A stretch of DNA of 19,426 nucleotides from Candidatus Nanohaloarchaea archaeon. GTDB lineage: Archaea; Nanohalarchaeota; Nanosalinia; Nanosalinales; Nanosalinaceae. Made by a program: the position numbers and the translations under genes. The DNA lies in assembly GCA_042218075.1 (NCBI GenBank), contig JBDGRK010000023.1, positions 22,111 through 41,536 of the forward strand, read 5' to 3'. A model generated the notes under the pieces. The model searched no databases. It was not told the origin of the DNA and worked only from the letters and a program-made list of their open reading frames with translations. Shown here piece after piece: positions 1-19,426 of this stretch (positions are counted from its first letter, which is position 1; each line of letters begins with the position of its first letter).

Positions 1-1
1 T

Positions 2-67
2 GCTGATCCTGGTGACGGCGTTGAAATCGCAGTTTTAGAAGTCAAGAGGGTGAAATCTAATGATTGA
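2..67 (+). CDS. 3' end of a truncated hypothetical protein (...ADPGDGVEIAVLEVKRVKSND)
   Basis: Open frame from the window edge to TGA at 65-67, overlapping the next ATG like neighbouring genes. Confidence 0.55.
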   Translation, partial: ADPGDGVEIAVLEVKRVKSND

Positions 68-149
68 AACAGCTGGAGGATTACTTCTCGGATTCATACT
101 CGGCAACATATGGGCTAAGGTAGATCTGGAGGAGAAAGATGATGAGTAA
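60..149 (+). CDS. 29-aa single-TM microprotein (MIETAGGLLLGFILGNIWAKVDLEEKDDE), not in ORF track
   Basis: SD-like GAGGGTGA upstream, hydrophobic helix plus acidic tail, carries the GGAGG SD of the next gene. Confidence 0.6.
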   Translation: MIETAGGLLLGFILGNIWAKVDLEEKDDE

Positions 150-423
150 AGCCGATATGCTGAACCGGTTTGAAAACATCCTCGACGAGTTTGATGGAGA
201 GTTTAAAGAGAACCATATCAACTACACTGGGGGCGATCCTGATAGACAGCACTATAGCAAAGTCAAAGATTGCGGTTGTACCCCTGACTTCCTGAACGGG
301 AACAGAGTAACAGTCGGAGACTATCAGCTGTCTATGCCTACTTGTCCTGTATGTGGTGAAGCGGTTAGAATCGAACTCACTAAAAAACTCTCAGAAGACT
401 CGGAGGTAAAAAATGATGAATGA
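139..423 (+). CDS. Hypothetical protein with CPxCG Zn-ribbon motif
   Basis: DCGC...CPVCG; GGAGG SD; overlaps next gene. Confidence 0.8.
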   Translation: MMSKADMLNRFENILDEFDGEFKENHINYTGGDPDRQHYSKVKDCGCTPDFLNGNRVTVGDYQLSMPTCPVCGEAVRIELTKKLSEDSEVKNDE

Positions 424-838
424 TACTGATCAGGAGAAAGAGTTTGAAGAAAAAATTGTTGATAGGATTAACAATCTGAAAAAGAGAAGGAACGAGATTG
501 CAAGAAAGCATGGACACACTGACCGAATGCAAGAAGTTGATGATAGAGTTCAGACCCTCCAAGAAGAACTCACAAGAGCGACTGGTAAGCAATTACACGA
601 ATTTGACTTGACTGAACCCGAAGTTCTCAGTAATGTTCTTCATGATTACGAGCAGAGAGCTGTAAGCTGGGACTGTGAGAAACCTGATTGCGGCACAAGA
701 CGAAAGGGTGTTTCCGCAGGAGCTTACGGTACTGAAGAAGAGGTTGAATCAGGATTTGTTAGATGCAGGATCTGCGGCGACAGCGTCCATTTGGTAAAAT
801 CTGATTCAGAAGATGTGGAGATGACAACTGATGAGTGA
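413..838 (+). CDS. Coiled-coil plus C-terminal Zn-ribbon protein
   Basis: N-terminal heptad-like helices; CEKPDC...CRICG; GGAGGT SD. Confidence 0.8.
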   Translation: MMNDTDQEKEFEEKIVDRINNLKKRRNEIARKHGHTDRMQEVDDRVQTLQEELTRATGKQLHEFDLTEPEVLSNVLHDYEQRAVSWDCEKPDCGTRRKGVSAGAYGTEEEVESGFVRCRICGDSVHLVKSDSEDVEMTTDE

Positions 839-1022
839 GGTTTACGGTTGTCTCCAAGACCGTTTCCAATGCACATGCGGGACTACTCTCGTACTAATGG
901 ACAAAGAAGGACTGTCCACTCCAGAGACTATGAAGTGCCACAGCTGCGGGAAGGTCTACGACTTCGAAATCACTCTATCAAACCCTCGCTACCCAGATCA
1001 GACCGAGGTGGTAACTGATTGA
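831..1022 (+). CDS. Small Zn-finger protein
   Basis: CTCG...CHSCG motifs; coupled to upstream gene. Confidence 0.8.
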   Translation: MSEVYGCLQDRFQCTCGTTLVLMDKEGLSTPETMKCHSCGKVYDFEITLSNPRYPDQTEVVTD

Positions 1023-1227
1023 GGTAACAGGATACTTTGTCGACGATCAGTACGCCGCCTCAGCCCGAGAACTCGCACAAGGCGACGAAGCCTACATCAA
1101 CATGGTGATTCACGAGGTCCCGGACTACATTGAAAGGCATGAAGACTGTCTGTCTGTGACGCAGGAAATGGATTTAAGTGAGTTAGCGAATCGGCAGTTG
1201 GAGCCTGAGGATGGTGATAGGCGGTGA
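1015..1227 (+). CDS. 70-aa acidic hypothetical protein with apparent CTG (or ATT at 1018) start, not in ORF track
   Basis: Open frame (M)IEVTGYFVDDQYAASARELAQGDEAYINMVIHEVPDY...EDGDRR; GAGGTG SD at 1005-1010; in-frame TAA immediately before CTG. Confidence 0.65.
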   Translation: MIEVTGYFVDDQYAASARELAQGDEAYINMVIHEVPDYIERHEDCLSVTQEMDLSELANRQLEPEDGDRR

Positions 1228-1291
1228 GCATTAGAACCATTACGCCTGCGCATAGGTGTTCCCTTCCCCGTGCTCACCGCTCACCAAATCC
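1209..1291 (+). promoter_or_regulatory. Long RNA stem-loop in the early operon
   Basis: Perfect 10-bp IR GCGGTGAGCA (1221-1230)/TGCTCACCGC (1271-1280), extended by GGTGA/TCACC and GGAT/ATCC; inner hairpin 1242-1259. Confidence 0.5.
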
Positions 1292-1324
1292 GAACATGTT
1301 ATCTAATGAAGAAGGTGATAATTA

Positions 1325-1843
1325 GTGAGATGGATATGCCAAAGACATGAAAATGAAGTAATAGTAAAATCGGATGAAAAAATTGATCCTAATTGTCCTA
1401 AGTGCGGAGCCAAAATGCAGGTTGAAGAAGTTGCAACTCTATCTGTAACAGTTAATGGGCCATATATTGATGAAAAGGGAGCTGTGCAGATAGGAGATGG
1501 TTACGATGAAATTCTTCTCTCGGATATTGAATCGGTTTTAGAGTGGTTACAGAACAAGACAGATGAAGACTCAGAATTTGAAAAATCTAGTTTAGTAGAA
1601 GAACTAGAAGATAAGCTTGAGTATGGGATTGCTGCCTCAAAGATTTCACTAGCTGATGTAGGTCAACCTGTCAAATGCGAAGAGTGTAGTAAGCAATTCT
1701 ATAAGTGCAGTGTTTGTGGAAGAGGCTTTGATACCGATCATGGTTTGAGAGTCCATAAAGGAACACAAGACCATTGGAAGTCTGAAGATGCTATGAAATC
1801 TGATTTAGAAGATATGCACAAGTCATCTGGTGATAGCCAATGA
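1325..1843 (+). CDS. Multi-Zn-finger protein with an archaeal C2H2 finger
   Basis: CQRH...CPKCG, CEEC, CSVCGRGFDTDHGLRVHKGTQDH; GTG start with AGGTGA SD. Confidence 0.85.
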   Translation: MRWICQRHENEVIVKSDEKIDPNCPKCGAKMQVEEVATLSVTVNGPYIDEKGAVQIGDGYDEILLSDIESVLEWLQNKTDEDSEFEKSSLVEELEDKLEYGIAASKISLADVGQPVKCEECSKQFYKCSVCGRGFDTDHGLRVHKGTQDHWKSEDAMKSDLEDMHKSSGDSQ

Positions 1844-2238
1844 CGAGTAATGAGTCTAGGAATTATGCTCAAGGACTTACAAATGTAGAAAGTAAGAATT
1901 TGACAAAGACAATATTTGATATAGTAAATAATAGCAATGGTATCTCTCCCAGTGAGGTTAACGAAATTCTAGACTGTTCTTATAGTGCTGTGAGAAATAT
2001 TATGTCTGCATTTCAAAGGAAAGGTTTAGCAACTGTTGAAAAGGAAGGACGAATTCACTATTATTATCCAACAGAGAAGAGTGATAGGCTGCTTTTAAAA
2101 TATAATGATATTCGAAGATATAATATGCTCATTGAAAGATATCAGGAGGAAATAGAATCTGTTAAAGAAGACATAGAGAGGATGGTTGAAAAATCAGGAG
2201 ATATGGGTAAGAAAACTGGTGAGGATAATGGAGAGTGA
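1840..2238 (+). CDS. Winged-helix HTH DNA-binding protein with C-terminal coiled coil
   Basis: ISPSEVNEILDCSYSAVRNIMSAFQRKGLATVEKEGRIHYYYPT matches the wHTH pattern. Confidence 0.85.
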   Translation: MTSNESRNYAQGLTNVESKNLTKTIFDIVNNSNGISPSEVNEILDCSYSAVRNIMSAFQRKGLATVEKEGRIHYYYPTEKSDRLLLKYNDIRRYNMLIERYQEEIESVKEDIERMVEKSGDMGKKTGEDNGE

Positions 2239-2542
2239 CGAAATAGATCTCGGAAATCTTGACGACATATTACTTGAAGCGTCTTTCCAGAGAGGAACAG
2301 GTTCAGCCTGTCAAGACCGGGTATTCCGACAGTTCGGTGCTTTCGTCCAAGATATGAGTAGATATCTGGTATGGCCGGACAGACACGAAGGACCGCCATT
2401 CGAGGATGTAAAGAACCAGATTATAGTTGACAATTGGCGGCCTACAGATTTCAAAACCTACGTTGAACTATTCACTAAATACGAGTTCGACATCAAAGCA
2501 GAAGATTTGGAAAACAAAACTACTGAAGGTGATAAGGAGTGA
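2228..2542 (+). CDS. Hypothetical protein (start probably ATG 2228, MESDEIDL..., not 2186)
   Basis: GGTGAGGA SD before ATG 2228; acidic; overlaps both neighbours. Confidence 0.75.
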   Translation: MESDEIDLGNLDDILLEASFQRGTGSACQDRVFRQFGAFVQDMSRYLVWPDRHEGPPFEDVKNQIIVDNWRPTDFKTYVELFTKYEFDIKAEDLENKTTEGDKE

Positions 2543-2673
2543 CCTGTCCTGCTTGTGGAGAGGGTGGCGTGATAGAAGAACCTGATGAAGAAAGCTTTGA
2601 TGCTTTTGATCCTGAAGATCCGCCTTGGGATTATGGATGCAGACATTGCGGTTATGCTTGGTCCGAGGATTAA
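2539..2673 (+). CDS. 44-aa CPxCG Zn-ribbon microprotein (MTCPACGEGG...GCRHCGYAWSED), not in ORF track
   Basis: GTGA overlap with upstream stop, AGGTGA SD, two CxxCG motifs. Confidence 0.8.
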   Translation: MTCPACGEGGVIEEPDEESFDAFDPEDPPWDYGCRHCGYAWSED

Positions 2674-2691
2674 ATTTTCTTCATATATCTG

Positions 2692-2708
2692 GAAAAGGTA
2701 TATAAAAG
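2692..2708 (+). promoter_or_regulatory. Archaeal BRE/TATA promoter, leaderless transcript
   Basis: GAAAAGG-TATATAAAA with the TATA box ending about 22 nt before ATG 2729. Confidence 0.65.
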
Positions 2709-2728
2709 ACAAAAGTCATTAGATATAT

Positions 2729-2998
2729 ATGGAAAAACAAGTTACACTCACAGACCTTAGATCCGGGGACAAAGTTCTCTGGGGTCAAAGAAAAGAACCA
2801 CTAAAAGTCAAAGAAACAGTGTTCAAAGACGGACTCAAAGCAGTGACTTTAGAGAGCAACCGAGGAAAAGGATACACACTGATAGCAAATGAACTTGCTG
2901 AAGGTACTGTTGAAAGACCTAAAATCACACCTCGTGAAAGAGCCAAAGCACCTGTAGCAAGAAATCTCAGGAAAGTGGTAGACGATGGAAGAAATTAA
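2729..2998 (+). CDS. Small basic beta-rich (SH3/KOW-like) hypothetical protein
   Basis: LTDLRSGDKVLW...LKVKE...VTLESNRGKGYTL pattern; own promoter. Confidence 0.75.
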   Translation: MEKQVTLTDLRSGDKVLWGQRKEPLKVKETVFKDGLKAVTLESNRGKGYTLIANELAEGTVERPKITPRERAKAPVARNLRKVVDDGRN

Positions 2999-3266
2999 AG
3001 TCCCGATCTCAGCTTCAGTAATGAAGCGATGGAGAGAGTACGAACGTCCTAGTTGGGAGGACGACAACAGACCCAATGACCATGTCTACACTATTCTTCA
3101 GAGATACAAGACCAGGGTCCACATCAAAAACGAAGAAGAGCTGGATACAGTGATGAAGAGCCTGAACTACTGGAAGACCGCAATATCCGATATGTGGAAT
3201 GCAAACAAGCAGACCGAGCAGGCTCTACAAGATGTGGCTCGAAAAATAGAATCAGAGGTTCAATAG
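2985..3266 (+). CDS. Hypothetical protein
   Basis: 93-aa ORF overlapping upstream gene, typical composition. Confidence 0.75.
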   Translation: MEEIKVPISASVMKRWREYERPSWEDDNRPNDHVYTILQRYKTRVHIKNEEELDTVMKSLNYWKTAISDMWNANKQTEQALQDVARKIESEVQ

Positions 3267-3297
3267 ATATGGACTCGACAACTGGTGAAGACTCGTA

Positions 3298-3507
3298 ATG
3301 GATTACGACTACTGGAACAACCATCTAAGCATGATAGGCGGAACTCTAATCGCATGGCCGATCACCTACGCGGCCTACGTCAATAAACCCGGAATCGAAC
3401 CTACTGCCCGACTCATTGTACTAGCTCTCTTCGGTATCCCTGCGGTGCTTGGAACACTGCATATAGGGAAAGAGCTGTACAAAGGACTCAAAAAGAGGCT
3501 TTGGTAG
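3298..3507 (+). CDS. Small two-TM membrane protein
   Basis: Two hydrophobic helices, basic C-tail, GGTGA SD. Confidence 0.75.
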   Translation: MDYDYWNNHLSMIGGTLIAWPITYAAYVNKPGIEPTARLIVLALFGIPAVLGTLHIGKELYKGLKKRLW

Positions 3508-3544
3508 GTATGGAATCGAAATCTAATGAAAGAGGTGATATATA

Positions 3545-4045
3545 GTGAGTGTCAAACAGGAATATAGGCAGCTGAAATCTGAGGAAGTCGGAGATACTGA
3601 AGTCGATATTTGGATGATGCCTGATCCTGAGACAGATACTCAGTTCTACAAGGCAGAGTGGGATAACGGCGAATACGAAGGCAGACGCAGTGATAAGCGG
3701 GACTTGATTTTGTTCTTGAGAAGATTAGAGATTAAGGCCGATGAACCTGGTAAGATGCCGGAAGGAGAGTTTACCGACGAAGATGATGTTGATATGGGCG
3801 AGATTATACTGGAAGCTCAGATAAGGGATATGTCTAAAGAAGAGGTGGAGATGCAGCTACAGAATTCTTTAGCTGAAAAGAATTTTCTACAGGGAATAGT
3901 TTCTAAGATTCGGAGATTAGATTTCACAGAAGAAGAAAAGCAGCGTTTGCTACCTACTCTGAAGATGGAATTAGAAGCTACTAAATCTCGAATCGACGTT
4001 TTGCGAGACAAGCATGAGAAAACTACTGAAGGTGAGGAAGAGTGA
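3545..4045 (+). CDS. Acidic hypothetical protein with C-terminal coiled coil
   Basis: 166-aa ORF, GAGGTGA SD, GTG start. Confidence 0.8.
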   Translation: MSVKQEYRQLKSEEVGDTEVDIWMMPDPETDTQFYKAEWDNGEYEGRRSDKRDLILFLRRLEIKADEPGKMPEGEFTDEDDVDMGEIILEAQIRDMSKEEVEMQLQNSLAEKNFLQGIVSKIRRLDFTEEEKQRLLPTLKMELEATKSRIDVLRDKHEKTTEGEEE

Positions 4046-4200
4046 TTGAAGTAATTTCTTCTTTGGTATTCGCACTATACTGTCTGTGGATATTCTTCAA
4101 TGATGCTCACGGCAACTTCAAAACCAAGACCTCAATCTTGTTCCTAGCTGCTGGAACTCTAGCTTGGATTATGATTCAGATGGCGGCTAAACAGATTTGA
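4042..4200 (+). CDS. 52-aa two-TM protein (MIEVISSLVFALYCLWIFF...AAKQI), not in ORF track
   Basis: GTGA overlap, AGGTGAGG SD, two hydrophobic segments. Confidence 0.7.
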   Translation: MIEVISSLVFALYCLWIFFNDAHGNFKTKTSILFLAAGTLAWIMIQMAAKQI

Positions 4201-4253
4201 AATCGAAAAGCGGTGAGATTCAGACTTAAAAAAGAACGAATAGCACAGGGCGG

Positions 4254-4427
4254 CTATTTGTCGGCGCGTTCAAACTCTTTCACGCACTTCATACATTTCT
4301 CTATGCCTTGATGTTCTTCGAAGTAGACGTGACTGTGAAGTTGGTTGCCGTCAACGGTGAGATCTTCTAGTTGGCTGCGTGTCCGTCCGCAGACGCTGCA
4401 TTGCCTCTTTTCTTCATCTTTTGTCAT
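4254..4427 (-). CDS. 57-aa Zn-finger protein (start probably ATG at 4427, MTKDEEKRQCSVCG...CMKC)
   Basis: Two CxxC motifs; minus-strand TTTTATAAA box at about 4462-4470; T-run downstream at about 4228-4233. Confidence 0.7.
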   Translation of the reverse strand: MTKDEEKRQCSVCGRTRSQLEDLTVDGNQLHSHVYFEEHQGIEKCMKCVKEFERADK

Positions 4428-4570
4428 CTGCTGTGGTCTGTAACAGGTTTTCTCACAGCAGTTTATAAAAGAAAACCCTGGCTGAGCTGAAATCGAATTT
4501 ATGAACACAGCCGATATTATTAAAACCTTTAAAAAGAGTGCTAACTAATTACTTATCACGAAAGTCATCG

Positions 4571-4714
4571 ATGGGAACAGCACAGATAGACGACCAAATC
4601 CTAAGAAAAGTAAGAGAAGAAGTAGTCAACGAAAACTACAACATAAAAGACGTAATGAACAAATCCGTCCGCAGAGCATTCCTCGAAGGTGAACTAGATC
4701 TCGACCTCCCATAA
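4571..4714 (+). CDS. 47-aa ribbon-helix-helix (CopG/Arc-like) regulator, not in ORF track
   Basis: MGTAQIDDQILRKVREEVVNENYNIKDVMNKSVRRAFLEG fits beta-alpha-alpha RHH spacing; TTTAAA box at 4528-4533 upstream. Confidence 0.7.
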   Translation: MGTAQIDDQILRKVREEVVNENYNIKDVMNKSVRRAFLEGELDLDLP

Positions 4715-6431
4715 AAAACTACTCACAGCCGCAGCCACACTACTACTCACAGCAACAGCCGCAGCCACACTCACCGCCGACTACACCCCGCAGAAAACAC
4801 AGATAGAACCCGGAAAAAACACACAGATCGGCACCCTAACCCTCACCGCCGAAAACACATCCTATCAATCCGTTACTATCAACAACAACTTCAAATTCAC
4901 ACTCAAGCCCTCCCAAAACCAGATCCAAATCCCAAGCAATACCTCGAAAAACATCACTATCAACGCCTCAACCACAAAGACATTCCCGCCAGGAGAATAC
5001 ACCGGGAAACTCACTGCAACCGCAGGCAACAACGACAAAGCGGAAAAAGAAATCTCTCTCACAGTCCAAGAAAATACGTCCTTCGCAGCCACCAAAACCA
5101 GTCTAAACAAAAATATATCCGTCGGAAGCCAAGGCAGCCTCGGAAACACTTCGGTCTACCTCTTGAAAAATGACCAGGAACAGACAATCCGAACCAGTGT
5201 TTCAGGGAACATCTCAAGCTACATCTCTGTGCCAAGCCAGTTCAGAGTCTACAGCTACGACAACTACACCTTGACACCGACCTACCAAGTCGGAGCCAAC
5301 CAAAAATTCGGATACTACACCGGAAACATCACGCTAACCGGCGACACCTTCAACCAGACAATCCAATTGAACGCAGAATTCATCGACGACACACCACCCG
5401 TCATTGACTCGGTGTCCGTCCCTGATGTAATGGCAACCCAGAAAAACACGTTCCAAGTCGACGCCACAGACAACCTCAACATATCAAAGGTAGAAGCCGA
5501 AGTCTTCCGACGACAATCCGTGCAGAGAAACAACCAAACCGTTTACATCAACAAATCTGTTGCCTCATTCCAGCTACCTAGGGAAAGCACTGCAAGCACA
5601 TCATTCAGCAGCCAGTTCTCAAAGACCAGCGAGATAGGAACCTACTGGGCGAACATCACAGTCACCGACACCTCCAACAACACCGCAAAAAATCTACAGC
5701 AATTCAAGGTACAAGGCCTGAACACCACACACGTACTATCAGAGAACTTCCGGCTGGACGCCGTCGAACCCGGCACAAAAGCCGAAGAAACCTTCCTCAA
5801 AATCGACTCACCAACCGAAGTCACACTACAACTGCAAAACTTCACACACGAAAAAAGCAACTCATCCATAACAGTCGGAATCAGAAAACCCGGAGACCAA
5901 GTCGACACAGAATTCTCCAACCTAACCGGCACCAGCCAAATCACAGTCAATCAAGAAGGAGTATACACACTTGTCGTCGAAACCGACAAAAACCAAGATG
6001 ACTACGAAGGCCAGATCAAGGTAATCCCGCCAAAGCAGCACTTCAATATTCCAACCGTCAGGTTCGAAGGCAGCGTGATCGATCCGGAATACCCTGAACC
6101 GGAGAACTACAGCTTGGACGACTTCGAAGGCCGGATCTACTACGACTCCAGCGACGACACCGAGAAAGACAAGGTAATCTTCCACGGTGAAACCTCAGCG
6201 GAGGTATGCAAAGGCTTCGAATCATTCAAACAGTGCTTCGGTCAGGACTACAGCCTGAACTCAATCCCTGAAATCCAAAGCGAGAACAAGAAACTGCATA
6301 ACAGGGTCAGCCTGTACATGCTTGTTGCTGCAGGCAGCGTAATCGTCAACCTGCTGTTCGCAGCGGTTTTCATCCGAAATCAGAATCTAGGGGCGCAAGT
6401 CCCGACAGTTCCGTACACGGAGAAAAAATAG
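4698..6431 (+). CDS. 577-aa cell-surface/virion glycoprotein with signal peptide, Ig-like domains and C-terminal TM anchor; apparent ATC start (track starts it at 5163)
   Basis: Frame open from ATC 4698: (M)STSHKKLLTAAATLLLTATAAA signal peptide; GAAGGTGA SD 4685-4692; many NxS/T sequons; DDTPPVI...GTYWANITVTD Ig-like motif; C-terminal hydrophobic helix. Confidence 0.85.
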   Translation: MSTSHKKLLTAAATLLLTATAAATLTADYTPQKTQIEPGKNTQIGTLTLTAENTSYQSVTINNNFKFTLKPSQNQIQIPSNTSKNITINASTTKTFPPGEYTGKLTATAGNNDKAEKEISLTVQENTSFAATKTSLNKNISVGSQGSLGNTSVYLLKNDQEQTIRTSVSGNISSYISVPSQFRVYSYDNYTLTPTYQVGANQKFGYYTGNITLTGDTFNQTIQLNAEFIDDTPPVIDSVSVPDVMATQKNTFQVDATDNLNISKVEAEVFRRQSVQRNNQTVYINKSVASFQLPRESTASTSFSSQFSKTSEIGTYWANITVTDTSNNTAKNLQQFKVQGLNTTHVLSENFRLDAVEPGTKAEETFLKIDSPTEVTLQLQNFTHEKSNSSITVGIRKPGDQVDTEFSNLTGTSQITVNQEGVYTLVVETDKNQDDYEGQIKVIPPKQHFNIPTVRFEGSVIDPEYPEPENYSLDDFEGRIYYDSSDDTEKDKVIFHGETSAEVCKGFESFKQCFGQDYSLNSIPEIQSENKKLHNRVSLYMLVAAGSVIVNLLFAAVFIRNQNLGAQVPTVPYTEKK

Positions 6432-6435
6432 TACT

Positions 6436-6990
6436 ATGAGCGAAAAAGAACTTATCTACCTGTTCGATCTTACGCGAGGTCGTCAAGGCACTTTGGACGA
6501 AATTGTGGAAACCAATGAGAAAGGCTTCGATATCGAGCCAAGTAATGACGCGAAGGTTGACGAGGTGGTGAAGGTCAGTTTCTATCCGTCTCAGACACCG
6601 AATAAGGGGTTCCGTCAGTGGCTGAAAACAATACTTCCATTTACAGATACTTCGCGGGTTACGCAGGAGAAGTTTCCGAAATCTGCTGTGGAGAAGTTTG
6701 CATTGCCGTCGAGCATCAGCGATTACCCTGGTGCGCCGGACAAGATCTGTGTTATAAGTGAGAGGGAGACTGGTGCCCGCGATCTTGCTGAAATGATTGA
6801 TGCTCAGATAGATAACAAGGTCAGTAGCTTGCAGCAGAGGAAGGAGGAAGCTGAGACTGAGACGCAGAGAAAGGACTTTGAGAACTTGGATCAGAAGCAG
6901 GAGGATGACGATGAGTATGAACGCGGTCGTGGACGTGACCGCGGACTGTTTGAAGATGATTACGACAGACGTGACGAGGTGGTTAGGTAA
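6436..6990 (+). CDS. Hypothetical protein with coiled coil and acidic/Arg tail
   Basis: 184-aa ORF tightly packed in the operon. Confidence 0.85.
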   Translation: MSEKELIYLFDLTRGRQGTLDEIVETNEKGFDIEPSNDAKVDEVVKVSFYPSQTPNKGFRQWLKTILPFTDTSRVTQEKFPKSAVEKFALPSSISDYPGAPDKICVISERETGARDLAEMIDAQIDNKVSSLQQRKEEAETETQRKDFENLDQKQEDDDEYERGRGRDRGLFEDDYDRRDEVVR

Positions 6991-8046
6991 ATGACAGAGC
7001 TTGTATTGGAGAACTTGGACGCTACTAAAAGCCAGAAATTCCAGAAGAAGCTGGAGAAACTAGAGGAGGAGAAATGGACTCGTGATAACTTCCGTGAGAA
7101 AGCCCGAGAGGTAGAGAACGCCATACGGAATATTGATGACTACGTCACCGGTTTGCAGGATCAGTTTGACCGTATTGTAGGGAACGGCCAGTATGATTCT
7201 CGTATAGAGGAGATTGAAGATGAAGTTGATGAGTCGTTTGACATTGATGAGGTCCACAATCAGGTTATTCCGGGTACTCAGTATTTCACGGGAGTAAAGA
7301 AGGTCGGTGAGCTTCAGGAAGAGGCTCGTGTTATTGTTCAGAAGATTGTGGAGTGGCGTACTTTGCAGCTGCGTCTTTCACGGTTGAAGAGTAAGCGTTT
7401 GGAGGAGATTGCCTTGGGTTACAAGGATGAGTATGTGTCTTCTGAGGTCGCCAGCAACTTCGAGAAGTTTGCGGAGCAGATGATCGAGGAGAAGATGGAG
7501 CGGGCGAAGCAGGAAATCAAGATGGAGTTCAAGGAAGATGTTGCTGAGATTGAGAAATTGGCTCAGGCGATCCGTGAGGAGTCGAAGTTCTACCGTGATT
7601 GGCATGAGGAGTTCGGTGAAGTCTTGGTGACCTCTATCCCTGCTGGCGATGAAACCGGTTTGAATAAGGTCGGTGATTCGCCTTTGGATGAGGTTGCTAC
7701 TGAGGATGGAAGCATTGATTTGTCCGGTGATGAGAAGGCCAAGGAGGAACGTGAGAATGAGAGAGAGGAGGCTATGGATGAGATATCTCCTAGATCGGAC
7801 ACCAGTGAATCTTCGGAGGATGGATCTAGCTCGGATGTGAAATATGAGGTCCGAGGTAAATCGACTGAAGAGAAGATAGAGGTTTTTGAGAAGATGAGAG
7901 ATGAAGACGGAGTTGATCTTGCTTCAAAGAGTGTTCAGGATGTTGCTGAGATGACAGACGTATCTGCGCCTGCTTTCTACAAGGAAAACGGTATTTTGGA
8001 CAGTATTGAGGATGAGGTGGGGCATACCTTTGGTATACGGGGGTGA
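6991..8046 (+). CDS. Long coiled-coil acidic protein with C-terminal HTH
   Basis: E/K-rich helices; SVQDVAEMTDVSAPAFY resembles a TetR-type HTH; GAGGTG SD. Confidence 0.85.
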   Translation: MTELVLENLDATKSQKFQKKLEKLEEEKWTRDNFREKAREVENAIRNIDDYVTGLQDQFDRIVGNGQYDSRIEEIEDEVDESFDIDEVHNQVIPGTQYFTGVKKVGELQEEARVIVQKIVEWRTLQLRLSRLKSKRLEEIALGYKDEYVSSEVASNFEKFAEQMIEEKMERAKQEIKMEFKEDVAEIEKLAQAIREESKFYRDWHEEFGEVLVTSIPAGDETGLNKVGDSPLDEVATEDGSIDLSGDEKAKEERENEREEAMDEISPRSDTSESSEDGSSSDVKYEVRGKSTEEKIEVFEKMRDEDGVDLASKSVQDVAEMTDVSAPAFYKENGILDSIEDEVGHTFGIRG

Positions 8047-8051
8047 CGGGT

Positions 8052-8087
8052 CACGCGTGCGCACGCACGCGTACCGGGGTTTATATA
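8052..8087 (+). promoter_or_regulatory. Inverted repeat/alternating purine-pyrimidine tract followed by a TATA box
   Basis: ACGCGTGC-GCAC-GCACGCGT (8053-8072); TTTATATA at 8080-8087. Confidence 0.5.
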
Positions 8088-8180
8088 CTTTAGTGCCGGT
8101 GAAGTTGTCTAATAAATGTAACTTTGTAACTATAAACCTAACTAACCACCGAAATAAGGTAACTAACTAACTGATTTCCA

Positions 8181-8525
8181 ATGTATAACTGGATTCTCAG
8201 AGCTGAAAAAGAAATGCCCGAACAAAAAAGAAAACAACTAAAAATGCCTGAGGGACACGTTGTCTACCTCAATTTAAAGCAGTGGGAAGATGATAGAAGA
8301 TACTGGAAGCACAGCAAGTCAGAACTGAAGAAAAAGATAGAAAAGTTCTTACAGGGGATTCCGCGAGAAAGCATAAACCAGGATTACACTCTTGAAGAAA
8401 GAGAAACAGTAATACTATTGAAAGACTATGACACTGACGATCCAGTATTCAAGGGTAAAGTGAAAATGCCAGAACACCTCGTTGACGAAAACCCGGGACA
8501 ACAACTTGACGACGATATCCTGTAA
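8181..8525 (+). CDS. Hypothetical protein
   Basis: 114-aa charged ORF, first gene of the ATPase operon. Confidence 0.75.
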   Translation: MYNWILRAEKEMPEQKRKQLKMPEGHVVYLNLKQWEDDRRYWKHSKSELKKKIEKFLQGIPRESINQDYTLEERETVILLKDYDTDDPVFKGKVKMPEHLVDENPGQQLDDDIL

Positions 8526-8546
8526 AATCTTAGGTGTGCTGACAAA

Positions 8547-8717
8547 GTGGTAGCATCGTCTCAAACCGTTGCGGCAATCGGATACATCTCAACAATAATC
8601 GGAATACTGGTCGGATACTGGGGACTCGACCAATCCTTCAACTCCGTCTTGACAACAGCACTCATCACAGGAGGAATCGGAGTAGCCGCCGCACCCTGGA
8701 TAATACCATACCTCTAA
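8547..8717 (+). CDS. 56-aa two-TM protein (MVASSQTVAAIGYISTIIGILVGYWG...WIIPYL), not in ORF track
   Basis: AGGTG SD, GTG start, two Gly-rich hydrophobic helices, fills the gap in the operon. Confidence 0.7.
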   Translation: MVASSQTVAAIGYISTIIGILVGYWGLDQSFNSVLTTALITGGIGVAAAPWIIPYL

Positions 8718-8733
8718 AAAACAACCATCAAAA

Positions 8734-9384
8734 ATGAAAAACGACAAACAAATCACACTGGTCGTACTAACCTCGCTCGGAATCGCTGGACTAGGATTCT
8801 TCATCAACTCCGGACCAGTACTAAAATACGGAGTACCAGGATCAATACTCGCCCTATACTTCGCAGCCTACATAATACAAAACAAAAGCCTTCCAAGCGC
8901 AGAAGACCTTAAAGAAGAAGCATCAGGCGACAACCTGCTCTCCCAGACATCCGAGAAAACAGCTGGCGACATCGTCAAACAGTGGGCCAAAAAAAGAAAT
9001 ACCTCGGTAAACATTGACTGGCAGAAAACCGACTTCGACACCAAAGAACTCCGAGACTGGGATCAAGTACTCAGAGCAGTTATAGGAGCCTTGGACGGAG
9101 CAGACAACAAACAAATATTCTTTGTAGACATGGTCAAGGAGAAGGTTGTCGGAAAGAAGCGAATCCGGACTAAAGACCACGAGGTAAAGCCGTACAAGTA
9201 CTGCGATCACTATCAAGAATACAAGCGCAGAACACAATCCGGCGGCCTACCGGAAGGTCAAAGCAGGCCTAGGCGTCAGTACGGTCAAATCCCTCAGTTT
9301 CTCCAGCCGAACACGATGCACGTACAAGGCGGACAGAGACAGACAGGAAACAACAACGGCGACTCCAGCGGTGACGATGAGTGA
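8734..9384 (+). CDS. Membrane protein with two N-terminal TMs and a soluble domain; probable ATPase partner
   Basis: Hydrophobic N-terminus; GTGA overlap with the ATPase gene. Confidence 0.85.
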   Translation: MKNDKQITLVVLTSLGIAGLGFFINSGPVLKYGVPGSILALYFAAYIIQNKSLPSAEDLKEEASGDNLLSQTSEKTAGDIVKQWAKKRNTSVNIDWQKTDFDTKELRDWDQVLRAVIGALDGADNKQIFFVDMVKEKVVGKKRIRTKDHEVKPYKYCDHYQEYKRRTQSGGLPEGQSRPRRQYGQIPQFLQPNTMHVQGGQRQTGNNNGDSSGDDE

Positions 9385-10664
9385 AACCTGGTAGACTGGA
9401 AAGCATGGACCGAGTGTTCGGACGCAGCAACAACCCTGCGATCCGAACCCTGGCAAACCAAGAAGACCTCGACGCCGACTACAGCAACGGAATACCTGTA
9501 GCCAAAACCAAAGGAACTGGCGACATCGTCTACATCGACTTCCATAACACCACTAAAGTCGGGTTATTCGGTCCCTCTGGTTCAGGGAAAACAATCTTCG
9601 GTAAGGCAATGGTGTCACGTCTCTCGGAGACAGGCCGAGTGATCTACAACGGGGGCGACGTAAAGAACGACTTCCAAGTCCTCGACAAGTACGGCGGCGT
9701 CAGCAAGAAACTGATCGACAAAATGGGTTTGATGGCTAACGAAGAGCCGACAGAGATACCGAAGAAACTGTTTGTGCCGAAGCCTGTTTTAGAAGCTTGG
9801 GGTAAGAACCCGTCCTATGTCACACCGTTCACGCTCGGATTCCAGGATATCAGCGAAACGGACTTTAAATTCTTGGTAGGGGAAGGCGATCTTACCACGG
9901 CTCAAGATGCTGTCTTGAGCAACGTGTTGAACGAGATCAGTATCAAGGAGACGAGTTTCGACGAGCTACGGACACTGGTGGAGCAGAAAAGCGAGAGCGT
10001 ACAGGTGGAAAAGAGTCTGCGCAGCAAATTGAACGGTTTGGAATCCAATATGGTGATCTCGAACAGGTACCGCGAAGATCCTGTAAAATTCTTGGATGAA
10101 GGGTATGCCGTGGCACTCGGTTTGCAGGGTTTTTCGAACTTTACGAACGGCGGTATGTACAAGTTGCAGTTCTACGTCTCGGTAGTGTTTCGGAACCTTA
10201 TGAACCGGGTTATGAAAGGTGATATCGATGCTGATCTGGTTGGTTTGTGGCCGGAGTTTCACCGCATGGCTCCATCTGGTGAAAGTTCTTTGTTGAAGCA
10301 GCAGGTTGAGGAGTTCTTCAACATGAAACAGCGGCAGATGGATATGCCGATTGTCTTAGATAGTCAGTCTCCGGGCCAGATTCCGAATCCGAATATTAAG
10401 TCGAGTCAGTACAATTTCTTGGGTAAGCTGACGCATGTGTTCTTGGGCTGTGACCGGAATGGCCGTGAGTTAGGTGAGAAGGACTGGAAGACTGTGTTGA
10501 AGTCGATGAACATGTTGAACCGGAGTAATGTGGATGAGTGGCGGAGCCGGATGGCGAGTTTGGAGCCGTTTGATTTTTTGTACGTGAATCCGGGTAAGCA
10601 TGATCGGCCTCGTGATTGTCCTGTGGTCCGTAGTTTGGCTCCGTTGGTCAGTCATCCTGACTGA
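9381..10664 (+). CDS. HerA/FtsK/VirB4-superfamily P-loop ATPase (candidate genome packaging/extrusion motor)
   Basis: Walker A VGLFGPSGSGKT; post-Walker A DVKNDF; helical insert; Walker B-like LVGLWPEFHR; IVLDSQSP (hhhxSQ) motif. Confidence 0.85.
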   Translation: MKPGRLESMDRVFGRSNNPAIRTLANQEDLDADYSNGIPVAKTKGTGDIVYIDFHNTTKVGLFGPSGSGKTIFGKAMVSRLSETGRVIYNGGDVKNDFQVLDKYGGVSKKLIDKMGLMANEEPTEIPKKLFVPKPVLEAWGKNPSYVTPFTLGFQDISETDFKFLVGEGDLTTAQDAVLSNVLNEISIKETSFDELRTLVEQKSESVQVEKSLRSKLNGLESNMVISNRYREDPVKFLDEGYAVALGLQGFSNFTNGGMYKLQFYVSVVFRNLMNRVMKGDIDADLVGLWPEFHRMAPSGESSLLKQQVEEFFNMKQRQMDMPIVLDSQSPGQIPNPNIKSSQYNFLGKLTHVFLGCDRNGRELGEKDWKTVLKSMNMLNRSNVDEWRSRMASLEPFDFLYVNPGKHDRPRDCPVVRSLAPLVSHPD

Positions 10665-10725
10665 GTTGTTCTACGCAGCAAATTAGCCGGAATAGTTTTA
10701 AAGTGGTTTACCGGTTTTATGTGTT

Positions 10726-11058
10726 ATGACTGGAAGCAATATTAAGGTGCCAAAGTATGCGGAGAAGAATGCCAGGAAGGGGGTGAAACTTCGGAAAGAG
10801 AAGTTTTCGGAGAGCAACCGTCCTGTCCTCAGTCAGAAGGAAGCTCGGAAGAAAGGTGTTCACAGCGGGATGACGACTGCGAAGACGCTGCAAGCTAATG
10901 ATTACATCAGTAAGGGTATGGCGGAGCGTATCTACAGTTATTTGAGCCGGAATAAGGGTCAGAAGCGTACTGATAAGGTGAAGGTAGCTCGTTTGGTTTG
11001 GGGTGGTGATGAGTCCGGGCGTTTCCAGAAGTACCTAAAGAAACGCCTCGATAAGTGA
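10726..11058 (+). CDS. Basic protein resembling a widespread phage domain of unknown function ending in WGGD
   Basis: P..A..NARKG..LR...G...A..L....IS......RIYSYLSR...A.L.WGGD pattern recalled from phage proteins; TTTTAAA box about 10697-10703. Confidence 0.75.
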   Translation: MTGSNIKVPKYAEKNARKGVKLRKEKFSESNRPVLSQKEARKKGVHSGMTTAKTLQANDYISKGMAERIYSYLSRNKGQKRTDKVKVARLVWGGDESGRFQKYLKKRLDK

Positions 11059-11159
11059 AAAAAGAAAAAGTTGGTCGAGGGGGTTTTGGTCGAATCTTGT
11101 TTTTAAAGCAATATGGTTTATAAACCACGGATAGCCAGTAACACATGTAGCACAGGAAA

Positions 11160-11471
11160 ATGGTAGTCGGCAAAAAAGAAAAAGGAGACATCGAACTCGA
11201 CACACGAGCAAAGAAAATCAAAGCACAAGGCAAAATATACCGTCCAAGAAAAGCACGAGGATACAAAGTATACAGCGACACCAACGACAGGAAACGCCGG
11301 GACGTATTCGTACCCGGGAAAATGAAAGAAGACTTCGGAAAAGACCTGCCGGACACAGCTAAAGTATTCTGGAACGGTCAATATCGAAAAGCAAAGCTGT
11401 CCTTCAGACGTGGCAAAGGCCGGAACATCCTTGTCTACCAGTTCCGAGTGTCTTCACGCGCACAGAAATAA
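11160..11471 (+). CDS. Highly basic beta-rich protein, paralog A
   Basis: K/R-rich; aligns with 11486-11764; TTTATAAA box at 11117-11124. Confidence 0.8.
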   Translation: MVVGKKEKGDIELDTRAKKIKAQGKIYRPRKARGYKVYSDTNDRKRRDVFVPGKMKEDFGKDLPDTAKVFWNGQYRKAKLSFRRGKGRNILVYQFRVSSRAQK

Positions 11472-11485
11472 TAGGTGATGCACAA

Positions 11486-11764
11486 GTGGCTACCAAAGTC
11501 GGTAAACAAAGCTACAGGCTGGACAAAAAGGCTGTATTGAAAATCCCTGGAGAAGGCAAATTCAAAGAACCTGTGTACGTCTACACCGGAGACAACAAGA
11601 AGATGCGGACGATCTTCATGCCGAACGGTGTCTCTTACCGGAAGGCTCCGGATAAGGCGAAGGTTGAGTTCAATGGTGAGACGTATACTGCGGAGAAGTT
11701 CGGCAGTAATACGAATCAGCGTCCGAGCTATGACTTTGAAGTGTCCTCGGCTTTCCAACCTTAG
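11486..11764 (+). CDS. Basic beta-rich protein, paralog B
   Basis: AGGTGA SD, GTG start; shares PDxAKVxxNG and YxFxVSS with paralog A. Confidence 0.8.
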   Translation: MATKVGKQSYRLDKKAVLKIPGEGKFKEPVYVYTGDNKKMRTIFMPNGVSYRKAPDKAKVEFNGETYTAEKFGSNTNQRPSYDFEVSSAFQP

Positions 11765-11832
11765 GGATTTAAAAAGAAGATTCACGTATAACAAAACATA
11801 GGACAGCAAGACATGGAGGCCAGAAAAAACAA

Positions 11833-12852
11833 GTGAAACACAAAACCACCATCCTCACAATAACACTACTCCTCACGGCAGGAATCGCATCCGCACAATC
11901 AACCAAGCTTCCAGCAGACCAAGTAGCAACAAATCAAAACACAGACACCCAATTCTCCAACCAAGAACTACATCCTGCAGAAAAACAAGGACTACTAGAC
12001 CTACAACTAAGCTTCCTATTATCCACACTGAACGCAAACAAAATCACAGTACCTCCCGGCGGCAAAATCGGATTCAACAGCGAAGTAGACATACTAAACA
12101 GTTTCAAAACCGAAAACGCGTACTCGGTATTCACAGTATATGACTGCGGTGACAGTGACTGCAATAACCCGCCGCAAGAAGACATTAACGGCGATAACAA
12201 AGTAGATAGCTGCCAGATCGAAGGCGATGTACGTCAAGGTAAAGATGACTGCATAAACTCGATCTCAACACCGGTATCCGATCTATACCCGTTAAGAACT
12301 GGACTAGCTGACGGAGAAACACTTGAATCCAGTATAGACTACACGCTTGACTCGGATGCCGACACAGGCACATACATAGCCGAGACCTATATTTGGACTA
12401 CGACTAACAGTATAGTGTCAGATACTCCATCTGAGAAGTTTACTGTAGAAGAGCAAAGCGACGGAGGAAACGACGAAGACGACGAAGACGACGGAGAAAG
12501 CAATCGGTACGACAGTGACGGCGACGGAGTCTACAACAGCAACGACCAATGCAAATACGAATTCGGGAACAAAGACAACGGATGCCCCGACACCGACTAC
12601 GACAAAGACGGAGTGAAAAACACTGCTGACGCCTGCCCGAACACCTTCGGAGAGAAAGAAAACGGATGCCCAGTCAAAGACTCAGACAACGACGGAGTAA
12701 TCAACGCACAAGACAACTGCCCTGACAAAAAAGGCGTCTTGTCCAACAACGGCTGCCCGAAACCCGAAAACCCATTCCCAGTAATACCTGCAGCCATAGG
12801 ACTGCTAGCACTGCTAATGATCGGAGGCGCAGCAATTGTTAAATGGAGATGA
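11833..12852 (+). CDS. Secreted, C-terminally anchored protein with thrombospondin type-3 (Ca-binding) repeats
   Basis: Signal peptide; three DxDxDGVxNxxDxC....G...NGCP repeats; C-terminal TM; GGAGG SD. Confidence 0.9.
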   Translation: MKHKTTILTITLLLTAGIASAQSTKLPADQVATNQNTDTQFSNQELHPAEKQGLLDLQLSFLLSTLNANKITVPPGGKIGFNSEVDILNSFKTENAYSVFTVYDCGDSDCNNPPQEDINGDNKVDSCQIEGDVRQGKDDCINSISTPVSDLYPLRTGLADGETLESSIDYTLDSDADTGTYIAETYIWTTTNSIVSDTPSEKFTVEEQSDGGNDEDDEDDGESNRYDSDGDGVYNSNDQCKYEFGNKDNGCPDTDYDKDGVKNTADACPNTFGEKENGCPVKDSDNDGVINAQDNCPDKKGVLSNNGCPKPENPFPVIPAAIGLLALLMIGGAAIVKWR

Positions 12853-13330
12853 ACTACTTGTAACAGGATTCGCACTACTCCTAATCGCAGCAGGAGCAGC
12901 AACAGTCTCAAACATCCAACTACCAGGCACAGAAAAACCGCAGGGACCTAACCAACCCGCCGAATGCACTTTGAAAGGCTCCATAGGAATCGAAGGCACA
13001 GGAACCAAGATCAAGATCAACGAAGGCAGCCTGCAGACAAAGATCAAGGAATCAGGTTTATTCTCCCTAAGTATTGTATCACCTGGAACCAGTCTCTCTA
13101 TTTTGAAAGCGGAGAACGTGGAAATGACATACACGCTTTCAGGTCCTGAAAGCCGTGAACAGAAGGATTCACTGGGAAGCGTTGGTAAGCTTGGCGGCAG
13201 CAAAAGCTCTGCGTTCAAGTTCACTGATCTAAGTCAAGGAACATACCAGCTAGACATGGATCTCAACTGGAACACAGGAAGCGACAGCTTCACTAAAACA
13301 GTCAACGTCCAGTGCGGAGGTGAGAGGTAA
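12836..13330 (+). CDS. N-terminally anchored beta-sandwich (Ig-like) protein
   Basis: N-terminal hydrophobic helix; FKFTDLSQGTYQLDM motif; GGAGG SD before TTG. Confidence 0.8.
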   Translation: MLNGDELLVTGFALLLIAAGAATVSNIQLPGTEKPQGPNQPAECTLKGSIGIEGTGTKIKINEGSLQTKIKESGLFSLSIVSPGTSLSILKAENVEMTYTLSGPESREQKDSLGSVGKLGGSKSSAFKFTDLSQGTYQLDMDLNWNTGSDSFTKTVNVQCGGER

Positions 13331-13333
13331 ACA

Positions 13334-13708
13334 GTGGCTTTCTGGCTTGCAGCTATACCGGGAGTGCTGCTTGTAGCAGGTTTGGCAGCTGTATCGAGTT
13401 TTCTGGTTCACTGGGTTAGTATAGGTGCTGGCGCGTTTGGAGCAGCAATACTTTTGAAACGTCTTGTTGATGAAGACCCGGTGCCTCTAACCAGCAATGA
13501 AGATGTGAACCATTTTATTTACGCCGGATTTTCTGCTGTAATGGGTTTTCTAGCATATAAAGTCGTGCAGTACGCGTTTGCTGTCGCAGGACTGCTTTTG
13601 TCCATAGCTATTGCTGCGGTAATAGTTGCAGGGTATTACTTCGGGTTTTCTGTTGTTCTTGCAGCTTTGGCTGATTTTGCGTTAGAGTTTTTTGACGGAG
13701 GTGAGTGA
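13334..13708 (+). CDS. Multi-pass membrane protein
   Basis: About four hydrophobic helices; GGAGGTGA SD. Confidence 0.85.
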   Translation: MAFWLAAIPGVLLVAGLAAVSSFLVHWVSIGAGAFGAAILLKRLVDEDPVPLTSNEDVNHFIYAGFSAVMGFLAYKVVQYAFAVAGLLLSIAIAAVIVAGYYFGFSVVLAALADFALEFFDGGE

Positions 13709-14231
13709 AAAGCCAGTGAAATTATCTGATTTTCTGGATATTGACCGGAGAAGCCAGGTACTGTACTTCCTATCTGTTTTAATTCCGAGTTTTTCACTGG
13801 CAGCGGTGTACATCTACGGCAACGGACCGAAACTAGCTCAGATGCAGGCATACAGCAAGTTCGATCCCCTGCTATTTGTTTCAGGTGCGTTAATCGGCGC
13901 AGCCGGTTTATCAGCTGTTGCCTGGTACTTTACTGAGAAGCCATCCGTTGCTGTAGCTCCTATAATTGGCAACATTGTAGGACTGTACGGCGGGTTGGAG
14001 GATGTTGCTGTTTACCTGTTCTGCAGTATTCGCTCCACTGGCCGTTGCCAAGGCGTGTTCGGTCTGCCTGACAAGTTGCCGTGGTTGAATGATGCTGGTA
14101 TAGGCGTGATCTCCGAATCACTTGGTTTCAGTGCGGTAACTGATACTGCTTTAGTGGTGTCTACGGCTTTGACGATAACAGCCGGATACCTTGTCTTAGT
14201 GGCTGCGGACTTGAAGGTGTTCAACAAATAA
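13692..14231 (+). CDS. Multi-pass membrane protein (start may be GTG 13716)
   Basis: Four to five hydrophobic segments; GGAGGTGA at 13697-13704 favours the later start. Confidence 0.8.
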   Translation: MTEVSEKPVKLSDFLDIDRRSQVLYFLSVLIPSFSLAAVYIYGNGPKLAQMQAYSKFDPLLFVSGALIGAAGLSAVAWYFTEKPSVAVAPIIGNIVGLYGGLEDVAVYLFCSIRSTGRCQGVFGLPDKLPWLNDAGIGVISESLGFSAVTDTALVVSTALTITAGYLVLVAADLKVFNK

Positions 14232-14368
14232 TGAGTAGATTACCGGGTATACGAACCGAGTCTCAAAGGATAGACATCCTTGACTCGGGGTTTTACGTAT
14301 TCCGACGTAATATCTCAAATTTGGGAAAAATCTCTTGTACAGAATCGTTTTGGAGGTGACAGAATTCG

Positions 14369-14587
14369 ATGACTGACACTGAAATGGTTGTTGACGGCCT
14401 AGTGAAAGCCGGAGGGTATGGACTGGTTGCTGTAGGTTTGGATGCAGCTACCTCGGCGTTTCTAGGGTTTAGCTTCCTAGGTCAGCTACCTACTGTCTTA
14501 GAGCAGGTAACTGTTCTAGGCGGAGTTGTTGGAGCCGTTGACAACGCTTACTGGCTTATGACCGGTATGGGGCTGACGGAGGAGTAG
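14369..14587 (+). CDS. 72-aa hydrophobic helical-hairpin protein; candidate major structural protein
   Basis: Perfect GGAGGTGA SD; two Gly/Val/Ala-rich helices; downstream T-run at 14629-14634. Confidence 0.8.
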   Translation: MTDTEMVVDGLVKAGGYGLVAVGLDAATSAFLGFSFLGQLPTVLEQVTVLGGVVGAVDNAYWLMTGMGLTEE

Positions 14588-14660
14588 CTGGATGCGAAAA
14601 AAAGGATTCCGTCACCCCTCCCCCGTCCTTTTTTATATACACTTTTTGAATATATTCACT

Positions 14661-14990
14661 ATGAGGAAAATTACTGCATTGACCGCAGTATTCCTGGCAA
14701 TCTCTTTCACAGCTGCCGCCGCGCCCGGACAAAGATACGCAAACCATCAAACACCACCAGCAGATACCGGGCAAACACCTAAAGACACTCAAAAAGGTCC
14801 GCCAAAAGACACTCCTATAGGACCTGGAGGCGTCGGACAGGCACTTCAACGACTTCCAAGTCAAGCAAGCAACGTAGCACGTAACGTGCTGCAGACAATT
14901 TCAGAAATCGGCAGCGGCGAAGGACTCGGACAGGCACTGCAGACACTTCTTCAGCCAAGTAACCAGACCCGGAACACAACCACACAGTAA
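14661..14990 (+). CDS. Small secreted protein (start ATG 14661, MRKITALTAVFLAISFTAAA)
   Basis: Signal peptide; TTTATATA box about 14632-14639 fits a leaderless start; Pro/Gln-rich linker then helical domain. Confidence 0.8.
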   Translation: MRKITALTAVFLAISFTAAAAPGQRYANHQTPPADTGQTPKDTQKGPPKDTPIGPGGVGQALQRLPSQASNVARNVLQTISEIGSGEGLGQALQTLLQPSNQTRNTTTQ

Positions 14991-15000
14991 ATCACGACGG

Positions 15001-15474
15001 TTAATCTGACTGTGCTGCTACAAGCCTGATGCAGTACGGGTCAACCACTCTTTCTTCCATCTTGTTCACCCATTTGTGATCCTCGTCGCTCATCACTCCG
15101 CGTTCGTGTAATCTCTCGTGGACACAGGTACGGTACATCAGGTACGGCGGCAAATCTTTCTCGACGTAGATCTTGTCGTCAATACCTGATACAGTGCTGC
15201 CAACAGTATTCCCTGATACAATACTGTAGTTATCAGGTACAACCGCTGTCGTGAAACCGTTCGAAGAAAACTCTTCGATCTGCGAGGTATCAGCAGGTAG
15301 TTTCCCGTAAGTAATTCCCAGGTTGTATCCAAGCATTATACTGATTGCGGATATACCGATCAGTGTGAAACCGTACATCCACTGAATTCTTTTGATCTGC
15401 CGTCTTTTCTCTTCTAGTTCCCGGCGTAGAGCCTGCTCTAACTGGTGTCTATGCGGAGAGGTTTCGTCCTTCAC
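15001..15474 (-). CDS. Membrane-anchored zincin-like metallopeptidase
   Basis: TM helix then KIYVEKDL...TCVHERLHERG...DH (HExxH plus possible third ligand). Confidence 0.75.
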   Translation of the reverse strand: MKDETSPHRHQLEQALRRELEEKRRQIKRIQWMYGFTLIGISAISIMLGYNLGITYGKLPADTSQIEEFSSNGFTTAVVPDNYSIVSGNTVGSTVSGIDDKIYVEKDLPPYLMYRTCVHERLHERGVMSDEDHKWVNKMEERVVDPYCIRLVAAQSD

Positions 15475-15620
15475 GTTTCCACCCTGTCTTGGGCATGGGT
15501 AACAGGGTTAGACTTGTACGCATCCACAGCCTTCTGCCGAAGGTACAACGCAGTGAAAGCCGACTCGACCGCGATCACAATCCACTTGATTTGGCTCAAT
15601 GTCAAACCTGTTTCCGGCAT
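15471..15620 (-). CDS. 49-aa single-TM protein (MPETGLTLSQIKWIVIAVESAFTALYLRQK...), not in ORF track
   Basis: TGATG and GTGA overlaps with both neighbours; AGGTG SD. Confidence 0.7.
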   Translation of the reverse strand: MPETGLTLSQIKWIVIAVESAFTALYLRQKAVDAYKSNPVTHAQDRVET

Positions 15621-15874
15621 CAGTGAACCACCTTTTCAGAATTTGATTCAGTTCCAGATTTGTCAGATCCGGTAATCAGATTCGAGATCAAATTTTTCAG
15701 TCCAATACTGAAAGTCACCGAACCCATTACAAAAAGCAGCGGCCCTAGAACAGCTAGCACCGAATCCATTTTCTGGATATAGGTTGCGTAGGTTAATGCG
15801 GAACCGGTCAGTGTTGCGGCTGATCCGGCTAGAAGCAGTTCCAGTGTATCTTCTTTTACTGTGAACACAGTCAT
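15620..15874 (-). CDS. Two-TM membrane protein
   Basis: Two hydrophobic helices; ATGA overlap. Confidence 0.8.
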   Translation of the reverse strand: MTVFTVKEDTLELLLAGSAATLTGSALTYATYIQKMDSVLAVLGPLLFVMGSVTFSIGLKNLISNLITGSDKSGTESNSEKVVH

Positions 15875-16365
15875 CGGTTTTTCTTGGAACGCATTTCGGA
15901 TTTTCCGGTTGGAAGCTCTGATTCGCCTTCTGGTAAAGTGTCTTCAGTGTGCAGCGGTGATTCGAGAATAGTGTGGTCGGAGAGTTCTTCTTGGTCGATT
16001 ATGCAGCCGTGTCCATCGTAGTTGATGAACTCGTTGTTTTCTACGTCGTCTATGACTTCGGTTCTGACGACTTTGACTTTGCTGTGCGCTACTTCGATCT
16101 GTCCTTTTCTGCTCTTCTTTTTCGCTTCTTGTCTGGTTGACGCTGTGATTTCTCTTCTGATCACGTTTTCTACTATGTACCTGTTCTCGCAGTTTTCTAC
16201 TCGTGCGTAGTGTTCGTGTTTTCGGGCGGCTTCTTCGGCTTTTTCTCTGCTGTCTTTGCGGGGGCGGAAGCTGCAGTTGTTGTTGATGCAGGTGGCTACG
16301 AATTTTTCTTTTGGTTGGTTTTCTTTGTTTTCTTGGTGGTCGTTTTGGCCTGTGTTGTTTGTCAT
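15871..16365 (-). CDS. Hypothetical protein with possible C2H2-like Zn site
   Basis: CINNNC...AEEAARKHEH; ATGA overlaps. Confidence 0.75.
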   Translation of the reverse strand: MTNNTGQNDHQENKENQPKEKFVATCINNNCSFRPRKDSREKAEEAARKHEHYARVENCENRYIVENVIRREITASTRQEAKKKSRKGQIEVAHSKVKVVRTEVIDDVENNEFINYDGHGCIIDQEELSDHTILESPLHTEDTLPEGESELPTGKSEMRSKKNR

Positions 16366-16589
16366 TGGTTAAGGTAGGTTGTTGTGGTTGTGTAGGCTAG
16401 GTAGATTGCGGCTGTGAGCTGGAGTATGTGGATTGCTGTGGATATCGTATTTGTTTTGGTTGTTATTGAGGTGATGGTTTGGTGTGTTGTGGTTGTTGTG
16501 AGAAGTATGGAGGCTGTTGATGGAAGGTAGGTGTTTTTGTCGTTGATTTTTTGTTGGAGTTCTTCGGGGTCTAGTTCGAATTGGTTCAT
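16362..16589 (-). CDS. Small Thr-rich probable membrane protein
   Basis: ATGA overlaps on both sides; two moderately hydrophobic segments. Confidence 0.65.
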   Translation of the reverse strand: MNQFELDPEELQQKINDKNTYLPSTASILLTTTTTHQTITSITTKTNTISTAIHILQLTAAIYLAYTTTTTYLNQ

Positions 16590-16843
16590 TTGTCGAGGCT
16601 CCAGAAGTAGGTGTGTTGGCCTCCGCCGGCTTCGGGTCTTTCTTGGATTTTGAGGTTGTTGTTTGAGGTGAAGTAGTTGGAGCCGCTGGTGAGTATTGCT
16701 TTGATGTAGCTTTTTGACAGGTTGATTTCTGGCTCTATTTTTTGTGCTAGGTCGCTTGTTTTGAGTTCTTGGTTGTTTTGCAGTGCTTTTTCTGCTTTGT
16801 CTCCTATTTTGACGTGTTTTTCGTTGTCGGGTTTGAATACCAT
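16586..16843 (-). CDS. Winged-helix DNA-binding protein (candidate repressor/excisionase)
   Basis: LKTSDLAQKI...LSKSYIKAIL...beta-wing GGGQHTYFWSL; divergent from the integrase; minus-strand TATATAAA at 16872-16879. Confidence 0.7.
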   Translation of the reverse strand: MVFKPDNEKHVKIGDKAEKALQNNQELKTSDLAQKIEPEINLSKSYIKAILTSGSNYFTSNNNLKIQERPEAGGGQHTYFWSLDK

Positions 16844-17052
16844 CTTTTGTTTTTTGTTGTGTGTTTTCTTCTTTATATATCTTATTGATATGTATCGATA
16901 TATAACGATATTCAGATTTAGAAAATCCTATTTTTCAGAAACCAGCGTTTCTACACCGGTTTTACCCGGCTACCACAGGGCAAACAACGGTGTTTTCGGA
17001 CTCTACCATAGTTTCCGCACACATTTTTATTTACTAAATCCTAATTTAGTCC

Positions 17053-17997
17053 GTGACCGAACAACTCGACAACCACCTAGACAACTTCCACAACTGGGCA
17101 AAAAAATCCATCGAAGAGAGCTCCGCTGACAACTACAAAACCACAGTAAAAGGCTTCTACCGCAACTCCAACCGCGACACACCCATCCAGCTAACCGACA
17201 ACGAAACACGGATAGAACAAGTCAGCGAAGACATCGCCAACCACATCACCAGCCGCTCCATGAAATTCAGCCTCAAAAAATACTTCAACTGGCTCAGCCT
17301 CCAAGCCACGAGTGTTCAAAAGGAACGCACAGCCAGCTTCCTGAAAAACAAGATCAACAAAGTACCCATAGAAGAATCCAAAAGCGACATCGAAAACAAG
17401 GTTATCTCCGCCGAAACCCTTGCCCAAGTCACCAAAGAAGCCGACCAAACCGACACCGAACTCGGACTCATGCTCCGAATGATGTACGAGACCGGCGCAC
17501 GGTTCTCAGGGATGAACAGACTGCTGTGGAGAGACGTACACAGGCAGGAGTTCAGAGGCGAACAACTTGAACCACATCAAGTCTTCATCTCACAAGACCG
17601 GAGCAAAGGCAAGGTTGACGGAGTAGTAGAGATCAGCGACCAAACCCTCACCCAACTGCAAGAGTTAGAGAACGAAAGAGAAGCTGATCCAAGCCAGCAG
17701 GTATTCTATCCCGAGATGAAAAACCAGTCCACCTACCAAAAAGCCTGGAGATTCTTCGACAACAACTGGCCGGAATACTCCACCCACTACTTCCGACACA
17801 GCCGCCTCACCCATCTCGGTTTGAAGATGCACGAAGAAGAGAACCTAGACTACCCTGCTATCAAAGAACGACTCCGGAGATACGCCCGGCACAAACAGGC
17901 ATCAACCACTGAGATCTACATAGAAATCGTGAAAGACAAACTCGCTCAGAAAAACCAAGACATGGAGAAATACCGGTCTGTATCCTGGTCAAACTGA
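17053..17997 (+). CDS. int: Tyrosine recombinase/integrase (XerC/D-like family)
   Basis: Catalytic motifs YETGAR, RSKG, HYFRHS, ARH, TTEIY; N-terminal SAM-like core-binding domain. Confidence 0.95.
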   Translation: MTEQLDNHLDNFHNWAKKSIEESSADNYKTTVKGFYRNSNRDTPIQLTDNETRIEQVSEDIANHITSRSMKFSLKKYFNWLSLQATSVQKERTASFLKNKINKVPIEESKSDIENKVISAETLAQVTKEADQTDTELGLMLRMMYETGARFSGMNRLLWRDVHRQEFRGEQLEPHQVFISQDRSKGKVDGVVEISDQTLTQLQELENEREADPSQQVFYPEMKNQSTYQKAWRFFDNNWPEYSTHYFRHSRLTHLGLKMHEEENLDYPAIKERLRRYARHKQASTTEIYIEIVKDKLAQKNQDMEKYRSVSWSN

Positions 17998-18022
17998 AAA
18001 AGACCGGCATACAAAATATACT

Positions 18023-18247
18023 ATGGAACAAGATCTAGACTAACAGTACGGACTCCAAATAGAAAACAAGATGCTGCTATCAGCGTACAGCCAATAGCTC
18101 TCACGCAGAAACATCACCAACGACACCTACCACGAAAACCACCAGAGAGCAGCAGCCTACCTCGACCCCGAAAGCAGCGAAGATCTTCCGCCGACAGGCT
18201 GGACAGAATGCATGGACCTGATCAGCCAACGCGTCAACGAAGAGTAA
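18023..18247 (+). pseudogene. Possible decayed 74-codon gene with two in-frame stops
   Basis: MEQDLD*QYGLQIENKMLLSAYSQ*LSRRNITNDTYHENHQRAAAYLDPESSEDLPPTGWTECMDLISQRVNEE in one frame, with codon style like the integrase. Confidence 0.4.
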
Positions 18248-18261
18248 GAAATTAAAGAATA

Positions 18262-18725
18262 TTCAGCAGAAAGAGGTTCTCTACGGGTTTTGGCGCACTC
18301 CGCGCCCCAGGTTTCCCCCGCTATTTCACTTGGAAATTCTACTTCACTAAGTCTCTAACTGCATTTCAGTCTCTCGACCTTATCACAGTTCCAGCCGACT
18401 TTATGATTTTGAAACAGTAGAGACGCCAACTGTAGACTTGGCTTCACCGGGAATTCCGGACTGAGTCTAGTACCGTAGCAGAACCCTGCTGAACGATCAA
18501 AGTTGGTTGGAGTTGGCTTCCTCAACGCACACGGACGCGGTGATGAAAACGAGGTCACTTCGCGCCGCCGCAGTGCGCGTCATCGGAAGCCGACTCATCG
18601 ACATTTGAAAACAGGTAGATCGGCTTCCCAAAGATTTGATAGCCGCTTGTTTTCAAGCCTGCAGCCTTCCAGCTTCTTCCAGCGTTCCACACGAAGCCGC
18701 TTTGATGCAGGCCATCAAACATACA
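18262..18725 (-). ncRNA. Candidate large structured non-coding RNA (~460 nt)
   Basis: Nearly continuous helices including a 20-bp long-range closing stem (18473-18493 with 18262-18286), GNRA-type loops, G-U pairs mostly favouring the minus strand, upstream TATA and downstream T-rich tract; no credible ORF. Confidence 0.75.
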
Positions 18726-18746
18726 AGTATATAATACCAACGCCTG

Positions 18747-18760
18747 TTTATAAAAATACC
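18747..18760 (-). promoter_or_regulatory. TATA box for the candidate ncRNA
   Basis: Minus strand GGTATTTTTATAAA, about 25-30 nt upstream of the first helix. Confidence 0.6.
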
Positions 18761-18791
18761 GTAAACGCATTTCAACTTTTAGGTCTGCATT

Positions 18792-19160
18792 CTAGCCGAA
18801 CACCTCTTCGTAGACGCTTCCTTTGCCTTCCGCGATCTCCCAGACACCGAACGCTGACGCCAACCCGAACATGACGAACAAAGTGATTAGGTTCCCGGTT
18901 TTCATCACTTTCTGATTCAGGTACTGCACTAGGCCGCCGCCTTGGAAATTTAAGTAGGATACCGCAAAGAATCCGAGAACGACTACAAGCATTGACAGAC
19001 TGATGTTACCTGCTATGTTGATATTCGGTATTAGATCGACATAGCTAACAAGTGCTGCTATACCGAATGCAAGTAGTATAAGCGATAGCTCGGTTGGCAG
19101 AGGTGATACGGACGTAGTATGTGCCGCGACTGTTTGGAAGGTTTCCTTTACCGGATACAC
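18792..19160 (-). CDS. Three-TM membrane protein
   Basis: Hydrophobic helices; minus-strand TTTAAAAA box at 19184-19191 fits a leaderless GTG start. Confidence 0.75.
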   Translation of the reverse strand: MYPVKETFQTVAAHTTSVSPLPTELSLILLAFGIAALVSYVDLIPNINIAGNISLSMLVVVLGFFAVSYLNFQGGGLVQYLNQKVMKTGNLITLFVMFGLASAFGVWEIAEGKGSVYEEVFG

Positions 19161-19199
19161 ACAAATATCTTTATCAAAACTACTTTTTAAATCAGATGT

Positions 19200-19426
19200 G
19201 TGCCACCGATCATAGGAGACTACTGGTTATTCGACTGCCTCAAGATCGCAGTCCCAGCAATCCTGATATCGTTGACAGCGTTGATCGGGCCAACCGCCTA
19301 CACAGTCAGCAAATACGGACTGAAAGCCTCCGCATTACTGCTATCCAAGCTTCCTGCACGCATCGCCGGATACGCCCTTCTCGCATTCCGGCAAAAAATC
19401 ACAATCATAGCAGCGACGTTGACCAC
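19200..19426 (+). CDS. 5' part of a probable membrane protein (MPPIIGDYWLFDCLKIAVPAILISLTALIG...), runs off the window
   Basis: Open hydrophobic frame from GTG 19200 to the window end; start uncertain. Confidence 0.55.
   Translation, partial: MPPIIGDYWLFDCLKIAVPAILISLTALIGPTAYTVSKYGLKASALLLSKLPARIAGYALLAFRQKITIIAATLT

What the first reader, a model, noticed from the sequence alone, without database searches (positions are those of the whole stretch)
18262..18725. Large, ornate non-coding RNA encoded by an archaeal virus-like element next to the integrase
Seen: on the minus strand, after TTTTTATAAA (about 18747-18756), almost the whole region folds. Helices are GCCUGCA/UGCAGGC (18706-18712 with 18657-18663), UUGAAAACA/UGUUUUCAA (18648-18656 with 18605-18613, inner CGGCU/AGCCG) and an ~87-nt extended hairpin (18510-18596). 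A ~230-nt 3' domain is closed by a 20-bp interrupted long-range helix UUCAGCAG-GGUUCU-g-CUACGG / CCGUAG-AGAACC-ucuuu-CUGCUGAA (18473-18493 with 18262-18286). Inside it are UAGACU/AGUCUA, CCGG/CCGG, UUUCA/UGAAA, GUC-GAGA-GAC, AUUUC/GAAAU, GG-GAAA-CC and GGCGC/GCGCC helices, and a U-rich tract follows. Known: large ornate RNAs such as GOLLD and ROOL occur in bacterial prophages; I know of no well-described counterpart in archaeal viruses. Inference: a stand-alone structured RNA. Its 3' end (GAAGUA...hairpin...CGG-GG-GAAA-CC...AAAACCCG-UAGAG) loosely recalls my memory of the GOLLD-type 3' domain, so it could be a divergent archaeal relative or a new class.
Basis: partly seen in the sequence, partly recalled or inferred. 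Interest (0 to 1): 0.88.

Follow-up and report, generated by a model that had tools for sequence, protein, structure and literature searches.

The report
Small gene with folded RNA tail
A 540-base gene-poor block in an orphan mobile element of a tiny salt-lake archaeon has a very strong promoter, a likely 55-codon gene and a tightly folding 230-base tail, but no relatives exist to show that the fold matters.

Summary
The 3' domain (18262-18493, minus strand) folds at z -4.39, and its three-part closing helix has pair probabilities of 0.97-0.99. It carries two GNRA hairpins on the minus strand only; 3 of 1200 random windows reach two.

The energy signal is modest once calibrated. Shuffled copies of the scaffold give about two equally good structures of at least 200 nt per 41.5 kb, and a stronger fold (z -6.6) lies antisense to a real gene elsewhere in the window.

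No Rfam family matches (GOLLD, ROOL, RNase P, introns), so the recalled GOLLD likeness is not supported. No homolog was found in any collection searched, so covariation cannot be tested.

The TATA/BRE core at 18746-18760 is the best promoter match on the whole scaffold. It places the start about 2 nt before an ATG that opens a 55-codon frame with coding-like codon usage, so the 5' third is probably a leaderless mRNA.

Best reading (0.4): one minus-strand transcript, a small ORF plus a structured non-coding 3' domain, in a swappable cassette of an orphan, probably circular element.

The parts
18746..18760 (-). Archaeal TATA/BRE promoter core (GGTATTTTTATAAAC). Predicted transcription start is about 18724.
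   Evidence: A PWM was built from 72 host leaderless promoters. This core scores 10.5 and is the only position at or above 10 on both strands of scaffold C16. The training genes' 75th percentile is 7.9. Host genes show a TATA peak at -30 to -27 from the ATG.
18555..18722 (-). ORF1: 55 codons plus the TGA stop. The ATG lies 2 nt after the predicted start, so it would be a leaderless small gene. It is an orphan.
   Evidence: Codon log-odds is 0.149 per codon. Only 1.5% of 3875 non-coding-frame ORFs reach this; the integrase scores 0.177. The promoter-plus-ATG score is reached by 1.8% of 1534 random ATGs. A gene caller called it on the source contig, giving P0002. It has no true homolog, no Pfam family, and a low AF2 pLDDT of 55.8.
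18510..18596 (-). Long irregular hairpin spanning the ORF1 stop codon. Its internal loop GAUGA/UUGA resembles a kink-turn; that is my reading and was not tested.
   Evidence: The inverted-repeat arms 18510-18521 and 18585-18596 are 92% complementary. Pair probabilities are 0.78-0.96. It is the 2nd-best local duplex on the minus strand of C16.
18262..18493 (-). 3' domain: a 232-nt multi-branch fold closed by a 19-bp interrupted helix, with arms P2-P5 radiating from one junction.
   Evidence: MFE is -85.2 kcal/mol, z -4.39, with 0 of 200 shuffles as good. The same fold appears within the full transcript. The overlapping ORF2 frame (18358-18558) has non-coding-like codon usage (-0.197) and pI 9.6.
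18473..18492 (-). P1, 5' strand (UCAGCAG-GGUUCU-g-CUACGG). It pairs with 18263-18286.
   Evidence: pair probability 0.97-0.99.
18263..18286 (-). P1, 3' strand (CCGUAG-AGAACC-ucuuu-CUGCUGA).
18433..18469 (-). P2 hairpin (UAGACU ... CCGG-AAUUC-CCGG ... AGUCUA).
   Evidence: pair probabilities 0.80 and 0.97.
18338..18421 (-). P3 long arm ending in GGUC-GAGA-GACU. The GNRA loop is at 18372-18375.
   Evidence: pair probability 0.93-0.98; for the GNRA count.
18309..18318 (-). P4 GGG-GAAA-CCU hairpin. The GNRA loop is at 18312-18315.
   Evidence: Pair probability is only 0.48.
18292..18306 (-). P5 GGCGC-GGAGU-GCGCC hairpin.
   Evidence: pair probability 0.96.
18236..18261 (-). U-rich tail after P1 (runs of three U, none of five). 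It is a possible weak archaeal terminator.
   Evidence: Read. The simple terminator scan found none, but that scan uses a bacterial-type pattern.
18098..18247 (+). Convergent open frame of 49 codons. It is acidic (pI 4.6) and has no canonical start, so it is probably the 3' piece of a gene. It ends 15 nt from P1.
   Evidence: Translation. Codon score is 0.251. By my own position arithmetic, 4 of the 6 X2/X1 differences listed in it fall on third codon positions.
17053..17997 (+). Tyrosine integrase, 314 aa.
   Evidence: PF00589, E 1.3e-10. Its only relative is in G066 at 34% identity, found in 2 of 401 genomes including the window's own.
18792..19160 (-). Upstream orphan gene of 122 aa whose sequence looks hydrophobic by eye. 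It ends 32 nt before the promoter core.
   Evidence: codon score 0.243. No relatives were found.

Best explanation
The block 18248-18791 is one minus-strand transcription unit of an orphan, probably circular mobile element of about 41 kb, binned with a roughly 1.1-Mb nanohaloarchaeon-like genome from a salt lake.

A very strong archaeal promoter (core 18746-18760) starts transcription near 18724. The first 168 nt are translated without a leader into a 55-residue orphan protein (ORF1). The remaining 290 nt or so are non-coding and fold into a long hairpin across the stop codon, followed by a compact 232-nt multi-branch domain. That domain is closed by a 19-bp helix, carries two GNRA loops and ends in a U-rich tail.

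The steps below are inferred, not shown. The 3' domain would act in cis. It would cap and stabilise the 3' end of the transcript. It would also stop this strong transcript from running antisense into the convergent gene fragment and the integrase gene, which begin 15 nt beyond it. It could equally accumulate as a stable 3'-derived RNA with a function in trans.

What is shown: the helices, their energy statistics, the promoter match, the codon statistics and the cassette boundaries. What is inferred: that the block is transcribed, that ORF1 is translated, and any function of the fold.
For: Promoter:
- It is the only position scoring at or above 10 on both strands of C16 with a PWM of 72 host leaderless promoters.
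- Its predicted start is about 18724, and the ATG is at 18722.
- Host genes have a TATA peak at -30 to -27.

ORF1:
- Codon score is 0.149, reached by 1.5% of 3875 non-coding-frame ORFs.
- The promoter-plus-ATG score is reached by 1.8% of 1534 random ATGs.

The 3' part is non-coding:
- ORF2 has a codon score of -0.197 (43% of non-coding-frame ORFs score as high; 1.8% of true coding pieces score as low) and pI 9.6.
- It has no homolog.
- No second promoter core lies upstream of the domain on the minus strand; the next best scores 7.1 and points to about 18705.

Fold:
- z is -4.39 with 0 of 200 shuffles as good.
- Helix probabilities are 0.8-0.99 in the full transcript.
- The MFE is better on the minus strand (-85.2) than on the plus strand (-75.8).
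- There are 2 GNRA hairpins on the minus strand and 0 on the plus, against 3 of 1200 random windows with 2 or more.

Cassette:
- In run X2, contigs about 93% identical cover 18098-18476 and 18796-19426. Other contigs diverge just after 18244 and rejoin at 18782, which are the block's edges.

Gene-poor block:
- It lies in the second-largest coding-poor gap of C16.
Against: - No homolog of the block was found anywhere, so there is no covariation and no test of selection on the fold.
- The energy signal is ordinary after calibration. Real C16 has 4 structures of at least 200 nt at z <= -4.6, and two shuffled copies have 2 and 2. The closing helix ranks 9th among local arm pairs on the minus strand.
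- A stronger fold (z -6.62) lies antisense to a real-looking gene in the same window. Strong folds therefore occur here without an obvious RNA gene.
- The plus strand of the block also folds well, at z -3.79 and -4.22.
- ORF1 has no relatives among 5.8 billion and 1.84 billion proteins. The two HMMER hits are repeat-protein artefacts. It is not acidic (pI 6.7, against a host median of 4.9), and its AF2 confidence is low.
- The two X2 differences listed inside ORF2 are both synonymous in the ORF2 frame, with a chance probability of about 0.14. This slightly favours ORF2 being coding.
- No run of five U follows the domain.
- Two of the three random windows with 2 or more GNRA hairpins lie inside ORFs, one of them purine-rich, so the GNRA test is not proof.
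Confidence: 0.4

Rival explanations
1. This is a stand-alone non-coding RNA of about 460-490 nt. The whole transcript from about 18724 to about 18250 is a structured RNA, and the ATG at its 5' end and the 55-codon frame are coincidental.
For: The strongest promoter match on the scaffold would suit an abundant RNA. The whole 464 nt folds at z -3.98. The 5' helices have pair probabilities of 0.85-0.99. ORF1 is an orphan, not acidic and poorly modelled.
Against: An ATG sits 2 nt from the predicted start and opens 55 codons with coding-like usage (1.5% and 1.8% tails). The 5' part folds at only z -2.50 on the minus strand, worse than on the plus strand. No Rfam family matches. No homologs were found.
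Confidence: 0.2
2. This is non-functional spacer, or decayed sequence at a recombination hot spot. On this reading the folds are chance and the promoter-like AT-rich core is not used or drives nothing of consequence.
For: Shuffled sequence yields equally good structures of at least 200 nt about twice per 41.5 kb. There are 8 better local arm pairs on the same strand. A z -6.6 fold occurs antisense to a gene. The neighbourhood is mosaic: X2 lacks this integrase, contigs break at 17025, 18043, 18244 and 18782, and a start-less gene fragment abuts the block. No homolog exists to show conservation.
Against: Several independent oddities coincide in one 540-nt block: the best promoter core on the scaffold, an ATG at the right distance, coding-like codons in ORF1, z -4.4, and two strand-specific GNRA hairpins. 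A relative about 93% identical keeps the 3' domain in a second study's run.
Confidence: 0.2
3. The block is a purely protein-coding cassette. ORF1 (55 aa) and ORF2 (67 aa, GTG start overlapping the ORF1 stop as GTGA) are both translated, and the RNA structure is incidental.
For: The GTGA overlap is typical of coupled genes. Both X2 differences listed within ORF2 are synonymous. In one X2 contig an insertion at 18388 and a deletion at 18400 together keep the ORF2 frame.
Against: ORF2's codon score of -0.197 lies in the non-coding range; only 1.8% of true coding pieces score as low. It is basic (pI 9.6) in a proteome with median pI 4.9. The gene caller did not call it and it has no homolog. It would end at 18355, leaving 90 nt of the domain outside it. 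The synonymous evidence rests on n = 2 (p about 0.14).
Confidence: 0.1
4. This is a DNA-level element rather than an RNA: the attP or arm sites of the neighbouring integrase, a replication origin, or a MITE-like insertion bounded by the 19-20-bp inverted repeat.
For: It lies next to a tyrosine integrase. The helices are almost all Watson-Crick, so both strands fold. A 232-bp unit with 19-bp terminal inverted repeats has the shape of a MITE. A 14-nt inverted repeat (18231-18244 and 18804-18817, 13 of 14 complementary) flanks the block. A weak CM hit (12.6 bits) to an 83-nt hairpin lies 34 nt beyond the only related integrase gene, in G066.
Against: - There is only one copy in the genome, and I see no target-site duplication in the flanks.
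- No match to any host tRNA or other host site was found. Short matches of 14-23 nt are at chance level and none lies at a tRNA.
- The 24-nt matches in G025 and G064 are short; the G025 match, the only one inspected, falls in the middle of a 680-aa gene.
- No iterons or tandem repeats are present.
- The largest non-coding gap, 1.6 kb, sits just upstream of the primase gene and is the likelier origin.
- X2 keeps the block without this integrase.
- The G066 hairpin folds no better than shuffles, z -1.19.
- GNRA loops are strand-specific, which a DNA site does not explain.
Confidence: 0.1

Closest known systems
Dual-function RNAs: a small ORF plus a structured regulatory domain on one transcript, such as Staphylococcus RNAIII (recalled from the literature; no paper read here)
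   Same: The size class is a few hundred nt. A short ORF sits near the 5' end and is followed by a multi-hairpin non-coding 3' domain. A strong promoter of its own drives it.
   Different: No sequence or Rfam relation. The setting is an archaeal mobile element and the ORF is leaderless. No target complementarity was found. Neither expression nor function is shown.
GOLLD and ROOL large RNAs of bacterial prophages (Rfam families; I recall them as being in the library)
   Same: A large, multi-branch RNA candidate carried by a mobile element, with GNRA loops.
   Different: No match to any of the 4227 Rfam families, at gathering scores or at E up to 10. The well-supported structured part is about 230-300 nt, not 500-800 nt. 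No family of homologs exists. The host is archaeal.
Structured 3' UTRs and 3'-derived small RNAs, and hairpin-plus-U-tract transcript ends at convergent genes
   Same: A stable closing helix followed by a U-rich tail, placed 15 nt from the end of a convergent frame. No promoter of its own.
   Different: It is far larger and more branched than a terminator hairpin. Archaeal termination generally needs oligo-U rather than a hairpin (general knowledge), and there is no run of five U here.
MITEs and other small elements with terminal inverted repeats
   Same: A 232-bp unit bounded by an interrupted 19-20-bp inverted repeat.
   Different: Single copy in the genome. No target-site duplication. The only relative sits in the same context.

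Membership tests
GOLLD / ROOL / HEARO and other Rfam large RNAs | Match to the family covariance model (sequence plus structure) at or near its gathering score | tested here: not met
   cmscan of the whole window found 0 matches at gathering scores. The permissive scan of 17900-19000 on both strands found only mir-726 (15.6 bits, E 7.4) and IMES-2 (12.1 bits, E 3.1). That these families are in Rfam 15 is my recollection.
Archaeal RNase P RNA (RF00373) | Match to the model; a core gene shared with near relatives | tested here: not met
   The search of the window's own genome at E up to 10 gave two weak hits, on C10 and C6, and none on C16. Three of 4 same-genus genomes have a full-length sub-threshold match elsewhere. 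The block itself has no counterpart in any same-genus genome.
Archaeal SRP RNA (RF01857) | Match to the model | tested here: not met
   The genome's SRP RNA is at C31:10241-10503 (108 bits). The block is not hit.
Group I / group II introns and small ribozymes in Rfam | Match to the model | tested here: not met
   No hit in the window. The same tool does find a group I intron elsewhere in this genome (57.9 bits), so the method works on this organism.
MITE-like element | Several copies in the genome | tested here: not met
   One copy only. The CM search found the window's own copy only, in 1 of 70 genomes.
MITE-like element | Target-site duplication flanking the terminal inverted repeats | tested here: not met
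   The flanks read ...GAATA|TTCAGCAG and CTGCTGAA|CGATC..., with no direct repeat.
attP of the neighbouring tyrosine integrase | A core of identity with a host site (usually a tRNA gene) | tested here: inconclusive
   There is no significant match to the binned host genome, and none of the short matches lies at a tRNA. ARAGORN found only 12 tRNAs in this 92%-complete MAG, and the true host may not be this bin.
Structured functional RNA (any class) | Compensatory base changes across homologs | not testable with these tools
   No homolog sequences could be retrieved. The X2 contigs can only be seen as a partial list of differences. Of the three shared ones, two fall in unpaired positions and one in a 4-bp helix.
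Structured functional RNA (any class) | A discrete transcript of the predicted strand and ends | not testable with these tools
   No RNA run holds the stretch. The promoter is predicted only.
Dual-function RNA (small ORF plus structured domain) | A translated small ORF | tested here: inconclusive
   Codon usage and leaderless geometry favour it. The lack of any homolog and the low-confidence model do not.

The most novel reading that the evidence does not exclude
The 3' domain (possibly the whole transcript) is the first member of a new class of large, multi-branch structured RNA carried by mobile elements of nanohaloarchaea (DPANN archaea). It would be expressed from the element's strongest promoter and would act in trans, for example with a host or element protein, rather than as a mere transcript end.
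Probability: 0.25. Interest if true: 0.65.

Novelty: new member of a known kind. Interest (0 to 1): 0.35.

Why it matters
Large structured RNAs of unknown function are known mainly from bacteria and their prophages. A paper on nanohaloarchaeal viruses that I searched for six terms (non-coding, ncRNA, noncoding, structured RNA, integrase, intergenic) has none of the RNA terms. That is one paper, not a literature survey.

If the 230-nt domain is a real RNA, it would be a first handle on RNA-based functions in the mobile elements of DPANN archaea, whose genes are almost all unannotatable. It would also be a small, tractable folding target.

As it stands it is a single orphan sequence with suggestive but not decisive statistics. 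Its value is as a candidate to check in hypersaline metatranscriptomes.

Tried and rejected
Homolog searches that found nothing useful:
- blastn of the block against 60 relatives and all 70 genomes of the phylum. These gave only 24-nt matches in G025 and G064. The G025 match falls in the middle of a 680-aa gene that I read by eye as an ADP-forming acetyl-CoA synthetase; the G064 match was not inspected. I rejected both as attB.
- blastn in 'distant' mode against phage records.
- Viral contigs queried with the integrase, the ORF2 translation and the upstream 122-aa protein.
- Metagenome contigs queried with the ORF2 translation.
- Pattern scans of viral, genome and metagenome contigs.
- The covariance model R1 of the 3' domain against the phylum: the window's own copy only, 1 of 70 genomes.
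- The upstream 122-aa protein in the phylum: own copy only, 1 of 70, and none in the 5.8-billion-protein set.

Relatives of the integrase: only G066, in 2 of 70 and 2 of 401 genomes including the window's own. That contig shares no other gene with C16. The 12.6-bit R1 hit beside it is an 83-nt hairpin with z -1.19. I keep it as a lead only.

RNase P idea: the 'AAAGUC' and 'AAAACCCG' strings recalled P4, but the two strands are not complementary and RF00373 does not hit the block. Rejected.

Inversion switch idea: I considered that the 14-nt inverted repeat flanking the block marks an invertible segment. The X2 loose end after 18244 does not read as the inverted block (read). Rejected.

ORB-like origin idea: 'TTTCCAAGTGAAATAGCGGGGG' resembles an origin recognition box only in my memory. 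There is no second copy and no AT-rich unwinding stretch between arms. Not pursued.

Expression: no RNA holder is listed for the stretch. This is no evidence either way. Runs X3 and X4 laid nothing.

ORF1:
- The AF2 single-sequence model has pLDDT 55.8 and is uninformative.
- ESM Atlas hits score 0.76, below any useful level.
- Pfam finds nothing for ORF1, ORF2 or the other frames.

PHROGs finds nothing for 10 element proteins.

Supplements were not asked for.
Full report
**Setting**

The window is G000:C16:22111-41536, in a 1.10-Mb genome of 40 contigs that is 92% complete. A run labelled salt lake metagenome holds the stretch. The genome's size, GC content near 0.47 and habitat fit a nanohaloarchaeon.

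C16 is a scaffold. There are 100 N at 22011-22110, so the window is the whole second piece. The window's last 313 nt repeat C16:1-313 at 90.7% identity, so the element is probably circular or terminally redundant, at about 41 kb.

Neither the window nor the first 20 kb of C16 has any blastn match in 5 near relatives; 6 different genomes were used over the two searches, the 4 same-genus genomes in both (0 of 5, 0 of 5). A host control locus matches 5 of 5. C16 is therefore an accessory element.

It encodes the following:
- a tyrosine integrase at 17053-17997 (PF00589, E 1.3e-10);
- a weak HerA/DUF87-like ATPase and a TSP_3-repeat protein;
- a DUF5906 primase-type protein.

PHROGs recognises none of the 10 proteins tried. 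The only relative of the integrase, at 34% identity, is in another genome of the same family; that is 2 of 70 and 2 of 401 genomes including the window's own. That contig shares no other gene with C16.

**The observation**

The MFE and centroid folds of the 464 nt recover them.

In a partition-function fold of the predicted full transcript, the mean pair probabilities are:
- three-part closing helix: 0.97-0.99;
- most inner helices: 0.8-0.98;
- the GAAA hairpin: 0.48.

The z-scores are -3.98 for the whole region and -4.39 for the 3' domain 18262-18493 on the minus strand. The 5' part scores -2.50 on the minus strand. The opposite strand gives -3.79 and -4.22.

**Calibration**

I picked the domain's boundaries to fit, so I scanned the whole scaffold on both strands with RNALfold-z. 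The domain scores -4.61 there and ranks about 20th. Four non-overlapping structures of at least 200 nt reach z <= -4.6. Two block-shuffled copies of the scaffold give 2 and 2.

A duplex-energy scan of the minus strand puts the closing helix 9th and the 87-nt hairpin 2nd. The best fold in the window is elsewhere: 15128-15377 on the plus strand, z -6.62. It lies antisense to a convincing membrane-anchored protein gene.

Energy alone therefore says little. I would expect a few hundredths of such a structure by chance in a 540-nt block.

A second, independent signal is better. The domain's MFE has two GNRA tetraloop hairpins (GAGA, GAAA) with stems of at least 3 bp on the minus strand and none on the plus strand. 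Only 3 of 1200 random 232-nt genome windows have two or more. One of those three abuts a group I intron next to the 16S gene. The other two lie inside ORFs, one of which is purine-rich.

**Known families**

No Rfam family reaches its gathering score in the window. The permissive scan of 17900-19000 lists only mir-726 (E 7.4) and IMES-2 (E 3.1).

The RNase P RNA model does not hit the block. The SRP RNA is on another contig.

**Coding or not**

The host uses leaderless genes. Among 816 long ORFs, TATA-like hexamers pile up at -30 to -27 from the ATG.

A PWM of 72 such promoters scores the core 18760-18746 on the minus strand at 10.5. That is the only position at or above 10 on either strand of C16. 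It predicts a start near 18724, 2 nt before the ATG at 18722.

That ATG opens 55 codons (ORF1):
- Its codon log-odds of 0.149 is reached by 1.5% of 3875 ORFs in non-coding frames. The integrase scores 0.177.
- Its promoter-plus-ATG score is reached by 1.8% of 1534 random ATGs.
- A gene caller called it on the source contig.
- Against it: there is no true homolog among 5.8 billion clustered proteins or 1.84 billion representatives. The two HMMER hits are repeat artefacts. Its pI is 6.7 against a host median of 4.9, and its pLDDT is 55.8.

I put ORF1 at roughly two in three to be a real gene.

ORF2 (18558-18358, GTGA overlap) scores -0.197, which is in the non-coding range, and has pI 9.6. It has no homolog. 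The two X2 differences listed inside it are both synonymous, but that has a chance probability of about 0.14.

No promoter core precedes the 3' domain on the minus strand. If the domain is expressed, it is the tail of the ORF1 transcript.

**Relatives**

Every search for homologs of the block failed.

One other public run (X2, a different study) holds contigs about 93% identical over 18098-18476, 87% over 18658-18725 and about 97% over 18843-19426. It holds nothing over the integrase, 17064-18031. Other X2 contigs leave the window's sequence just after 18244 and rejoin it at 18782. The block 18245-18781 therefore behaves as a replaceable cassette, and its neighbourhood is mosaic.

Only part of the list of differences was shown. 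Of the three shared ones inside the domain, two fall in unpaired positions and one in a 4-bp helix. This decides nothing.

**DNA-site rivals**

- The block is single-copy and has no target-site duplication, so it is not a MITE.
- No host site matches it above chance, and no short match lies at a tRNA.
- It has no iterons.
- The largest non-coding gap of the scaffold (1.6 kb) lies directly upstream of the primase gene and is the likelier origin.

**Verdict**

The most likely reading (0.4) is a single strong minus-strand transcription unit: a leaderless 55-codon ORF followed by about 290 nt of structured non-coding RNA. The 232-nt terminal domain, a 19-bp closing helix with four arms and two GNRA loops, sits 15 nt from a convergent gene fragment and the integrase gene. 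I infer that it stabilises and bounds the transcript, and that it may persist as a 3'-derived RNA.

The rivals are:
- a wholly non-coding RNA of about 470 nt (0.2);
- chance structure in a mosaic spacer (0.2);
- two small genes (0.1);
- a DNA site (0.1).

None can be settled without transcripts or relatives.

**Literature seen**

- For 10.1101/2025.02.15.638363 (viruses of nanohaloarchaea) I ran a term search and read section 9. It describes integrase-bearing spindle-shaped viruses and contains none of the terms non-coding, ncRNA, noncoding or structured RNA.
- For the two search listings I read titles and abstract starts only.
- RNAIII and the paper on group I introns in archaea are recalled, not read here.

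Noticed in passing
window 15128-15377 (+): This is the strongest fold in the window: a 250-nt multi-branch structure, MFE -88.8, z -6.62 (0 of 200 shuffles as good). The minus strand scores only -2.65. It lies antisense to a plausible membrane-anchored protein gene (15001-15474, minus strand). It holds short repeats: ATCAGGTAC x2, CAGGTACGG x2, GTGAAACCGT x2 and a 15-mer x2. Model R1 does not hit it. It could be an antisense RNA, a set of protein-binding sites, or chance.
   Followed up: partly
C16:22011-22110 and window 19114-19426 versus C16:1-313: C16 is a scaffold of two pieces joined by 100 N, and the window is the whole second piece. The window's end repeats the scaffold's start over 313 nt at 90.7% identity. 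This suggests a circular or terminally redundant element of about 41 kb with strain variation at the join.
   Followed up: partly
window 18098-18247 (+): This is an acidic 49-codon open frame with coding-like codon usage but no ATG, GTG or TTG start, and it ends 15 nt from the RNA domain. Four of 6 listed variant positions are third codon positions. X2 contigs start or break at 18043, 18071 and 18115. It is probably the 3' piece of a gene whose 5' part was replaced when the integrase module was acquired.
   Followed up: partly
G000 whole genome; G001, G002, G004: The window's own MAG (92% complete) has no RNase P RNA match (RF00373) at E <= 0.001. Three of 4 same-genus genomes have a full-length match at only 34-39 bits, well below the 84-bit gathering score. 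The RNase P RNA of this lineage is divergent, and here it is probably unassembled.
   Followed up: partly
G000:C28:10301-11087 (-), locus L020:1602-2388: A group I intron match (RF00028, 57.9 bits, E 5.5e-13) overlaps the last 59 nt of the archaeal SSU rRNA match (C28:11029-11201), which is cut by the contig end. It is an rRNA-associated group I intron in a nanohaloarchaeon-like genome.
   Followed up: no
C16:11087-12678 (locus L008): This is the largest coding-poor gap of the scaffold (1592 nt). It lies directly upstream of the DUF5906 primase-type gene, with a stretch of GC 0.385-0.39 at about 11300-11700 and strong AT skew beyond. It is a candidate replication origin.
   Followed up: partly
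locus L014:1331-1413 (+), G066:C56: An 83-nt hairpin lies 34 nt beyond the stop of the only related integrase gene, convergent with it. It matches the ends of model R1 (12.6 bits) and shares 'CGUAC ... AAAACC' at the junction and a three-part stem. It folds no better than shuffles (z -1.19). A run of five U follows it.
   Followed up: partly
window 16801-17074: The T-rich intergenic stretch upstream of the integrase gene folds well on both strands (z -3.1 and -3.9 in 240-nt windows; RNALfold z -4.74 for 16823-17074 on the plus strand). X2 shares 16800-17025 and then diverges at 17025, which is the left edge of the integrase module.
   Followed up: no
window 18231-18244 and 18804-18817: A 14-nt inverted repeat (13 of 14 complementary) flanks the block. 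It arises because both convergent frames end with the same codons for V-(N/Y)-E-E. I expect about 0.2 such repeats by chance in this 1.5-kb stretch.
   Followed up: partly
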